Assembly: GCA_017991375.1 (NCBI GenBank)
Contig: JAGOQP010000001.1
Coordinates: 53,149 to 117,148, forward strand
Direction: 5' to 3'
DNA from: Minisyncoccota bacterium
GTDB lineage: Bacteria > Patescibacteriota > Minisyncoccia > UBA6257 > JAGOQP01
DNA length: 64,000 bases
In this document: in pieces, positions 1 to 64,000 of the stretch
Numbering within the stretch: position 1 is the stretch's first letter
Layout of the letters: every line of letters starts with the position of its first letter
Position numbers and translations under genes: made by a program
The notes under the pieces: model-generated
Database searches by the model: none
What the model was told of the DNA's origin: nothing
Seen by the model: the letters and a program-made list of their open reading frames with translations, nothing else

Positions 1-19
1 GATCAATGATCGTCAGTTA

Positions 20-670
20 ATGGAGCGAAAAAAACGTTCCCGCGTACTTCTTAAAACATTGGAACGTCTTTTCCCACGTGCTTCCATTGCCCTTTCTTTT
101 TCCAATCCGTGGGAGCTAGTGGTTGCGGTCATATTGTCCGCTCAGTGCACTGATAAAAAGGTAAATGAAGTCACGGCGATTCTTTTTAAAAAATATAAAA
201 CGCTCAACGACTATGTACACGCGCGGCGCGGCGAGTTTGAAAAGATAATTCGGCCGGTGGGATTTTATCGTACAAAAGCAAAACATATACTTCAAAGCGC
301 TCGCATGGTAAGTGATTATTTTTCTGGAAAGATTCCACATACCACGCAAGAGTTGTGCCGTCTTCCGGGGGTTGCGCGTAAAACAGCAAACATTGTCTTA
401 GGTAACGCGTTTGGTATCGTCGAGGGGATCGCGGTAGATACGCACGTAAGACGATTTGCGCTTAAATTCCATCTTACTGATTCAAAAAACCCCGATCGCA
501 TAGAGCGGGATTTAATGAAATTATTTCCCAAAAAGCAGTGGCTTTCTGCCACCTATCGTATTATCGAATACGGAAGACGCGTGTGTCCGGCACGCGTACA
601 TAACTGTTTAACGCACCCACTTTCGCTCGTGTATCCGCCCGCCGCTCGTACCTGGCCGCGCGCGCACTGA
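20..670 (+). CDS. nth: endonuclease III (Nth, HhH-GPD base-excision glycosylase)
   Basis: The HhH-GPD region LPGVARKTANIVLGNAFG and the overall Nth layout are present. The C-terminus has only the C-x6-C part of the Fe-S motif. Confidence 0.8.
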   Translation: MERKKRSRVLLKTLERLFPRASIALSFSNPWELVVAVILSAQCTDKKVNEVTAILFKKYKTLNDYVHARRGEFEKIIRPVGFYRTKAKHILQSARMVSDYFSGKIPHTTQELCRLPGVARKTANIVLGNAFGIVEGIAVDTHVRRFALKFHLTDSKNPDRIERDLMKLFPKKQWLSATYRIIEYGRRVCPARVHNCLTHPLSLVYPPAARTWPRAH

Positions 671-1159
671 TTATAGAAATATAATCAAAGAGAATGCCGT
701 CCCAATAATAAATAACTGAGAAACAATTCCTACTAAGGGAGAGTTTTTCCATATTGGATCGGCGTGGATCCCTTTATGAAATTTTTGTAATAGAGTCAGC
801 GGCCAACGGGGAAATATCATCCATACTATTTGTAGCGCGTCAGGAAGAATACCTGCCACAATACCAATAAAAACGATTCCCAAAGTTTCTATACGTCCAT
901 CCCAAATAAAAAGAAGTGCCAAAAGAATACCAATCTGTGCATCACATGATACTCGGAGCACATCATATAACGCTGCTGCCCATTTCTTTTTTTTCGTAGT
1001 TGAACCAAGATAAGCATCTGTATGGAGGGTATATTCCCAATGAGGAATCGCATCGAGTATAAAATGACTGAGAAAACCAGCACAGAAACCAATAACTGGA
1101 TGACGAGGAAGTGCTTGTGCAACCGTCGCGCCGACGATTGCGTGAGTGGCGAGAATCAT
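671..1159 (-). CDS. membrane-bound metal-dependent hydrolase (YdjM/DUF457-like) inner-membrane protein
   Basis: Multi-TM 162-aa ORF with His-rich motifs (HFILDAIPHWEY) typical of the YdjM family. Confidence 0.45.
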   Translation of the reverse strand: MILATHAIVGATVAQALPRHPVIGFCAGFLSHFILDAIPHWEYTLHTDAYLGSTTKKKKWAAALYDVLRVSCDAQIGILLALLFIWDGRIETLGIVFIGIVAGILPDALQIVWMIFPRWPLTLLQKFHKGIHADPIWKNSPLVGIVSQLFIIGTAFSLIIFL

Positions 1160-1240
1160 AACAGATGCATTGTATCAGAGGACTATCGCATGTTCAATAA
1201 ATGTGTGGTATACTGTGTGTGCTCATCGAGCATATACAGT

Positions 1241-1804
1241 ATGAAAAAAGTATTATTTATTATTCTCGCGATTATTATCGTTATCGCGATATGGGTGGTC
1301 GTATCATATAACGGGTTGGTATCAAAAAATGAAGCGGTTTCAAACCAGTGGGCGCAGGTGGAAACAGTATATCAGCGTCGGTTTGATCTTATCCCCAATC
1401 TAGTTGAGTCAGTTAAAGGAGTAATGAAACAGGAGCAAAAAGTATTTGGTGATATCGCTGACGCACGTACGGGGTATATGAACGCGCAAACCTCCGATCA
1501 AAAAGCCGCCGCCGCGACGCAAGTAGAAGGATCTTTGGCTCGGTTGCTTGTGGTAATGGAAAATTATCCTCAACTAAAATCATCGGAGAATGTGCGAGAT
1601 CTTCAGAGCGAGCTTGCGGGGAGCGAAAATCGTATTAGTGTTGAGCGCATGCGCTACAACGATACGGTGCGTCTTATCAATCAATCGATAAAGCGCTTTC
1701 CAACGAATGTTATTGCGGGAATGCTTGGTTTTGGGGAACGAGTGTATTTCCAATCAGCACCAGAGGCGGCACAAGCCCCGAAGGTTGATATGAGTATTGA
1801 ATAA
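1241..1804 (+). CDS. lemA: LemA family protein
   Basis: N-terminal TM followed by a LemA-like soluble domain (WAQVETVYQRRFDLIPNLVESVKG...). The start was chosen at MKKVLF, because the upstream part of ORF 1022.. overlaps the opposite-strand gene. Confidence 0.8.
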   Translation: MKKVLFIILAIIIVIAIWVVVSYNGLVSKNEAVSNQWAQVETVYQRRFDLIPNLVESVKGVMKQEQKVFGDIADARTGYMNAQTSDQKAAAATQVEGSLARLLVVMENYPQLKSSENVRDLQSELAGSENRISVERMRYNDTVRLINQSIKRFPTNVIAGMLGFGERVYFQSAPEAAQAPKVDMSIE

Positions 1805-1814
1805 ATTGTTATTT

Positions 1815-1842
1815 AAAAACCCCCGCTCTGTGGGGGTTTTTA
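1815..1842 (+). terminator. rho-independent terminator after lemA
   Basis: Hairpin aaaaacccccgctctgtgggggttttt, GC stem flanked by a T-run. Confidence 0.6.
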
Positions 1843-1879
1843 GTTGTGTTTAGGGCATGATTTGACTATCATACATACT

Positions 1880-2782
1880 ATGCTGAAGAAATTTTTATAT
1901 ATATGTGGTATATGCGCATGGGCAAGTGTGAGTATTATTGGCGTATATGCGTATGAAAAATTGGATCGCCCAAGTGGTTTTGTAAGTGATTTTGCCCGAG
2001 TACTTTCTGTTGATCAGAAAACTGCCCTTGAACAAAAATTGTCTACATTTGAGAAAGAAACCAGTAATGAAATTGCGGTTGTCATTATTGATTCGCTCAA
2101 GGGGGATTATATTGAAAACTATGCCGTGAAACTTTTTGCTGATTGGGGAATCGGTAAAAAAGACAAAGACAATGGCGTTCTCTTTCTTGTTGCTGTTTCC
2201 GACCGCGCGATGCGTATTGAGGTGGGGTACGGGCTAGAAGGAGCACTCACCGACGCGCTCTCAGTTCGTATTTTAGATGATAACGTGCGACCGTTTTTTA
2301 AACAAAACGATTATGCTGGTGGTATTGGCGCGGGAGTTGACGCGATTATATCGGCCACCAAGGGAGAATACAAAGCGTCTAGTACTCGCGCGACGCAATC
2401 GAGTGGTGAGTGGTTGTTTTTTGTTTTGTTTGGAATTCTATGGGGAGGGGGATGGCTCTTTTCTATAATGGTTGTTCTGGGGCGGTCAAAATCATGGTGG
2501 GCTGGCGGTATCGTGGGTGGCGTGCTTGGGGCAATTGTGTGGATTGTTCTTGGTGTGTGGTGGGGGGCTGTCTCAGTTCTTATTTTTGGCGTCGTGGGGC
2601 TTCTTTTGGATCGCTCAATGTCGCGTTCGTATCAGAGAGCGATTATTATGGGCACACTTCCGTGGTGGGCGAAAAAAAGAAAGGGTGGTGGAGGATTTTT
2701 CGGAGGAAGTGGTGGGGGAGGAGGTTTTGGGGGATTTAGTGGGGGGAGCTCTGGTGGGGGCGGAGGAAGTAGTAGTTGGTGA
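1880..2782 (+). CDS. TPM-domain (TLP18.3/Psb32/MOLO-1 phosphatase-like) protein with Gly-rich C-terminal tail
   Basis: TPM signature (LSVDQKTALEQKL...NEIAVVIIDSL...GVLFLVAVSDRAMRIEVGYGLEG), TM segments, and a GGGGFGG tail. This is the conserved LemA-TPM gene pair. Confidence 0.7.
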   Translation: MLKKFLYICGICAWASVSIIGVYAYEKLDRPSGFVSDFARVLSVDQKTALEQKLSTFEKETSNEIAVVIIDSLKGDYIENYAVKLFADWGIGKKDKDNGVLFLVAVSDRAMRIEVGYGLEGALTDALSVRILDDNVRPFFKQNDYAGGIGAGVDAIISATKGEYKASSTRATQSSGEWLFFVLFGILWGGGWLFSIMVVLGRSKSWWAGGIVGGVLGAIVWIVLGVWWGAVSVLIFGVVGLLLDRSMSRSYQRAIIMGTLPWWAKKRKGGGGFFGGSGGGGGFGGFSGGSSGGGGGSSSW

Positions 2783-2798
2783 TTTGTATAAAAGCAAA

Positions 2799-2819
2799 GC
2801 GGCCTCTAGGCGAGGCCGC
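2799..2819. terminator. GC hairpin (gcggcctc-tagg-cgaggccgc) between convergent genes
   Basis: Perfect 8-bp stem with a 4-nt loop immediately after the TPM gene stop. It overlaps the annotated end of the minus ORF 2806..3183, so the real start of that ORF is probably internal. Confidence 0.45.
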
Positions 2820-3183
2820 GTGAAATGTTGTGCTGGTTGCTGTTAGTAACAGGTAGCACCAACGCTCCTGGTGCGATTGGAGAGAAGGAAACATGTTCCG
2901 GATCCTCTCTCTCGTTTATTCTTAGGGCAGCTCTGATCTTTGCTTCTTCTGGCGATGTGGCAAAGATCGTTTCCATATGCATTACGCCGTTGGAGGAAGC
3001 TCTGACAAAAAACAACATTCTTGTCGCCGTGACTACTAATCGCGAATTCCTCTTGGTCTTTTTTCTGTACGCATCACCTGCAAGCAGACGCGCTTGAGTC
3101 TTAGAGTATGCCCACCGACAATACGTATAGACACCAGCTGGTCCGCTGATCGTGATTTGCCAAAGGAATTTTTCACTTGGCAT
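2806..3183 (-). CDS. hypothetical protein
   Basis: 125-aa ORF with no recognisable domain. Its annotated 5' end overlaps the convergent GC hairpin. Confidence 0.25.
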   Translation of the reverse strand: MPSEKFLWQITISGPAGVYTYCRWAYSKTQARLLAGDAYRKKTKRNSRLVVTATRMLFFVRASSNGVMHMETIFATSPEEAKIRAALRINEREDPEHVSFSPIAPGALVLPVTNSNQHNISRGLA

Positions 3184-3319
3184 TGTCCCTCCCTGTCGGT
3201 TACTGTTTTTATATTAGCATATATATCTATATTTGTCAATTTACAGTGGGTTATTCACTAACCATATTCTAAAAAAAGAGTATACTAGATACAAAGGTCT
3301 TTTTTATTTTTGTACTCAT

Positions 3320-3490
3320 ATGGAACACTCGTGCAAAACGTGCAACGAGCCGACGCGTGGATATAAGTGTGATGAATGCGGAGCTGAATTTGATCTATTT
3401 GATGAAAATCACGAATGCGGCGGCGATCACCTACAGCCCAAATGTTCCGGATGCGGGCAGGTTGAGTCCGAATGCATTTGTGGTGAGTAG
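3320..3490 (+). CDS. small cysteine-rich protein (putative zinc-ribbon, 56 aa)
   Basis: MEHSCKTCNEPTRGYKCDECGAEFDLFDENHECGGDHLQPKCSGCGQVESECICGE contains several CxxC pairs. Start chosen at the internal Met. Confidence 0.35.
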   Translation: MEHSCKTCNEPTRGYKCDECGAEFDLFDENHECGGDHLQPKCSGCGQVESECICGE

Positions 3491-3546
3491 CAAGCGGTGC
3501 TTTTAGGGCACTCACTATATGTGCTGGGTTATTTTTTGTTGTCTTT

Positions 3547-4413
3547 ATGAATGCATGGCTTGGGAGCAAAAAATTTTTTATCATTGCGGTTGTCTTTATC
3601 TGTGTGGTTTTTATTGCCTCTGCGGCTATGTATATTTCTGCGCTATATTATGTTGCGCGCAACTCCCGTTCTTACCATTACGCGCAATCACCCACAACGT
3701 CTTTGCGTCCCTCCCCCAATATTATCCTCGTGGCTCCTCGTTATAATGATTCGGTTGAAAATGGATTTATAGTGTCGGGGAAAGCGCGTGTGTTTGAAAA
3801 TTGGATTATGATTCGCGTGAGATCTACTAAAGACGGCGCCGTGGTATACGCGCGAGGCGCGTATGCTCACGCTCAAGATGTGGGCTTCTATGGGAATTTC
3901 TCACACACAGTGACTTTACCCGCCTCCGTTCCCAGTGGAAACTATATTATTGAAGTTCTTTCTCAATCAGCGAAAGATGGAAGCGACCAAGATTTGATCT
4001 CGGCTTCTGTGTTTATCGATATGAGTATGACACAGGTGGTAAAGGTCTTTTTTTCCAGACAAAATCCAGACAATACCGATTGTACCGCGCTTGAAGCGGT
4101 TGATCGAGTCATTTTGAAAACAACTACTCCAGGGACTGCCGCTATAAAGAAATTACTTAACGGTCCAGAGGAAGAAGAGGCGCTTATTGGATATACTTCC
4201 TATATTCCAAAAGGGACAACACTTACTACATTGACCATATCCAATGGAACCGCCTATGCGGATTTTAATGACGTCTTAGATCGTGGCGTGGCTGGTTCAT
4301 GTCTAGTATCCGCGATTCGTGCGCAGATTGAATATACTCTAAAACAATTTTCATCGGTAAAACATGTTATAATTTCCATTAACGGAAGGACACAAGACGT
4401 GTTGCAACCGTAA
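3547..4413 (+). CDS. secreted/membrane-anchored protein with Ig-like (Gmad2-type) and GerMN domains
   Basis: N-terminal TM, and a C-terminal GerMN-like region (CTALEAVDRVILKTTTPGTAAIKKLLNGP...TISNGTAYADFN). Confidence 0.5.
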   Translation: MNAWLGSKKFFIIAVVFICVVFIASAAMYISALYYVARNSRSYHYAQSPTTSLRPSPNIILVAPRYNDSVENGFIVSGKARVFENWIMIRVRSTKDGAVVYARGAYAHAQDVGFYGNFSHTVTLPASVPSGNYIIEVLSQSAKDGSDQDLISASVFIDMSMTQVVKVFFSRQNPDNTDCTALEAVDRVILKTTTPGTAAIKKLLNGPEEEEALIGYTSYIPKGTTLTTLTISNGTAYADFNDVLDRGVAGSCLVSAIRAQIEYTLKQFSSVKHVIISINGRTQDVLQP

Positions 4414-4420
4414 GGGTAGT

Positions 4421-4569
4421 TGAGAACAAACAACATACAACTGACGACTAACAACAAAAAAGAGAGACAAGAGACAAAAATAATATTAGATGAACATAAC
4501 GTGCCATGCTAAACACTATGTGTCCCTTACTCTCTTGGTTGTTGTCGGTTGTTGGTCGTTAGTTGTCAG
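4421..4569. repeat. family-A intergenic inverted-repeat element (A/C-rich arm, spacer, G/T-rich arm)
   Basis: Left arm caaacaacatacaactgacgactaacaac... and right arm ...ggttgttgtcggttgttggtcgttagttgtcag are imperfect complements. Similar elements follow alr, rpoD, rpsK, the GT2 gene and the ftsQ-like gene. Confidence 0.6.
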
Positions 4570-4590
4570 TTTTCTCTACCCACTATTACT

Positions 4591-5748
4591 ATGTACCTAC
4601 TCAACGTATTACGAAGAATAAAAAAGTCATTTTCACAGCCCGACGACTGCTTACTTCGCATTCATATACATCGTGATCAATTACTGAGAAACATCTCAAT
4701 CTTTAAGAAACACTTTCCGCATCACCTGCTCGCGCCCGTTCTTAAAAGCAATGCCTATGGACATGGTATTCGTGAGATAGGACGCGTGCTCAACAAGCAA
4801 AAAGAAGTGGATTACCTAGTGGTTGATAGCATTGTTGAAGCGCGTCAATTGCGCGATGACGGTGTAAGAAAACCAATTCTTATACTCGGATATGTCTCTC
4901 AAAGCGCTACGCGATTGCTGGCGGGGGTGAGTAACTGCGTGCTTGCGGTTAATTCCATTGAACAAGCGTTCTTTTTGGCTCGGTCGGTATCATTTCCTTT
5001 GCGGGTGCACATTAAAGTAGACACGGGCATGAATCGACAGGGTGTCGCGGTTGGCGAGTTGAGGCAAACACTAGAAGTACTACGGAAGCATCGCCATATA
5101 AAAATCGAAGGAATGCTTTCTCATCTTGCCGACGCTGATAATATAATTAGTGGCGCTCATACTATTGGTCAACTTGCTCTATGGAAAATGGCAGTAGCCG
5201 TTTTTAGGGATTATGTCCCGCATGGAGGCGTTTTGCATTTTGCTGCTACTGCCGGAAGCGCTTTTTCGAATGTTGCGTATAGTAATATGATTCGCGCGGG
5301 TATCGGATTATATGGTTTTGATGTAACGGGGGATCGACGGCTGGGAGTAAAACCAATTCTTTCTTTCTATGCGAAAGTAGTTCATATAAAACGCATCAAA
5401 GCCGGCGAGCGGATCGGGTATAATTTTACCTTTACTGCTGCTCACGATATGATGTTGGCGATTATTCCCTGCGGATACTACGAAGGCATTCCTCGCGCGT
5501 TAAGTAATAAAGGAGTGGTGTATTATCACCATGTTCCACTTCCCATTGTGGGGCGAGTGAGTATGAATTTAACTGTTGTGGATGCCACCATGGTTCGTGA
5601 TCGTATTAAAATTGAAGACGAGGTAGAAATTTTTTCCGCGGATCATACTCGATCAAATTCAATCACTCGCGCGGCTGAACTTGCCGATACGATCCCGTAT
5701 GAAATACTTGCGCGCCTCGCTCCGGGAATTAGAAGGGTAGTAGAGTGA
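4591..5748 (+). CDS. alr: alanine racemase
   Basis: PLP-binding motif VLKSNAYGHGI and the overall Alr layout. The ORF opens at 4549, and the start was chosen at MYLLN. Confidence 0.85.
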   Translation: MYLLNVLRRIKKSFSQPDDCLLRIHIHRDQLLRNISIFKKHFPHHLLAPVLKSNAYGHGIREIGRVLNKQKEVDYLVVDSIVEARQLRDDGVRKPILILGYVSQSATRLLAGVSNCVLAVNSIEQAFFLARSVSFPLRVHIKVDTGMNRQGVAVGELRQTLEVLRKHRHIKIEGMLSHLADADNIISGAHTIGQLALWKMAVAVFRDYVPHGGVLHFAATAGSAFSNVAYSNMIRAGIGLYGFDVTGDRRLGVKPILSFYAKVVHIKRIKAGERIGYNFTFTAAHDMMLAIIPCGYYEGIPRALSNKGVVYYHHVPLPIVGRVSMNLTVVDATMVRDRIKIEDEVEIFSADHTRSNSITRAAELADTIPYEILARLAPGIRRVVE

Positions 5749-5755
5749 GAAAAGA

Positions 5756-5896
5756 ACTCACGACCAACAACTCACAACCGACAACAGAGAGAATGGTAAC
5801 CACTAAAACGTGAGGTGTATACCGCGGAAAACATCCTGTGTATCTCTTTTGGTTGTAGGTTGTTTGTTGTGTGTTGTCTGTTCCCTCTGTTTGCTA
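5756..5896. repeat. family-A intergenic inverted-repeat element
   Basis: Left arm cacgaccaacaactcacaaccgacaacagagag, right arm ggttgtaggttgtttgttgtgtgttgtctgttccctctg. Confidence 0.55.
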
Positions 5897-5917
5897 TTTA
5901 CCTGTAGCTGATTTACA

Positions 5918-7657
5918 ATGCCGGTAATTGCTATGAGCGACTCGGTCCAGGAAATAAAAGAAAAACTCGATATTGTCGAGATTATACGGGAATATATTCC
6001 CCTCATTCCTGCCGGAAAAAATCTTAAGGCCAATTGCCCGTTTCATAAAGAAAAAACTCCCTCATTCGTTGTTTCTCCGGAACGCCAGACATGGCATTGT
6101 TTTGGATCGTGTAACGAGGGAGGGGACGTGTTTAGCTTTGTGATGAAGTATAATCACGTTGAGTTTTATGAAGCGCTAAAGATGCTCGCAGAACGGGCGG
6201 GTGTGGAATTAAAAAGCGTGAATCCCGCGAGTCAAAAAGAATTTGGAGTGCTATACGACATCAACGCCTCCGCGCGGGATTATTTTAAAGAGCAATTGCT
6301 TCAAAGCGAGCGCGCGCAAGCATATACGCGAGAGCGAGGACTTATGCCGCACACACTTGAGGAGTTTGGTGTTGGGTTTGCCCCCAACGCTTCCGATGGA
6401 CTTTTAGTGCATTTGGTGAACGCGGGATATGATGCGTCCGATATTGAACGTGCGGGGTTAGTGTTTAAAACCGAGCGAGGAACATATATGGATCGTTTTC
6501 GGGGGCGGATTATGTTTCCGTTGCATAATACGTTTGGGAAGGTTGTCGCGTTTTCGGGGCGCATTCTTCCCGAGTTTGATACCGGGCAGGCGGGCAAGTA
6601 TGTTAACAGTCCAGAAACACTCATTTTTAATAAATCAAAACTGCTGTACGGATTTCATAAAACGAAACAACACATCAGAGAAGCTCAAAATGCCTTGTTA
6701 GTAGAAGGGCAAATGGATTTTTTGATGCTGTATCAAGACGGCGTATGTAATGTGGTGGGTGTTTCAGGAACCGCGCTCACGCCGCATCATCTTCAGGCAT
6801 TGCGCAAAGTTGCTGATACCGTGACACTCGCGTTTGATAATGATGAGGCCGGTGTAGCGGCTATTGAACGGGGGATTGATATGGCGCACGCGATGGATTT
6901 TTCGGTAAAAACATTTTCTTTGTCTGACGCCAAGGATGCCGCGGAGTTTATTCTTCGCAATCCAGGAGTTATTGCGTCTCGTATTATTACCGACGCGCGC
7001 GATGCGCTCTCTTTTTATTTTTCGCGCTACAGCGAGCTTCCCACCCAGAGCATCAAAGACAAGGCGCGCGCGTTGCTGAGAAAGGTGCTCCACCTGGGGA
7101 GTCCTATCGAGCAAAATATTTGGCTCAAAACCATTTCGGAAAAACTTAATATTGCCGAACGAGCTCTCTATGAGGAATTGCAATTACTCAAAAAACCGAT
7201 TATTCAAAAAAATGAATCCGTTTCTCAATCATCACCATCGCAGGAAGAAATGTTTGTGCCAAAAACAAGACATGAGCATCTTTCCGAGCGGATTCTACTA
7301 TTAGCTCTTTCGGATGGAACTCAAATGAAACAGGTGGAAGAATATATCTCCTACTTTCCAACATCGGGAGCGCACGCATTGAGTGTCCTTCTTGGAGGAG
7401 AACATGCTGACCCACAGATCGTTTCGTACGCGCGATCGCTAGAAATGCGCTCATCATTGGGGCATAACGTTGTCGCCACTGAAAAGCTAGACGCTGAAAT
7501 AACATTCCTTCTCAAAGAGCTCAAAAAAGAATTTTTTTTACAACGACGCTTAGAATTACTCGCGCGCATCAAAGACAGCGAACGCGCGCATGATGATGCG
7601 CATACCCAGAAACTTTTGGCGGAATTTGACGAATTGGCTCAATTAATAGATACTTAG
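5918..7657 (+). CDS. dnaG: DNA primase
   Basis: CHC2 zinc finger ([26 protein letters not shown]) and TOPRIM motifs (EGQMDFL, DNDEAG). An alternative start is at 5933. Confidence 0.9.
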
Positions 7658-7718
7658 GGCATTGTCATTCTCTGTCCTTTGCGGGATGGATTGCTGTTTT
7701 TTGCCTCATTATATTTCT

Positions 7719-9062
7719 ATGAAAAAAACACACTCTCAAAAGAAACGCGCACGAACGCCTAAACGGCTATCCGCTTCTATTCGCAGGAAAAAGCCTGTTC
7801 GTACCGTGGGAAAAAAAATAACGCGCCGAATTAAAAAAACATCCACAAAAAAGCGAGCCGCCTCCCGTCCTAAAAAGAACAGCGCTGTTTCTCGGAAGAA
7901 AGATAATAAAAATCGTCGTGTGAAACACACCCAGCCACCACAAAATGTACGGCCGCTTCCGATTAGGAAAGAAGCGCCAAAAATGACCTCAAAATTTTTT
8001 GACGAAGAAACTATTTTGGAATTGGTGGATCGTGGTCGCGTGCGGGGATTTGTGACCGACTCTGAAATCATTGCCGCGTTTCCCAATATCGAAAATGATA
8101 TTGAATTTTTGGAACAGATATACACTCGATTGGAAGAGCACAACATCAAAGTCATTGAAGTTGGACAACTTATTGAGACCGGTGAGAAACCGGAGGTATC
8201 TCAAAAAGAAATTGAACAATTGGAAAGTTCCGATCTTCCCGACGCGGTCCAGCTGTATCTCAAATCAATCGGAAGGACCGCTCTTTTAACCGCGCAAGAA
8301 GAAAAAGATTTGGCAAAACGATCAGAGCGTGGAGATGAAGAAGCGCGTCAAAAATTGATTCAAGCAAACTTGCGATTAGTGGTGTCTATCGCTAAACACT
8401 ATGTGAATCGCAGTCAGAATTTGAGCATTTTGGATTTGATTCAAGAGGGCAATATCGGACTCTCTCGCGCGGTTGATAAATTTGATTATCGCAAAGGATT
8501 TAAGTTTTCAACGTATGCTACCTGGTGGATTCGTCAGGCAATCACGCGCGCGCTCGCCGATCAATCACGTACTATTCGTATTCCGGTTCATATGGTTGAA
8601 ACGATTTCGAAATATACTCAAATCAAACGTCGTTTAGCGCAAGAACTCGGGCGAGATCCGTTGGCGGAGGAAATCTCTATAGAGATGAATATTTCCATAG
8701 ATAAGGTTCGTCATATTCAAGAAATTTCACAAGAGGTTATGTCTCTAGAGTCACCCGTGGGAGACGATGAGGATAATTCAACATTGAGTGAATTTATTAA
8801 AGATGAAAAAGGACTTACTCCCGATCAAATAACCTCTCATTCTTTGTTGCGCGAAAAAATTGGCGAGATCATGGATGATCTTGCTCCTCGTGAACGAGAG
8901 ATTATCTCGCTTAGATTTGGATTAACCGACGGCGTTACGCATACCTTAGAAGAAGTCGGAAAGAAATTTGGCGTTACTCGCGAGCGTATTCGTCAGATTG
9001 AGGCAAAGGCGCTTGAAAAAATGAAAGAGCACGAGAAGTCCAAGGCATTGGAGGAGTACTAA
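7719..9062 (+). CDS. rpoD: RNA polymerase sigma-70 factor RpoD with a Lys/Arg-rich N-terminal extension
   Basis: Region 2 ([12 protein letters not shown]) and region 4 ([27 protein letters not shown]) are present. The dnaG-rpoD gene order is conserved. Confidence 0.9.
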
Positions 9063-9066
9063 ATTA

Positions 9067-9146
9067 CCTACGACTTACAACCAACAACCTACAACGTAGC
9101 ACAGCCATTGTTTTTAGTTGTACGTTGTTAATTATTTGTTGTTGGC
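9067..9146. repeat. family-A intergenic inverted-repeat element
   Basis: Left arm cctacgacttacaaccaacaacctacaacgtag, right arm ttagttgtacgttgttaattatttgttgttgg. Confidence 0.5.
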
Positions 9147-9157
9147 TCTGCTCTAAA

Positions 9158-9190
9158 GGCCGTCTCTTGCTTGAGGCGGCTTTTTGCGTT
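9158..9190 (+). terminator. rho-independent terminator after rpoD
   Basis: Hairpin ggccgtctc-ttgcttg-gaggcggc followed by tttttgcgttttt. Confidence 0.55.
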
Positions 9191-9255
9191 TTTGGGAATA
9201 AGGGTATAAAATGCCATTATACTCTTATCTTTTGTAGAATTATGGCGTGTGTGCT

Positions 9256-11049
9256 ATGAACCATTTTGTTGAATTACGAAAAAAGTTTTTTGATTTTTTT
9301 AAACAGCGGGGGCATGCAATAATTCCTTCCTCGTCTTTGGTTCCCGACGATCCATCGGTTCTCTTGACGACCGCGGGTATGCAGCAGTTTAAACAATACT
9401 ATACCGGCGAACTCAATCCCATTTCCGATTTTAAATCAGCGCGTACCGCATCCATTCAAAAATGTTTTCGCACATCTGATATCGAAGAAGTTGGTGATAC
9501 CACCCATCTTACTTTTTTTGAAATGCTTGGAAACTTCTCTTTCGGTCCGGTAATACATGATGACGCGCAAGACGTATCAGGGACAGGGGGATATTTCAAA
9601 AAAGCCGCAATCACCTGGGCGTATGAATTCTTGACTCACGTGCTTGGCATTGCGGCCGATCGTGTTTGGGTAACGATTTTTGCTGGAGATGATGAAATTC
9701 CTCGTGATAAAGAATCATACGCGATATGGGCCGATACTATTGGTATTCCCAAGGAGCGCATCTTGGATGGCGCGCGGAAAGATAATTTTTGGGGCCCCAC
9801 GGGCCTGGAGGGTCCTTGCGGTCCAACTACTGAGATATATGTTGACGGTGTTGAGGTGTGGAATATCGTTTTTAACCAATTTTACAAAAACAGCGATAGC
9901 ACCTATAAACCTTTGGCATGCGCGGGCATTGATACCGGTATGGGATATGAACGACTACTCGTGATGATTGAGGGGGTGTCAAATGTGTATGAAACAAGCG
10001 CGTTTGCGCCGATTCTCAAAGCCATCAACGAAAGCGCGCCACAGCTTTCCGATCGTGATGCGCGTATTGTTGCCGACCATGTACGCTCGAGCACGTTTTT
10101 AATCTCTGACGGCGTAGAGCCCTCTAACAAGGGAGCTGGATATGTGTTGCGACGATTATTGCGTCGTCTCATTGCTATTGGTCTTAAAAATGATGTACAC
10201 GCCGATCTTTTTGTTTTGGGATTTTCTGTGGTGAAGGATCTTTTTGGAACTTTATATCCCGCGATCGCGGATGAACAAAAAATTATTTCTGCGTGGCAAA
10301 ATGAACGGATAAAATTTGAAGAAGGTATCGCGAGGGGGATAAAAAAAGTAGAGGAACTTGTTGCTGGACATGCTGAATTGACGGGCGCGCTCGCGTTTGA
10401 TTTGTATCAATCGTACGGACTTCCTAAAGAGTTGACGCTTGAATTTATAAAAAGGAAATCATTATCATTTGATGAAGAATATAAACATCAAGAAGAAAAA
10501 CATCATGCCGTGTCTCGCGCGGGAGCGGAGAAAAAATTTGGGGGTCATGGACTTATATTAGATACCGGAGAACTTAAAGCGGGAACTCAAGAGGAGGTGG
10601 AAAAAGTTATTCGTATGCACACCGCTACGCATCTTCTCCAGTCGGCCTTACGAGTTGTCGTGGGCGAGCATATTCATCAAATGGGATCAGATATTAATCC
10701 CGAGCGACTTCGGTTTGATTTTAATTTTGATCGAAAACTCACTCCAGATGAGATAAGGGCTGTTGAGGTGTTGGTTAATAAGTACATTGAAAAAGATCTG
10801 CCAGTGTACTTTACCAATATGAAAAAAGAAGACGCTCTTGGCAGTGGCGCGCTCTCGTTCTTTCGTCAGAAATATCCCGATGAGGTGCGCGTGTACTTTA
10901 TTGGATCTGAAGATGGTGGCGAGATGATTAGTAGAGAACTCTGTGGAGGCCCTCATGTGGAACATACGGGGGACATTGGGAAATTCTCTATTATTAAAGA
11001 GGAAGCGGTTGCCAAAGGAGTTCGTCGTATTCGAGCTACTATTAGTTAA
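9256..11049 (+). CDS. alaS: alanyl-tRNA synthetase (short form lacking the C-terminal C-Ala domain)
   Basis: Class II AlaRS catalytic core (FKKFFDFFKQRGHAIIPSSSLVP...QKCFRTSD...GNFSFGP), the editing HxxxH motif (HTATHLL) and CGGPHV. It is only about 600 aa. Confidence 0.85.
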   Translation: MNHFVELRKKFFDFFKQRGHAIIPSSSLVPDDPSVLLTTAGMQQFKQYYTGELNPISDFKSARTASIQKCFRTSDIEEVGDTTHLTFFEMLGNFSFGPVIHDDAQDVSGTGGYFKKAAITWAYEFLTHVLGIAADRVWVTIFAGDDEIPRDKESYAIWADTIGIPKERILDGARKDNFWGPTGLEGPCGPTTEIYVDGVEVWNIVFNQFYKNSDSTYKPLACAGIDTGMGYERLLVMIEGVSNVYETSAFAPILKAINESAPQLSDRDARIVADHVRSSTFLISDGVEPSNKGAGYVLRRLLRRLIAIGLKNDVHADLFVLGFSVVKDLFGTLYPAIADEQKIISAWQNERIKFEEGIARGIKKVEELVAGHAELTGALAFDLYQSYGLPKELTLEFIKRKSLSFDEEYKHQEEKHHAVSRAGAEKKFGGHGLILDTGELKAGTQEEVEKVIRMHTATHLLQSALRVVVGEHIHQMGSDINPERLRFDFNFDRKLTPDEIRAVEVLVNKYIEKDLPVYFTNMKKEDALGSGALSFFRQKYPDEVRVYFIGSEDGGEMISRELCGGPHVEHTGDIGKFSIIKEEAVAKGVRRIRATIS

Positions 11050-11051
11050 CT

Positions 11052-12272
11052 ATGCGATCATTTTTTAAAAAGATACGCGAGTGGATATTAAAACATTTTT
11101 CTGCTCAACGTTTCGTATGGATTTCTATTTACGAAAAAGGGACATTCGTGTCGGGGTATGTATATTACCAGTCCTCACGTCAGTGGCAACAAGTGTGGCA
11201 GATATTTTTAGAGGGAGTATCCGAAAAAGACGTAACATCTTCAAAGCGACTTGCCTATGTGCTTAAAGGCGCATTTTTCCCTTTTTCATATCGCGTGGTT
11301 ATTGTTTCTTCTCATAAACATTGCGCGTCAATGTATTCCCGCTTGTCTTTTGCCCGTGCCCATCCGCGCGCGACCGTAAATGAAGAAGAAATTGTTGGAC
11401 TTTTTTCCAACGCGCTTTTAAAAACACTTGATGCTCAAAAGAAGATTGTCTCACAAAACAGCGATTTTGACGATCTTAACGCGTTGTTGGTTAACCATCA
11501 CGTAACTGCCTCATCGGTTGGGTCGGATTGGTATGTATTTGATCCGGATCGCGCGTTTGGCGCCACTGGGTCTCGGGTATCATTTGGAATGACCCATACA
11601 TTTGCGTTCCGTCCTCTTATTAGTGGCGTCTCAAGATTATTACCGCGCCGCGCTCGGTTAGCTCATGTGTTTGAACGAGGGTTTTCTCTTCCTTTGTGGT
11701 TATTGCTAACCTCCGTCGACACATCTTCGTCTCGCGCGGCAAAGCAATTTATATATGCGTCAGTGCTTGATTCTGAAACTGAGATTTTCGTGTATGACGG
11801 ATCGCGACTTTCGTTTGTCGATTCATTTACGTTTGGAGCGCGCACCCTCTATAACGCGCTTAATCAGTCATTGGGTATTGATTGGGATGGGTTTCTAGCA
11901 CTTCTTAATCGCTTTGAGGAGGGAGCGCTCTCTGTCTCTACGCGGTTATTTGTGCAGTCGGTTTTGGATGCCGAGCTTCAACGACTTACCAATGGAATCG
12001 CCTCGTTCAAAAAAAATAGTGGCGCGACCACAGTATACATACATGGGGGCATTCTCTCGACATTACTGGCGCATCATCCCAAATTTAATTCATCCAATAT
12101 AGGCTCGTCATGGGGAGGTGCGTACGTGCCCTCTATGAATAATTTATGGGATGAACCTCATAAAGCTGATTTGGCATATGTAAGCTCAATGCCACGAGTA
12201 TCAAAGATGAATTCGTTGTCGCTTAAACTCATTCGTTGGCTTATCCCGTATGATATTAACACTACTAGTTGA
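11052..12272 (+). CDS. hypothetical protein (weak actin-like ATPase resemblance)
   Basis: 406-aa ORF tightly linked to upstream alaS and the downstream gene. No firm motif. A GG-rich segment (TTVYIHGGILSTL) is reminiscent of FtsA/PilM-fold ATPases. Confidence 0.35.
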   Translation: MRSFFKKIREWILKHFSAQRFVWISIYEKGTFVSGYVYYQSSRQWQQVWQIFLEGVSEKDVTSSKRLAYVLKGAFFPFSYRVVIVSSHKHCASMYSRLSFARAHPRATVNEEEIVGLFSNALLKTLDAQKKIVSQNSDFDDLNALLVNHHVTASSVGSDWYVFDPDRAFGATGSRVSFGMTHTFAFRPLISGVSRLLPRRARLAHVFERGFSLPLWLLLTSVDTSSSRAAKQFIYASVLDSETEIFVYDGSRLSFVDSFTFGARTLYNALNQSLGIDWDGFLALLNRFEEGALSVSTRLFVQSVLDAELQRLTNGIASFKKNSGATTVYIHGGILSTLLAHHPKFNSSNIGSSWGGAYVPSMNNLWDEPHKADLAYVSSMPRVSKMNSLSLKLIRWLIPYDINTTS

Positions 12273-12379
12273 ATCACTATGCAATTTTCTGTATAGTTAA
12301 GTGGGTACTATATAAAGACGATACGCTGCGTATCGTGTCTTGTAAGTTTATTTTTTATTTCGCTTATTTATTTTTATTT

Positions 12380-13756
12380 ATGCCACGCACACCAAAGAAA
12401 AAAGTTGTAACGGTCGTTGATATTGTTGCTCCCGATCGCAAAGAGGCGAATGTCGTACGCACCAGACGAATCGAAGAGGACATTCCTGAGCCGCATATAG
12501 TAAAAGAGTTTTCTGACGCTTCCGAAAGAGAATCTATTTTTACCGTTGGTGACACCTCTGGTCGTAAACATAAAGAAGACGACGCATCGTTTCAGGTTGC
12601 TTCTGTTCGTTCACGTCGGCATCGCAGATGGTGGCCTTTTATTGTGGCGGGACTTGTGGTACTCGCGGTGTTTTTCTATGTGGCGTTAGTGGTGTTGCCT
12701 CGAGTTTCAGTTCGCGTAGTCACCAAAAAAATTCCGGTCTCGTTTGATGGAACTATTACCGTAAGCACGCGTGTGAGCGATAATGACCTAGAAAGTGGTG
12801 TTATCCCTGGAGAAAAGATCACAGAAAAAGGATCCACCGTTCGTTCAATCGTCGCTTCTGGGGAGAAGAATATCGAACAAAAAGCTGGTGGGGTTGTTAC
12901 TATTGTCAACGCGTATAGTACCGCGGCACAACCATTAGTCGCCACTACTCGTTTTGAAACACCAGACGGGAAAATATACAGATTGGTAAAGGGCATCACG
13001 ATCCCTGGGGCAAAAATGGTCGCGGGAACGCTTGAGCCGTCAACCATAGATGCGTCTGTTGTTGCCGACAAAGCTGGAACAGAATACAACATTGGTCCCG
13101 TTTCTAAGTTTACTATTCCTGGATTTAAAGGATCGGATAAGTTTCAGAAATTCTACGCGACGTCGGATGCTCCTATGACCGGTGGATTTATTGGTAAGGG
13201 TGCCGTGGCTTCTCCCGCGGACATTGAGCGGGCGAAAAAGGATGCTCAGGAAGAACTCAAGGGAGCGCTCATGGTAAAGTTGGTAGCCGATCAACAAGAT
13301 CTTAAACTTGTTCCTGGTGCCGAGCAGTTTACCGTAACTAATGTGGTGGTTAATCCAAAGGTAGAGACCGATGGAACGTTTAAAATAACTATTGAAGGTG
13401 AACTAGCCGCTATTAAATTCAGAGAAACAGATATTGGGGCGCTTATTCGAGCGCGGGCAATTAAGGATCAAAAAATCGATTCGGCGCTTACCGAGAAGGA
13501 ATCATCGCTTTCATATCAAACCCCTTCTGTCTCTTCCTCGAGTACCATAAAAATTCCTCTGATTTATTCGGCAAAACTGTGGCATGCGCTTGACGCGGGT
13601 ACTATTGCCAGTAATAGCGTGGGGAAAAAGGAGCTTGATCTTAAGAAAGAACTTCTAGCGCTTCCCGGGGTTGACAAGATGACTGTCTCATTCTGGCCAT
13701 TTTGGGTTGGGAGCGCGCCTTCGCGCGTTGACCGAATAACAGTAACTATTGAATAG
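12380..13756 (+). CDS. hypothetical single-pass membrane protein with large extracytoplasmic domain
   Basis: Basic N-terminus, one TM segment (WWPFIVAGLVVLAVFFYVALVVL), then a Thr/Val-rich beta-type domain. Start chosen at MPRTPKKK. Confidence 0.4.
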   Translation: MPRTPKKKVVTVVDIVAPDRKEANVVRTRRIEEDIPEPHIVKEFSDASERESIFTVGDTSGRKHKEDDASFQVASVRSRRHRRWWPFIVAGLVVLAVFFYVALVVLPRVSVRVVTKKIPVSFDGTITVSTRVSDNDLESGVIPGEKITEKGSTVRSIVASGEKNIEQKAGGVVTIVNAYSTAAQPLVATTRFETPDGKIYRLVKGITIPGAKMVAGTLEPSTIDASVVADKAGTEYNIGPVSKFTIPGFKGSDKFQKFYATSDAPMTGGFIGKGAVASPADIERAKKDAQEELKGALMVKLVADQQDLKLVPGAEQFTVTNVVVNPKVETDGTFKITIEGELAAIKFRETDIGALIRARAIKDQKIDSALTEKESSLSYQTPSVSSSSTIKIPLIYSAKLWHALDAGTIASNSVGKKELDLKKELLALPGVDKMTVSFWPFWVGSAPSRVDRITVTIE

Positions 13757-13855
13757 GCGTGTTTTGGGTGTTTAGGCAACCAAGTAGTGAATGACCCGAT
13801 GGTATGTTGTAGGGGGTTGACTTTTTTTGACATTTTTTCTATTATAACCTGGCTA

Positions 13856-14068
13856 ATGCAGAACAAGTCTTTGGAAAAAACAGTTGAAGGGACCGTTATT
13901 GAGACGCTCCCGTCGACAATGTTTCGTGTAGATATTGGCGATCGGATATTGCTGGCTCATTTGGCCGGCAAGATGCGGATGCATTACATTAAAGTAATGC
14001 CAGGCGATCGGGTGCTTCTCAAACTAAGCCCCGACGGTCAGCGAGGTATTATTACACGGCGATTTTAA
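13856..14068 (+). CDS. infA: translation initiation factor IF-1
   Basis: S1-like fold sequence [43 protein letters not shown]. Confidence 0.9.
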
Positions 14069-14093
14069 AGGACGTTTTTTTATTGTCTCAATT

Positions 14094-14207
14094 ATGAAAG
14101 TACGAGCGTCGGTAAAAAAAATGTGCATAAATTGCAAAACAACTCGCCGCAAAGGGCGTGTTTATGTCATTTGTAAAAACGTAAAGCACAAACAGCGACA
14201 AGGATAA
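14094..14207 (+). CDS. rpmJ: 50S ribosomal protein L36
   Basis: 37-aa [40 protein letters not shown] with a zinc-ribbon C-x2-C...C motif. It is not in the ORF track because it is too short. Confidence 0.85.
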
Positions 14208-14220
14208 TTTTTATAATTCT

Positions 14221-14604
14221 ATGCGTTTTTTAGGCGTTAACATTCCCGATAATAAAAAAGTAGCCGTCTCACTCTCATATCTCTATGGAGTGGGTCTTTC
14301 TCGTGCTCAAGAGATTTTGCATCATACAAAAATTGATCAAGCAAAACGAGCAAAAGATCTTACTCCCGAAGAAACAAACAAGATAAAAGAATACATTGAA
14401 AAGCATTTCAAAGTTGAAGGAGAATTGCGACAGATTATCAAAATGAACGTAGGGCGTATGCGTGACATAGGCGCGTACCGTGGCGTGAGGCACGCGCGAC
14501 GCCTTCCAGTACATGGACAGCGAACAAAAACGAACTCGCGCACGATTAGAGGCAATGTTCGCAAAACGGCTGGAAGTGGTAAGCGCAAAGTTGACTTGAA
14601 GTAG
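14221..14604 (+). CDS. rpsM: 30S ribosomal protein S13
   Basis: N-terminus MRFLGVNIPDNKKVAVSLSYLYGVGLSRAQEIL and conserved position after rpmJ. Confidence 0.95.
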   Translation: MRFLGVNIPDNKKVAVSLSYLYGVGLSRAQEILHHTKIDQAKRAKDLTPEETNKIKEYIEKHFKVEGELRQIIKMNVGRMRDIGAYRGVRHARRLPVHGQRTKTNSRTIRGNVRKTAGSGKRKVDLK

Positions 14605-14619
14605 TTTTCAAACACACAC

Positions 14620-15057
14620 ATGGGAAAGAAAAAAGTTATTCAAAAATCGGGAGGAGAGGGAGCCGAACAAAAAGTAGAAAGCACTTCTTCTCGAACATCT
14701 TCATCAAAAAAAGTTGATACCGGTTTTGCGTATGTTAACGCAACATATAATAATACGATGATTTCTGTTACCGACGCGTCTGGTAATTTGGTGGCGTGGT
14801 CATCCGCGGGCAGTCTTGGATTCACCGGGCCAAAAAAGGCAACTCCTTTTGCCGCGGCAAAAGTGGTGTCGACGGTAATTGAAAAAATAAAAAAATCTGG
14901 CCCGTTTAATATTCATGTTATCGTCAAAGGAGTGGGAAGTGGGCGTGATTCTGCGGTTCGCACTTTCGCCGCCCAGGGATTTAATATTTTATCCGTTAAA
15001 GACGCAACACCTATTCCGCACAATGGTCCAAAGCCACCAAAAGTGAGAAGGGTATAA
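14620..15057 (+). CDS. rpsK: 30S ribosomal protein S11
   Basis: Motifs GFAYVNATYNNTMISVTDASGN...GSGRDSAVR. Confidence 0.95.
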   Translation: MGKKKVIQKSGGEGAEQKVESTSSRTSSSKKVDTGFAYVNATYNNTMISVTDASGNLVAWSSAGSLGFTGPKKATPFAAAKVVSTVIEKIKKSGPFNIHVIVKGVGSGRDSAVRTFAAQGFNILSVKDATPIPHNGPKPPKVRRV

Positions 15058-15060
15058 ATA

Positions 15061-15150
15061 GCAACTGACAACCAACGACAAACAACCGACAACGAGGGGA
15101 GTAATAGAAAGCAGAGGAAAGGTTATTTGTCATCAGTTGTTAGTCGTAAG
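15061..15150. repeat. family-A intergenic inverted-repeat element
   Basis: Left arm caactgacaaccaacgacaaacaaccgacaac, right arm ttgtcatcagttgttagtcgtaagtc. Confidence 0.5.
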
Positions 15151-15157
15151 TCAACAT

Positions 15158-15778
15158 ATGCATATCATCAAATCAAAAGAAAAAAAGGAACGCTCATTGC
15201 AAGCAAAGCTAGGACTTAAAGCTCATCGTTGTAATTCACCAAAGTGCGCGATGGTTCGTCGCCCAAACAAACCTGGTGTCCATGGGGGCAAATTTGCTCG
15301 CGCGGGGTCTGAATTTAAGCAACAATTGGTTGAAAAACAGCGAATCAAAGTTTCTTATGGGCTCACCGAAAAACAGATTCGTTCCATTTTTCGCACGGCA
15401 CTGGGAAATAAGAAATCGGTTACCAATGCCATTGTTTCCAAACTGGAAACGCGTCTTGATAACGTCGTGTTTCGGTTGGGCCTTGCTCCATCCCGCATTG
15501 TAGCGCGTCAAATAGTTGGTCATGGACATATTATCGTGAATAAGAGAAAGGTTACCATTCCGTCGTTTGCGGTATCGGTGGGCGATGTGATCAGCGTCAG
15601 AGAACAGGACAAGCACTCCGCTCTTTTTAAGGAATTGCCGGGGACGCTTCGCGCGACTGCGGTTGATTCATGGCTTTCTCTTGATCCCGCGTTGTTGACT
15701 GGTACGGTTAATCGTATGCCCGAAGGCGTTCAATTGCCATTTAATATTAACTTGGTCGTCGATTATTTTTCTCGATAA
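15158..15778 (+). CDS. rpsD: 30S ribosomal protein S4
   Basis: S4 domain (RLDNVVFRLGLAPSRIVARQIVGHGHIIVNKRKV) with an N-terminal Cys pair. Start chosen downstream of the repeat element. Confidence 0.85.
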   Translation: MHIIKSKEKKERSLQAKLGLKAHRCNSPKCAMVRRPNKPGVHGGKFARAGSEFKQQLVEKQRIKVSYGLTEKQIRSIFRTALGNKKSVTNAIVSKLETRLDNVVFRLGLAPSRIVARQIVGHGHIIVNKRKVTIPSFAVSVGDVISVREQDKHSALFKELPGTLRATAVDSWLSLDPALLTGTVNRMPEGVQLPFNINLVVDYFSR

Positions 15779-15820
15779 GTATTATATTTTTACGCGCGCA
15801 CGCGCACTCTTTTCTAAGTT

Positions 15821-16609
15821 ATGGAGTACATGTTTTTAAGTAAAAATGTTTCTATCAAAAAGGTTTCAGAAACACCGTCTCGTGGTGTGTTTGAGGTGAG
15901 TGGGTTATACGCGGGATATGGTGTTACATTGGGAAACGCTCTTCGTCGCGTGTTGTTATCTTCACTTCCCGGTGCCGCAATTACCCAGGTAAAAATAAAA
16001 GGAGTTAAACATGAGTTTTCAACTATCTCGGACGTGTTAGAAGATGTGGTTGATATAACACTCAATCTCAAGAAAGTTCGCTTTGTATTTTTCGCGGATG
16101 AACCGCAGGTGCTTACGCTCAAGCACAAAGGGACTGGAGCTGTTACCGCCGACAGCATCAAAGGAAACAGTCAGGTTGAGGTGGTTAATCCAGATTGTCA
16201 CATCGCGACGCTTACTTCAAAAAGCGCCGAACTTGAAATGGAGCTGACCGTTGAAAAAGGTTTGGGATACTCGCCAGCAGAAACGAGAAAGAGCGAAAAA
16301 CTTCCCATTGGCGCTATTGCCATTGATGCCATTTTTTCTCCGGTCACCATGGTCAATTTCGAAGTTGAAAACATGCGCGTGGGAGATCGTACTGACTACA
16401 ACAAACTTCGATTAATTATTGAAACTGATTCAACGCTTATGCCAGGTCGCGCACTACACAAAGCGGCAAATATTCTCCGCGATCATGTGGCGATCATATC
16501 GGACATTGAACCAAATGAAGCTGATGTAAAAAAGCGCTCAAGCGAAGAGACGCCTGAGGAAGGGGGTAAGGAAAAGAAAGCCAAAAAAACGAAAGTGGCG
16601 AAAAAATAA
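15821..16609 (+). CDS. rpoA: DNA-directed RNA polymerase alpha subunit, N-terminal domain only, with Lys-rich tail
   Basis: Alpha NTD (GYGVTLGNALRRVLLSSLPGAAIT). The protein is 262 aa and ends in KKRSSEETPEEGGKEKKAKKTKVAKK, with no alpha-CTD. Confidence 0.85.
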   Translation: MEYMFLSKNVSIKKVSETPSRGVFEVSGLYAGYGVTLGNALRRVLLSSLPGAAITQVKIKGVKHEFSTISDVLEDVVDITLNLKKVRFVFFADEPQVLTLKHKGTGAVTADSIKGNSQVEVVNPDCHIATLTSKSAELEMELTVEKGLGYSPAETRKSEKLPIGAIAIDAIFSPVTMVNFEVENMRVGDRTDYNKLRLIIETDSTLMPGRALHKAANILRDHVAIISDIEPNEADVKKRSSEETPEEGGKEKKAKKTKVAKK

Positions 16610-16629
16610 TTATAGTGATTGATTAAAAC

Positions 16630-16980
16630 ATGAGGCATCTAGCAAAAGGGAAAAAATTTGGACGCATAAAGGGACAACGAGTGGCATTTGTCAGAAGTTT
16701 GTGTGTTAACCTTATCGCGAAACAAAAAATAAAGACGACCGATACACGTGCTAAAACCGTGCGTTCTGAGGTGGAGAAATTGATCACGCTTGCCAAAAAG
16801 CAAACAGTTGCGTCTTTGCGATTGCTTATTGCACGCGTAGGGAAAAAATCCGCAACTACGCTTTTTTACGAAATTGCTCCTCGATATACCGATCGCAAGG
16901 GAGGATATGTTCGTATCACCAAAGTATCAAAGCGTCGCGTTGGTGATGCTGCGTGTATGTCGTATGTTGAATTTGTCTAG
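16630..16980 (+). CDS. rplQ: 50S ribosomal protein L17
   Basis: MRHLAKGKKFGRIKGQRVAFVRSL... and conserved position after rpoA. Confidence 0.9.
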   Translation: MRHLAKGKKFGRIKGQRVAFVRSLCVNLIAKQKIKTTDTRAKTVRSEVEKLITLAKKQTVASLRLLIARVGKKSATTLFYEIAPRYTDRKGGYVRITKVSKRRVGDAACMSYVEFV

Positions 16981-16982
16981 GT

Positions 16983-17195
16983 ATGACTCTTTTTTCTCGC
17001 ATCAAAAAGATTCTTGAGTCCGAACATATGTGCACGGTCTCGTACAAGAAAGAGCCGCTGTGTGTTGTTATGCGATGGGACGCGTATCAGCGATTGACGC
17101 AAACCATAAAAGATAATGCCCGCGCGCGTGAGTTGGTTGATGCCGAACAACAAGAAGGGGAGTACGATATTGACATTAATAAAATTCCCGTTTAA
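16983..17195 (+). CDS. small hypothetical protein (possible Phd/YefM-like antitoxin fold)
   Basis: 70-aa ORF (KKEPLCVVMRWDAYQRLTQTIKD...) wedged between rplQ and tuf. Resemblance to YefM is weak. Confidence 0.3.
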   Translation: MTLFSRIKKILESEHMCTVSYKKEPLCVVMRWDAYQRLTQTIKDNARARELVDAEQQEGEYDIDINKIPV

Positions 17196-17248
17196 TATAC
17201 TAATCACTCGTTTACTATTAGTAACATTAATAACAATATACTCATTGT

Positions 17249-18448
17249 ATGGCAGAGAAAGCAAAATTTGAGCGTACAAAGCCTCACGTGAATGTTGGAA
17301 CGATTGGTCACGTTGACCACGGAAAGACAACACTCACCGCGGCTATTACGCACGTGCTCAAACTCAAGGGTTTGATTGATAAGGAAGAAGGAGTCGACCA
17401 AATTGATAACGCGCCGGAAGAAAAGGCTCGCGGAATTACTATTGCGCTCCATCACTCGGAGTATCAAACCGAAAAGCGTCACTACGCGCACATCGATGCG
17501 CCTGGACACGCTGATTACATTAAAAACATGATCACTGGTGCCGCTCAAATGGATGGCGCGGTATTAGTGGTGGCGGGAACCGATGGCCCTATGCCTCAAA
17601 CCAGAGAGCATATCCTTTTGGCATACCAAGTCGGTGTTCCTCGTATTATTGTATTCATTAACAAAGTGGACCAAGTAGGTGACCCAGAGCTATTGGACCT
17701 CGTTGAGTCAGAAATCAGAGAGTTACTTAAGAAGTATGAATATCCTGGAGATGAGACCCCGATTATCCGTGGTTCGGCGCTCAAAGCGTTGGAAGCAACA
17801 TCACCAGATGCCCCGGAGGTCCAGCCAATCGTTGATTTGCTCAAGGCAATGGATGAATATATTCCCGATCCGGTTCGTGAGACCGATAAGCCATTTTTGA
17901 TGCCTATTGAAGACATTTTCTCGATTGAGGGTCGCGGAACAGTGGTTACGGGTAAGGTTGAGCGTGGTATTGTTAAAGTGAACGATGAAGTTGAAATCGT
18001 TGGACTACGCGATACACAAAAGACCGTTATTACCGGAATTGAAATGTTCCAGAAATTATTAGACGAAGGTCAGGCAGGTGATAATGTTGGCGCGCTCTTG
18101 CGTGGACTCAAGAAAGAGGACGTTGAGCGCGGACAGGTTATCGCAAAGCCAGGCACTGTTACTCCACATACGGAATTTGAGGCGGAGGTGTATGTGCTCA
18201 CGAAAGAAGAAGGTGGACGTCATACGCCGTTTCTCAAGGGATACAAACCGCAATTCTATCTGCGCACAACCGATGTGACGGGTGAAGTTATTTTGCCCGA
18301 AGGCACTGAAATGGTTATGCCTGGTGACACTATTCGTATCACCGTAAAACTCATCGCGCCCGTCGCGCTCGAGGAAAAGCAAAAGTTCGCTATTCGCGAG
18401 GGAGGAAAAACTGTTGGCGCGGGTGTGGTTTCCAAGATTCTCAAATAG
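17249..18448 (+). CDS. tuf: elongation factor Tu
   Basis: G1 motif [11 protein letters not shown]3 DAPGHADY, G4 NKVD. Confidence 0.97.
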
Positions 18449-18466
18449 TAATGAGCGATCAGCACC

Positions 18467-18793
18467 ATGGCAAAAAAAGAAGTTGAAAAAAATCGAATAC
18501 GGCTCAAGATAAAATCGTACGACCATCGGCTCATTGATACGTCGACCAAGCAAATTATCGAAACGGCGACGCGCAATGGCGCGGAGGTTGTCGGTCCGAT
18601 TCCGCTTCCGACCGAGATGCGTAAATATACTGTTAATCGTTCTACGTTTGTGCATAAAAATTCGCGAGAGCAGTTTGAGATGCGCATTCATAAGCGATTG
18701 ATTGAAATATTAAATCCCGGGCAGAAAATTGTTGAGTCGCTCTCAAATCTCAACTTGCCCTCTGGTGTTGATATAGAAATTAAATTAGTTTAA
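18467..18793 (+). CDS. rpsJ: 30S ribosomal protein S10
   Basis: [40 protein letters not shown]. Confidence 0.95.
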
Positions 18794-18800
18794 GAAAGCC

Positions 18801-18835
18801 AAAACCCACCCCGACATGCGTCGGGGTGGGTTTTG
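18801..18835 (+). terminator. rho-independent terminator immediately after rpsJ
   Basis: Stem aaacccaccccgac, loop atgc, stem gtcggggtgggtttt. Confidence 0.7.
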
Positions 18836-18855
18836 AATTGTGGATGTGGGTAAAT

Positions 18856-19905
18856 TTAATCACATAACCAATACCAGTACTGGTTTTCAAGGTCTTGGCT
18901 CAGTTGGTAAGCGCGAGCATGAGACAGCGCACCCAAATAGGACTGCAGGGATTGCGAGAGTGTTTTCTCGTCAAGCTGACCCTGGCGATATTGCCTCACC
19001 CTTGCTTTAAGCTTTCGGAATATCCGGCGTTTCGTTTTGCTTCGAAGCAGGCGATGGTGCGGCAATATGACATAGCCCAAGTAGTCGATGCCTTGCCCGA
19101 CATCGCGAATGGAGATCTTCTTGGGGTGCAGGGTGAGTTTGAGTTTGTCGCTAATAAAATTCTGGAAAGGCTCGATGAGTCCTTCCAGATATTTTTCGTC
19201 GGTGGAAATTACCACAAAGTCGTCGGTGTAGCGCGCGTAATGTTTGACCTTCAGATCGTGCTTAACGAATTGGTCGAATTCGTTCATGTAAATGTTGGCA
19301 AACAATTGCGAAGTAAGATTGCCGATTGGCAGGCCGTGACGATCAAAGAGAGTCGTCTGTCCGGCCGAAAAGCTTCTGACAATTTGCTCCATAAGCCACA
19401 TGGTGTCCGGATCGACTATTCGCTTCTTGAGAATTGCCAAAAGAATTTCGTGATCAATCGAATCGAAAAACTTCCGCACGTCGCACTTGAGCGCGAAGCA
19501 CGGCCTCGTATAATTCTGACTCTCTCTACGGATCATGCTTTCGGCGGCCAACACCCCCTTGTGTGTACCCTTATTGATTCGGCACGAAAACGAATTGGCG
19601 ATAAAGGTCTGCTCAAAAATAGGATTGAGAATTCGGAAAACCGCATGGTGCAAAACCCGATCGCGCACCGTGGCCTTGTGAATGTGGCGCACTTTCGGAT
19701 CGCGGATATAGAAACCCTTATACGGCCCGTGGGCGTAACGTTTGGCGAGCAAGTCTCGGTGTAGGGAAAAGAGATTTTGCTCAAGCGAAAACTCGAACGC
19801 CTGAACATCGGCCTTCTTGCCTTTGTCGCTTCGAAATTCCTCCCACGCCGCAACGATATTTTCTAGCGATACGATCCGATTGAATAATTCTTTATAAATC
19901 TTCAT
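18856..19905 (-). CDS. diversity-generating retroelement (DGR) reverse transcriptase
   Basis: RT motifs include YxDD (ARYTDDFVV) and the DGR-diagnostic IGxxxSQ (LPIGNLTSQLFANIYM). The gene is adjacent to avd, TR and VR. The ORF opens at 19959, and the start was chosen at MKIYKELF. Confidence 0.85.
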   Translation of the reverse strand: MKIYKELFNRIVSLENIVAAWEEFRSDKGKKADVQAFEFSLEQNLFSLHRDLLAKRYAHGPYKGFYIRDPKVRHIHKATVRDRVLHHAVFRILNPIFEQTFIANSFSCRINKGTHKGVLAAESMIRRESQNYTRPCFALKCDVRKFFDSIDHEILLAILKKRIVDPDTMWLMEQIVRSFSAGQTTLFDRHGLPIGNLTSQLFANIYMNEFDQFVKHDLKVKHYARYTDDFVVISTDEKYLEGLIEPFQNFISDKLKLTLHPKKISIRDVGQGIDYLGYVILPHHRLLRSKTKRRIFRKLKARVRQYRQGQLDEKTLSQSLQSYLGALSHARAYQLSQDLENQYWYWLCD

Positions 19906-19909
19906 AACC

Positions 19910-20257
19910 ATGAATGACTTCGACATTCCGATCTTCAAGAAAGCGTACGATCTGTTCAAACTCTTTCATGAGTACAGAAAAGTCGTGCCCAAACAAGATC
20001 GATTCACGATCTTCGAACGATGTGAACAACTGATTCTTGACGTGATTGAAAGCATACTTCAGGCGAGCGGCGAACAGAAGCAATCGAAAGGGCCGACATT
20101 GGAACGATGCAGCCTCAAGCTCAATCTGCTGCGAGTCTTTATTCGTCTTATGAAAGACGTTAAAGCCATCGATTCGAAAAAGTACGTAGCGTTGGAAAGT
20201 GTGGTGGACGAAATCGGCCGAATGCTCGGCGGTTGGATTCGATCTACCAAGTCCTGA
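19910..20257 (+). CDS. avd: DGR accessory variability determinant (Avd), four-helix-bundle protein
   Basis: 115 aa. The C-terminal EIGRMLGGWIRS closely matches Bordetella phage Avd EVGRILGSWIAR. It is divergent from the RT, 4 bp away. Confidence 0.8.
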   Translation: MNDFDIPIFKKAYDLFKLFHEYRKVVPKQDRFTIFERCEQLILDVIESILQASGEQKQSKGPTLERCSLKLNLLRVFIRLMKDVKAIDSKKYVALESVVDEIGRMLGGWIRSTKS

Positions 20258-20307
20258 TCAAGAGAAAGGGTATCCGTTTTGCGGATACCCTTTCTTGCTG
20301 TGGAGAG

Positions 20308-20438
20308 ACTTCGAGAGGAAGCCGGACACCGAACCGAAGTTGTCGTTCGGGTTGTCAACGAAGTTCGTGTCGAACTTGACCTTGCCGTCGTTGAAGTTGA
20401 AGTCGGGAGACTTGGAAAAGTCGCCATCGGCCTCCGGA
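20308..20438 (-). repeat. DGR template repeat (TR), minus-strand orientation
   Basis: The reverse complement of 20308..20438 aligns over 131 bp with VR (21677..21807). There are 21 mismatches and every one is an adenine in TR. In the target frame TR contains multiple AAC and AAG codons. Confidence 0.85.
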
Positions 20439-20735
20439 TAATTGCCCCCATCCATCTGTGTCACCAAGCCTTGAACTTTACTTCCCGTTGGAAACGGAAC
20501 TATATGCTCTTGGCTTTGAACTTAATTTGGCAGCATCCGCCTTTCGGCGAAACCCGCACCAGACGAGGACAAGCAGTATCTCCTCAACACAACACGCTCT
20601 TGGAAACCGTAGTCTCCATGACTCTGGTTGTTATCGTTGAAATGATAGAGTTCGGCGACAGCAATCCGTGGACGGCTGTACATTAGCCTATACTCAAGCG
20701 TATTATATCCTAAAGAAGGGGATATGGCCAAATAC

Positions 20736-20764
20736 TTGACATAAAGGCCGATATTTGCTATACT
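20736..20764 (+). promoter_or_regulatory. sigma-70-like promoter upstream of the DGR target gene
   Basis: TTGACA, a 17-nt spacer, then TATACT. On the opposite strand nearby (about 20703-20733) a TATAAT with a weaker -35 points toward TR and the RT. Confidence 0.45.
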
Positions 20765-20915
20765 TAAACGTCAGAATCAGTTCTTTAAAAAAGGCTTATT
20801 TATGAGGTAGCGCATTGGGCGCAAGGCTATTTTTACGCCTATTGCGCTGCCTCATGCAGAGGAAGCCGTTGGCCAGAGCGACTCTGGCAAATCCAAAGAA
20901 AGAAGGAGGATGACG

Positions 20916-21809
20916 ATGTCACAGACATTGATCACCAGCCGAGACCCGAAAGGTCTCCACGCAGTCGGTCTCTTCGAGGCCGTCTACAACAAGTCCAAGC
21001 TCGACGATGCGCGCGCACAGCGGCTCAACGAGCGCGGTGGCGAACTGCAGGACGGGATCGCGAAGCTCATCGCCGAGCTGTCCGTGTCCAACCAGTACGC
21101 CAACGAAGAAGTTCGTTCCAACTACGTGTACCCGAAGGAGTACAAAGGACCCAAGCCGATCGCGGATCAGATCAAGGCTCTTGCCAAGATTCTCGATCTC
21201 GATCCGAGCCAGGCTCTCGAGTTCGCCAAGAACTTGCCTGCACTCCCTGACGGCGCCGAAGGATGGTTCGCCATTCCGTCGGTCGACGCGCTGGCCGCGA
21301 AGCACTTCCCTGAAGTGACCGACCCGGCGGAGATGTACTGCCAGGCGGTCCAGCTCGTTCACGCCAAGATCGCCGCCTCTCGGTCGTTCTACAACTACCG
21401 TGAGGGACAGATCACGCCGGCGCAGTTGCGGGTTCACGCTCGCACGGCGCACGCGCTCGATCTCATCGCCGAAACGCAGAAGGGCGACATCCTGATCGTC
21501 GCCGCCCAGCTCGGCATGCGCCATCGCGGCAAGTCCGTTCGTCGGGCTCGCGAGGTCTTCGTGGCCAACGAGTTCGGTCTCGGAAGTCTCGCGGTCGGTT
21601 CCATCGTTCTGACCCACCCCGAACGGCTCGTCCGCTGGGAGGAACTGGACATGGACTGCTCCGGCGACGAGTTCTCTCCGGAGGCCGATGGCGACTTTTC
21701 CGGGTCTCCCGGCTTCGGCTTCGACGGCGGCGGGGTCGAGTTCGGCGCGTGCTTCGTTGGCCACCCGGACGGCTGCTTCGGTTCGGTGTCCGGCTTCCTC
21801 TCGCAGTAG
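20916..21809 (+). CDS. DGR target protein (variable C-terminus), GC-rich gene of unknown fold
   Basis: An AGGAGG ribosome-binding site lies 6 nt upstream. The C-terminal 43 aa are encoded by VR. The gene has clearly higher GC than the surrounding genes, and there is no obvious signal peptide. Confidence 0.7.
   Translation: MSQTLITSRDPKGLHAVGLFEAVYNKSKLDDARAQRLNERGGELQDGIAKLIAELSVSNQYANEEVRSNYVYPKEYKGPKPIADQIKALAKILDLDPSQALEFAKNLPALPDGAEGWFAIPSVDALAAKHFPEVTDPAEMYCQAVQLVHAKIAASRSFYNYREGQITPAQLRVHARTAHALDLIAETQKGDILIVAAQLGMRHRGKSVRRAREVFVANEFGLGSLAVGSIVLTHPERLVRWEELDMDCSGDEFSPEADGDFSGSPGFGFDGGGVEFGACFVGHPDGCFGSVSGFLSQ
21677..21807 (+). repeat. DGR variable repeat (VR) at the 3' end of the target gene
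   Basis: 131-bp match to TR (reverse complement) with substitutions only where TR has A. The target stop codon (21807-21809) overlaps the VR end. Confidence 0.85.
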
Positions 21810-21821
21810 TTGACCCTTGAT

Positions 21822-21835
21822 CCGCCGATCGGCGG
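21822..21835 (+). promoter_or_regulatory. GC-rich hairpin (ccgcc-gatc-ggcgg) 14 bp downstream of VR
   Basis: Perfect 14-bp palindrome with a 5-bp GC stem and a 4-nt loop. This matches the hairpin/cruciform element found 3' of VRs in characterised DGRs. Confidence 0.5.
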
Positions 21836-21903
21836 ATTGAACTCTTGGGGCTTTTGATCCCTTGAGTTCCCTGCCTGTCAGCAGGCAGGCGTCACAGAAC
21901 ACT

Positions 21904-21940
21904 AGGCCCACCAACATTGGTGGGCCCTTTTCTTTTAACG
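21904..21940 (+). terminator. rho-independent terminator after the DGR target gene
   Basis: ggcccacca-acat-tggtgggcc followed by cttttctttt. Confidence 0.6.
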
Positions 21941-22167
21941 GTATATAAGTAGGTGGTATGTTGCACTATTCTATAATTAGCCGGTGTTAAATCTGTATGG
22001 GCTTGTGTTCTGAGAAGTTGACAATCTAAATTATTTTTGCTAGTCTTATCGAACTATCACATTACAACGCAGGGAGCGATAAATGTGAGACAGTACTACT
22101 ACTGTCTCATTGTGTTGTGTGGTATTTCTTGGCGTGACGTTACGACGTTACGACAAAACTCAAGCAT

Positions 22168-22779
22168 ATGTCGTTTATCATCGGCAGAAAAGTGAAAATG
22201 GATCAGATATGGAACGAAAACGGCTCGGTTATTCCGGTGACGGTTATTTCTGCTGGTCCGGTAACAATAACGCAAGTTAAAACAAAGGAAAAAGATGGGT
22301 ATGATGCGTTCCAAGTTGGGTATGACGCGACCGCAAAGCGTCTTACTAAAGCACTTTCTGGACATCTAAAAGATCTTGGAAAGTTTCGCTTTTTGCGTGA
22401 GTTTAAAAAGAAAGATGACGCGCAGTCATTTGTAGTTGGAGACACTGTTTCTGCTTCGGCTTTTTCCGTAGGAGATAAAGTGCGCATTACCGGTTTTGAA
22501 AAAGGACGTGGGTTTCAGGGTGTAGTAAAACGCCATGGCTTTCATGGTGGTCCGGCAACACATGGACAAAAAAATCGCCATCGCGCGCCTGGATCACTAG
22601 GACCCACGGCTCCACAACGTGTGGTGAAAGGAAAAAAGATGGCTGGACGTATGGGAAACGAACGCGTTACTTTGCGTCGTGTTGCTATTGTGGGAGTTGA
22701 TGCTGATACCAACACTCTTTTAATAAAGGGATCAGTTCCGGGGAATTCAAAACAAATTCTTCTTATAGAAAAAATGTAA
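22168..22779 (+). CDS. rplC: 50S ribosomal protein L3
   Basis: GRKVKMDQIWNENGSVIPVTVISAGPVTITQVKTKEKDGYDAFQVGY. Confidence 0.95.
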   Translation: MSFIIGRKVKMDQIWNENGSVIPVTVISAGPVTITQVKTKEKDGYDAFQVGYDATAKRLTKALSGHLKDLGKFRFLREFKKKDDAQSFVVGDTVSASAFSVGDKVRITGFEKGRGFQGVVKRHGFHGGPATHGQKNRHRAPGSLGPTAPQRVVKGKKMAGRMGNERVTLRRVAIVGVDADTNTLLIKGSVPGNSKQILLIEKM

Positions 22780-22782
22780 CGT

Positions 22783-23445
22783 ATGATACAGATTCCGGTA
22801 TATACCATTGAGGGGAAAAAAGTGGGTACGACTGATGTTTCAGAGCGCGTGTTTGGCGTTGCCTGGAATCCTGACGTGGTGCACCAGGCACTTGTTACTC
22901 AGCGGGCAAACAGCAGAAACACCGTTGCTCACGCCAAGGGTCGCGGAGAAGTTCGTGGTGGTGGTAAAAAACCGTGGAAACAAAAGGGAACTGGGCGCGC
23001 GCGACACGGATCTATTCGTTCGCCGCTTTGGGTGGGAGGAGGCGTTACTCATGGTCCGTTAAAAGAAAAAGTATACAGTCGATCGCTTAACAAAAAAATG
23101 CGTCAGTTGGCTCTCTTTTCATTGCTTTCAAAAAAGTATGCGGATGAGCAAGTGATGATCATTGATTCATTTGAATCGGTTAAGCCAAAAACAAAATTAT
23201 TTTCAAAAGCGGTAGCGGGACTTTTTTCTTCTGGTGATCGCACGGTGTTTGTTTTTTCTGATGCTCGAAAAGCCCTCGCGCGCGCACTTTCTAATATCCC
23301 TCGAACACGATCACTCGGGCCCCGTTCATTAAATGTTGTTGATATCGCGGCGCCGTCTAAGGTATTTATTGAAAAAGATGCTCTGAGCGCGATTGTTGAA
23401 CATTATGTAGAAAAAACCAATCGCGATAATAAAAAAATATCATAA
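22783..23445 (+). CDS. rplD: 50S ribosomal protein L4
   Basis: L4 signature (AHAKGRGEVRGGGKKPWKQKGTGRARHGSIRSPLWVGGG). Confidence 0.93.
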   Translation: MIQIPVYTIEGKKVGTTDVSERVFGVAWNPDVVHQALVTQRANSRNTVAHAKGRGEVRGGGKKPWKQKGTGRARHGSIRSPLWVGGGVTHGPLKEKVYSRSLNKKMRQLALFSLLSKKYADEQVMIIDSFESVKPKTKLFSKAVAGLFSSGDRTVFVFSDARKALARALSNIPRTRSLGPRSLNVVDIAAPSKVFIEKDALSAIVEHYVEKTNRDNKKIS

Positions 23446-23454
23446 CGATACGCT

Positions 23455-23790
23455 ATGGCTCTATTTGGTAAAAAAACATCATCGACAACAAAAAGCGCGT
23501 CACCGTCCTCTTTGACGTCTGTTATTAAACAGCCGCTTTTTACTGAGAAAGCATTTCGCGCGCATGACCGAAATCAATACGTTTTTCTGGTTGATCTCAA
23601 GGCGACTAAACCAGAAGTAAAGAAAGCGATCGAGCACCTCTATAACGTTTCGGTGGATAATGTTTGCATAGTTCGTAGCCGTGCCCAGGAACGATTTTTT
23701 AGAGGAACTCGCACACGAGGGCCGGTGTCAAAAAAAGCATACGTTTTGGTACACGAGGGTCAAAAAATTGATATGGGAGCTCAAGCATAA
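23455..23790 (+). CDS. rplW: 50S ribosomal protein L23
   Basis: Conserved operon position. L23-like core (VIKQPLFTEKAF...YVFLVDLKATKPEVKKAIE). Confidence 0.85.
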   Translation: MALFGKKTSSTTKSASPSSLTSVIKQPLFTEKAFRAHDRNQYVFLVDLKATKPEVKKAIEHLYNVSVDNVCIVRSRAQERFFRGTRTRGPVSKKAYVLVHEGQKIDMGAQA

Positions 23791-23798
23791 CTTTTTGT

Positions 23799-24626
23799 AT
23801 GATTAAGAAATATTCACCAACAACTCCATCACGAAGGCACATGACGTCTGTTGATTACAGCGCTCTTTCGGGACACGCGCCATTGCGTTCTCTCACAACA
23901 CATCTTCAAACGCGCTCGGGAAGAAATAATCAGGGACGCGTGACCACGCGGCATCAAGGAGGAGGCAATAAGAAATTATACCGTATCGTTGATTTCAAAC
24001 AGCGAGAATTAAATATTCCCGCTCGCGTGGAAACATTAGAGTACGATCCATATCGCAGTGCGTTTATCGCTCGCGTAGTGTATTCAAATGGAAAACGATC
24101 ATATATACTCGCGTGTCAATCAATGAGTGTGGGGGATAGCATTATTACTGCTCCCAAAACGGCAGTAAAAGAAGGAAATCGAATGATGCTTCAACACATT
24201 CCCGTTGGACAGTCGGTGTATAATATTGAGTTAGTTCCTGGAAAAGGAGGTCAGCTCGCAAAGTCAGCTGGTTCATACGCTCAAGTGCTCGCGCACGATG
24301 AGGGGTATACCACGCTCAAAATGCCTTCCGGAGAAGTCCGTCGCGTGTTATGGAGTGGATATGCGTCATTAGGGCAAGTATCAAATCCTGATCATGGACT
24401 GGTTGTTGTTGGAAAGGCTGGCCGCGCGCGTGGTATGGGTATTCGTCCAACAGTCCGCGGATCAGCGATGAATCCGGTTGATCATCCTTATGGTGGTGGA
24501 GAAGGTCGCCAAAAACGAGGCACTCGTCGCCCCAAGACATTGTGGGGTAAAATCACCGGAGGAAGAAAAACTCGCAACAAGAAAAAATGGTCAAACACGC
24601 TTATTATTAAACGGAGAACAAAATAG
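23799..24626 (+). CDS. rplB: 50S ribosomal protein L2
   Basis: GRNNQGRVTTRHQGGG...GKAGRARGMGIRPTVRGSAMNPVDHPYGGGEG. Confidence 0.95.
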   Translation: MIKKYSPTTPSRRHMTSVDYSALSGHAPLRSLTTHLQTRSGRNNQGRVTTRHQGGGNKKLYRIVDFKQRELNIPARVETLEYDPYRSAFIARVVYSNGKRSYILACQSMSVGDSIITAPKTAVKEGNRMMLQHIPVGQSVYNIELVPGKGGQLAKSAGSYAQVLAHDEGYTTLKMPSGEVRRVLWSGYASLGQVSNPDHGLVVVGKAGRARGMGIRPTVRGSAMNPVDHPYGGGEGRQKRGTRRPKTLWGKITGGRKTRNKKKWSNTLIIKRRTK

Positions 24627-24644
24627 CATTATAACGCACGTACT

Positions 24645-24956
24645 ATGGCACGAAGTTCAAAAAAGGGTCCTTATATTGACGCGCATCTTTTAGAAAAGAT
24701 TGCAAAACAAAAGCCAGATGGTGGGCCTATTAAAACATGGGCGCGCGCAAGTGACATCTGTCCAGAAATGGTTGGGTACACATTCGCGGTGCATAATGGA
24801 AAAGATTTTATTTCAGTGCGTATAACCGAAGAAATGATTGGACATAAGTTGGGAGAATTCGCGTTAACGCGCAAATTTATCCGTCATGGTGGAAAAATGC
24901 AAAAAGAACTTGAACGAGGCGCGGCGGCGACTCCAGCACCGGCGGTCAAGAAATAA
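24645..24956 (+). CDS. rpsS: 30S ribosomal protein S19
   Basis: [19 protein letters not shown]...[24 protein letters not shown]. Confidence 0.95.
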
Positions 24957-24968
24957 CATCCTGACAGT

Positions 24969-25535
24969 ATGAAAAAAATTACCGCAAAAAAACACACCAC
25001 GTTTATTCCAGGAACCGAAGCAACCGTAACACTTCGTTATCTTCGCATCGCGCCACGCAAGGTGCGTTTGGTCGCGCACATGCTTAAAGGGTTGCGCCTT
25101 AACGAGGCACAGGCACAGTTAGCGCTTCATCCTCGTCGCGCGGCTGGTCCGCTTGCTAAGTTATTGTTTTCAGCGCTTGCCGCGGCAACAGGAAAAAAAT
25201 TACACGCAGATAAGCTTGTTATAAAAGATATTCGCGTTGATAAAGGGCCTATGCTCAAACGATGGATTCCTCGTGCACAGGGTCGCGCGACACCGATTCA
25301 GCGTCACACTAGTCATATCGTAGTTACCCTTGCTGAGTGCCAAGAAGAAAGCACCTCGCGCTTTGTTATTTCTCACGCGAAAGCAAAACTGAAAAAAGAA
25401 GAGCGCGCTCGTAAGCGTTCATCACAGGGGTCCAAAAAAGGATCAGATAAAGAACATGAATCAAAGAAAGAGGGGAAAGCCGAAGCAAGTGACAAGGGCT
25501 TCTCCAAGCGCATGTTCCGAAGAAAGTCGGTGTAA
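24969..25535 (+). CDS. rplV: 50S ribosomal protein L22 with Lys-rich C-terminal extension
   Basis: L22 core (ATVTLRYLRIAPRKVRLVAHMLKGLRLNEAQAQL) plus about 60 extra basic residues. Confidence 0.88.
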   Translation: MKKITAKKHTTFIPGTEATVTLRYLRIAPRKVRLVAHMLKGLRLNEAQAQLALHPRRAAGPLAKLLFSALAAATGKKLHADKLVIKDIRVDKGPMLKRWIPRAQGRATPIQRHTSHIVVTLAECQEESTSRFVISHAKAKLKKEERARKRSSQGSKKGSDKEHESKKEGKAEASDKGFSKRMFRRKSV

Positions 25536-25574
25536 AAAACGAACAACAAATAATCAACAACAGCAATTTACGTT

Positions 25575-26366
25575 ATGGGACAGAAAATAAAACCAACAGC
25601 AATACGCATAGGCGTTATAAAAGAATGGTCATCACGATGGCTTCCTAAGGGCTTTCGTTTTGGTCCATTGTTGCATGAGGATTTTGTGATTCGCTCAGTT
25701 ATCATGCAAAAAATAAAACTTGCTGGGGTTGATTCTATTGTTATTGAAAAGACACGGGGAAACTATCGCGTTACTATCCGAACCGCAAAACCAGGCCTCA
25801 TCATCGGGCGTGGCGGAAAGGGAGTCGAAGAGCTGACCACTCTCTTGGAGCGTAGCATCGCCCATCTGCGCGCAATTCGTGGACTGAAAGAAAAAGTTTC
25901 TCTCAGTCTTACTATTGAAGAAATAAAACGTTACGAAGTTTCTGCGATGGTAACTGCTCAGCAAATTGCTTGGGATCTTGAAAAGCGTATGCCGTTTCGC
26001 CGAACAATCAAAAAATATTTGGAGCGCATCATGCAAAATAGAGACATTAAAGGAGCAAAGATTCGTGTCTCTGGGCGTTTGGATGGAGCCGAAATTGCTC
26101 GCGCGGAGCAGTTGACTCTTGGTAGTTTGCCTTTGCAAACATTGCGAGCGAATATTGACTATGCCGAAGGAACAGCGTTTACCACGTACGGCACCATTGG
26201 AATAAAAGTGTGGCTCTATAAGGGGCAAATCGTAGGGACTACCAAAGAAGTATCGGCTCAAACACGTGATCTTCAGATACCTCGTCGTAGCGCGCCCAGA
26301 CCCTCTCATGCTGACGGCGCTCGACATCCGCGTAGCACAAACACTCATCGGACACCACGTTCATAG
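25575..26366 (+). CDS. rpsC: 30S ribosomal protein S3
   Basis: MGQKIKPTAIRIGVIKEWSSRW... with a KH domain. Confidence 0.93.
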   Translation: MGQKIKPTAIRIGVIKEWSSRWLPKGFRFGPLLHEDFVIRSVIMQKIKLAGVDSIVIEKTRGNYRVTIRTAKPGLIIGRGGKGVEELTTLLERSIAHLRAIRGLKEKVSLSLTIEEIKRYEVSAMVTAQQIAWDLEKRMPFRRTIKKYLERIMQNRDIKGAKIRVSGRLDGAEIARAEQLTLGSLPLQTLRANIDYAEGTAFTTYGTIGIKVWLYKGQIVGTTKEVSAQTRDLQIPRRSAPRPSHADGARHPRSTNTHRTPRS

Positions 26367-26383
26367 AATAGTATTTTTTACCT

Positions 26384-26794
26384 ATGTTACAGCCAAAGAA
26401 AACAAAACACAGAAAGGGTCAAAAGGGTCGTTCGCGCAAACGGCTCGTTGAAACACGAGGAATGTCGCTGGAGTTTGGATCGTTTGGGTTGCAAGCAACG
26501 AGTGCGGCATATATATCTTCTAAACAGATTGAAGCGGGAAGAAAAGCAATAGCGCACTATACTAAGCGTGGAGGGAAAATTTGGATACGCATTTTTCCAG
26601 ATAAACCAATCTCTCAACGCCCACCAGAATTGACTATGGGTGGAGGAAAGGGATCTGTTGATCACTACGCTTTTCCAGTAAAGCCAGGACGTATTTTATT
26701 TGAGATTGATGGTGTTCCGGCACAGACTGCACAAGCGGCTCTCAAGCGAGCGGGACACAAGATGCCGGTAACAACCCGTGTCGTATCTCGCTAG
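26384..26794 (+). CDS. rplP: 50S ribosomal protein L16
   Basis: MLQPKKTKHRKGQKGRSRK...RIFPDKPISQRPPELTMGGGKG. Confidence 0.93.
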   Translation: MLQPKKTKHRKGQKGRSRKRLVETRGMSLEFGSFGLQATSAAYISSKQIEAGRKAIAHYTKRGGKIWIRIFPDKPISQRPPELTMGGGKGSVDHYAFPVKPGRILFEIDGVPAQTAQAALKRAGHKMPVTTRVVSR

Positions 26795-26841
26795 TTTTGA
26801 CAAAGACATTATTTTTCTATAGAATATAACCCCGACTTATT

Positions 26842-27042
26842 ATGAAAAAGGATCGAATAAAAGAATTACGCGTTAAAACAAAAGAAGAGCTACAAGCGCT
26901 TGTTGGTGATGCGCGTAGCCGGTTGGCGCAACTTAAACTTGACGCACGCAGTGGCAAAGCCGCTAACCTTAAAGATATTCGATCTCTTTCTCGAGAAATT
27001 GCTGTGATATTAACGCTTTTAGGAGAACAACATGGAGCATAA
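26842..27042 (+). CDS. rpmC: 50S ribosomal protein L29
   Basis: 66 aa, coiled-coil protein with KELRVKTKEELQALVGDARSRLAQLKLDARSGK. Confidence 0.85.
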   Translation: MKKDRIKELRVKTKEELQALVGDARSRLAQLKLDARSGKAANLKDIRSLSREIAVILTLLGEQHGA

Positions 27043-27382
27043 CACAAAACAAAAACATTCAAGACGATTTATTGGAGTGGTTGTTTCCGACACGATGGAC
27101 AAAACGCGTGTTGTTGCGGTTACCCAACAGAAACGAAACGAGCGATATGGAAAGTTTTACAAGAAAACAACCCGTTGTGCCGCGCATGATCAGAACAACG
27201 AGTATCATGTAGGGGATCAGGTTGTCATTCAAGAGACGCGTCCTTATTCACGAACAAAACGGTGGATTATTGTTGAAAAAACAGGGTCGGTGGTTATTGC
27301 GGCAACGTCAGAAATTGCTGACGAACTCAAAGAAATTGATCCTCATAAAGCAGCATTAGATACACAAAAAGAAACTGAATAA
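27032..27382 (+). CDS. rpsQ: 30S ribosomal protein S17
   Basis: RFIGVVVSDTMDKTRVVAVTQQKRNERYGKFYKKTTRCAAHDQNNEYHVGDQVVIQETRPYSRTKRW. Confidence 0.9.
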   Translation: MEHNTKQKHSRRFIGVVVSDTMDKTRVVAVTQQKRNERYGKFYKKTTRCAAHDQNNEYHVGDQVVIQETRPYSRTKRWIIVEKTGSVVIAATSEIADELKEIDPHKAALDTQKETE

Positions 27383-27391
27383 TTTTTTACC

Positions 27392-27760
27392 ATGATTCAA
27401 GAGCGTTCTATTTTAAAAGTGGCGGATAATTCAGGAGCAAAAATTGCTCGTTGTTTTCGTATTTTGGGAGGAACGCGTCGACACTACGCGCAGATCGGTG
27501 ATGTTATTATTGTCTCGGTTCAGGTTGCTGAGCCACGTAAGGCGGTTACTAAAAAGGAGATTGCTAAGGCAGTAGTAGTGCGTCAACGGAATGCATTTAG
27601 ACGTGCCGATGGGTCATACGTGCGTTTTGATGAAAACGCGGTTGTGCTCATTGACGCGAAAAAGGAACCACGATCTACTCGTATCTTCGGACCCATCCCA
27701 CGAGAAATCAAAGATCGCGGATTTGAAAAGATTTTTACTATGGCAGAAGAAATTGTTTAA
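27392..27760 (+). CDS. rplN: 50S ribosomal protein L14
   Basis: MIQERSILKVADNSGAKIARCFRILGG. Confidence 0.95.
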   Translation: MIQERSILKVADNSGAKIARCFRILGGTRRHYAQIGDVIIVSVQVAEPRKAVTKKEIAKAVVVRQRNAFRRADGSYVRFDENAVVLIDAKKEPRSTRIFGPIPREIKDRGFEKIFTMAEEIV

Positions 27761-27772
27761 CCAAACTGGATT

Positions 27773-28087
27773 ATGAATGCGTTTAAGATAAAAAAAGGAG
27801 ATACGGTAAAAGTAATAACCGGAAAAGACAAAGGAAAGACCGGTAAAGTTTTGCGTGTCATTCTTAGTAATGGACGTGTTTTGGTTGAGGGGGTTAATTT
27901 GTATCAAAAACATGTTCGACCACGCACCGCAAACGAAAAGGGCCAAACTATTACCGTGCCACGTTCTTTGGCTATCTCAAACGTACAACTCATCTGCTCT
28001 TCTTGTGGTGCCGCGACGCGCGTTGGTTTTACGGTAGCCAATAACTCAAAGAGTCGCACGTGCAAAAAATGTTCATCGACTGTCTAG
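27773..28087 (+). CDS. rplX: 50S ribosomal protein L24 (with C-terminal Cys-containing tail)
   Basis: KOW motif (KIKKGDTVKVITGKDKGKTGKVLRV). Confidence 0.9.
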   Translation: MNAFKIKKGDTVKVITGKDKGKTGKVLRVILSNGRVLVEGVNLYQKHVRPRTANEKGQTITVPRSLAISNVQLICSSCGAATRVGFTVANNSKSRTCKKCSSTV

Positions 28088-28097
28088 TTTTTATATT

Positions 28098-28646
28098 ATG
28101 AAAACGCTTAAAGAACAATTTGAAAAAAAGCTCGCGCTTGAACTTGAAAAAGAATTGGAGATTGACAACGCTCATCGTATCCCAAGGCCGTCAAAGGTTG
28201 TAGTTAATGTTGGCTTAGGGTGTATGAGTCAGCGAGGAGATTTTGATAAATTACTCAATGCTATTGAGAAAGAATTTGCCGTTATTACGGGTCAAAAGCC
28301 ATCAGCTCGACCGGCGAAAAAGTCAATTTCAGGATTTAAACTGCGCGAAGGGCAAACGATTGGGCTCGCGGTAACCCTTCGTGGAACGCGTATGTTTGAA
28401 TTTATCGATAAATTAGTCAAGATTGTTTTCCCACGGCTCAGGGATTTTAAGGGAATCGACTTGAAAAATGTTGATAAACAGGGTACGTTGAACATCGGTT
28501 TTAGAGATAACTTTGTTTTTCCTGAAGTAAACCAAGATACTTCTGCGGCCGAGTTTGGTTTGCAAATCACCATCGTCCCCACTACGCGTAATCGTCAGTG
28601 GGCGGTGGCGTTGTATAAAAAACTGGGATTTTTGTTTAAAAAATAA
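28098..28646 (+). CDS. rplE: 50S ribosomal protein L5
   Basis: LKEQFEKKLALELEKEL...PRPSKVVVNVGLG. Confidence 0.93.
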   Translation: MKTLKEQFEKKLALELEKELEIDNAHRIPRPSKVVVNVGLGCMSQRGDFDKLLNAIEKEFAVITGQKPSARPAKKSISGFKLREGQTIGLAVTLRGTRMFEFIDKLVKIVFPRLRDFKGIDLKNVDKQGTLNIGFRDNFVFPEVNQDTSAAEFGLQITIVPTTRNRQWAVALYKKLGFLFKK

Positions 28647-28649
28647 ATT

Positions 28650-28835
28650 ATGGCAAAACAATCAGTCATCGCGCGAGCTCAAAAAACTCCAAAATATTCA
28701 TCGCGTATCGTAAGGCGCTGTTTTCGATGCGGACGCAAACATGGATATATGCGAGACTTTGATTTGTGCAGAATTTGTTTTAGAGAAATGGCGTCTCGAG
28801 GAGAAATTCCGGGAGTTCGTAAATCCTCGTGGTAA
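28650..28835 (+). CDS. rpsZ: 30S ribosomal protein S14 type Z (zinc-binding)
   Basis: 61 aa, [45 protein letters not shown]. Confidence 0.93.
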
Positions 28836-28842
28836 TTACTAT

Positions 28843-29223
28843 ATGTATATTCAACTACTCACACAATTAAAAAACGCCCAAAACGTTGGGCAAGAGAGGG
28901 TAAAAATTCCACACTCAATTTTTAATGAGCGCGTATTGGACGTACTCGCTTCTTCTGGCTACATCGGATCGGTTGAGAAGAAAGGAAAAAATCCTAAAAA
29001 ATATCTTGAGGTTGTCCTTCATTATGCGAATGGAAAGGGGGCCATAAACGGATTCCGTTTAATGAGTACGCCATCTCATCGTGTGTACAAGAAAGCAACC
29101 GAATTGCGGCCGGTTAAACAAGGGTATGGTATTTTGGTAGTGTCAACATCAAAGGGTGTTATGAAAGGATCAGACGCGCGAACGCAAAAACTAGGCGGAC
29201 AGGTGCTTTTTACTATGTGGTAA
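28843..29223 (+). CDS. rpsH: 30S ribosomal protein S8
   Basis: Conserved operon position and S8-like C-terminus (GYGILVVSTSKGVMKGSDARTQKLGGQVLFTMW). Start chosen after the rpsZ stop. Confidence 0.85.
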   Translation: MYIQLLTQLKNAQNVGQERVKIPHSIFNERVLDVLASSGYIGSVEKKGKNPKKYLEVVLHYANGKGAINGFRLMSTPSHRVYKKATELRPVKQGYGILVVSTSKGVMKGSDARTQKLGGQVLFTMW

Positions 29224-29239
29224 TGTTTTATCTTGTCAT

Positions 29240-29785
29240 ATGTCTAAAATAGGAAAAAAACCAATAATTCTTCCCGATGGCGTTTCTGTAAAATTTGAAA
29301 ACGCCCATGTTATTGTTGCTGGGCCCAAAGGAACGCTCTCTGTGCCAAAACTATCAAATGTTGAAATCACTGTTTCTGGGAGCGACATTTTGTTACAGCC
29401 AACTAACAACGAACAGCAGACGCGTATGAATTGGGGAACGTTGCGCTCGCTTATTGTAAACGCAGTTGATGGTGTCGCGCGCGGATTTACCAAAATACTT
29501 GAAATTGAAGGAGTTGGATTTAAGGCCTCGGTTGAAGGCGGAACTCTAGTGCTTAAGGTCGGATTTTCTCATCCGGTTACGTTTCCCATTCCCCAAGATA
29601 TTTCGGTTGTGGTTGAAAAAAACACAATCACTATTTCGGGTATTGATAAACAATTAGTGGGACAGGTTGCGGCAAATATACGAAGCATTAAAAAGCCGGA
29701 GCCGTATTTGGGTAAAGGTATTCGGTATCAAGGAGAAATTATTCGTCGTAAAGCCGGAAAGAAAGCTGGCGCCGTTGCAAAATAA
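29240..29785 (+). CDS. rplF: 50S ribosomal protein L6
   Basis: MSKIGKKPIILPDGVSVKFENAHVIVAGPKGTLSV. Confidence 0.93.
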   Translation: MSKIGKKPIILPDGVSVKFENAHVIVAGPKGTLSVPKLSNVEITVSGSDILLQPTNNEQQTRMNWGTLRSLIVNAVDGVARGFTKILEIEGVGFKASVEGGTLVLKVGFSHPVTFPIPQDISVVVEKNTITISGIDKQLVGQVAANIRSIKKPEPYLGKGIRYQGEIIRRKAGKKAGAVAK

Positions 29786-29803
29786 TCGTGGCATATAGCA
29801 TCT

Positions 29804-30136
29804 ATGAATACTCATAAAAAACTTAATACTATGCGTCGTCGTCGCGCTATCCGCACAAGAGCGACGTGCGTGGGCACAGCGACTCGGCCAAGACTCTCTT
29901 TTTTCAAAAGTAATACGCGAGTATATGCTCAGTTTATCGATGACAACGCGTCTAAAACCATTATGAGCGCGTGGGCAAAAAAGAAAGACGCTTCAAAAAC
30001 TCTTGGTGCCGCTATTGTTGCAAAAGCAAAAGAAAAAGGGATTTTGGCTGTTACTATCGATCGCGGGAGATATGCGTATCATGGAGTGCTTAAAACAATA
30101 GTCGAACAAGCACGCAGTGGGGGGATAACTATTTAA
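29804..30136 (+). CDS. rplR: 50S ribosomal protein L18
   Basis: RRRRAIRTRATCVGTATRPRLSFFKSNTRVYAQFIDD. Confidence 0.9.
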   Translation: MNTHKKLNTMRRRRAIRTRATCVGTATRPRLSFFKSNTRVYAQFIDDNASKTIMSAWAKKKDASKTLGAAIVAKAKEKGILAVTIDRGRYAYHGVLKTIVEQARSGGITI

Positions 30137-30140
30137 ATGT

Positions 30141-30623
30141 ATGATGCAACAGAGACAATTTAAACAACGGGACCGATTGTCCCCTCAAAAGAGTGAATAC
30201 AAAGAAAAAACGATTGATATGCGTCGCGTGTCTCGCGTAGTCGCTGGTGGCAAAAGATTCACATTTCGATGCACGCTTGTTATTGGCAACGAACGAGGGA
30301 ATGTTGGTGTTGGTATCGCAAAGGGTAAAGATGTCGCGCAGGCAATCGATAAAGCACGCAATGACGCGAAAAAGAATCTATTTTTAGTTCCTCTTAAAGG
30401 AACATCTATCGCGCATGATGTTGAGGCAAAATTTAGCGCGGCTCGCGTGCTGGTGCGTCCCGCTCAAAAGGGATCTGGACTTAAAGCAGGAGGATCTGTG
30501 CGTACCATATTGCTTCTTGCGGGGGTGAGCGACGCGACGGCAAAATGCCTTGGAAAAACAAAAAACAAACTGACCAACGCGCAGGCAACCATTAAAGCGC
30601 TTCAGCAACTAAAGACAAAATAG
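30141..30623 (+). CDS. rpsE: 30S ribosomal protein S5
   Basis: IDMRRVSRVVAGGKRFTFRCTLVIGNERGNVGVGIAKGKDVAQAIDKA. Confidence 0.93.
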   Translation: MMQQRQFKQRDRLSPQKSEYKEKTIDMRRVSRVVAGGKRFTFRCTLVIGNERGNVGVGIAKGKDVAQAIDKARNDAKKNLFLVPLKGTSIAHDVEAKFSAARVLVRPAQKGSGLKAGGSVRTILLLAGVSDATAKCLGKTKNKLTNAQATIKALQQLKTK

Positions 30624-30624
30624 T

Positions 30625-31041
30625 ATGCGTATTCACGAATTACGTTCAACAACAAAACGTCGGGGTATAAAACGCGTTGGTCGCGGAGGGAAGCGTGGTA
30701 CCTATTCTGGGCGTGGCCAAAAAGGACAACACTCGCGCTCGGGAAGAAAACTTCGCCCGCAAATGTGGGATCAACTTATTCGTACCCCAAAAAAGCGCGG
30801 ATACGCGAATAAGCCAAAAAAAGACAAAGCTCATCCTATTTCTCTTTCTGTTCTTGGGCGTCTCTCGGAAGAACGTATTGACCGATCGATTTTATTACGT
30901 CATCGACTTATTCGTTCAGTAAGTGAGTCGGTCTCCATTGTTAACTCGGGATCAATAAAAGAAGTTAAGCATATAAGCGGTATTCGTGTTTCTGCCTCTG
31001 CTCGTCGATCTATTGAGCAGGCGGGAGGAAGTGTCTCGTAG
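30625..31041 (+). CDS. rplO: 50S ribosomal protein L15
   Basis: RVGRGGKRGTYSGRGQKGQHSRSG. It directly follows rpsE with no rpmD (L30) gene in between. Confidence 0.9.
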   Translation: MRIHELRSTTKRRGIKRVGRGGKRGTYSGRGQKGQHSRSGRKLRPQMWDQLIRTPKKRGYANKPKKDKAHPISLSVLGRLSEERIDRSILLRHRLIRSVSESVSIVNSGSIKEVKHISGIRVSASARRSIEQAGGSVS

Positions 31042-31075
31042 GGCTTTTCGTGGTATACTGTAGATACTTTTTACT

Positions 31076-32347
31076 ATGTCGCGGTTTTTGCAGGTATTTA
31101 AAATAAAAGATTTACGAACACGTATTTTCATCGTGCTTTTTTGGCTTGTGGTGTTTCGTTTATTGGCGGCAATTCCGATTCCCGATGTAGATATCGTGCG
31201 TCTTAAAAATTTGTTCGCGGGAAATCAATTGCTAGGATTTTTGAATATCTTTTCGGGTGGTGGCCTCTCTAATCTTTCCATTGTTATGCTTGCGGTAGGG
31301 CCATACATCACCGCGACGATTATTATGCAGCTTTTAACAATGGTATTTCCGCGTCTCAAGGAGATGTATTATGAAGAGGGAGCATTGGGGCGCGCAAAGT
31401 TCAATCGATATTCAAAATATCTTACTGTTCCGTTGGCGTTTTTGCAGGGGTATGGGTTTTTGAACTTGCTTGCATCTCAGGGGGTTTTGCCAAGCCTTTC
31501 TCCATTGGGGATTTTTAAAGATGCTCTTATTATTGTTGCGGGGTCAATGGTTATGGTGTGGATTGGCGATCTTATTACGGAACAAAAAATTGGAAACGGG
31601 GTATCACTTCTTATCTTTTCGGGTATTGTGAGTGGAGTTCCTACCGCTGTTCAACAACTACTAGTGTCTTTTGATATGGGAACGCTCACCACCTATATCG
31701 CGTTCGCGATAATCGCGGTATTAGTTATCGCTGGGGTGGTATATGTGAGCGAGGGAGAACGCAAAATTCCAGTAACCTACGCAAAACGAGTTAGGGGAAT
31801 CAAAATGTTTGGCGGTGTTTCAAGTTATTTGCCACTTAAAGTAAATCAAGCTGGCGTTATCCCAATTATTTTTGCAATCTCGCTTTTACTCTTTCCTCAA
31901 TTTTTTGCTCAAGCGGCGGCAATCTTTTCAAAAGATCTATCTCTTAAGCTGACCGAATGGGTCAACGTGCTTTTTAACAACCAGTATTTGTACGCGCTCT
32001 TTTATTTTGTTCTTGTGGTTGCGTTTACCTATTTATACACCGCGATCACTTTTGATCCAAAAGAGATATCAAAAAATCTTCAAAGATCGGGAGGGTTTAT
32101 TTTGGGTATTCGTCCGGGAGAATCGACCACGATGTATCTAACTCGCATTATTTCTCGCATTACCCTTTGGGGGGCGGTGTTTTTGGGACTTATCGCCGTG
32201 TTGCCAAATATTACACGCATGGTAACGGGAATTACCATTCTTTCCATCGGCGGAACGGCGCTTTTGATTGTGGTTTCTGTTGCGCTAGAAGTTTTGCGTC
32301 AAATCAATGCTCAACTTATTATGCGTGAGTACGAGGGATTTGAGTAA
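31076..32347 (+). CDS. secY: preprotein translocase subunit SecY
   Basis: 10-TM protein with a SecY N-terminus (RTRIFIVLFWLVVFRLLAAIPIPDVD) and conserved position after rplO. Confidence 0.93.
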   Translation: MSRFLQVFKIKDLRTRIFIVLFWLVVFRLLAAIPIPDVDIVRLKNLFAGNQLLGFLNIFSGGGLSNLSIVMLAVGPYITATIIMQLLTMVFPRLKEMYYEEGALGRAKFNRYSKYLTVPLAFLQGYGFLNLLASQGVLPSLSPLGIFKDALIIVAGSMVMVWIGDLITEQKIGNGVSLLIFSGIVSGVPTAVQQLLVSFDMGTLTTYIAFAIIAVLVIAGVVYVSEGERKIPVTYAKRVRGIKMFGGVSSYLPLKVNQAGVIPIIFAISLLLFPQFFAQAAAIFSKDLSLKLTEWVNVLFNNQYLYALFYFVLVVAFTYLYTAITFDPKEISKNLQRSGGFILGIRPGESTTMYLTRIISRITLWGAVFLGLIAVLPNITRMVTGITILSIGGTALLIVVSVALEVLRQINAQLIMREYEGFE

Positions 32348-32488
32348 ATGAGGCGAATGTGAAATGTGGAACGTGGAATGAAGCATAGTGAAGAAATAAG
32401 ATAATAATAAAAACGCATTTAGCACCGTCTCGGAAGGGGCGGTGTTTGGTTGTGTGAGAAATAGGAGGGTGATATACTTGAAAAACGT

Positions 32489-33184
32489 ATGAGAAAAAAT
32501 ATCACATATAAGAAAGCGGTTATTATTATGGGCCCCCCGGGGTCAGGGAAGGGGACACAAGCAAAATTAATTGCCGATATGTTTGGATTGGTTGTTGTTG
32601 ACACGGGAAAGATTCTACGCGCGATTCTCGCCAATCCCACTACTAAAGAACTAAAAAAAGAAAAACAACTCAATGACGCGGGAATACTAAACAGCCCTTC
32701 TTTTGTTTTAACGTTGCTTACCAAAACGGTAACTAAAATAGCCAAGGGAGGCGATGGTCTGATATTCACTGGATCTCCGCGTACCATGTATGAAACATTT
32801 GGTGATTCAAAAAAAACAGGCCTTATTGACACATTAGAGCGCTTATACGGAAAATCAAATGTGTCTATTATTGTATTAGCCGTTCCTCAAAAAGCATCAA
32901 CGTCGCGCAATAGTGCTCGTCGTAGTTGCGTCACCTGTGGCACTCAACTATTGAGTGTGGTAAAAGGAGTTACCGCGCTTACGCGATGTCCGTTTTGCGC
33001 TGGCAAACTTGAAAAGCGCGTGGATGACAACGCGCGCGTCATAAAAACACGATTGCAAGAATATGCCTCACGCACCGAACCGATTATTGAAAAATTGAAA
33101 TCAACAAAAAGGAGAGTGTTTGTTATTGATGGCACGCTTCTCCCATACGCGGTATTTGATCGCCTTATAAAAATTCTTTCATGA
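32489..33184 (+). CDS. adk: adenylate kinase (zinc-lid type)
   Basis: P-loop GPPGSGKGTQA. The lid has a CVTCGTQ...CPFCAG zinc motif. Confidence 0.9.
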   Translation: MRKNITYKKAVIIMGPPGSGKGTQAKLIADMFGLVVVDTGKILRAILANPTTKELKKEKQLNDAGILNSPSFVLTLLTKTVTKIAKGGDGLIFTGSPRTMYETFGDSKKTGLIDTLERLYGKSNVSIIVLAVPQKASTSRNSARRSCVTCGTQLLSVVKGVTALTRCPFCAGKLEKRVDDNARVIKTRLQEYASRTEPIIEKLKSTKRRVFVIDGTLLPYAVFDRLIKILS

Positions 33185-33945
33185 TTGCGTTAAAGAAAAA
33201 AGAGGAGATCCAACTATTGATGCAATCGGGTGCGATTTTAGCATCCATCCTGAAAAGTGTTTCTCAAAAAGCGGCGGAGGGAATATCTCTTTTAGATTTA
33301 GAAACGTACGCGCAAGATTTGTGTGCGCGGGCGAACGTGCGGCCTGCTTTTTTAGGATATCAACCAGAGGGGGCTGATCATCCATTTCCCGCGGCACTGT
33401 GCACTTCTTTAAACGATGTTGTAGTTCATGGCATTCCCTCATCGTATCGTCTCAAAAATGGAGACGTGCTCAAGCTTGACATGGGTGTGGTGTATGAGGG
33501 GATGTATACTGATGCGGCGGTGACGGTAACTATTGGCCGCGTTAATTCGCGCGTAAAAAAACTTATTACTTCAACGTATCACGCTCTTGAAGCGGCCATT
33601 TCTGTGTGCAAAGCGGGGCGTACTATGGGAGATATCGGATATGTTATTTCAAGGCAGGCACACAAAGACGGCTTTTTTGTGCTTAAAGATTTAACTGGCC
33701 ATGGTGTTGGATATGAAGTGCACGAGGATCCAATCATCTTTAATTATGGCCAAAAGGAAAAAGGGGCGCGTCTTGTTCCTGGTATGGTGTTGGCGCTAGA
33801 GCCCATGTTTTCGCTTTCGTCTGAACATGTTATTCAAAACAATGATGAAAGCTATTCGTCAGCTGATAGAAGCATTACCGCTCATTTTGAACACACGGTT
33901 GTTATAACTGAAAAAAAACCGCTCGTCGTTACACGTGCAGTGTAG
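33181..33945 (+). CDS. map: methionine aminopeptidase type I
   Basis: Pita-bread fold metal ligands (DVVVHGIP, DMGVVYEGMYTD, HGVGYEVHE, LALEPM). Overlaps the adk stop by 4 bp. Confidence 0.9.
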   Translation: MIALKKKEEIQLLMQSGAILASILKSVSQKAAEGISLLDLETYAQDLCARANVRPAFLGYQPEGADHPFPAALCTSLNDVVVHGIPSSYRLKNGDVLKLDMGVVYEGMYTDAAVTVTIGRVNSRVKKLITSTYHALEAAISVCKAGRTMGDIGYVISRQAHKDGFFVLKDLTGHGVGYEVHEDPIIFNYGQKEKGARLVPGMVLALEPMFSLSSEHVIQNNDESYSSADRSITAHFEHTVVITEKKPLVVTRAV

Positions 33946-33984
33946 CTTTGGGTATGGATGTGATACAATAGTGGTAATCTCAAT

Positions 33985-34830
33985 ATGCGCACAACAAAAA
34001 TAAAAAAACCTCACGTCAGTCACCCTGATGCTGAGAATAAAAAGGAGCCCTACCTCTCGGTTATTGTTCCCGCGTATAATGAAGCAAAGCGGCTTTCGCT
34101 TACATTAATTGACATTGATAGACATCTCTCTACCGCTCCGTTTACATACGAAATCATCGTGGTTGATAACAATTCTAAAGACGCGACAAAAGAAATCGCG
34201 CTTCGTTTTGTATCTATTATAAAAAACATGCGTGTTATTGAGTGTAAAACGCAAGGCAAGGGTGCCGCAGTAAAAAAAGGTATGCTCGAGGCACGTGGAG
34301 AGATTCGACTTTTTACCGATGCGGACAATTCAACATCCATCGATCATTTCCTTAAAATGCGGCATTATTTCAGTACTGATAATGCGTATGATGATCGTTC
34401 GGGAGCGCACTATGATGTGGTCATTGGTTCTCGTGATGTTGAAGGTTCTCGTATGGAACCCCCACAGCCGTGGTACAGACGCGTCTTGGGGGATATGGGG
34501 AACCTCTTTATCCAATTCTTGCTTCTGCGTGGTATAAAAGATACCCAGTGTGGGTTTAAGGCGTTTTCAAAACGAGCCGCGCTCGCGGTATTTCCTTTGG
34601 CAACTATTACCGGATGGGGATTTGATGTTGAGGTATTGGCTCTTGCAAAAAAACAGGGGTTTTTGATAAAAGAAGTTCCTGTTGTTTGGGTAAACAATCC
34701 TTTCTCTCACGTAAAACCGACCGCGTATCTTTTTGTGCTTCTTGAAGTGGTCAAAATAAAATTCAGAATGCTTCGGGGATATTATGAAAAACGCAGCATT
34801 GGAAATAATGGAGATCAGACTAACAACTGA
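33985..34830 (+). CDS. family-2 glycosyltransferase (dolichyl/polyprenyl-phosphate sugar transferase-like)
   Basis: GT-A motifs LSVIVPAYNEAKRL, DNNSKDAT, and DxD (TDADNS). Confidence 0.75.
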   Translation: MRTTKIKKPHVSHPDAENKKEPYLSVIVPAYNEAKRLSLTLIDIDRHLSTAPFTYEIIVVDNNSKDATKEIALRFVSIIKNMRVIECKTQGKGAAVKKGMLEARGEIRLFTDADNSTSIDHFLKMRHYFSTDNAYDDRSGAHYDVVIGSRDVEGSRMEPPQPWYRRVLGDMGNLFIQFLLLRGIKDTQCGFKAFSKRAALAVFPLATITGWGFDVEVLALAKKQGFLIKEVPVVWVNNPFSHVKPTAYLFVLLEVVKIKFRMLRGYYEKRSIGNNGDQTNN

Positions 34831-34912
34831 CGACCAACAACGGAATAGAAAACAATTATCAAGATAAGATTTTGATTAGTTGTTCTCATTAGTGTTGTTT
34901 GTGATTTGTTGA
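34819..34912. repeat. family-A intergenic inverted-repeat element
   Basis: Left arm ctaacaactgacgaccaacaacgg, right arm gattagttgttctcattagtgttgtttgtgatttgttg. Confidence 0.5.
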
Positions 34913-34963
34913 CGGATGGCTTGCTTTGCTATAAGTTATACTTAGGACATTACGACGGAGGAG

Positions 34964-35602
34964 GTGAATATGCCTAGCTTTTCCGAAGATGATGCTAAGG
35001 TGCTCGAACGTTTTTTGGCGCGATTTGGTGGAATGGATTTTGTGCGTGCCGTCAATTCTGGACTTGTTGTTCTTACCGCCCAAAAAATAGCGGATATACT
35101 TATTTCTATTGGGTCTTACGTCACTCCAGAATCCGCTTCGTTTAACCAGGAAAAAGTATTTCGAACTTTCGGACGGCCAAGAATCCTTAGCTCTTATTTC
35201 GTTGAGAGAACGCCGCGTTTTTCGGAGGTTTTCAAGGGAGTTGTGGAGGGTTCTCATCCTTCCACAGAGGTGTATGCGTATGAGTTAGGAGGTATGAATT
35301 TCGAGGTCTTTCCATCGATCGTGGAATCTCTTCAGGAAGGAGCGGTCCCATTGTCGTCCGTTGCCTACCCCATTCTTTCTCTGTTTGGTTCGGACTCAGA
35401 AATGATTGGCAACATTCTTTCTCGTCAAGAAAGAAACACCTTTTTTACTTACCCTCCTCATTTCCGCACTCTTTTTGCTGTTGTTGTTTCCTTTCCTCAG
35501 CGTGGTAGCGCGCGAGTGGTTATCGACGCGTTTCCAGCGCGCGAAAATCGTGCATGGGGACGTACACGCTTTTTTTCCACCACGAAGACCCCGTTCTCAT
35601 AA
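34964..35602 (+). CDS. hypothetical protein
   Basis: 212-aa ORF with no recognisable domain. The overlapping ORF 35406..35807 in another frame is treated as an artefact. Confidence 0.35.
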   Translation: MNMPSFSEDDAKVLERFLARFGGMDFVRAVNSGLVVLTAQKIADILISIGSYVTPESASFNQEKVFRTFGRPRILSSYFVERTPRFSEVFKGVVEGSHPSTEVYAYELGGMNFEVFPSIVESLQEGAVPLSSVAYPILSLFGSDSEMIGNILSRQERNTFFTYPPHFRTLFAVVVSFPQRGSARVVIDAFPARENRAWGRTRFFSTTKTPFS

Positions 35603-35749
35603 CAAGCACGTCTTTCCCCCACTTTGTGGGGGTTTTCTTTTACCCTATGTTTTCTCTGCGCGACTAGTTCTTGGCGGATGTTTTAAGAAAGATAGGGGGT
35701 CTCTGATTAATTATAAGCTAATAACGACTGAAGAACTGCTTGCGCTAAT

Positions 35750-35783
35750 GACCCCTTTTTTCACGATCGTGAAAAAAGGGGTC
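35750..35783. repeat. 34-bp perfect palindrome P2 (GACCCCTTTTTTCACGATCGTGAAAAAAGGGGTC), copy 1
   Basis: An identical 38-bp stretch ATGACCCC...GGGGTCAA recurs at 45325-45362. The structure is a GC clamp, T/A runs and a CACGATCGTG core. It could act as a bidirectional terminator. Confidence 0.7.
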
Positions 35784-35803
35784 AAAATATACAACGGGGA
35801 TTG

Positions 35804-35832
35804 TTGACTTTCTAGGGATGTTTATGTAGAAT
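35804..35832 (+). promoter_or_regulatory. sigma-70-like promoter upstream of greA
   Basis: TTGACT, a 17-nt spacer, then TAGAAT, about 65 bp upstream of the greA start. Confidence 0.5.
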
Positions 35833-35898
35833 GAGGGCGTTATTTTTATCAGTGGCACACCCTTTTTGGGGGTGTTTCTGTTATTACAACAAAAAACT

Positions 35899-36363
35899 AT
35901 GGCAGATACATATCTGAGCAAAGAAAAAATAGAAGAACTTTCTCAACGACTTGATGAAATGCGCACTGATGAGCGCATTAAAATAGCTGATCGTCTCAAA
36001 AAAGCAAAAGAGCATGGAGATCTTTCGGAGAATTTTGAATATGCGCAGGCAAAAGAAGATCAAGAAAAGCTTGAGCATGATATATTGGAGCTCGAGCATC
36101 TTCTAAAAAATGCTCGCATTATTACCAAGTCAAAAAACAAATCAGTGGTAAGTGTTGGATTGACTGTCACGCTCTCAAACACAAAAGGAGTCAAAGCGAC
36201 CTACACACTAGTTGGTTCAGAGGAGACCGATCCTCTTAATAATAAAATTTCAAACGCATCTCCTATTGGAAAGGCCCTTTTGGGTAAAAAAGTGGGTGAT
36301 GTGGTTTCTATTAAAACTCCAAAAGGAATTGTGGTAGAATATACTATCGTGGCAATAGAGTAA
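35899..36363 (+). CDS. greA: transcription elongation factor GreA
   Basis: N-terminal coiled-coil (EHGDLSENFEYAQAKEDQ) and a C-terminal FKBP-like domain. Confidence 0.88.
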   Translation: MADTYLSKEKIEELSQRLDEMRTDERIKIADRLKKAKEHGDLSENFEYAQAKEDQEKLEHDILELEHLLKNARIITKSKNKSVVSVGLTVTLSNTKGVKATYTLVGSEETDPLNNKISNASPIGKALLGKKVGDVVSIKTPKGIVVEYTIVAIE

Positions 36364-36381
36364 TTCAACCACATTCTTTCT

Positions 36382-37833
36382 ATGCTTGATACCATTATTC
36401 GGGAACGGATAAAAAAATTAGAGCAGCTCAAAAAAGAAGGGCTCTATCCGTATCCGGCACGCGTCAGGCGGACGCATTCAATCGGAGATATCCTTGGTGC
36501 GTTTGGCGCGCTTACGCGTTCAAAAAAGACGATAATCACCATTGGTCGTGTGCGTAGTATTCGTGATCAAGGTAAGTTGCTTTTTGTGGATATCCAAGAC
36601 ATGTCGTTTCGTATACAAGTCATTCTAAAGCGCGATGAACTTAAGTCATTTTCTCTTCTCAAAACAACACTCGACACGGGGGATTTTATTCAGGTAAAAG
36701 GTAAAACGCTTGTTACCAAACGTGGTGAAAAAAGTTTAGAGGCAATCTCATGCGTTATTGTTTCAAAATCACTACGTCCTCTCCCAACCGATTTTTATGG
36801 GCTGGAGGACATAGAAACACGATTGCGCAAACGGTATCTTGATCTTGTTCTCAATCAGGAAACAAAAGATCTCTTTGTGAAAAAGAGTGCTTTCTGGGCA
36901 GCGGTGCGATCGTTTTTACAGACACACGGCTTTATGGAAGTGGAAACACCCGTATTTGAACTCACTCCTGGTGGAGCTGAGGCAGAGCCATTTAAAACAC
37001 ACCACAACGCGCTTGATGAAGATTTTTATTTGCGCATCTCTCTTGAAATAGCGCTCAAAAAATTGATGGTTGGTGGATTTGAAAAAATATATGAAATAGG
37101 GCGTGTCTTTCGTAACGAGGGTATTGATGCCGAACATCTTCAGGATTATACGCAACTTGAGTTTTATTGGGCATACGCTGATTATCAGGAGCTCATGGCT
37201 TTTGTTGAACGTATGTATAAAACAATTATTAAGGCATCTTTTGGAACCCTTAAAATAAAACATCAGGGGGTTCTTATCGATTGGGGAAAAAAATGGCCCA
37301 CTATTGATTACTGCGCCGTATTTAAAAAGAATATCGGCCTTGATCCAGTAGGCGCGACAAAAGAAGAGCTTTATACCAAGGCACGCGCGTTAGGAATAAA
37401 AGTTGATACAAAATTGGAGCGGGGGAGATTAATTGATCTTCTATTTAAAACAGTTCGTCCCACACTTTCCCAGCCATGCTTTTTGATCAATCCTCCAGTA
37501 GCTATAGAGCCACTTGCCAAGCGGTCTGATAAAAATAGAGATATTGTTGAGCGATTTCAGGTAGTCGCGTGCGGAACAGAGTTGGGCAAAGGTTTCTCTG
37601 AAGCAAATGATCCCATTGATCAACGCGAGAGATTTGAGGAGCAGATGCGACTTCGCGAAAAAGGAGACGCGGAGGCTCAACAACTTGACGAGGACTTTCT
37701 TGAGGCGCTTGAGTACGGTATGCCGCCCACCGCGGGATTTGGGCTTTCTGAACGACTCTTTTCTATTCTGGCTGATAAACCTATCAGAGAGACAGTGTTC
37801 TTCCCACCGATGAAGAGAAAATCATGTGAATAG
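36382..37833 (+). CDS. lysS: lysyl-tRNA synthetase (class II)
   Basis: Anticodon-binding OB domain plus class II motifs (FRNEGIDAEHLQDYTQLEFYWAY; GTELGKGFSEANDPIDQ; GMPPTAGFGLSERL). Confidence 0.92.
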   Translation: MLDTIIRERIKKLEQLKKEGLYPYPARVRRTHSIGDILGAFGALTRSKKTIITIGRVRSIRDQGKLLFVDIQDMSFRIQVILKRDELKSFSLLKTTLDTGDFIQVKGKTLVTKRGEKSLEAISCVIVSKSLRPLPTDFYGLEDIETRLRKRYLDLVLNQETKDLFVKKSAFWAAVRSFLQTHGFMEVETPVFELTPGGAEAEPFKTHHNALDEDFYLRISLEIALKKLMVGGFEKIYEIGRVFRNEGIDAEHLQDYTQLEFYWAYADYQELMAFVERMYKTIIKASFGTLKIKHQGVLIDWGKKWPTIDYCAVFKKNIGLDPVGATKEELYTKARALGIKVDTKLERGRLIDLLFKTVRPTLSQPCFLINPPVAIEPLAKRSDKNRDIVERFQVVACGTELGKGFSEANDPIDQRERFEEQMRLREKGDAEAQQLDEDFLEALEYGMPPTAGFGLSERLFSILADKPIRETVFFPPMKRKSCE

Positions 37834-37857
37834 AGATCAGTGAATAGTGAATAGTGG
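37834..37857. repeat. family-B inverted-repeat arm (AGTGAATAGTGA type), left of IVS/Avd-family gene
   Basis: agatcagtgaatagtgaatagtgg is the reverse complement of the right arm at 38231..38257. Confidence 0.55.
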
Positions 37858-38162
37858 CCAGATATATGCAAGGATCCATTAGAACATTTAAAGATCTTAC
37901 CGTTTGGCAAAAATCAATTGAGCTTGTGCTCTATATCTATTCTGTAACAGATAAATTCCCTTCTACTGAGGTGTATGGACTTACCAGTCAAATGAGACGA
38001 GCAGCTGTTTCTATTGCTTCAAATATAGCCGAAGGATATTCACGAAACTCAACAAAAGAATTTATCCAATTTCTCGCGGTGGCATTAGGATCATGTTCTG
38101 AAATAGAGACTCAAGTTGAGATTTCAAAAAAATTAGCGTATCTTGATGAAGAATCTGATTAA
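37854..38162 (+). CDS. four-helix-bundle protein of the Avd / 23S-rRNA-intervening-sequence (IVS) protein family
   Basis: MARYMQGSIRTFKDLTVWQKSIELVLYIYSVTDKFP...QMRRAAVSIASNIAEGYSR matches the IVS-protein/Avd family consensus. It lies between lysS and serS, enclosed by family-B inverted-repeat arms. Confidence 0.75.
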   Translation: MARYMQGSIRTFKDLTVWQKSIELVLYIYSVTDKFPSTEVYGLTSQMRRAAVSIASNIAEGYSRNSTKEFIQFLAVALGSCSEIETQVEISKKLAYLDEESD

Positions 38163-38230
38163 AAATTATCAGTGCGCACTTTGGAGATTAAAAAGATGCT
38201 AAAAAGGCTTATGAACGTACTGACTCAAAA

Positions 38231-38257
38231 AATCACTAATCACTAATCACTATTCGC
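38231..38257. repeat. family-B inverted-repeat arm (CACTAATCACTA type), right of IVS/Avd-family gene
   Basis: aatcactaatcactaatcactattcgc. Confidence 0.55.
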
Positions 38258-38272
38258 TTATTACTATCTTTT

Positions 38273-39505
38273 ATGGTAGACATTGATCTCATACGAAAAA
38301 ATCCTCAGGCGATAAAAGAAATGATGGTTGCTCGAAATAAATCGACCGACGCGGTTGACTTATTTATGCGACTTGACGACCAGTGGCGTGAGCTTGTGGG
38401 AGAAATTCAAGCGCTTCGCGTTGAACAAAAACAATATGCTTCCCAACGTAACGTAGAGGGTGGCAAAGAAGTTAAACAGCGCGTACAAGATAAAGAACGA
38501 GCGCTTGCGGCAGTCGAACATGAACGTTATGAAGCATTGCTTGAAATTCCAAACATTCCTTTTGGCGATGTTCCTCGTGGGAAAGATGAGTCGGAAAACG
38601 TTGTTGTAAAAACAGTCGGCAATATTCCGCAATTTGATTTTGAACCACAGGATCATTTGGCGCTGGGAGAGAAACTTGGAATTATTGATGTAAAAAAAGC
38701 ATCCGAAGTGGCTGGTAGTAGATTTTACTATCTTAAAGGCAAAGGCGCACTTTTGGAGCTAGCTCTTATCAGATACGCGTTTGATGTTCTTGGGCAGGAG
38801 GGATTTGAGGCTGTTATTCCGCCAGTTATGATAAAACCCGAGGTGTACGAGAAAATGGGACGACTCACTCCATCTCAACAGGAAGAGCGTTACTTTATTG
38901 AGCGTGACAATATGTACCTTGTGGGAAGTGCTGAGCATACTCTCGGTCCTCTTGGTATGGACGAGACCTTTTCTGCTGACTATCTTCCCAAGCGATATGT
39001 TGGTGTATCAAGTTGTTTTCGTCGAGAGGCGGGAAGTTATGGCAAGGATGTAAAGGGTATTTTACGAGTGCATCAATTCGATAAGGTTGAAATGTATTCA
39101 TTTACCTCACCAGATCAATCCGAAAAAGAACACGAGTTACTTCTTTCTTTGGAAGAGCGTATTTTTGGTGGTCTCGAAATTCCTTACAGGATTGTTGCTA
39201 TATGTACTGGTGATATGGGGACAACCGATGCGCGCGCGTTTGATATTGAAGCGTGGATGCCTGCTCAAAATACTTATCGAGAAATTGCATCGTGCTCAAA
39301 CACGACTGACTACCAGACGCGAGGTATCAATACAAAAGTTCGCTCTAAGGAAGGATCGGTATATGCTCACGCGCTTAACGCGACTGCGCTTGCGGTCGGC
39401 AGGACCATTATAGCTCTTTTAGAAAACTCTCAACGAGCGGATGGATCAATTTCTATTCCGAAGATGTTACAAAAATACACCGGATTTGATACAATAGAAG
39501 TATAA
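38273..39505 (+). CDS. serS: seryl-tRNA synthetase
   Basis: N-terminal coiled-coil (MVDIDLIRKNPQAIKE) and class II core (SSCFRREAGSYGKDVKGILRVHQFDKVE; GRTIIALLENSQ). Confidence 0.92.
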   Translation: MVDIDLIRKNPQAIKEMMVARNKSTDAVDLFMRLDDQWRELVGEIQALRVEQKQYASQRNVEGGKEVKQRVQDKERALAAVEHERYEALLEIPNIPFGDVPRGKDESENVVVKTVGNIPQFDFEPQDHLALGEKLGIIDVKKASEVAGSRFYYLKGKGALLELALIRYAFDVLGQEGFEAVIPPVMIKPEVYEKMGRLTPSQQEERYFIERDNMYLVGSAEHTLGPLGMDETFSADYLPKRYVGVSSCFRREAGSYGKDVKGILRVHQFDKVEMYSFTSPDQSEKEHELLLSLEERIFGGLEIPYRIVAICTGDMGTTDARAFDIEAWMPAQNTYREIASCSNTTDYQTRGINTKVRSKEGSVYAHALNATALAVGRTIIALLENSQRADGSISIPKMLQKYTGFDTIEV

Positions 39506-39570
39506 GAAGATTCGATCCTTTGTGGGTAAACAGTAAGCCGTGCGGGAACGTTTCTTCGCGCGGTTTTTGT

Positions 39571-40368
39571 ATGGTTGACTTTGAACAAATTCGTCGTGAT
39601 CGAGAACGCTCAAAAAAAGGAAGGCGCGTTTTTTTGGTATTTGTGTTAGCAATTCTTTTGTGTGTGTTGGTAGCGGTACTTGCTATCTTTCGTGGTCCGT
39701 GGTTACACGTCCAAATGGTTTTTGTTGATGGCGTTCATAGCGTTTCTGAAGCTGAGGTGATCCAAGCAATCCAGGCCTATATAACTCCGCAGTCCTGGGG
39801 TGAGCGTCTCATTCTTCCTCATGGGACTATTGTGGGGGCATTTTTTAAACGAAAGACGATTGAAGATAATTTATTGCGCGCGTACCCGTCGTTTTTTCGA
39901 GGGGATCTTTCGATTGATCTGTTTTCTCGATCGGTTCGTTTCTCTGTTGCCGAAAGAGAGCAGTATGGGTTATGGTGTTCAAAAAACGAAGGATGCTCGT
40001 GGTTTGATGTTCATGGGATTGTTTTTGCTCCAGGTCCCGTCACCGAAGGACAGCTTATAAAAAAAGTCATCGATACTACCGATCGTGTTATGCGCCCAGG
40101 AGATTGTGTGTTGGATCAAGAGACAACGACTTCGCTCCTATCCATTTTTTCATTTTTAGAAACCGTAGGAGTTTCGGGGCGAACGCTTGTCCTTGAATCC
40201 TATGATGCTCAAGAGGTGCGCACTATCGGAAACAAAAAGCCAGTGCTGTATTTTAGCACCCGGTTTGATCCATTTTCGTCCTTAAAAACCGTTGAGCGCC
40301 TACTCGCGTCAAAAACATCTTTGGAATATATAGATCTGAGAGTAAAAAACAGAGTGTATTATAAATAA
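39571..40368 (+). CDS. cell-division protein FtsQ/DivIB-like (single TM + POTRA-like domain)
   Basis: Cytoplasmic basic N-terminus, a TM segment (VFLVFVLAILLCVLVAVLAIF), then VFVDGVHSVSEAEVIQAI, which is reminiscent of POTRA. Confidence 0.45.
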   Translation: MVDFEQIRRDRERSKKGRRVFLVFVLAILLCVLVAVLAIFRGPWLHVQMVFVDGVHSVSEAEVIQAIQAYITPQSWGERLILPHGTIVGAFFKRKTIEDNLLRAYPSFFRGDLSIDLFSRSVRFSVAEREQYGLWCSKNEGCSWFDVHGIVFAPGPVTEGQLIKKVIDTTDRVMRPGDCVLDQETTTSLLSIFSFLETVGVSGRTLVLESYDAQEVRTIGNKKPVLYFSTRFDPFSSLKTVERLLASKTSLEYIDLRVKNRVYYK

Positions 40369-40468
40369 CTTACAACTTACAACTGACGACTGACGACGAA
40401 ATGCCTACGTTCTTGTTGTTGGTTGTTTGCCTTGAGCTCGTTCAAAGGTTTGTAGTTAGTTGTTGGTT
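40367..40468. repeat. family-A intergenic inverted-repeat element
   Basis: Left arm cttacaacttacaactgacgactgacgacg, right arm ttgttgttggttgtttgcc...ggtttgtagttagttgttggtt. Confidence 0.5.
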
Positions 40469-42339
40469 AACTTATATACAAATATCGATGTTCCAATGCG
40501 AGCGAAAGGATGCTCCCAATCAGAGAGCCACGGATAAGAATCTATGTCTTTCCGCTCAAATCCAGGGACAGTGGGCGCTTTTGCTCCAGAGAGAGAGTTG
40601 ATAGATATCGCAAACCATGTAATGCCATAATGTAGGGGATTTCCTTTTGCTGAATTCCAGTAGTACGCTTTTTCTCCCAAGTAATATGAAACGTCTCCGC
40701 CACCGAAATAATCAACGGCTATGGCGGGAATTGTGTGTTCTTGCGTAAATAATTGTAGACGTTTTAAATCCTGTCCCCAATCATAGTTTGAATCGGTTAC
40801 TTTACGCCACCCCTCAGACACACCTCCTCCCATTTGATTAAAATACGAAAGATAGTACGGGTACGCACGTGTTGTTTCGGCCGCTACCCATAGTAGTAAT
40901 AGAGCAAAAACTACTCCAAAAACCACTGTTGTGGATATCTTACCTTCCGCGCGCTGAGCTCGCTTTGCCAGTATCTTTTTGATTGATACGGTCGCGAGTA
41001 TATACATAAATGGAATGGTGGGTAATATATGACGCACGCCTATATTAAGAGGGCTTTTGATGCTGTACGCCCAATAGAGCAACACAAAACCAATCATAAC
41101 GCACTCTGAGGTGTTAAGGAGTATATACGAATACCATTTTTGACGCGGCAGATGCCCAGCAGGTTTTATCATGCGCCAAAGCGCGGCAACGAGTCCAAGG
41201 GCGATCATACAAAGTGCGGGTAATGACTCTTTGAAAAAATACACAACTGGAAAATAATACCACCATCCTCCCGCGCCAACATTTCCAAGAAAATACGCGG
41301 TGTTTCCCCCCGAGGCGCGTTGCATCACCATAAGAACCCCAAGTAGATAGTGTCCAAACGAACGCAACACAGGAATATCTGCCATCCATATATCAAGTTC
41401 CGCGGCACAACGCATAGTGGGAGGCAGACAACTTTGTGCGAGCGATCCTCGACTTCCTCCTGAAAATGATCCAAGAAGAAAAGCGGTATCGGCAGTTTGT
41501 TTTTCTGGCGGGTACTGTAGTGTAAAAAGTCCATACACTACCCACACCAGAAGAAATCCAACTATAAAAATTCCAATAAGCCGCACCAGAAGACCAAACC
41601 CCTGTTCCATATTTCTTAGCGAAAAGAAGCGCAGTTTTTTTTCTTTGCACCATGCGCACCAATATAAAAACGCGATTACAAGCATGAGCGGAATAAGAAG
41701 CACCGACGAAAATTTCATGAGTTGTGCTACTCCAAAAAGAAGTCCGGCAACAATAAGGGTCTTTTTTGTCTGGTGATTTAGAAACCTTGTGAATGCAAAA
41801 AGCGCACATACAATTCCCAGTGTTGCTCCAATATCGGTCGTCACATAGTGACCATGAGCGAGAAAATGCGGAGACAGGCCGGTAAGAAATGTTGGAATGA
41901 GCGCCCACCACGGTCCTACCAATGTTCGTGCCCAGAAAAATACTACTGCGATAAGAATGAGCATGAGTATTATCGGAAAGAGTCGCGACAGGAATATAAT
42001 CGTATCAGCATTATTGCCTGACCAATACATAAAAAGTGAGCCCATTACCCATTGGCCGTTAACATCTTGCTGCCACGCGCTGGCATTGATGGGGAATGTT
42101 GGGTGTATAAAAAGAAGGGGTAATGCCGAAAGAGCTTTAACAAGTGGTGGATGTTCTGGGTTAAGACGATAGTCAAATTGCGAGACATATCCATATCCCG
42201 CGGGAATATGCGCTAGCTCGTCCATAATGGCCGACTCTTGATGAGCGACCGAGATCATAATTAAGGCGCTCGCCAGCATAATAAGTGCCAGTATCACGTA
42301 TGCTATCACGCGTGGCGCGGTGAAAGAGGGTGTATTCAT
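40456..42339 (-). CDS. GT-C family integral-membrane glycosyltransferase (PMT/ArnT/GT39-like)
   Basis: 627 aa with at least 10 TM segments. The first periplasmic loop carries DELAHIPAGY, an acidic-motif loop typical of the GT-C family. Confidence 0.6.
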   Translation of the reverse strand: MNTPSFTAPRVIAYVILALIMLASALIMISVAHQESAIMDELAHIPAGYGYVSQFDYRLNPEHPPLVKALSALPLLFIHPTFPINASAWQQDVNGQWVMGSLFMYWSGNNADTIIFLSRLFPIILMLILIAVVFFWARTLVGPWWALIPTFLTGLSPHFLAHGHYVTTDIGATLGIVCALFAFTRFLNHQTKKTLIVAGLLFGVAQLMKFSSVLLIPLMLVIAFLYWCAWCKEKKLRFFSLRNMEQGFGLLVRLIGIFIVGFLLVWVVYGLFTLQYPPEKQTADTAFLLGSFSGGSRGSLAQSCLPPTMRCAAELDIWMADIPVLRSFGHYLLGVLMVMQRASGGNTAYFLGNVGAGGWWYYFPVVYFFKESLPALCMIALGLVAALWRMIKPAGHLPRQKWYSYILLNTSECVMIGFVLLYWAYSIKSPLNIGVRHILPTIPFMYILATVSIKKILAKRAQRAEGKISTTVVFGVVFALLLLWVAAETTRAYPYYLSYFNQMGGGVSEGWRKVTDSNYDWGQDLKRLQLFTQEHTIPAIAVDYFGGGDVSYYLGEKAYYWNSAKGNPLHYGITWFAISINSLSGAKAPTVPGFERKDIDSYPWLSDWEHPFARIGTSIFVYKLTNN

Positions 42340-42378
42340 ATATTTTTCAGTATACTATAGAATAAATGAAGGCGCGAT

Positions 42379-42807
42379 ATGATTTTAGGAACTTATCATT
42401 TTACCAATCATGCTTTGTTTAAAATGGCATTCTATGGCCTCTCTGAGGGTCGTGTTAGGCGTGTTATAAAAAGTCCCACGCGTGTCGAAGAGGGAATTGC
42501 CCCCGATACCATAGCAATGATGCAGCCATCCTCCATAAAAACAAAACAGGGAACGCGTACGTGGAGTCAAGAGATTTGGGTGATGATGAGTAAACGAGAG
42601 AGCGCAAAACGTGGAATAACAAATAATTTTAAAACTATAGGAGGGCATACGAAAAATGAAAAAATAAACACCAAGAAGTCAATGAACAATAATTCACGAA
42701 TAGTTATTATCTCCGCGTGGCGGTATCCGGGGATGAGTAAGTCGCGCGTGGGATTGCCACAGGCGGTTTTGGACGAGATACATGAAGCTTTGAGAACGCT
42801 ATCATAG
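42379..42807 (+). CDS. hypothetical protein (possible DUF4258-like)
   Basis: 142 aa with a weak pattern HFTNHALFKMAFYGLSEGRVRRVIKSP. Confidence 0.3.
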   Translation: MILGTYHFTNHALFKMAFYGLSEGRVRRVIKSPTRVEEGIAPDTIAMMQPSSIKTKQGTRTWSQEIWVMMSKRESAKRGITNNFKTIGGHTKNEKINTKKSMNNNSRIVIISAWRYPGMSKSRVGLPQAVLDEIHEALRTLS

Positions 42808-42844
42808 ACAGCGCGTGTTATTGCGGGTATGATACACTGTATCT

Positions 42845-44041
42845 ATGGCACGAATCATTACTGACATACAAAAAATCAACGAGGTTCTCTCTCGTGGCGT
42901 TAATGAGGTTATTGATAGCGAGCATCTTCGTAAACGCATGCTTTCTGGAGAGCGGTTGCGAATTAAACTTGGTATTGACCCAACCAGTCCCAATTTGCAC
43001 ATTGGACGCGCGGTGGCGCTATTAAAACTACGAGATTTTCAAGAATTGGGGCACCAAGTCGTTTTCATTATTGGTGATTTTACCGGAGTAATTGGCGACA
43101 CGTCCGATAAAGAAAGCGAACGCCCCATGTTAGATGAGGCCACTATCAAGCGCAATATGAAAACGTATGCCGAGCAAGCAGGAAAAATTCTCGATATGAG
43201 CGCGGTGGAGGTAAAGCGTAATTCAAAGTGGTTGGGGAAGTTAACGTACAAAGATGTTGCCGAGCACGCGAATGTTTTTTCGCTTGCGGAATTTAGCGCG
43301 CGGGAAAATATTGCAAAACGTCTCGCTGAACAAAAACGTGTTTCATTGCGCGAGATACTTTATCCGCTTATGCAGGGATACGATAGCATAGCAATTGATG
43401 CTGATGTGGAAATTGGGGGAACCGATCAACGGTTTAACCTGCTCGCCGGAAGGGAGCTCCAGCGATACTATAAAAAAGAACCGCAGGATATTTTAATGCT
43501 CAATCTTATTGAGGGCTTTGATGGGCGCAAAATGAGCTCAAGTTGGGGCAACACGATAAATCTAACCGATGAACCAAATGATATGTTTGGTAAGGTTATG
43601 ACGGTCCATGACGAGCTCATGATAAAATACTTTGTTCACTGTACTCGCGTCTCACTAAACGATATTCGTCAATACGAATCACGTCTTGCTCAAGGAGAAA
43701 ATCCCCGTGACACAAAGCTTGATCTTGCGCAAGAGATAACGCGCATTTACTGGGGAGAGAAAAAAGCACGCGAGGCGCGAGAGTATTTTGTGACTGCGTT
43801 TGAAAAGAAAGAGATTCCCGCCAATATTCCAGAAATTGTTGCGTGTTTAGGGCAAACGTTTTTTGACGCGCTTATTGAGTCAGGGGTGTTTTCTAGCAAA
43901 TCAGAGTTAACGCGCGTGTTTGAGCAGGGAGGTGTTCACATGCTCGAGCCGCAAGAAAAAACACTACATCGTTCTGATGAGGCAATAGAAAGCGTGATCA
44001 AGGTGGGCAAAACAATGTTTTTTACCATAAAGATAAAATAA
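42845..44041 (+). CDS. tyrS: tyrosyl-tRNA synthetase
   Basis: Class I HIGH motif (PNLHIGRAV) and KMSKS motif (KMSSS). TyrRS-type layout. Confidence 0.88.
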   Translation: MARIITDIQKINEVLSRGVNEVIDSEHLRKRMLSGERLRIKLGIDPTSPNLHIGRAVALLKLRDFQELGHQVVFIIGDFTGVIGDTSDKESERPMLDEATIKRNMKTYAEQAGKILDMSAVEVKRNSKWLGKLTYKDVAEHANVFSLAEFSARENIAKRLAEQKRVSLREILYPLMQGYDSIAIDADVEIGGTDQRFNLLAGRELQRYYKKEPQDILMLNLIEGFDGRKMSSSWGNTINLTDEPNDMFGKVMTVHDELMIKYFVHCTRVSLNDIRQYESRLAQGENPRDTKLDLAQEITRIYWGEKKAREAREYFVTAFEKKEIPANIPEIVACLGQTFFDALIESGVFSSKSELTRVFEQGGVHMLEPQEKTLHRSDEAIESVIKVGKTMFFTIKIK

Positions 44042-44227
44042 GAGGATGATTAATTGATTTGAAATGCAATAAATGAGTGTGTTATTGTTATGTTGTTATT
44101 GAGGAGTGGGGCGACATTGTGTCGCTATACTCCTAGCACCTTAACAAGTCCGAGGACATCGTAGTGGTGTCATAGGACGCAACATGCTACAGGAGAACAA
44201 CCAATTCTTGCTGTAGCAGAAAGGGAA

Positions 44228-45010
44228 ATGCCCATGAAAGAGCATGGGAATGTCCTGGGAAAAAATGCTGACGGAAGGGTGTCTGAGTTGGTTGTAACTC
44301 TGATTCAAGGAGTGTTTCGAGCTCTCAAGTTAATTGATGAACAACAGCTTGAGATGCTTGCCCATAACAAGGGCGAAGTAGTCGCCACGATAGTTGACTC
44401 ACTTCTTTCTCTTCTTAAAAGGATGCCCCAATCTGAAAAATGGCTCCGTAGGGAGTGGGAGATCTTTTATCAAAAAGTTTTTGGTTTGAGGATAAATCTA
44501 TCAAAGGTTCCAATCCCGGCCGTACCAGACCTATCGAATTATTGGCTTGTTATTGTTGATCCATTTATTCGTATTGATGCGATTCACGTAATCCAAAGAA
44601 TCTTTTCCGTTTGGGATTCACGAGGCAATCTAGCAGACGGACGTATTTTGTATGATTTAGACGAGCCAGAAACAGAAGAAGCTGGTAGACAGCCCTATGC
44701 TATTTGGGTTAGGAATACAATCAATCCGGACGTAGAGTGTGTGACGGGGGTGATGCGTTACCTTGACTCAGTTCCTCAACTCACGCTCTTGGAACGGCTT
44801 CTTTTGGGAGCGTTTGTTTTTCGGAAGACGGGAAATCATCTTGATACGCAACGTCCTACGGTTTGCGCGGGCTCTCGAACTCCTAGTGGCAGTATTCCAA
44901 TAGTCAACAGCGTACATCAGAATGGGTGTGATGGAATAAAGATTCGGTACTGTACCCCAGAAGAACTTGGATCGACTTCTGTTATTAGTATTCGCGAGGT
45001 CATTCGCTAA
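44228..45010 (+). CDS. hypothetical protein
   Basis: 260-aa ORF with no recognisable domain. Its composition is slightly GC-richer than its neighbours. Confidence 0.4.
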   Translation: MPMKEHGNVLGKNADGRVSELVVTLIQGVFRALKLIDEQQLEMLAHNKGEVVATIVDSLLSLLKRMPQSEKWLRREWEIFYQKVFGLRINLSKVPIPAVPDLSNYWLVIVDPFIRIDAIHVIQRIFSVWDSRGNLADGRILYDLDEPETEEAGRQPYAIWVRNTINPDVECVTGVMRYLDSVPQLTLLERLLLGAFVFRKTGNHLDTQRPTVCAGSRTPSGSIPIVNSVHQNGCDGIKIRYCTPEELGSTSVISIREVIR

Positions 45011-45172
45011 CTTGTTTTTTGCTCTCTAGCCCCACATACCTCTACCTGTAAACAAACAGGGGTATGTGGGGTTTTGTTATTTTAGGAAAATAACATTTTT
45101 TCGAGTTCAATATGGGTATTTAATGAGAGCATTTAACGCGGAAGTTTTTAGAGCAGTGTTGTACGTCTTACA

Positions 45173-45214
45173 ACATGTTACAAATATTAGCGATCGCTAA
45201 TATTTGTAACATGT
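45173..45214. repeat. 42-bp perfect palindrome P1 (ACATGTTACAAATATTAGCGATCGCTAATATTTGTAACATGT), copy 1
   Basis: Perfect dyad centred on GCGATCGC. A near-identical copy is at 63295-63332. Confidence 0.7.
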
Positions 45215-45257
45215 ATTTTTCTCTTTATCTCTTGCGCATGGGCTTTGGTATGCGCGG

Positions 45258-45328
45258 GTGTTTTGTATGGAATGATTTTGTACGAAGGAGTTTTGTGCGC
45301 GTGGGTTTTGTACGTGGGAATTTTATGA
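45258..45328 (+). repeat. tandem ~15-bp direct repeats (G/A)TTTTGT(A/G)(C/T)G, 4-5 copies
   Basis: gttttgtatgg / gattttgtacg / agttttgtgcg / ggttttgtacg / aattttatgac, placed between palindromes P1 and P2. This looks like an iteron-like arrangement. Confidence 0.5.
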
Positions 45329-45360
45329 CCCCTTTTTTCACGATCGTGAAAAAAGGGGTC
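45327..45360. repeat. 34-bp perfect palindrome P2, copy 2
   Basis: Identical to 35750-35783. Confidence 0.7.
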
Positions 45361-45516
45361 AATAGCGCAGACCTCTCTTGTTGCATTGGGGGCTTGTTTT
45401 TAGGTAAGCTGTGCATTATGAAACTCTCTATTGGTATAGTTGGAACACAACCCGACATGCTCTTGGCGACGAAAAGGTGGTTCCTTTCAGATTCAGAATT
45501 AAACTACCCGCGAAAA

Positions 45517-46314
45517 TCAAGTAATTTTTTTAATTACTCTTTCGATCTGTGGAAATTTTTCACTGTTGTTTAATTTCACAAGAAATTCATGACCAGGCCT
45601 TAAATCAACAACGGAGTACAGGAACCCGATTTTCCCAAAGAGAGAGTTCGTCTTCGATGAAACTTCACACCTCAACCTAAACATCTTTTGGATGGGATAG
45701 TAGTCACACCCGACTATGCGAAGTTTAATCCTTTGGCCTTTTGCTGGGATAGCATCGGAACTCGTTAGTTCTTTTGTCTTTTTCCTTCGAATAACCGACT
45801 TTGTTTTCGAAAGGTAGCGAGGTAGGTCAGCGGATTTACGAGCCAACTTATCTACCGCTTCATTCCCCTCGTTTCCAGAGTGACCCTTAACCTTTTCGAT
45901 CCCGACAGAAACTCCGATTTCTTTCAGCTTACGCATCTGTTTCACTAACTCCTTCCAAACAAGCGCGTGAGCGACTGGACCGCCTCCCTCTTTAGTCCAT
46001 CCATTTACTGACCAAGAATAGATTGCAGTTTTGTAAAAATTAACGATAAATTCCAAGTCCGTAAGAACCGTTATACAATTTATGGATCCGTCTCTTATTT
46101 CAGGCAATTTATAAGCAATTTTAAGACCCTCAATACAAGCCCGAAGTTCCATTTCGATGTTATTAGCCCCTTTATAACCAAAAAGTTGAAATTCTTTTAT
46201 CGGATCATCTTTCTGGAGGTCCGAGGGAAATTCGATGCGAACACCTATTCCACCGCGGCGAGACTTATGTTTTCCAGAACCATCCGTGTAAATTACCAAA
46301 TCCCTTAAATTCAT
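45517..46314 (-). CDS. rnhA: ribonuclease H (RNase HI-type) with ~110-aa C-terminal extension
   Basis: IYTDGSG...GGIGV, E (ELRA), TDLEF, KVKGHSGNEGNEAVDKLA. The catalytic DEDD signature is present. Confidence 0.8.
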   Translation of the reverse strand: MNLRDLVIYTDGSGKHKSRRGGIGVRIEFPSDLQKDDPIKEFQLFGYKGANNIEMELRACIEGLKIAYKLPEIRDGSINCITVLTDLEFIVNFYKTAIYSWSVNGWTKEGGGPVAHALVWKELVKQMRKLKEIGVSVGIEKVKGHSGNEGNEAVDKLARKSADLPRYLSKTKSVIRRKKTKELTSSDAIPAKGQRIKLRIVGCDYYPIQKMFRLRCEVSSKTNSLFGKIGFLYSVVDLRPGHEFLVKLNNSEKFPQIERVIKKIT

Positions 46315-46409
46315 ATTCTTTTTTCAGTTCCTATTATGAATAAACGGCAGAAATTAGCAAAGCACCCTTTGCACAGTATTCAGGCAAATATTACAATTCA
46401 GTTAAAATT

Positions 46410-46829
46410 ATGAAATCAAACACTTTTCAAGGAACAATCCGGCAACAGATGCTTGTTTTGAAAATATCGGAAAACTTCGGAAATCTGGGGGTAGGGGGTA
46501 GGCTGAAACCGATGACTGAGATAATGCAAGAAGCTGGATATGCAAAAAGTTCCGCTTACCAACAAACACAGATTCTTACTCGAATCAGACCATACCTCGA
46601 TCCTTTTGTTGAAAAATTTATCGCCCATCGGGACAAGATTCTCGAGGAAATGGATAGAAAAATCTCAAGCGCAAAATACATTGACCTCGCAAAAACAGTC
46701 CATATTTTTACAAAATGGATATATGTCCTCTCGAGTGGATATTCCGAAATTGGCCCCACCCAACGCCTTTCTGACGAGCAGTTTGATAGATTACTCACAC
46801 AGATCAACAAAAGAGCCCTCTCGATATAG
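46410..46829 (+). CDS. hypothetical protein
   Basis: 139-aa ORF followed by a terminator hairpin (agccct-ctcgatat-agggct plus a T-run). Confidence 0.4.
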   Translation: MKSNTFQGTIRQQMLVLKISENFGNLGVGGRLKPMTEIMQEAGYAKSSAYQQTQILTRIRPYLDPFVEKFIAHRDKILEEMDRKISSAKYIDLAKTVHIFTKWIYVLSSGYSEIGPTQRLSDEQFDRLLTQINKRALSI

Positions 46830-46854
46830 GGCTTTTTTTATTTATGTTATCCAC

Positions 46855-46883
46855 TTGCAATTTTTAAAGCACCGGTGTAATAT
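46855..46883 (+). promoter_or_regulatory. sigma-70-like promoter for the island operon 46930..50828
   Basis: TTGCAA, a 17-nt spacer, then TAATAT, in an AT-rich region. Confidence 0.45.
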
Positions 46884-46929
46884 ACACGTTATATATTAGA
46901 CGGGCAAATTATATAAATAATATAGATAT

Positions 46930-47145
46930 ATGGAATCAAAAAGCGATCGTTTTAAAAGGCTTGCAACTATCCGCACAAACGAGGTTTTGAAGCGACTAAA
47001 AATCTTGGGTAATTGTGCCAATCATCAACTGTATGAATACGACGAAAAGGACGTGGACAAGATATTCTCCGAAATAGAAAAGAAAGTTCGCGAGTCAAAG
47101 TCGAAATTCTATCATTCAAAAAGAAGCGAGCGATTCAAACTTTAA
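46930..47145 (+). CDS. hypothetical small protein (first gene of island operon)
   Basis: 71-aa basic protein, 4 bp upstream of the next gene. Confidence 0.35.
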   Translation: MESKSDRFKRLATIRTNEVLKRLKILGNCANHQLYEYDEKDVDKIFSEIEKKVRESKSKFYHSKRSERFKL

Positions 47146-47148
47146 ACA

Positions 47149-47763
47149 ATGAAACAAAACTCTCAAAATAATCTCACCCGATCGGAGAAAATTTTACTGT
47201 ATCTCTATGAGGCGGGAAATAATGAGATGGCAAAAATCAGATTCGAAGATATCGTCGTCGGACTCTTCAAGAAATATCCCCACGAATTTCACCTCAAAGG
47301 CCATCCCGAATATCCAGATTCCGGAGATATGGTTCACAAACCTCTTTATGACTCGAAGAAAAAAGGCTATGTGAACGCGTCAAATAAAATTTTTTCCCTC
47401 ACGGAAAGGGGATTGGAATATGCAAAAACCCTTGCCCAAAAACCGCCTTTGCAGGACATTTCCGAAAATAGGCTCTCTCGTAGCACGGAAACGGAGGTAT
47501 CGCGAATAAAAAAACTCGAAGGATTTTTTCTCTTCTCGGAAGGAAAAAACGAAAAACTGTCGGATAACGATTTGTACGGCTATCTCGGTGTGACAGTCAG
47601 GACGCCGAAAAACGCTTTTGTCGGACGAATGGAAACGATCAAAGAAACAATTGATGAATTAAAAAAACACAAAGATGACGGTTCCTTCAATATGATTGTT
47701 TCTTACCACAAATTTCTCATGTCAAAATTCGAGGACATTATAATTTACTTCACCAAAAACTGA
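47149..47763 (+). CDS. hypothetical protein
   Basis: 204 aa. Abuts the GHKL ATPase gene with a 1-nt gap. Confidence 0.4.
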   Translation: MKQNSQNNLTRSEKILLYLYEAGNNEMAKIRFEDIVVGLFKKYPHEFHLKGHPEYPDSGDMVHKPLYDSKKKGYVNASNKIFSLTERGLEYAKTLAQKPPLQDISENRLSRSTETEVSRIKKLEGFFLFSEGKNEKLSDNDLYGYLGVTVRTPKNAFVGRMETIKETIDELKKHKDDGSFNMIVSYHKFLMSKFEDIIIYFTKN

Positions 47764-47764
47764 C

Positions 47765-49861
47765 ATGGCAAAAAAAGACCTTACCATAGAAGAAATTCCC
47801 AACGAGATAGATGATCATCTTCTCGACATAATAGGAAACGAATTTAAATTTGATCATTCAAAAGGACTCGCGGAATGGCTTAAAAATTCCGTTGACGCAT
47901 ATCGAACAAACGGATTTCATCAAGATGAACAACATATAATATTCAAATTCACCGATCAAGGAGTCACGCGTCCGATTGTCGAGTGCCTTGATTTTGTGGG
48001 AATGTCGAACGTCGACATAGACAAAGCATTCAAACGTTGGGGTGATCCAAACGCGGCGAAACGAGGAAAAAAAATAAAGACATACGGAGGACATGGAAAC
48101 GGAGGAAAGTTTTACATGCGCCAGATGTTCAAAGAATCGAGATTTATAACGTTTAAAGACGGGGTTTTGAACGTATTCGGCTTCAGCGAAAACAAAAAGT
48201 ACGGTTACGCAAAAGGGTTCAACAATAAAAAGACGACCCCAAAAGCGGCTCTTGAATTTGCGGAAATAAACGATTTACCCATACCGAAAACCTTAAAAGA
48301 AAAAATACTCTCCAATAAAACCGGCTTTACGGTGGTTCAAGGAATCGGTCCGGAAGGAATCAGAGAAAAATTCAAAATAAACAAAGAACTTGAAAGATTC
48401 AAAAACCATCCTCAATCAAGGAGAATTCTCGAAAGAACGGGTGTCGCGGTTATATATAACGGGAATTCCTTGTACGCGCTTTTGAAACCGGATGAACTTG
48501 ATCCGCTTGAGAAATTTGAGGAACATCGCGTTATTGTCGTTCCGGAAATATTGACATGCGGATCAAAATCCGAAAAAGTCGTCGTGAAAATGGCGAATGA
48601 AAAATATCCGCCTGGAAGACTCGTGCTGAAAACGTCAACTGAAGCGCTTTCAAAAGGAAGTCGATTGGGAGAACTGAATCGAATTGATATCTTGGGAGAA
48701 ATCGGTGTGATAGGTTCATATCAACTCTCCGAAATGGGAGTTACGGGATGGCCGTATGCTGCATTCGTATACGGCGAATTCGGACCAGCAAGAGAAGGGG
48801 AGGCCTCCATACTCGAAGATCCGACAAATGATTGTGTCTCAAATGACCGGGCAAAACTTGTGCCGAACGATACCACAAAAGCCCTGATCGAATGGATAGC
48901 GAAAGAAATCGACGAACTTGCGAAGGAAATAGCCGATGTCGAACGAGAGAAAATGAAAATAAGTCAAAAAGAAATAACTTCGAAATTCAACGATGTTTTG
49001 AACGAGTGGAAAAATAAACACATGAGAAAAATCATATCCGATCTTTTCGGCGGAGGGGCGGGAAACGGCGGGGGAGAAAAAGGAGAAAAAAGCGCTGGAA
49101 TGCAAGTCACTGAACCGATTAACGGATTTGATTTCAAATATCCTTACGCGGAAATAGAAGTCGAAGTGCCGGAAAAAATAACCTTAAAAGTGAGCGTACC
49201 CGAAGCATTGCCGATCGGAACGGCCATTTCATTTGCCTCGGATTCCGAAGGTGTCATTCTCGAGGAAACGAAAATTCATATAAAATCGGACTTCTTGAAA
49301 TCGACACAAGAGGGAAAAGAAATCGCCTTCGTCAACATAGGAATAAGCGGCCTGAAGACAGGCGGAGAAGCGACGATTTCTGCGATCGCAGGAAGATTTT
49401 CGACTTCCATGAGAATAAAAGTCATTCCCCAAAAAGAGAACGATTCGGGAAAATCCTTCCCGCGAGTTTTACTATCAAACTTCGATACGGATCCTCTCGG
49501 AATGGCTCCAGGAGGAACGCTTGAACTTGGAGAAAGAGACCCCGTCGTCTACCAACGACCGCAAGATGTTTCGGCAAATATCTACTGGATAAATACCGCT
49601 GGTCCCATGGCGTCAAAAATTTACGATAAATTCAGTTTCGATTCCATTCAATGGAGAAATTTTCTGTTTGAGCGATATGTGGACATATTCGTGAAAGAAG
49701 CGATTCACGAACTTGAGAGAAAAGACTTTCAAAATTTCAACGCGGATTCAGTCGATCAAAAAATAGCGGAAGTTATTCGCAAAATTCATCAGAGTGCAAA
49801 AGAGGACCTTGAATTCTTCCTTTTCGACGAAAGTTATGTAGCACCGGAAATAAATGTCTGA
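47765..49861 (+). CDS. GHKL-superfamily (MORC/MutL/Hsp90-like Bergerat-fold) ATPase, 698 aa
   Basis: N-box EWLKNSVDA (ExxxNxxDA), DFVGMSNVD (G1-like) and GGHGNGGKF (G2 box) all lie in the first ~130 aa. The C-terminal region is large and of unknown function. Confidence 0.6.
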   Translation: MAKKDLTIEEIPNEIDDHLLDIIGNEFKFDHSKGLAEWLKNSVDAYRTNGFHQDEQHIIFKFTDQGVTRPIVECLDFVGMSNVDIDKAFKRWGDPNAAKRGKKIKTYGGHGNGGKFYMRQMFKESRFITFKDGVLNVFGFSENKKYGYAKGFNNKKTTPKAALEFAEINDLPIPKTLKEKILSNKTGFTVVQGIGPEGIREKFKINKELERFKNHPQSRRILERTGVAVIYNGNSLYALLKPDELDPLEKFEEHRVIVVPEILTCGSKSEKVVVKMANEKYPPGRLVLKTSTEALSKGSRLGELNRIDILGEIGVIGSYQLSEMGVTGWPYAAFVYGEFGPAREGEASILEDPTNDCVSNDRAKLVPNDTTKALIEWIAKEIDELAKEIADVEREKMKISQKEITSKFNDVLNEWKNKHMRKIISDLFGGGAGNGGGEKGEKSAGMQVTEPINGFDFKYPYAEIEVEVPEKITLKVSVPEALPIGTAISFASDSEGVILEETKIHIKSDFLKSTQEGKEIAFVNIGISGLKTGGEATISAIAGRFSTSMRIKVIPQKENDSGKSFPRVLLSNFDTDPLGMAPGGTLELGERDPVVYQRPQDVSANIYWINTAGPMASKIYDKFSFDSIQWRNFLFERYVDIFVKEAIHELERKDFQNFNADSVDQKIAEVIRKIHQSAKEDLEFFLFDESYVAPEINV

Positions 49862-50828
49862 TATCGATCCAAAAAATCCAGAGAACGAAGACGAAACCGA
49901 CATAATCGGATCTCTTTCAATATCTTTTGGTATCGATAAAAAAACCATCCTTGGACCGAGCAGGAGGAAGGAGGTGGTGGAAGCGAGAGACATCATTGTT
50001 TATCTGCTACGTGAATTCGGCAAACTTTCCTTCCCGTCCATAGGACACCTGCTGGGAAAAAGAGACCACACTACCGCTCTGCACTCCTACAGAAAGGTAA
50101 AAAGGAAGGTTGAAGAAGAGAAAAAGATCAGGCCTGATTTGTTTGATCTTGCGAGAAAGGTTCAGTTTATAGTTAACAGAAGAATGGAAATCGAAAAAGG
50201 CCTTTTCTTGAAACAGCAAGATTTTACGAAAGAACGAATGTATGCGTTGATAGAAAAGGGGAAGTCAATGAAATTCAGAGAGATTTCATCGCGAAACATG
50301 AAAGTTCTTGAACTATACAGAGAAGGACTCACATTGGAAAATACAGGCAAGGTTTTCAAAGTGACCAGAGAAAGAATAAGACAGATAGTAGCGGATGTGG
50401 TCGAACAGATGGCTATTAATGAAGCCGTAACGAAAGGGATAGTCATCGACATGAAAATATTTGCGGAAGAAGAGAGAAGGAAGAGAGATAACGCAAAAGA
50501 AGCGAAACATCCCGAAATACCGAGGGAGAAAAGAGAAAAGAGATGGAGTCTTTATTATGCTTCCTGCAGATCGTGCGGGACAACATCATTTCCACACGTA
50601 AGGAACGGATTGTGTGAAAAGTGCGCGGGAAGTTATAGAGCATCGAGAAGAATAATCATAATAAACCGGCATACGAATAAATGCGATAATTGTGGAATAT
50701 CCGTGGAAGAAGCGAAGAGGTCCTACGGAAGGGATTTCTACATAACAAAAAATGATTGCGTTTTGTGCAGAAAGTGTTTTTTATCGGGGACGGGGCAAAA
50801 ACTTTCCACTTTTAAGAGAAAAACGTAA
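49854..50828 (+). CDS. multi-domain DNA-binding protein: DnaA domain-IV HTH + sigma-70 region-4 HTH + C-terminal zinc ribbons
   Basis: SRRKEVVEARDIIVYLLREFGKLSFPSIGHLLGKRDHTTALHSYRKV matches the DnaA C-terminal DNA-binding domain. [15 protein letters not shown] matches sigma-70 region 4.2 (compare this window's rpo[16 protein letters not shown]). The C-terminus has CRSCG...CEKC and CDNCG...CVLCRKC pairs. Overlaps the GHKL gene by 8 bp. Confidence 0.6.
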   Translation: MSDIDPKNPENEDETDIIGSLSISFGIDKKTILGPSRRKEVVEARDIIVYLLREFGKLSFPSIGHLLGKRDHTTALHSYRKVKRKVEEEKKIRPDLFDLARKVQFIVNRRMEIEKGLFLKQQDFTKERMYALIEKGKSMKFREISSRNMKVLELYREGLTLENTGKVFKVTRERIRQIVADVVEQMAINEAVTKGIVIDMKIFAEEERRKRDNAKEAKHPEIPREKREKRWSLYYASCRSCGTTSFPHVRNGLCEKCAGSYRASRRIIIINRHTNKCDNCGISVEEAKRSYGRDFYITKNDCVLCRKCFLSGTGQKLSTFKRKT

Positions 50829-51815
50829 AGTGATTTTCTTTTCCGTTTTAAAATAGCGTTTGTCTTGAGATTTCAAATATTTTTTCAAACTTTTCCCGAT
50901 TTCTCTTGCCACCGGAACAGTAACGGCATTGCCGAATTGTTTGTAGGATTGAGTCGATGATACGGGGATTTTGAAACTGTCTGGAAATCCTTGAAGCCTC
51001 GCGCATTCTCGCTCCGTCAATTTCCTAACTCCCCACTTGTTAATTGAAACGGGTCGATCCTGAATTAAATTTCTCTCCCTTCCCATGTTTCCGGAAACGA
51101 TCGTATTGGAAACTCCACGGGGATCGAGAACCTCGCACCCGAAACCGCTGCCTTTCATGGAATGTCTTTTTTTGTGAACCAATAGGCCCTCGTAATATCT
51201 TTGAGAAAGATAGTATCTGTCCGGAACCTTTTTTTCGAGAATTTGTTTGAGGAAAATAAACCGAGGATTGCGCACTTTTCGGGGGAAAACAAACTCATCA
51301 TGAGGATTCCTGATTCCCACTATATAGACACGTTCACGATGTTGAGGAACTCCGAAATTTCTCGAATCCACAACCTCCTCGAATATGGTATATCCGTTTC
51401 CCGCATTTTCAAGTGAAGATTTAATGAACTTATACGTTTCTCCTTTCCCGTGCTTCAACAAATTTTTAACATTTTCGAGAACAAACGCGCGCGGCTTTCT
51501 GATATTCAAAAACCTTACAATCTCATTAAAAAGTTTTCCGCGAGGGTCATCCAATCCATCTCTCTTCCCGATCATAGAAAACGGTTGACACGGAAAACCA
51601 GCAAGCAACACGTCGAAATGAGGCAACTTATTCGGATCAACGCGCTTTATATCTTTTTCGTCTATTTCACCGAAATTTGCTCGATATGTTTGGCAGGCAT
51701 AATGATCTATATCATTTGAATAAACCACCTCAAAACCGGCTCTTTCAAAGCCAAGACGCATGCCTCCGATGCCGGCAAAAAGATCGATTGCTTTGTACTC
51801 TTTTGAGGCTTTCAT
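50781..51815 (-). CDS. dcm: DNA (cytosine-5)-methyltransferase
   Basis: Motif I DLFAGIGG, motif IV GFPCQPFS (PCQ catalytic Cys), and motif VI ENVKNL. Convergent with the island operon, overlapping by ~48 bp. Confidence 0.85.
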   Translation of the reverse strand: MKASKEYKAIDLFAGIGGMRLGFERAGFEVVYSNDIDHYACQTYRANFGEIDEKDIKRVDPNKLPHFDVLLAGFPCQPFSMIGKRDGLDDPRGKLFNEIVRFLNIRKPRAFVLENVKNLLKHGKGETYKFIKSSLENAGNGYTIFEEVVDSRNFGVPQHRERVYIVGIRNPHDEFVFPRKVRNPRFIFLKQILEKKVPDRYYLSQRYYEGLLVHKKRHSMKGSGFGCEVLDPRGVSNTIVSGNMGRERNLIQDRPVSINKWGVRKLTERECARLQGFPDSFKIPVSSTQSYKQFGNAVTVPVAREIGKSLKKYLKSQDKRYFKTEKKITLRFSLKSGKFLPRPR

Positions 51816-51879
51816 TATGGTAATTATATCATTTTTCAGATATGTGTTTAAGAAGGTCCGCAACACGGCAAGCACTTAT

Positions 51880-52431
51880 ATTATCGATGTTCAAACAGAT
51901 CGAACGAATTTTCGCTTACTCGGACATGCACAAATGGCGGAACGAACGCGCGGATAGCGGATGAACTTGTGGGGAATAAACTGGTAAAAATAATGAGTTC
52001 TAAAAAACTGTTGTCCGAGCAACTCAATAGGTGGTTCAAAGAAAGAGAGTAAAAGCCAAAAGGAGAAAGGGAAGATATCGAGATTATGGAAAAAGAACTC
52101 GCTAAATCGAGACAGGAATTGGACTGGTATAACAAGGCATACGGAGCGGGATTTTTTTCCATGGAGCAACTCCGAGAATATACAAAAGACGTACAGGAGA
52201 AAACGTCATCGCTGGAGTCCAAAATTGCCGCGTACAAAAGCGAAACAATGCAACCAGAAGCCCTTATAACGTCCCGAATGTTCGAAATCAAGCAATTTGC
52301 CCATGCGGCGACAAAAACCCTCCCTGCCTTGAATTTTATACAGAGAAAAGCCATAGTTGATAATGTTATCGACAAAGTAATCGGGACCAAGACGGAATTG
52401 GAAGTTTTCGGTCATATTCCCGTTGAAAATC
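51880..52431 (+). pseudogene. remnant (C-terminal ~115 aa) of a large serine recombinase/integrase
   Basis: ORF 52086.. encodes a coiled-coil ELDWYNKAYGAGFFSMEQLREYTKDVQEK plus a terminal RKAIVDNVIDKVIGTKTELEVFG, resembling the C-terminal region of large serine recombinases. The catalytic, recombinase and Zn-ribbon domains are absent. Only about 270 bp separates it from dcm. Confidence 0.45.
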
Positions 52432-53481
52432 ATGAGTTACAAACTCTCTATTGGTATTGTGGGGCTTCCAAATGTTGGTAAATCAACGCTTTTTAAAGCG
52501 CTCACTCAAAACGATATTCTTATCGCCAACTATCCCTTTGCCACCATTGACCCCAATGTGGGCATTGTTCCCGTTCCCGACGAACGACTTGATGTTCTTT
52601 TTGATTTGAGCAAGTCGGCAAAAAAAATTCCCGCGGTAGTTGAGTTTTATGACATCGCGGGTTTAGTGAAAGGAGCGAGCCAAGGACAAGGACTGGGCAA
52701 TCAATTTTTATCACACATTCGCGACACCGACGCGATTGTTCAAGTAGTACGTTGTTTTGGTCAAGGAGATATTATCCACGTTGATCAAACAGTTGACCCT
52801 ATACGGGACATCGATACTATAAACACCGAACTAGTTCTGCGGGATCTAGATACGGTACAAAAAAGAGTTGGTAAACTAGAAGGAGAAGCTCGTACGGGTG
52901 ATAAGCATAAAATAAAAGAGTTGGAGCTTATCAAGCATCTAGAGACCTTTCTTCAAAATGGAACGCCGCTCTATATGCTTGAAAAGGACATCATCGAAGA
53001 TAGCGCCGTGCGCTCTCTCAATCTTCTTACCGCAAAAACACAGATATTTTTATTAAATGGAGCAGGGGGTGATATATCCGACGCGCTTAAAGAAAAGATT
53101 CAAAAAGAGTTGAAATCCGATTTTGTGGTGTGTGATCTTGGAGCTGAAATCGATTTGTCCCCACTTATTAAAAAAGCATACAGCGTATTGAATCTTATTA
53201 GCTTCTTTACCACAGGTGAAGATGAGACACGTGCGTGGACTATTATGAATGGATGGAAAGCGCCACAAGCCGCCGGCACCATTCACACCGACTTTGAACA
53301 AAAATTTATTCGTGCCGAAGTTGTTTTCTGGAAAGATTTAGTCGATTCTAGCGGGGCCCATTCGACAGGTTCAGGGCAGCAAAATTGCTGGGTTCAAGCA
53401 AAACAAAAAGGACTTCTGCGTCTTGAGGGGAAAGAATATGTCGTCAAAGATGGCGATGTGATGGTGATTAGGCATGGGTAG
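52432..53481 (+). CDS. ychF: ribosome-binding ATPase YchF (Obg-family GTPase)
   Basis: G1 motif GIVGLPNVGKSTLF, a TGS-like C-terminus (RLEGKEYVVKDGDVMVIRHG). The ORF track starts at 52423, and the start was chosen at MSYKLS. Confidence 0.9.
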   Translation: MSYKLSIGIVGLPNVGKSTLFKALTQNDILIANYPFATIDPNVGIVPVPDERLDVLFDLSKSAKKIPAVVEFYDIAGLVKGASQGQGLGNQFLSHIRDTDAIVQVVRCFGQGDIIHVDQTVDPIRDIDTINTELVLRDLDTVQKRVGKLEGEARTGDKHKIKELELIKHLETFLQNGTPLYMLEKDIIEDSAVRSLNLLTAKTQIFLLNGAGGDISDALKEKIQKELKSDFVVCDLGAEIDLSPLIKKAYSVLNLISFFTTGEDETRAWTIMNGWKAPQAAGTIHTDFEQKFIRAEVVFWKDLVDSSGAHSTGSGQQNCWVQAKQKGLLRLEGKEYVVKDGDVMVIRHG

Positions 53482-53563
53482 TGAGAAGTGGTAAGTGCAC
53501 AAGTGATCAGTGGGGAAGAGGTAGATATATTCACTCATCACTATTCACTAATCGCTAATCACT
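53481..53563. repeat. family-B inverted-repeat element (GTGATTAGTGA type)
   Basis: Left arm agtggtaagtgcacaagtgatcagtgg and right arm cactcatcactattcactaatcgctaatcact, separated by a 16-bp spacer. Confidence 0.5.
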
Positions 53564-55106
53564 GTTTATTGTTCTCTGGTTCTAAAAAGAACACGACGCC
53601 GTCAGTAGGGGATGGAATTGTATCGGTGCTTGTTACGTAAATAATATTTTTTTGCTTTTGTTTTTCGGGTGTAAATGAATCGGTAATAAACATTATTGTT
53701 TGCGATGGCATAGGAATGCCGCGCACGTCAACACCACCTGTGTTTACCACGATATACTTTTTGATAGCAGGAGATAACTCGTTTACGGCTCTTCCCAGTT
53801 GTACGTAACGAACAGCAAACGCATCCTGCGTATTTTGGTTTTTTCTCCAAGCATGATGGTACATAATGTATGTGTGCGTAACCAGTGATATGCCTATACA
53901 CACGAGCGCAAGCGCGAGTGCTTTTTTAGAAAGCACTAACTGAGCGTGTCCAATAACCCAATCAGCTCCCAAGGCCGCGAGTATCATTGCGGGGGGGATC
54001 ATCAAAATAGAACGTAATGCGTGGGGGATTCCCTCGTTTGAAAGTACTACTGGTAAAAAAGCAACCGCGAGCCACACTAAAGAAATAATTCCCGCATATG
54101 TCCGTTCATCTTTTGTGTGTGTTGTTTTGTCCCTCTTTCTGAATAAAAGAAAAAGTGCGTATATTATTCCTATACCAAAACAAATTGCCACCGGCCATGC
54201 GAGTTGAGCGGAGCCAGAAAGATTGTGTCTCCAGTTATAATCACCGTCAACAAAAAACATTCCAACGGTTTTGAATGTGTTTTGAGCAAGATTGAGTAGG
54301 GGAGACGATCCATCAAAGACAGAAACTTGAGTAGTGCGTCCCATAAAATCGGCAGGATGTTTTGCAAAATACCACCCTAGTGGAGCGAATACAACAATAG
54401 CAGCAATGATATACAGGATAAAATAGGGCAACATCTTTTTTAACGGAGCACGGTAACACCATGCAAAAAGAAATAACGCGGCGATTATAATAAGTGGCGT
54501 TGCTCTGTACGCGATGTACGAATGCATGCCAAGGCCGTAAAGAATGCCACCTAGGAGAGCGTATAGTGTATGGCGCAGGTTATTGGTCGTTGGTGGTTGG
54601 CTGTTTGTTCCCAGTGTTTTTATCAAAAAATAGAGCCCCCACGCCATAAACGCGGGAGCCATAATCGCGCGAAATCCAATGCGTGAAAAATTGATATGCC
54701 AAAAACTTGTTGCGATAAAAAACATCGCAAGTAATGCAACACGTTTTGCATACGGATATCGTTCGAGTAACACCAATGTAAGCATGTAGACACCAATTAC
54801 AGTCAGTAGTCCAAAAAACACGCTCACTGATCGTAGTACCCACGGCTCGTTGAGGTTTGTCGCGTTAAGCGCGATTGCTTGTAGGTTTATAAAAAAACCT
54901 TCACGGCCATTGTTTTCAGGATAAAATACTTTGTAGTTTCCAGTAGCTATCGCTTCGAGCGCGTTGTTTCCGTTCATCGCTTCGTCTGGATAGAGTCCCG
55001 GAGGCGTAGTGGGTAGATTGTACGCGCGCAGAAACAATGCTATACTAGCAATAAGAATAAAAAGTCCATATCGTGCAAAGAACGCACGGATGTGTGTGGT
55101 AATCAT
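53559..55106 (-). CDS. GT-C family integral-membrane glycosyltransferase (ArnT/PMT-like), second paralog
   Basis: Multi-TM protein whose early loop carries LYPDEAMNGNNA. The ORF opens at 55289, and the start was chosen at MITTHIRAFF. Confidence 0.55.
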   Translation of the reverse strand: MITTHIRAFFARYGLFILIASIALFLRAYNLPTTPPGLYPDEAMNGNNALEAIATGNYKVFYPENNGREGFFINLQAIALNATNLNEPWVLRSVSVFFGLLTVIGVYMLTLVLLERYPYAKRVALLAMFFIATSFWHINFSRIGFRAIMAPAFMAWGLYFLIKTLGTNSQPPTTNNLRHTLYALLGGILYGLGMHSYIAYRATPLIIIAALFLFAWCYRAPLKKMLPYFILYIIAAIVVFAPLGWYFAKHPADFMGRTTQVSVFDGSSPLLNLAQNTFKTVGMFFVDGDYNWRHNLSGSAQLAWPVAICFGIGIIYALFLLFRKRDKTTHTKDERTYAGIISLVWLAVAFLPVVLSNEGIPHALRSILMIPPAMILAALGADWVIGHAQLVLSKKALALALVCIGISLVTHTYIMYHHAWRKNQNTQDAFAVRYVQLGRAVNELSPAIKKYIVVNTGGVDVRGIPMPSQTIMFITDSFTPEKQKQKNIIYVTSTDTIPSPTDGVVFFLEPENNKQ

Positions 55107-55115
55107 AAAAAATGT

Positions 55116-55520
55116 ATGGATGCTACTATTTCCCATAATATCAATTATCCAGAAATCGCTCAAGCGATTGATCAGACGCGTTCTCGTCGGCCGGAGCTCA
55201 AGGAACTTTCTGATAAGGAAGTACTTACCCATGTTATTAAAGAACATCCGGCGGCATCTTCCATTCCTGTTACTTCTGTTATGGAGCACTCTCCATCAGA
55301 AAACAAAAAAACTGAAATGGACGTGCTTCCAGAATACGCGCACGATGCTCCCGACGCCATTAAACGTATAGTTGAATCACTGGTGAGCGAGACACTAGAA
55401 AAGGGATTGCTTCATGGACTCTCTCTAGCGCGCAAACAAGATCCGATGATATTGGATATGTTTCATGACGCGCTTGCTGATAAAATGATTGAACATATGC
55501 GCGCGCGCAAATTGCTTTAG
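55116..55520 (+). CDS. hypothetical protein
   Basis: About 135-aa acidic ORF, divergent from the GT-C gene. Confidence 0.3.
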   Translation: MDATISHNINYPEIAQAIDQTRSRRPELKELSDKEVLTHVIKEHPAASSIPVTSVMEHSPSENKKTEMDVLPEYAHDAPDAIKRIVESLVSETLEKGLLHGLSLARKQDPMILDMFHDALADKMIEHMRARKLL

Positions 55521-55526
55521 GTTGTT

Positions 55527-57905
55527 ATGATGATCGTTGGCATTACAGGTGCAGTGGTTGTGGTAATGGCGCTTATAGCGTGGCTGTTTGTTGTACTCGC
55601 GCGATCAACGCGTCTGTCTGGAGCTCGACAGTCGCTTGATATGAAGCTTTTACTTATTCGACTGCCTCAGCCACAATCCAAAGATCAACCTAGTGGGTTT
55701 AAAGACGAAATTAACAAATCGGAACAGTTGTGGGCTATTTTGGCATCCTTGCCGGAATTGTCATCGCTTGAAGTTGCCGTATCTCACGTTGGGGAAGAAA
55801 TTCTTTTTTATTTGGCTGTTCCCGCGTCGAGTGTTGAATCGGTGAGCCGTCAGATAGAGGGATTGTTTAAGGATGCTCAGGTAACGCATGCGCGCGAATA
55901 TAATATTTTCCAACCAAACGGCGCTCATGTGGGCTTTTACATCACTCAAGACAAACACTACTCATTGCCATTTCGCACGTATCTTGAATCCGAGTTGGAT
56001 ACCTTTTCTCCAATCGTGAGCGGCCTTTCTAAAATTAATGAGATCGGTGAAGGAGCAGTGCTCCAAATTCTTATTAAAAAGGCGCCAGATTTTTATAAAA
56101 AAAATATCTTTTCGCTCATTAACGAATTGCGCAAAGGAGCAAGCTTCAAAAAACTCACTGATCAAAAATTAATTAGCGCGGAAGATGTCGCGTTGTTTTT
56201 CAAACCAGCCGAATCTCAAACATCAGACAGTCAAAAAGAAGAGAAAGTTTCCATTGTGGATCAAGAGTCCATAAAAATGTTGGAGAAAAAGGTTTCAAAA
56301 CCATTACTATGCGCGAATTATCGTATTTTAGTATCAACCACCAATCCGACTCAAACTGAATCTATTGCCCAGGGTATTGTAAATGGATTTTCTCAATTTG
56401 ATGCTCCATTGCGCAATAAAGTATCAGTGGTAAAAGTAAAAAACTTCCAAAAGTTTTCGTATCAGTATACTTTCAGAGAGTTTGACACAGCGCGCGCATT
56501 GGTGCTTAACACTGAAGAATTAGCGAGTATGTTTCATCTGCCTACGTCCACCACGCTTTCGCCTCGTATCAAGTGGCTTAGATCAAAAGAGGCGCCCCCG
56601 CCAGCAGATTTGCCGACTCAAGGTACTAAAATAGGGAGTAGCTTCTACAAAGGCATTTCAAAACCCATCTACATTACCGACGAAGATAAACGCCGTCACG
56701 TGTATGTGATTGGACAGACCGGGACAGGTAAAACATCATTGGTGGTGAATATGGCACTTGATGATATTCGTCGCGGTAATGGGGTAGCAATTATGGATCC
56801 ACATGGGGAACTTGCGGAGAAATTGCTCGGGCTCGTTCCCAAGGAACGACTTGATGACGTTATTTATTTTGATCCGGGGTTTATGCAACGGCCGATTGGA
56901 CTTAACATGCTTGAATACGATTTTGATAAACCTGAGCAAAAGACATTCATCGTAAACGAACTACTCAGTATTTTTGACAAACTATATGATCTTAAAACAA
57001 CTGGCGGTCCCATGTTTGAAATGTATATGCGTAACGCGCTTTTGCTTCTTATGGAAGATGCACGAAACGAGCCAGCAACGCTTATGGAGGTTCCGCGTAT
57101 TTTTACCGACGCTGAGTTTCGCAATCGTAAACTAGAACGTGTTTCAAACCCCGTGGTGGTTGATTTCTGGACCAAAGAAGCGGTGAAGGTTGGTGGTGAG
57201 GCATCGCTTTCTAACATGGCGCCGTACATTACTTCAAAATTCAACAATTTTATTGCTAACGATTATATGCGCCCGATCGTGGGACAGATTCACTCAACGC
57301 TCAACTTTAGGCGCATTATGGACGAGAAGAAAATTTTGCTCATTAATCTTGCCAAAGGGCGCGTGGGGGAGATAAATTCAAATCTACTTGGAATGATTAT
57401 TATCGGGAAAATACTTATGGCGGCGTTTTCGCGCATTGACGTTCCCGATGCTCAGCGCAACGACTTTAATTTATACATTGATGAGTTTCAGAACTTTAGT
57501 ACCGACTCGATCGCCTCTATCCTTTCAGAAGCGCGTAAGTTCCATCTTAATCTTATTGTGGTTCATCAATACATCAAGCAACTTACGGAAAAGATACGAG
57601 ATGCGGTATTTGGGAACGTGGGGTCTATTATTTCTTTGCGTGTGGGGCCAGAAGACGCGGATTTTTTGATAAAACAATTTGAGCCCGTCTTTTCTCAGAA
57701 CGATTTAATGAGCTTGGATAATTTCAACGCATGCGCCAAAGTGCTTATTAACGGGCAAACATCTCGTCCATTTAACATCGTTACACCGACATATCCCGCG
57801 TTTGACACAACGGCGATCGATAAAATGAAAGAGCTGTCTTTCTTAAAATATGGAACAGACAGAGCTGTTGTTGAGCGTGATATTCTCACTCGTTTGCGGG
57901 ATTGA
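55527..57905 (+). CDS. membrane-anchored FtsK/HerA/VirD4-TraD-superfamily P-loop ATPase (DUF87/T4SS coupling-protein-like)
   Basis: N-terminal TM (IVGITGAVVVVMALIAWLFVVLA), Walker A GQTGTGKTS, Walker B region LYIDEFQNF, 792 aa. Confidence 0.5.
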   Translation: MMIVGITGAVVVVMALIAWLFVVLARSTRLSGARQSLDMKLLLIRLPQPQSKDQPSGFKDEINKSEQLWAILASLPELSSLEVAVSHVGEEILFYLAVPASSVESVSRQIEGLFKDAQVTHAREYNIFQPNGAHVGFYITQDKHYSLPFRTYLESELDTFSPIVSGLSKINEIGEGAVLQILIKKAPDFYKKNIFSLINELRKGASFKKLTDQKLISAEDVALFFKPAESQTSDSQKEEKVSIVDQESIKMLEKKVSKPLLCANYRILVSTTNPTQTESIAQGIVNGFSQFDAPLRNKVSVVKVKNFQKFSYQYTFREFDTARALVLNTEELASMFHLPTSTTLSPRIKWLRSKEAPPPADLPTQGTKIGSSFYKGISKPIYITDEDKRRHVYVIGQTGTGKTSLVVNMALDDIRRGNGVAIMDPHGELAEKLLGLVPKERLDDVIYFDPGFMQRPIGLNMLEYDFDKPEQKTFIVNELLSIFDKLYDLKTTGGPMFEMYMRNALLLLMEDARNEPATLMEVPRIFTDAEFRNRKLERVSNPVVVDFWTKEAVKVGGEASLSNMAPYITSKFNNFIANDYMRPIVGQIHSTLNFRRIMDEKKILLINLAKGRVGEINSNLLGMIIIGKILMAAFSRIDVPDAQRNDFNLYIDEFQNFSTDSIASILSEARKFHLNLIVVHQYIKQLTEKIRDAVFGNVGSIISLRVGPEDADFLIKQFEPVFSQNDLMSLDNFNACAKVLINGQTSRPFNIVTPTYPAFDTTAIDKMKELSFLKYGTDRAVVERDILTRLRD

Positions 57906-58299
57906 TATGCGTTTTGGGCAAAAATAACCAGTGGCGGATTGACACCGACGGGGTTTGTTTCGTATGGTATATGCAGAGCGTGAAAATAGTGATTAGTGCG
58001 GCGTGATGCGAATTCGCCGCGGCGAACTAACGCGTGCGATGGTACGAATAGTTGCTAATTGAGATAACCGATTAACTAACCATCATTCGAGAAGCTCAAA
58101 ACAGGTCGCAGTTCTGGTTAATGACTAAGGATGAAAGATTAATGATTCTATCTCTTTTTGCCATTCGTTGTAAGTTGTCTGTTGTCGGTTATTGGTGAGC
58201 CATGCCAATGTAGCTTCCTCCCTCGTCCATTTGGAATGAACTTCGAACGGACGCGGCAGCTGGTTTTATTAGTAGTTAGTTGTAAGTCGTTAGTTATAT

Positions 58300-58372
58300 G
58301 CCAATGTAGCTCAGCTGGTAGAGCAATGCTTTCGTAAAGCATGGGTCGGAGGTTCGAATCCTCTCATTGGCT
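58300..58372 (+). tRNA. tRNA-Thr (anticodon CGT)
   Basis: Cloverleaf folded by hand. Acceptor gccaatg/cattggc, D-arm gctc-agctggtag-agc, anticodon stem atgct/agcat, loop ttCGTaa, T-arm ggagg-ttcgaat-cctct. No CCA is encoded. Confidence 0.85.
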
Positions 58373-58376
58373 CTCT

Positions 58377-59457
58377 ATGATTGAAAAAGAGTATCAGATC
58401 AAATTAAAAGAGTTATCAGAACGCCTTCGCACTCTCGAGGGCTGGCTTTGACGTCTCAAGTAAGGAAAATCGGATAAAAGAAATTGAGTTTCAGCTTCAA
58501 GACGCCGATTTGTGGAAAAAGCCAAAAGACGCGGAACTCATTCTAAAAGAAATGGGGGAGACGCAATCGCTTTTGAGCGCGGTGCGTTTGGCAAATGAGC
58601 GATTGCAAAAACTTATTACTGATTCAAGCATCCCCAATGATGACGAAGTGTTTTCTGTTGAGCGGAGTATTAAACAATTAGAAATAAAACGTCTTTTTGG
58701 TGGGAAATGGGATAGCCATAGCACGGTTATATCCATTTCTGCGGGAGCGGGAGGGCAAGACGCGGCTGATTGGGTGCACATGTTGTTTTTAATGTATCAA
58801 CACTACGCCCAACGGCAAGGTTGGGGTGTTTCGGTTGTTGACCGCGTTGAAGATACATTTCAATCAAAAACGGGAAGACGTCCGCTCAAGCATATTACGT
58901 TTGATGTGGAGGGAAAGTACGCGTTTGGATACTTAAAAAAAGAGAGTGGCGTTCATCGGTTGGTGCGTGTTTCTCCTTTTTCGTCTCAGCAATTGCGTCA
59001 TACTTCATTTGCGCTTGTTGAGGTACTGCCGCGCATAGAGGAAACAACGCTTGCGATAAACGAGTCAGATTTGAAAGTCGAGTTTTTTAGATCATCGGGG
59101 CCTGGTGGACAAAACGTAAATAAAGTTGAGACGGCGGTTCGAGTTGTACACGTTCCCACGGGACTTACTGCTTCGTCTCAAGTTGAACGATCTCAAGCTC
59201 AAAACAGAGAGCACGCACTTCATATACTAGAGGCAAAACTCATTCAACTCATGGAAAAAGAACGCGTTCAAGAATTAGGCAATTTGAAAACAAATGCAAA
59301 ACCGGAGTGGGGGAGTCAAATTCGTTCGTATGTGTTAAATCCCTATAAATTGGTTAAAGATCATCGCACCGAATATGAAACAACACAAGTTGATCGAGTA
59401 CTTGAAGAGGGAGATTTGGATGGATTTGTGGAAGCAGAGCTGGTTAGTAGTGAGTAG
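58377..59457 (+). CDS. prfB: peptide chain release factor 2 with programmed +1 frameshift
   Basis: ORF 1 is MIEKEYQIKLKELSERLRTLEGWL and ends at CTT TGA C (58446-58452), preceded by a GAGGG Shine-Dalgarno-like element. The +1 frame continues into the RF2 body (SPFSSQQLRHTSFALVEV..., GGQ motif SGPGGQNVNK). The feature is two segments, 58377..58448 and 58450..59457. Confidence 0.88.
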
Positions 59458-59530
59458 TGGTAAGTGATTAGCTAGTGAGTAATAGAAAGATGCGGGGCGA
59501 GAGGCATGTTCACTAGTCACTAATTGCTAT
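59452..59530. repeat. family-B inverted-repeat element
   Basis: Left arm tagtggtaagtgattagctagtgagtaatag, right arm cactagtcactaattgctattagcc. Confidence 0.5.
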
Positions 59531-59540
59531 TAGCCATCCA

Positions 59541-59570
59541 TTGACAGAATTAGTGATACTATGCTATAAT
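59541..59570 (+). promoter_or_regulatory. near-consensus sigma-70 promoter (TTGACA-18-TATAAT)
   Basis: ttgacagaattagtgatactatgctataat. It predicts a transcript start around 59578. Confidence 0.55.
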
Positions 59571-59577
59571 ACCTGTG

Positions 59578-60165
59578 CCCGTGAAATTAAGCCTTAAGGG
59601 GTTTATTCGTGGGAATCAGCACCCTAAAACGTAGTAAAAGAAACAGCTCAGGTAAAAAACGTAGTAAAACCAAGGGCTTGATCTCGCGGTGAGATCAGGG
59701 GGTCGCGCTTACAGTGACCCAATACCACTCTTGGAGCCGGGCCTTTCTCGGGACATATCCCGAAAGCGGAGGACCCATGCCAGTGTGCGATAATCTGGTA
59801 TTCTCTACCGGACTACGGGCTCGATGATGTGGAGGAACACTCCGCGGAGAGGGGTGCTTGGTCAAGCACTCGTTCAGTTCCGGCCGGTCCTTAGGTAAAG
59901 GATCGGAGGGGCATCGGTCATCCTCGCATTTTCGCGAGATATCGCCGAGAAGCCCTTCTCCCTACCCCGTCGGCATACACTGGGAGTATAGAGAGAGTAT
60001 CGGCGCGTTATTTGGGATACGTCCCAGAGAGGCGTGACTGGCTCACTCTACCCAATGTCACTACCGATAAGAACGGGAAATCGTTTTTTTGTAGTACCTT
60101 TTTTGTGACGCCCTTTTTTGCAGTCGGGGCCCCACGCAACGCGCGCGGAGGCCCCTTTTCTTTTT
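59578..60165 (+). ncRNA. candidate ~500-590-nt structured non-coding RNA (identity unresolved; RNase P RNA-like motifs present, best in antisense)
   Basis: No ORF longer than 65 aa in about 760 bp. GC is visibly higher than the flanks. A consensus promoter lies upstream, and T-runs plus a strong terminator (ggggcc...ggcccc then tttt) lie at 60083-60165. The minus-sense strand contains GAGAAAGGCCCGGCUCCAAGAG (CR-I-like) and ACGAAUAAACCCC..GGCUUAAUUUCAC (CR-V/P1-like). Confidence 0.4.
60126..60165 (+). terminator. rho-independent terminator upstream of ftsE
   Basis: ggggcc-ccacgcaacgcgcgcgga-ggcccc followed by ttttcttttt. Confidence 0.6.
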
Positions 60166-60248
60166 CAACAGAGGATGTGGCTTTGTCTTCTGTTGCATGT
60201 TATACTTAATGGCAATAATGGATGGCCATTTTTTGTTGCTTATTTTTT

Positions 60249-60941
60249 ATGATTATCTTTCAAGGAGTCACGAAAACATATAAAAGCAATGGGCATACGC
60301 TTGTTGCGTTGGATGATGTTACTATAAAAATAAATCCAAAGGAGTTTGTATCGCTTGTAGGACGATCGGGCGCGGGAAAATCCACTCTTATTAAATTGCT
60401 TATTGGAGAAGAAAGACCAACGTCAGGGCGTATTATTTTTGGTTCATATGATGTTACGCGACTCAAAACAAATGAGCTTTATAAAATGCGGCGTCATATT
60501 GGAACTATCTTTCAAGATTTTAAATTACTTCCAGAAAAGACCGCCTTTGAAAATGTCGCGTTTGCTCTTGAGGCAGCCGGCCGCCCAGAGGGGGAAATAC
60601 TGGAGTTTGTTCCTAAGGCGCTGGAAATGGTTGGTCTTTCAAGTAAGGCGGATAATTTTCCCAAAGAACTTTCTGGTGGAGAAAAGCAACGGGTGGCAAT
60701 CGCGCGGGCGATGATTAACAATCCCGATGTTATTATTGCTGATGAGCCCACAGGGAATTTGGATCCAATTAACACTGCCGAAATTATTAAGCTCCTTCTT
60801 AAGATCAACGAATTGGGAACAACTATTATCTTGGCAACGCACGATAAAGATGTTATTGACGCGGTTAATCGGCGGGTTATTAGCTTGGAAGATGGACGTA
60901 TAATCCGCGACGAAGAAGAAGGAAAGTATGTGCTATTTTAA
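60249..60941 (+). CDS. ftsE: cell-division ABC transporter ATP-binding protein FtsE
   Basis: Walker A GRSGAGKST, ABC signature LSGGEKQRVAIARA, Walker B IIADEPTGNLD. Confidence 0.9.
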   Translation: MIIFQGVTKTYKSNGHTLVALDDVTIKINPKEFVSLVGRSGAGKSTLIKLLIGEERPTSGRIIFGSYDVTRLKTNELYKMRRHIGTIFQDFKLLPEKTAFENVAFALEAAGRPEGEILEFVPKALEMVGLSSKADNFPKELSGGEKQRVAIARAMINNPDVIIADEPTGNLDPINTAEIIKLLLKINELGTTIILATHDKDVIDAVNRRVISLEDGRIIRDEEEGKYVLF

Positions 60942-60977
60942 CTAACCACTGACCACTAACTACTAATCACTATCGTC

Positions 60978-61886
60978 ATGCTTACCACACTCTTTAGAAT
61001 TACCAAATATGGCATGCAGAGCTTTACGCGAAACGCGTGGCTTTCAACAGCGACCATCGCGATCATGGTACTCACTTTGATGCTCTTTTCTGGTCTTATT
61101 ATGCTCAACGTAGTAACGACAACTATTATCACGAGCATTCAGGACAAAATTGACATTAGTGTCTACTTCAAAAGCGACTCACCGGAAGACGAAATGCTTC
61201 GCATCAAATCAACTCTTGAAACATTGCCCGAGGTAAAAGCGATTGAGTATATCTCAAAGAACAAAGCGTTAGAGATTTTCCAGGAGAAACACAAAGATGA
61301 CGAAACAATTTCGCAAGCAATCACGCAACTGAACGAAAATCCACTACTGGGGTCGTTAAATATAAAGGCGCGTGATCCAAAAGAGTATCCAGTAGTTGCC
61401 CACTATTTGGAAAATGATTCTATAAAACCATTTGTGGAGCGTGTGTCATACAGCCAAAACGCGAATGTTATTGATCGTCTCAATCGAATTCTAACCACTG
61501 CTGAGAATGGCGGTGTTTTACTCACGCTTATCATGTCGCTCATTGCCATTCTGATTACATTCAACACCATTCGTTTGGCAATTTATTCAAGCAAAGATAG
61601 TATTGTTATTATGCGTCTCGTCGGTGGTTCAAATTTCTTTATTCGTGGACCATTTCTGATAGAAGGTATTGTGTATGGGCTCATTTCTGCCGTGCTCAGT
61701 TTGCTTATTCTTACCCCTATTATTTATGCGGTGTCTCCGTACACAACCGTGCTTGTTCCAGAGCTTAGTTTGTGGGCTGACTTTTTGCGTCGGTTGCCAT
61801 CGTTATTGTTGTACCAGATTCTCTTTGGTATCGCGTTAGGTATCGTCTCAAGTTTTATCGCTATCGGGAAACATCTTAAGGATTAG
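60978..61886 (+). CDS. ftsX: cell-division ABC transporter permease FtsX
   Basis: Conserved ftsE-ftsX pairing and the 4-TM FtsX topology with a periplasmic loop. Confidence 0.8.
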   Translation: MLTTLFRITKYGMQSFTRNAWLSTATIAIMVLTLMLFSGLIMLNVVTTTIITSIQDKIDISVYFKSDSPEDEMLRIKSTLETLPEVKAIEYISKNKALEIFQEKHKDDETISQAITQLNENPLLGSLNIKARDPKEYPVVAHYLENDSIKPFVERVSYSQNANVIDRLNRILTTAENGGVLLTLIMSLIAILITFNTIRLAIYSSKDSIVIMRLVGGSNFFIRGPFLIEGIVYGLISAVLSLLILTPIIYAVSPYTTVLVPELSLWADFLRRLPSLLLYQILFGIALGIVSSFIAIGKHLKD

Positions 61887-61995
61887 AAAATGAGTGATTA
61901 GTGAAAAGATTGTTCTGAGTGAATCGAATAAAAATCAGTGCTTGGTGACCGAAGAAAATCCATACACTTTTTACTAGTCACTATTCACTATCTCT
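61887..61995. repeat. family-B inverted-repeat element
   Basis: Left arm gagtgattagtgaaaag, right arm ctagtcactattcactatctc, separated by about 60 bp. Confidence 0.45.
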
Positions 61996-62949
61996 ATGCA
62001 CGGTCTTTTTGTGTTTAATAAACCCACCGGGGTAAGCTCGGCTGGTTTTTTGAATCATATAAAACGTGTGCTTTCAACGTTAGCGCAATCAGGCGAAAAA
62101 CAATTGCGTATTGGCCATGGAGGAACGCTTGATCCTTTTGCAACCGGAGTGTTGATTGTCGGCGTGGGGAGGGAATACACGCGATTACTCCACGATCTTC
62201 TCAATACTGAACAAAAGGAATATCAAGCAACTATTATTCTCGGAGCCGATTCAGACACAGATGACTGTATGGGAATTATTACGCCGCGTGTAAGCTCTGT
62301 TCCACCTTCTAAGGAAGATATAAAAAAAGCGGTTGCTCAAGTTGCAGCGCAAGAAACACAAACGCCTCCCGCTATCTCGGCGGTAAAAATACACGGAGTT
62401 CCCGCGTATGCTCGAGTACGAAGAGGGGAATCCGTATCGCTTTCCCAAAAATCAGCCACAGTATTTTCTTATTCAATAAGCTCAATTTCTCTTTCAAAAA
62501 AACAAACATCATTTTCCATAACGTTGCGGGTGTCGTCTGGGTTTTATATCAGAAGCTTTGCTCGGGATATTGGGAATGTGTTGGGTGTTGGTGGGTATGT
62601 AAGCGAACTTAAGCGACTCTCAGTAGGGGAATTTTCTTTATTTCGGGCGTTAGATATCAATGAGGTGTTGTCTGGTAAAATTGAGCTTTTTGCTCGAATT
62701 AGCGGGGGTGTTCAGGGAGTCGGGTTCCGTTCATATGCCCTAAAAATGGCTCAAAATTGGCCTATAACAGGGTTTGTGCGCAATAGTGGGGAGAATTCGG
62801 TTGAAATAGTTGCCCAGGGTTATTTGGGTGATTTGGGGCGTTTTCTGGATGCGGTAAAAAAGGGCCCCCAGGAAGCTCATATAGAGTCAGTTTTTGATTA
62901 TTTTAGAAAGCCGTCAGAGGTGTTTAGCTCGTTTGAGCTCATGCGGTAA
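61996..62949 (+). CDS. truB: tRNA pseudouridine-55 synthase TruB fused to a C-terminal acylphosphatase domain
   Basis: TruB core (GVSSAGFL...GHGGTLDPFATGVLIVGVG) plus a C-terminal ISGGVQGVGFRSYALKMA...GFVRNSGENSVEIVAQG acylphosphatase signature. Confidence 0.8.
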   Translation: MHGLFVFNKPTGVSSAGFLNHIKRVLSTLAQSGEKQLRIGHGGTLDPFATGVLIVGVGREYTRLLHDLLNTEQKEYQATIILGADSDTDDCMGIITPRVSSVPPSKEDIKKAVAQVAAQETQTPPAISAVKIHGVPAYARVRRGESVSLSQKSATVFSYSISSISLSKKQTSFSITLRVSSGFYIRSFARDIGNVLGVGGYVSELKRLSVGEFSLFRALDINEVLSGKIELFARISGGVQGVGFRSYALKMAQNWPITGFVRNSGENSVEIVAQGYLGDLGRFLDAVKKGPQEAHIESVFDYFRKPSEVFSSFELMR

Positions 62950-63005
62950 ATCCCTTTACATTTTAAACTTTATGTGTTATTGTGCTAATACGAGGGAGGT
63001 GAAAA

Positions 63006-63202
63006 TGACATTCAACGCGGCGTGGGTTAAGGGTATCGTCTCGGACACTATGGCAATCGGCGGGGGGCCAGAGGAAACACTTCGTTTTCTTTGTGAGCTT
63101 AGAAGGACCACTCGGATGCACATGCTTCTCGATGGTCAGTTCGCTCTCGAGAACGAGATCGATGCTCTTGCCCTCCAGATATACACCCAACCCCAACACT
63201 AG
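63006..63202 (+). CDS. hypothetical small protein (65 aa)
   Basis: A strong ribosome-binding site GGAGGTGA lies 5 nt upstream of the ATG. A terminator hairpin plus T-run follows at 63225-63260. Confidence 0.4.
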
Positions 63203-63294
63203 AAGATTCTTTCAAGTTGCACACTCGGAGTCCACTCGGGCTCCTTTTTTGTTTTGTTTCTTTGTAATTTCCGCTTCTTATGAATTCTAACAAA

Positions 63295-63332
63295 GTGTTA
63301 CAAAAATTAGCGATCGCTAATTTTTGTAACAC
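63295..63332. repeat. 38-bp perfect palindrome P1 copy 2 (GTGTTACAAAAATTAGCGATCGCTAATTTTTGTAACAC)
   Basis: Same core as 45173-45214, centred on GCGATCGC. Confidence 0.7.
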
Positions 63333-63357
63333 TATATAAAATTCATTTTCTCATAAT

Positions 63358-63392
63358 CAAAAATCCGCTCCTAAAAGAGCGGATTTTTGATG
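63358..63392. terminator. bidirectional rho-independent terminator
   Basis: aaaaatccgctc-ctaaaa-gagcggattttt. Confidence 0.6.
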
Positions 63393-63395
63393 TCG

Positions 63396-63965
63396 TTACT
63401 GCTGAATATTGTTTGACTGTGGTGGTTGTTGTATCGGCTGTGTTGGTTGTGACTGCGAAATTGATGCTTGTTGTTTTACCTCTATTTTTTGTCCCGACGA
63501 GCGCTCAGCGAGTTTATTTTTTATAATCATACTCGCAATCGCAATACACATTAGTGCCGCAATAATAACAATAGGCCACGTAAAATCTCTCGGGTTCACG
63601 CTGGCTTGCACGGACGCTTCTTGTGATGTTTCGTCTTTAACAGGACTGAATGCTTCAACGTTTTCTTGAGACGGCTCTCCGCCTTCTTCGTCCAATGGCG
63701 CTTGGGCGGCAACTTCCTGATTAGGGGTTGCGGTAGTATCTGCCGCGAGTACAGTCATTTGTGTTGTCACTAATGCCAGCGATACTTGAATCTTTCCCAT
63801 ATGCGCGGCGAGAATGGGTTTTGCTTCTAACGGAATAGTATTGTGCGCGACACGATATTGCAGTTGAAGCACAATTCCCTCAAGCGCGTAAAGCCCTCTT
63901 TGGAGCGCCCGTGCTTCCTCGTGAGTGAGTGTGTTTCCTATCTGTTGAGGAACTACAGGGACCAT
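63396..63965 (-). CDS. hypothetical membrane-anchored protein with Gln/Pro-rich C-terminus (5' end may lie beyond the window)
   Basis: 189-aa ORF with a TM segment (WPIVIIAALMCIAIASMII) and a low-complexity tail. Confidence 0.35.
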   Translation of the reverse strand: MVPVVPQQIGNTLTHEEARALQRGLYALEGIVLQLQYRVAHNTIPLEAKPILAAHMGKIQVSLALVTTQMTVLAADTTATPNQEVAAQAPLDEEGGEPSQENVEAFSPVKDETSQEASVQASVNPRDFTWPIVIIAALMCIAIASMIIKNKLAERSSGQKIEVKQQASISQSQPTQPIQQPPQSNNIQQ

Positions 63966-64000
63966 TATTTCTTGCGCGTGTGCGTGTAGCCCGACAACGA

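Follow-up and report, generated by a model that had tools for sequence, protein, structure and literature searches.

The 64-kb stretch of DNA analysed here (the window) very probably harbors an intact diversity-generating retroelement (DGR) of the CPR type, ordered TR-(avd)-RT and inserted in a Candidatus Pacebacteria chromosome with the rpsJ terminator on one side and the rplC promoter on the other. The original prediction was of a complete DGR, and each of its components, the reverse transcriptase (RT), Avd, the TR/VR pair and the target, is borne out by independent tests. The components, the adenine-only pattern, the variability of relatives at adenine-coded sites and the covarying RNA fold are the parts of this explanation with direct support. 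The organism had been taken to be CPR-like, and an identical protein (MBP6855428.1) does belong to a Candidatus Pacebacteria MAG. The basic finding is ordinary: one more intact DGR beside the hundreds catalogued in CPR bacteria, whose DGRs were reportedly first surveyed by Paul and colleagues in 2017. The order TR-(avd)-RT is architecture B3, found in 90% of CPR DGRs (Wu et al., 2018, PMC5758913), and 'DGR clade 2' is a CPR-restricted clade (Roux et al., 2021, PMC8144416). The window DGR is a member of this type, already known to be common: like the CPR DGRs of both surveys it combines a CPR host with the B3 order, avd lying on the opposite strand between TR and RT, and its target likewise has no transmembrane segment or recognisable domain. 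The earlier view that DGRs of this kind are rarely looked at in such detail is justified; the architecture is the standard CPR one (PMC5758913, PMC8144416). The family bears on how cDNA is primed and bounded in avd-inverted DGRs with almost no 3' spacer, and on the role of domain-less, apparently non-membrane CPR targets; its covariation-supported leader and long-range helix offer concrete mutations to test.

Repeats, proteins and insertion site

The TR (20308-20438, minus strand) is 131 nt long with 29 adenines, and the VR (21677-21807, plus strand) forms the last 43 codons of the target ORF. An inverted-repeat search returns exactly the 131-bp pair that had been predicted (84% complementary), and ungapped re-alignment of the minus-strand TR with the VR reproduces the 21 mismatches, all 21 at TR adenines. 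These comprise 17 A>G, 2 A>T and 2 A>C changes, so that 21 of the 29 adenines are altered and 102/102 non-adenine positions are identical; the probability that 21 random positions would all hit the 29 adenines is ~4e-18. In the target frame all 21 changes affect codon position 1 or 2. The homology ends sharply at both edges, and no further TR/VR copy occurs within the 64-kb window. The TR is rich in AAC and AAG codons, as first noted, its codons including 6 AAC, 4 AAG and 8 GAC. The final mismatch (window position 21804, TR AAG against VR CAG) is the same in nearly all related loci, and the Gln at this codon is conserved among homologs. A near-universal difference at a conserved Gln indicates a fixed TR/VR (IMH*/IMH-like) boundary without diversification, and the diversified mismatches therefore number 20. 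TR and VR have in common an invariant GC-rich stretch of ~28 nt (CTTCGGTTCGGTGTCCGGCTTCCTCTCG), the putative IMH / IMH*, followed in nearly all loci by a fixed difference (TR GAAGT|CUCUCC, VR GCAGT|AG). The mutable VR codons number 18, giving ~6.6e15 possible proteins.

Variation among relatives is concentrated at the same sites. In 117 homologs, the VR codons that have a TR adenine show an entropy of 2.39 bits, compared with 0.68 bits for the remaining VR codons and 0.37 bits for the scaffold. When members of a 90%-identity cluster are compared, the rate of difference is 18.2% at VR adenine sites and 2.9% in the scaffold, and some pairs differ at 1-3 scaffold residues with 14-15 of 18-19 adenine-coded sites changed. 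The adenine-only pattern recurs in 20 TR/VR pairs of related loci, and about 20 related loci have the layout of the window, with avd inverted between TR and RT.

The RT (18856-19905, minus strand, 349 aa; Pfam RVT_1, 1e-24) was described correctly, both YTDD and IGNLTSQ being present; nearly all of its homologs are likewise 349 aa long. In the DGR clade of RTs the motif [I/V/L]GxxxSQ replaces QGxxxSP (PMC7826257). The best solved relative is the Bordetella RT, bRT (8ub7_A; full-length alignment, 172 bits, 2e-49), and group II intron RTs reach ~85 bits. The numbering of 8ub7_A agrees with the bRT residues named by Handa et al., of which the window RT retains K29, F66, R74, I76, D138, I181, G182, Q187 and the DD pair; R74 and I181, the adenine-mutagenesis residues, are thus conserved. 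As judged from its motif and its closest solved structure, the RT belongs to the DGR clade. Profile searches agree, placing it closest to bRT with all NCBIfam RT matches far under their cutoffs. Candidate assignments tried and rejected were group II intron RT/maturase (TIGR04416, 153.5 bits against a cutoff of 300, with no Rfam group II intron RNA in the window) and retron or defence RT (retron St85, 66 against 235; Drt3a, 87 against 200; Drt2, 76 against 390). An Rfam search of the window found no intron or retron RNA.

The Avd accessory protein (19910-20257, plus strand, 115 aa) is encoded opposite to TR and RT, the avd and RT start codons being 4 nt apart. The predicted 115-aa Avd homolog beside the RT passes the NCBIfam cutoff for DGR protein Avd (NF033474, DivGenRetAVD, 82.4 bits against a curated cutoff of 80) and matches Pfam bAvd (PF22296, 2e-17, 64 bits against a cutoff of 40). 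A promoter scan found no promoter-like site between the hairpin that follows the TR and the RT start; the RT could be expressed by read-through antisense to avd.

The rpsJ-rplC spacer measures 3374 nt in the window; among 67 related loci it spans -4 to 485 nt in 62 and 762-2483 nt in the remaining five. At the DGR locus rplC retains its own conserved promoter, and in a DGR-less relative (L043) homology to the window ends past the rpsJ stop. In the gap that separates the rpsJ stop (18793) from the RT stop (18856), a terminator scan places a 17-bp hairpin (18799-18836); it probably terminates transcription in both directions and marks the left boundary of the inserted cassette. Linkage to ribosomal-protein genes has been reported for five CPR DGRs (Wu et al., 2018, PMC5758913).

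A structured leader in the template RNA

The TR RNA promoter (20731-20702, minus strand; TTGGCC-18-TATAAT) was located by promoter scan, and its boxes, like those of the target promoter, are conserved in related loci. The TR is immediately preceded by a structured leader of ~255 nt (20439-20695, minus strand). Besides two 5' hairpins, this leader has the 5' strand of a long-range helix (UUGAGGAG, 20580-20587), a joiner of invariant sequence, AUACUGC (20573-20579), and a three-way domain closed by a helix that ends on the first TR base. The leader is conserved in 13 loci. Its consensus fold has 61 pairs, 94.5% paired, with both sides changed (compensatory) in 43 pairs. None of 500 shuffles pairs as highly, and slid controls reach 51% or less. 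The covariance model, R1, recovers the leader in 8 held-out loci (E 1e-13 to 1e-54), where it abuts the TR every time and the set is 94.3% paired. Because the covariance-model alignment is fitted to the structure, pair counts come out somewhat too high. The top R1 score among all loci is that of the window leader (186 bits), itself a member of the training set.

The 3' strand of the long-range helix (CUCCACAG, 20298-20305, minus strand) lies within the conserved CUCUCC, 3 nt past the TR. This helix (helix 5) has 8 pairs, 4 of them compensatory, and is 90% paired by alignment folding and pair count. Its pairing is cognate-specific in two loci (L026 and L006) and weak or ambiguous in two AU-rich ones (L017 and L039). 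A 13-bp hairpin (20264-20294) with T-runs on both strands separates the avd stop from the TR 3' end and is likely a shared terminator; all related loci have a hairpin at this position, with differing sequences. The usual 3' spacer is cut down here to one hairpin.

The first hairpin of the Rfam RT-7 RNA (RF03028; CCAGAGU...AGAGUG) resembles leader helices 3-4 in sequence and structure, the window scoring 24.4 bits against a gathering score of 116.8 with only that hairpin aligned. In 12 related loci the threshold for any Rfam RT motif is not reached. RT-10 RNA is the Bordetella spacer, and other RT motifs were guessed by their authors to serve DGRs (Weinberg et al., 2017, PMC5737381).

Comparison with the Bordetella phage BPP-1 DGR (mtd-avd-TR-brt) brings out both common and divergent features. 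The window RT shows full-length homology to bRT and retains the residues in contact with template, primer and dNTP; both systems have Avd, adenine-specific mutagenesis, a target with the CLec fold, a stem-loop just 3' of the TR and an upstream:downstream duplex around it. By position, the hairpin at 20264-20294 corresponds to the 'Avd-binding stem-loop' of other DGRs (Handa et al.). The duplex 20580-20587:20298-20305, supported by covariation, resembles the Bordetella 'cPRT Stop' duplex but has a different geometry. In contrast to BPP-1, avd is inverted in the window. The Bordetella 3' spacer of 140 nt comprises the primer, a thumb ring and a bRT-binding stem-loop (Handa et al., bioRxiv 10.1101/2023.10.23.563531), whereas the space 3' of the TR is ~50 nt in the window, with CUCUCC and one hairpin, and the large conserved structure lies 5' of the TR instead. 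The upstream strand of the closing duplex, which directly abuts the TR in Bordetella, is found ~140 nt before it here, and downstream of the TR, duplex and stem-loop come in the opposite order. A>G makes up about 70% of substitutions here, against ~35% for bRT in vitro. The literature searched, including Wu and Roux, contains no description of a 255-nt structured leader with a long-range helix.

The target gene and its cassette

The VR-bearing target gene (20916-21809, plus strand) has a GC content of 63% (GC3 0.81) in a genome of 44% GC. The start at 20916 is preferred because of its Shine-Dalgarno spacing and because most homologs are 297 aa long; the predicted ORF stands, ending at 21809. 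The VR is carried by a C-terminal domain with a C-type-lectin fold. No solved structure matched the helical N-terminal part (~190 residues), and the target belongs to no Pfam family, FGE-sulfatase and DUF1566 included. Mtd (1yu0) and TvpA (2y3c) are DGR variable proteins with the CLec fold, but the target has no sequence similarity to either and, unlike them, has an unusually conserved scaffold. The best guess is that it is a cytoplasmic or phage-associated binding protein.

The target promoter (20736-20764, plus strand; TTGACA-17-TGnTATACT) lies with that of the TR RNA in a divergent region (20702-20764). It is followed by a conserved, structured 5' UTR (20772-20915) that carries two hairpins, one of them long, and the Shine-Dalgarno sequence AAGGAGG; by eye, an alignment of 30 loci shows compensatory changes in the long one. 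Downstream of the VR is a CTTG(A) repeat region (21810-21868, plus strand; copies at 21816, 21844, 21853 and 21861). Each target gene has CTTG repeats behind it: past the stop codon the motif reaches 3.4 copies per 80 nt (28 loci), compared with 0.31 in controls, copies are ~8 nt apart, and the repeats are present even in target copies that have no RT nearby. In the window a GC hairpin (ATCCGCCGATCGGCGGAT, 21820-21837) interrupts the region, at a position that is not conserved in relatives. GC-rich inverted repeats have been found in just 34% of DGRs (Wu et al., 2018, PMC5758913). The right edge of the cassette (21870-21926) consists of a small conserved GC hairpin ~60 nt downstream (21870-21889, plus strand) and the target-gene terminator (21905-21926, plus strand; terminator scan).

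Across CPR classes the target cassette shares 83-91% DNA identity from promoter to 3' flank and is GC-rich in every case, and the RT genes that adjoin it are saturated at synonymous sites. At the protein level the scaffold is 75-94% identical across these classes, above the conservation of the RT. In about half of target homologs, neither RT nor Avd lies within 6 kb. The GC-rich target gene is common to distant lineages and exchanged independently of the RT. The size of the family (~1,600 clusters at 50% identity), its very conserved scaffold, its GC-richness in every host, its exchange across classes apart from the RT and its phage-head neighbours (see below) point to a strongly selected, mobile binding module. 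No mention of such an exchanged GC-rich cassette, of CTTG repeats after target genes or of a sibling cassette beside phage head genes was found in the literature searched, including Wu and Roux.

Alternative explanations and proposed mechanism

It is vanishingly improbable that the locus is not a DGR at all, its RT being that of a group II intron, retron or defence system and its repeat an ordinary diverged duplication or one with an A>G excess from adenine deamination. The top NCBIfam RT model is that of a group II intron RT/maturase (153 bits), but this library holds no DGR-RT model, bRT scores double any group II RT, and Avd adjoins the RT. Although A>G makes up 17/21 changes, A>T and A>C are also present, only codon positions 1 and 2 are affected, and the 102 non-adenine positions are identical. 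Alternatively, the locus may be a relic whose parts are present but whose diversification has ended, leaving the TR/VR differences as frozen history. Decay is seen in the family: one locus (L022), a VR x TR recombinant, no longer has leader or TR, RT genes are split in several relatives, about half of target homologs stand apart from RT and Avd as noted above, and some 90%-identity clusters have identical VRs though their scaffolds differ. Even so, a relic is improbable in the window itself, where RT, Avd and target are full-length with intact catalytic and mutagenesis residues, promoters and terminators are intact, and the leader tops the RNA model scores (at 186 bits, as a training sequence); drift after inactivation would moreover erode the identity of TR and VR at the 102 non-adenine positions.

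A phage derivation of the cassette, with the target a virion or receptor-binding protein and the chromosomal copy a remnant or domesticated phage module, deserves more weight, while still appearing rather unlikely. The closest whole-cassette relative is on IMG/VR contigs (RT 89%, Avd 97%, target 89%), in the same inverted arrangement and beside a portal-like gene, an SU10-type major capsid gene (PF17236, 3e-46) and a C5 methyltransferase. The composition of the cassette is also unlike that of the host, and the target cassette bears signs of horizontal exchange. Against this, those phage genes are absent from ~40 other loci and from the 64-kb window, no match occurs among 50,697 deposited phage genomes, and the target has no PHROG match. 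The CPR clade is described as almost entirely cellular (Roux et al., 2021, PMC8144416), and for phage association of CPR DGRs there has been 'essentially no information' (Wu et al., 2018, PMC5758913). A phage source would bear on origin and role only, and is compatible with identity as a DGR.

For an intact CPR-type DGR, the following mechanism may be proposed, in which the start and end of transcription, cDNA synthesis, the priming site and homing are modelled on the homologous Bordetella system. The minus-strand promoter at ~20702-20731 would give an RNA of ~430 nt, made up of the 255-nt folded leader, the 131-nt TR, CUCUCC and the hairpin. Leader segment UUGAGGAG would pair with the CUCUCC just 3' of the TR, a pairing that would hold the template as a closed loop. 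The RT-Avd complex would bind this RNA, copy the TR to cDNA and misincorporate opposite adenines; by Bordetella homology, adenine-mutagenic cDNA synthesis and retrohoming are thus the presumed activities of the window DGR.

A broader joint reading is put forward tentatively, as nearer to possible than to probable: that the non-template RNA of CPR B3 systems has moved to the 5' side of the TR, and that the target cassette is an independently exchangeable module. The ~255-nt 5' leader would then do the job of the 140-nt Bordetella 3' spacer, priming cDNA and wrapping the RT. By closing the TR into a loop through the long-range helix, it would set the joiner AUACUGC opposite the TR 3' end (GAAGU), where it could supply the priming nucleotide; such a primer would explain why the last TR adenine never passes to the VR. 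The module would comprise promoter, structured 5' UTR, ORF and CTTG repeats, could be adopted by a resident RT/TR module, and would have phages as one vector.

In the last step of the proposed mechanism, the cDNA would replace the VR at the 3' end of the target gene, recoding 18 codons of the C-type-lectin-fold surface with ~1e15-1e16 variants. Three AAG codons of the TR are able to become TAG stops, making it less 'safe' than the canonical AAY design.

The reverse transcriptase and its mutational signature

The core genes of the diversity-generating retroelement (DGR) encode a reverse transcriptase (RT; 18856-19905, minus strand, 349 aa; Pfam RVT_1, 1e-24) and an accessory protein, Avd (19910-20257, plus strand), which scores above the curated NCBIfam 'DGR protein Avd' cutoff and matches Pfam bAvd. 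Among all PDB sequences, the RT is best matched by 8ub7_A, end to end (172 bits, 2e-49), against about 85 bits for the top group II intron RTs. The group II, retron and DRT models of NCBIfam, a library that holds no DGR-RT model, all fall far under their cutoffs. Residue counts along the 8ub7_A alignment coincide with the residues named for the Bordetella phage BPP-1 enzyme, bRT (K29, F66, R74, I76, D138, I181, G182, Q187, D215 and D216; Handa et al., bioRxiv 10.1101/2023.10.23.563531), which identifies this chain as bRT. All ten are retained in the window RT; among them are residues of the IGxxxSQ signature and the two that promote adenine mutagenesis in bRT, R74 and I181 (Handa et al., bioRxiv 10.1101/2023.10.23.563531). 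Compared directly with 4dwl, the structure of Bordetella Avd, the window protein gives a weak match (E 0.69), but one that takes in the GRxLGxWI motif.

[quoted passage not shown] The VR forms the last 43 codons of the target gene (20916-21809, plus strand). Re-alignment of the TR (minus strand) with the VR gives 21 mismatches, all at a TR adenine (17 A>G, 2 A>T, 2 A>C); 21 of the 29 TR adenines are thus altered, always at codon position 1 or 2 of the target, and the remaining 102 positions are identical, with abrupt homology edges at both ends. The probability that 21 randomly placed differences would hit adenines only is about 4e-18. No further TR or VR copy occurs in the 64-kb window. Almost all related loci share the final difference (TR AAG, VR CAG, then stop), and target homologs keep Gln at this position; judged from these sequences, the difference is a fixed TR/VR boundary of IMH*/IMH type and not diversification. 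The original prediction of a complete DGR, with an RT carrying the DGR motif, an Avd homolog and 21 adenine-only mismatches, is borne out by these comparisons, and its ORF coordinates for RT, Avd and target agree on re-checking.

The core order in about 20 related loci is TR, avd (on the opposite strand) and RT. The target lies upstream of the core in either orientation, and is inverted in the window, in locus L029 and in two viral contigs (L123 and L124). [quoted passage not shown] (2018, PMC5758913) and is found almost nowhere else. A CPR-restricted DGR clade whose targets have no recognisable domains has also been described (Roux et al., 2021, PMC8144416). Because this layout and clade are already on record, the element belongs to a known type: it is a typical CPR DGR, observed and interpreted correctly in the original prediction. 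The present analysis adds a covariation-supported 5′ RNA domain and a GC-rich target cassette that appears to be exchanged independently. The accessible literature, which does not include Paul et al. (2017), yielded an earlier account of neither, and a prior description is possible.

The start codons of RT and avd lie 4 nt apart on opposite strands (19905-19910), so that each promoter must sit within the other gene. The promoter scan of the window returned no clear RT promoter; RT mRNA may arise when transcription of the TR RNA reads on, antisense to avd. Long antisense ORFs cover both the RT (18895-19764, plus strand, 289 aa) and the target (20919-21917, minus strand, 332 aa), the latter a by-product of the high GC content of the target.

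Activity was judged from 117 public target homologs (75-100% identity). Per-column entropy averages 2.39 bits where the VR codon has a TR adenine and 0.68 where it has none, against 0.37 in the scaffold. Within 90%-identity clusters, 18.2% of comparisons differ at adenine-coded VR sites, against 2.9% in the scaffold and 2.3% at non-adenine VR sites; certain cluster pairs have changed at 14-15 of 18-19 adenine sites, with 1-3 scaffold differences. The adenine-only pattern is repeated in 20 TR/VR pairs of related loci. The mean share of substituted TR adenines is 58%, close to the approximately 52% per round measured for bRT. Across the 20 pairs (window and L003-L039) the totals are 249 A>G, 67 A>T and 54 A>C, about 18 of the last being the fixed boundary difference. 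The A>G share of about 70%, which may reflect enzyme bias, selection or both, contrasts with about 35% for bRT in vitro. The window TR can encode a repertoire of about 6.6e15 proteins, and three of its AAG codons are able to turn into stops. In locus L022 (1340-2323), an A-poor VR-like tail is joined directly to a TR-type end (CCGAAGT plus hairpin) and continues into avd; there is neither leader nor TR, and the arrangement looks like a VR × TR recombination that killed the element. This is also the sole target copy with an ordinary GC3 (0.46).

A structured leader upstream of the template repeat

Directly upstream of the TR lies a leader of about 255-260 nt (20439-20695, minus strand) that begins right past a TATAAT-like box; 13 loci conserve it. 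In the training loci, RNAalifold folds it into eight helices. The 61 pairs are formed in 94.5% of cells, against 80.6% after shuffling (none of 500 shuffles reaches the observed value) and at most 51% in a slid-partner control, and 43 of them show changes on both sides. A covariance model of the leader core (199 positions, 43 pairs) matches the leader in all eight held-out loci with a TR (E 1e-13 to 1e-54), every match stopping at the first TR base; nothing convincing was found elsewhere in 640 kb. In the held-out loci the model pairs are formed in 94.3% of cells, and 35 of the 43 show compensatory change, with the caveat that the alignment is fitted to the model.

A long-range helix joins UUGAGGAG of the leader (20580-20587) to CUCCACAG (20298-20305), which begins 3 nt past the TR, so that the TR is enclosed. 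Four of its eight pairs covary, and pairing is cognate-specific in L026 and L006 and weak in L017 and L039. The UUGAGGAG strand is followed by an invariant single-stranded joiner, AUACUGC (20573-20579, minus strand). Beyond the TR is a hairpin (20264-20294) whose structure is conserved; with T-runs on either strand, it is probably the terminator of avd too.

Two other readings of the leader were weighed. An ORF (20522-20731, minus strand) could make it a small protein, but relatives carry hairpin-sized insertions that are not multiples of three, and the helices covary; the insertions, which are lineage-specific, exclude a coding role. A leader that guides the RNA to the CTTG flank of the VR was also rejected, duplex energies in the 13 loci being no better than with shuffled flanks. 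For the structured RNA, Rfam offers one hint: the first hairpin of RT-7, an uncharacterised motif (Weinberg et al., 2017, PMC5737381), resembles helices 3-4 of the leader, with a score of 24 bits where the threshold is 117.

In Bordetella, an Avd-binding stem-loop lies 3′ of the TR and an upstream:downstream duplex forms the 'cPRT Stop'; similar elements were reported in some CPR DGRs, from the 40 nt upstream of each TR (Handa et al., bioRxiv 10.1101/2023.10.23.563531). In contrast, the 3′ flank here is just about 50 nt long, and it is the 5′ side that carries the large structure. As a hypothesis, the 5′ leader would take over the functions of the Bordetella 3′ spacer, and the joiner, which would face the TR end GAAGU, could form an imperfect template:primer duplex with it. 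If cDNA synthesis started 5′ of this point, the fixed AAG/CAG difference would be explained.

Proposed exchange of the target cassette

The window target has 63% GC and a GC3 of 0.81, against 0.32-0.47 in the neighbouring ribosomal genes. In related loci (L001-L035) all 30 targets are GC-rich, by a mean of 13.7 points over the host locus (GC3 mostly 0.65-0.94), and the RT lies about 4 points under it. Avoidance of adenine does not account for this alone: the bias extends to thymine, with T3 as well as A3 depleted. Nor does a one-off recent acquisition, since the bias is seen in 30 of 30 loci at any host GC. Across about 20710-21870, promoter, 5′ UTR and 3′ flank included, the DNA is 83-91% identical to that of other CPR classes, compared with 64-70% for the RT module. 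At 4-fold degenerate sites (window versus L006, L001, L004 and L013) the target scaffold is 0.80-0.90 identical, where composition alone gives about 0.3, and the RT is saturated (0.20-0.26). The differences in the cassette are mainly third-position, and the flanks of the target are just as similar. The simplest reading of these identities is that the target cassette was exchanged horizontally and recently, uncoupled from the RT/TR module; a resident TR would overwrite the VR of an incoming cassette.

The flanks are themselves conserved. Directly past the stop of every target gene are 3-6 CTTG(A) repeats at a spacing of about 8 nt (11-fold enriched; 21810-21868 in the window), then a small GC hairpin and a terminator. 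Ahead of every target is a two-hairpin 5′ UTR (20772-20915), whose long hairpin ATGAGGTAGCGCA...TGCGCTGCCTCAT pairs despite sequence change in distant loci and is followed by the second; it has no Rfam match and could be a regulatory RNA. Full-length GC-rich targets with no RT, Avd or TR within 6 kb occur in a complete 1.09-Mb Moraniibacteria genome (L001, CP064989.1) and 13 other loci. These 'orphan' targets keep IMH-like ends and the CTTG repeats, and may be served in trans or truly orphaned. The contigs of five MAG loci (L014, L031, L034, L036 and L040) break off within the target, at residues 44-229, ahead of the VR, a pattern consistent with assembly breaking at near-identical cassettes common to genomes of one community.

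Genomic setting and relatives of the target

The DGR fills the spacer between rpsJ and rplC (18794-22167). This spacer measures 3374 nt in the window, whereas 62 of 67 related loci have one of -4 to 485 nt. A DGR is absent from it in all 80 loci scanned. A metagenome scan with L3 gave 70% identity at best and no close relative. The S10 operon might seem broken by the insertion, but rpsJ has a terminator of its own and rplC its own promoter (22018-22046, TTGACA-17-TGCTAGTCT), so no operon is disrupted. As this promoter is conserved in the DGR-less relative L043, rpsJ and rplC are separate transcription units in this lineage. Unrelated genes occasionally occupy the same spacer: a 393-aa ORF with hydrophobic stretches in L054 (3721-5561), and ORFs of 233 and 437 aa in L114 (900-3385). 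These genomes may repeatedly take up insertions in this spacer. Ribosomal genes have been reported within five CPR DGRs (Wu et al., 2018, PMC5758913).

The nearest siblings of the whole element are near-identical DGRs on the IMG/VR contigs L123 (UViG_3300024999_000712) and L124 (UViG_3300025012_001675), with identities of 89% (RT), 97% (Avd) and 89% (target). They are flanked by a C5 DNA methyltransferase gene on one side and by portal(-like), scaffold and SU10-type major capsid genes on the other. From this gene content, the carrier of the DGR looks to be a phage or prophage of CPR bacteria, and a sibling beside phage head genes makes a phage one plausible vector. Phage genes of this kind are absent from the window and the other loci, and deposited phage genomes hold no homolog.

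The target protein has no significant Foldseek match in the PDB, nor does a profile search find one among PDB sequences or Pfam; a structure prediction from a shallow alignment was set aside (pLDDT 47). Its first ~60 residues (LITSRDPKGL...AQxLNERG) recur as a stand-alone protein of ~93-106 aa, for which Pfam has no family, in Bradyrhizobium manausense (L038, 5962-6282), where the neighbouring genes, judged by inspection of their sequences, resemble those for a replication initiator, ParE, AlpA and a T4SS coupling protein. In several CPR loci this N-terminal module is joined to differing C-termini.
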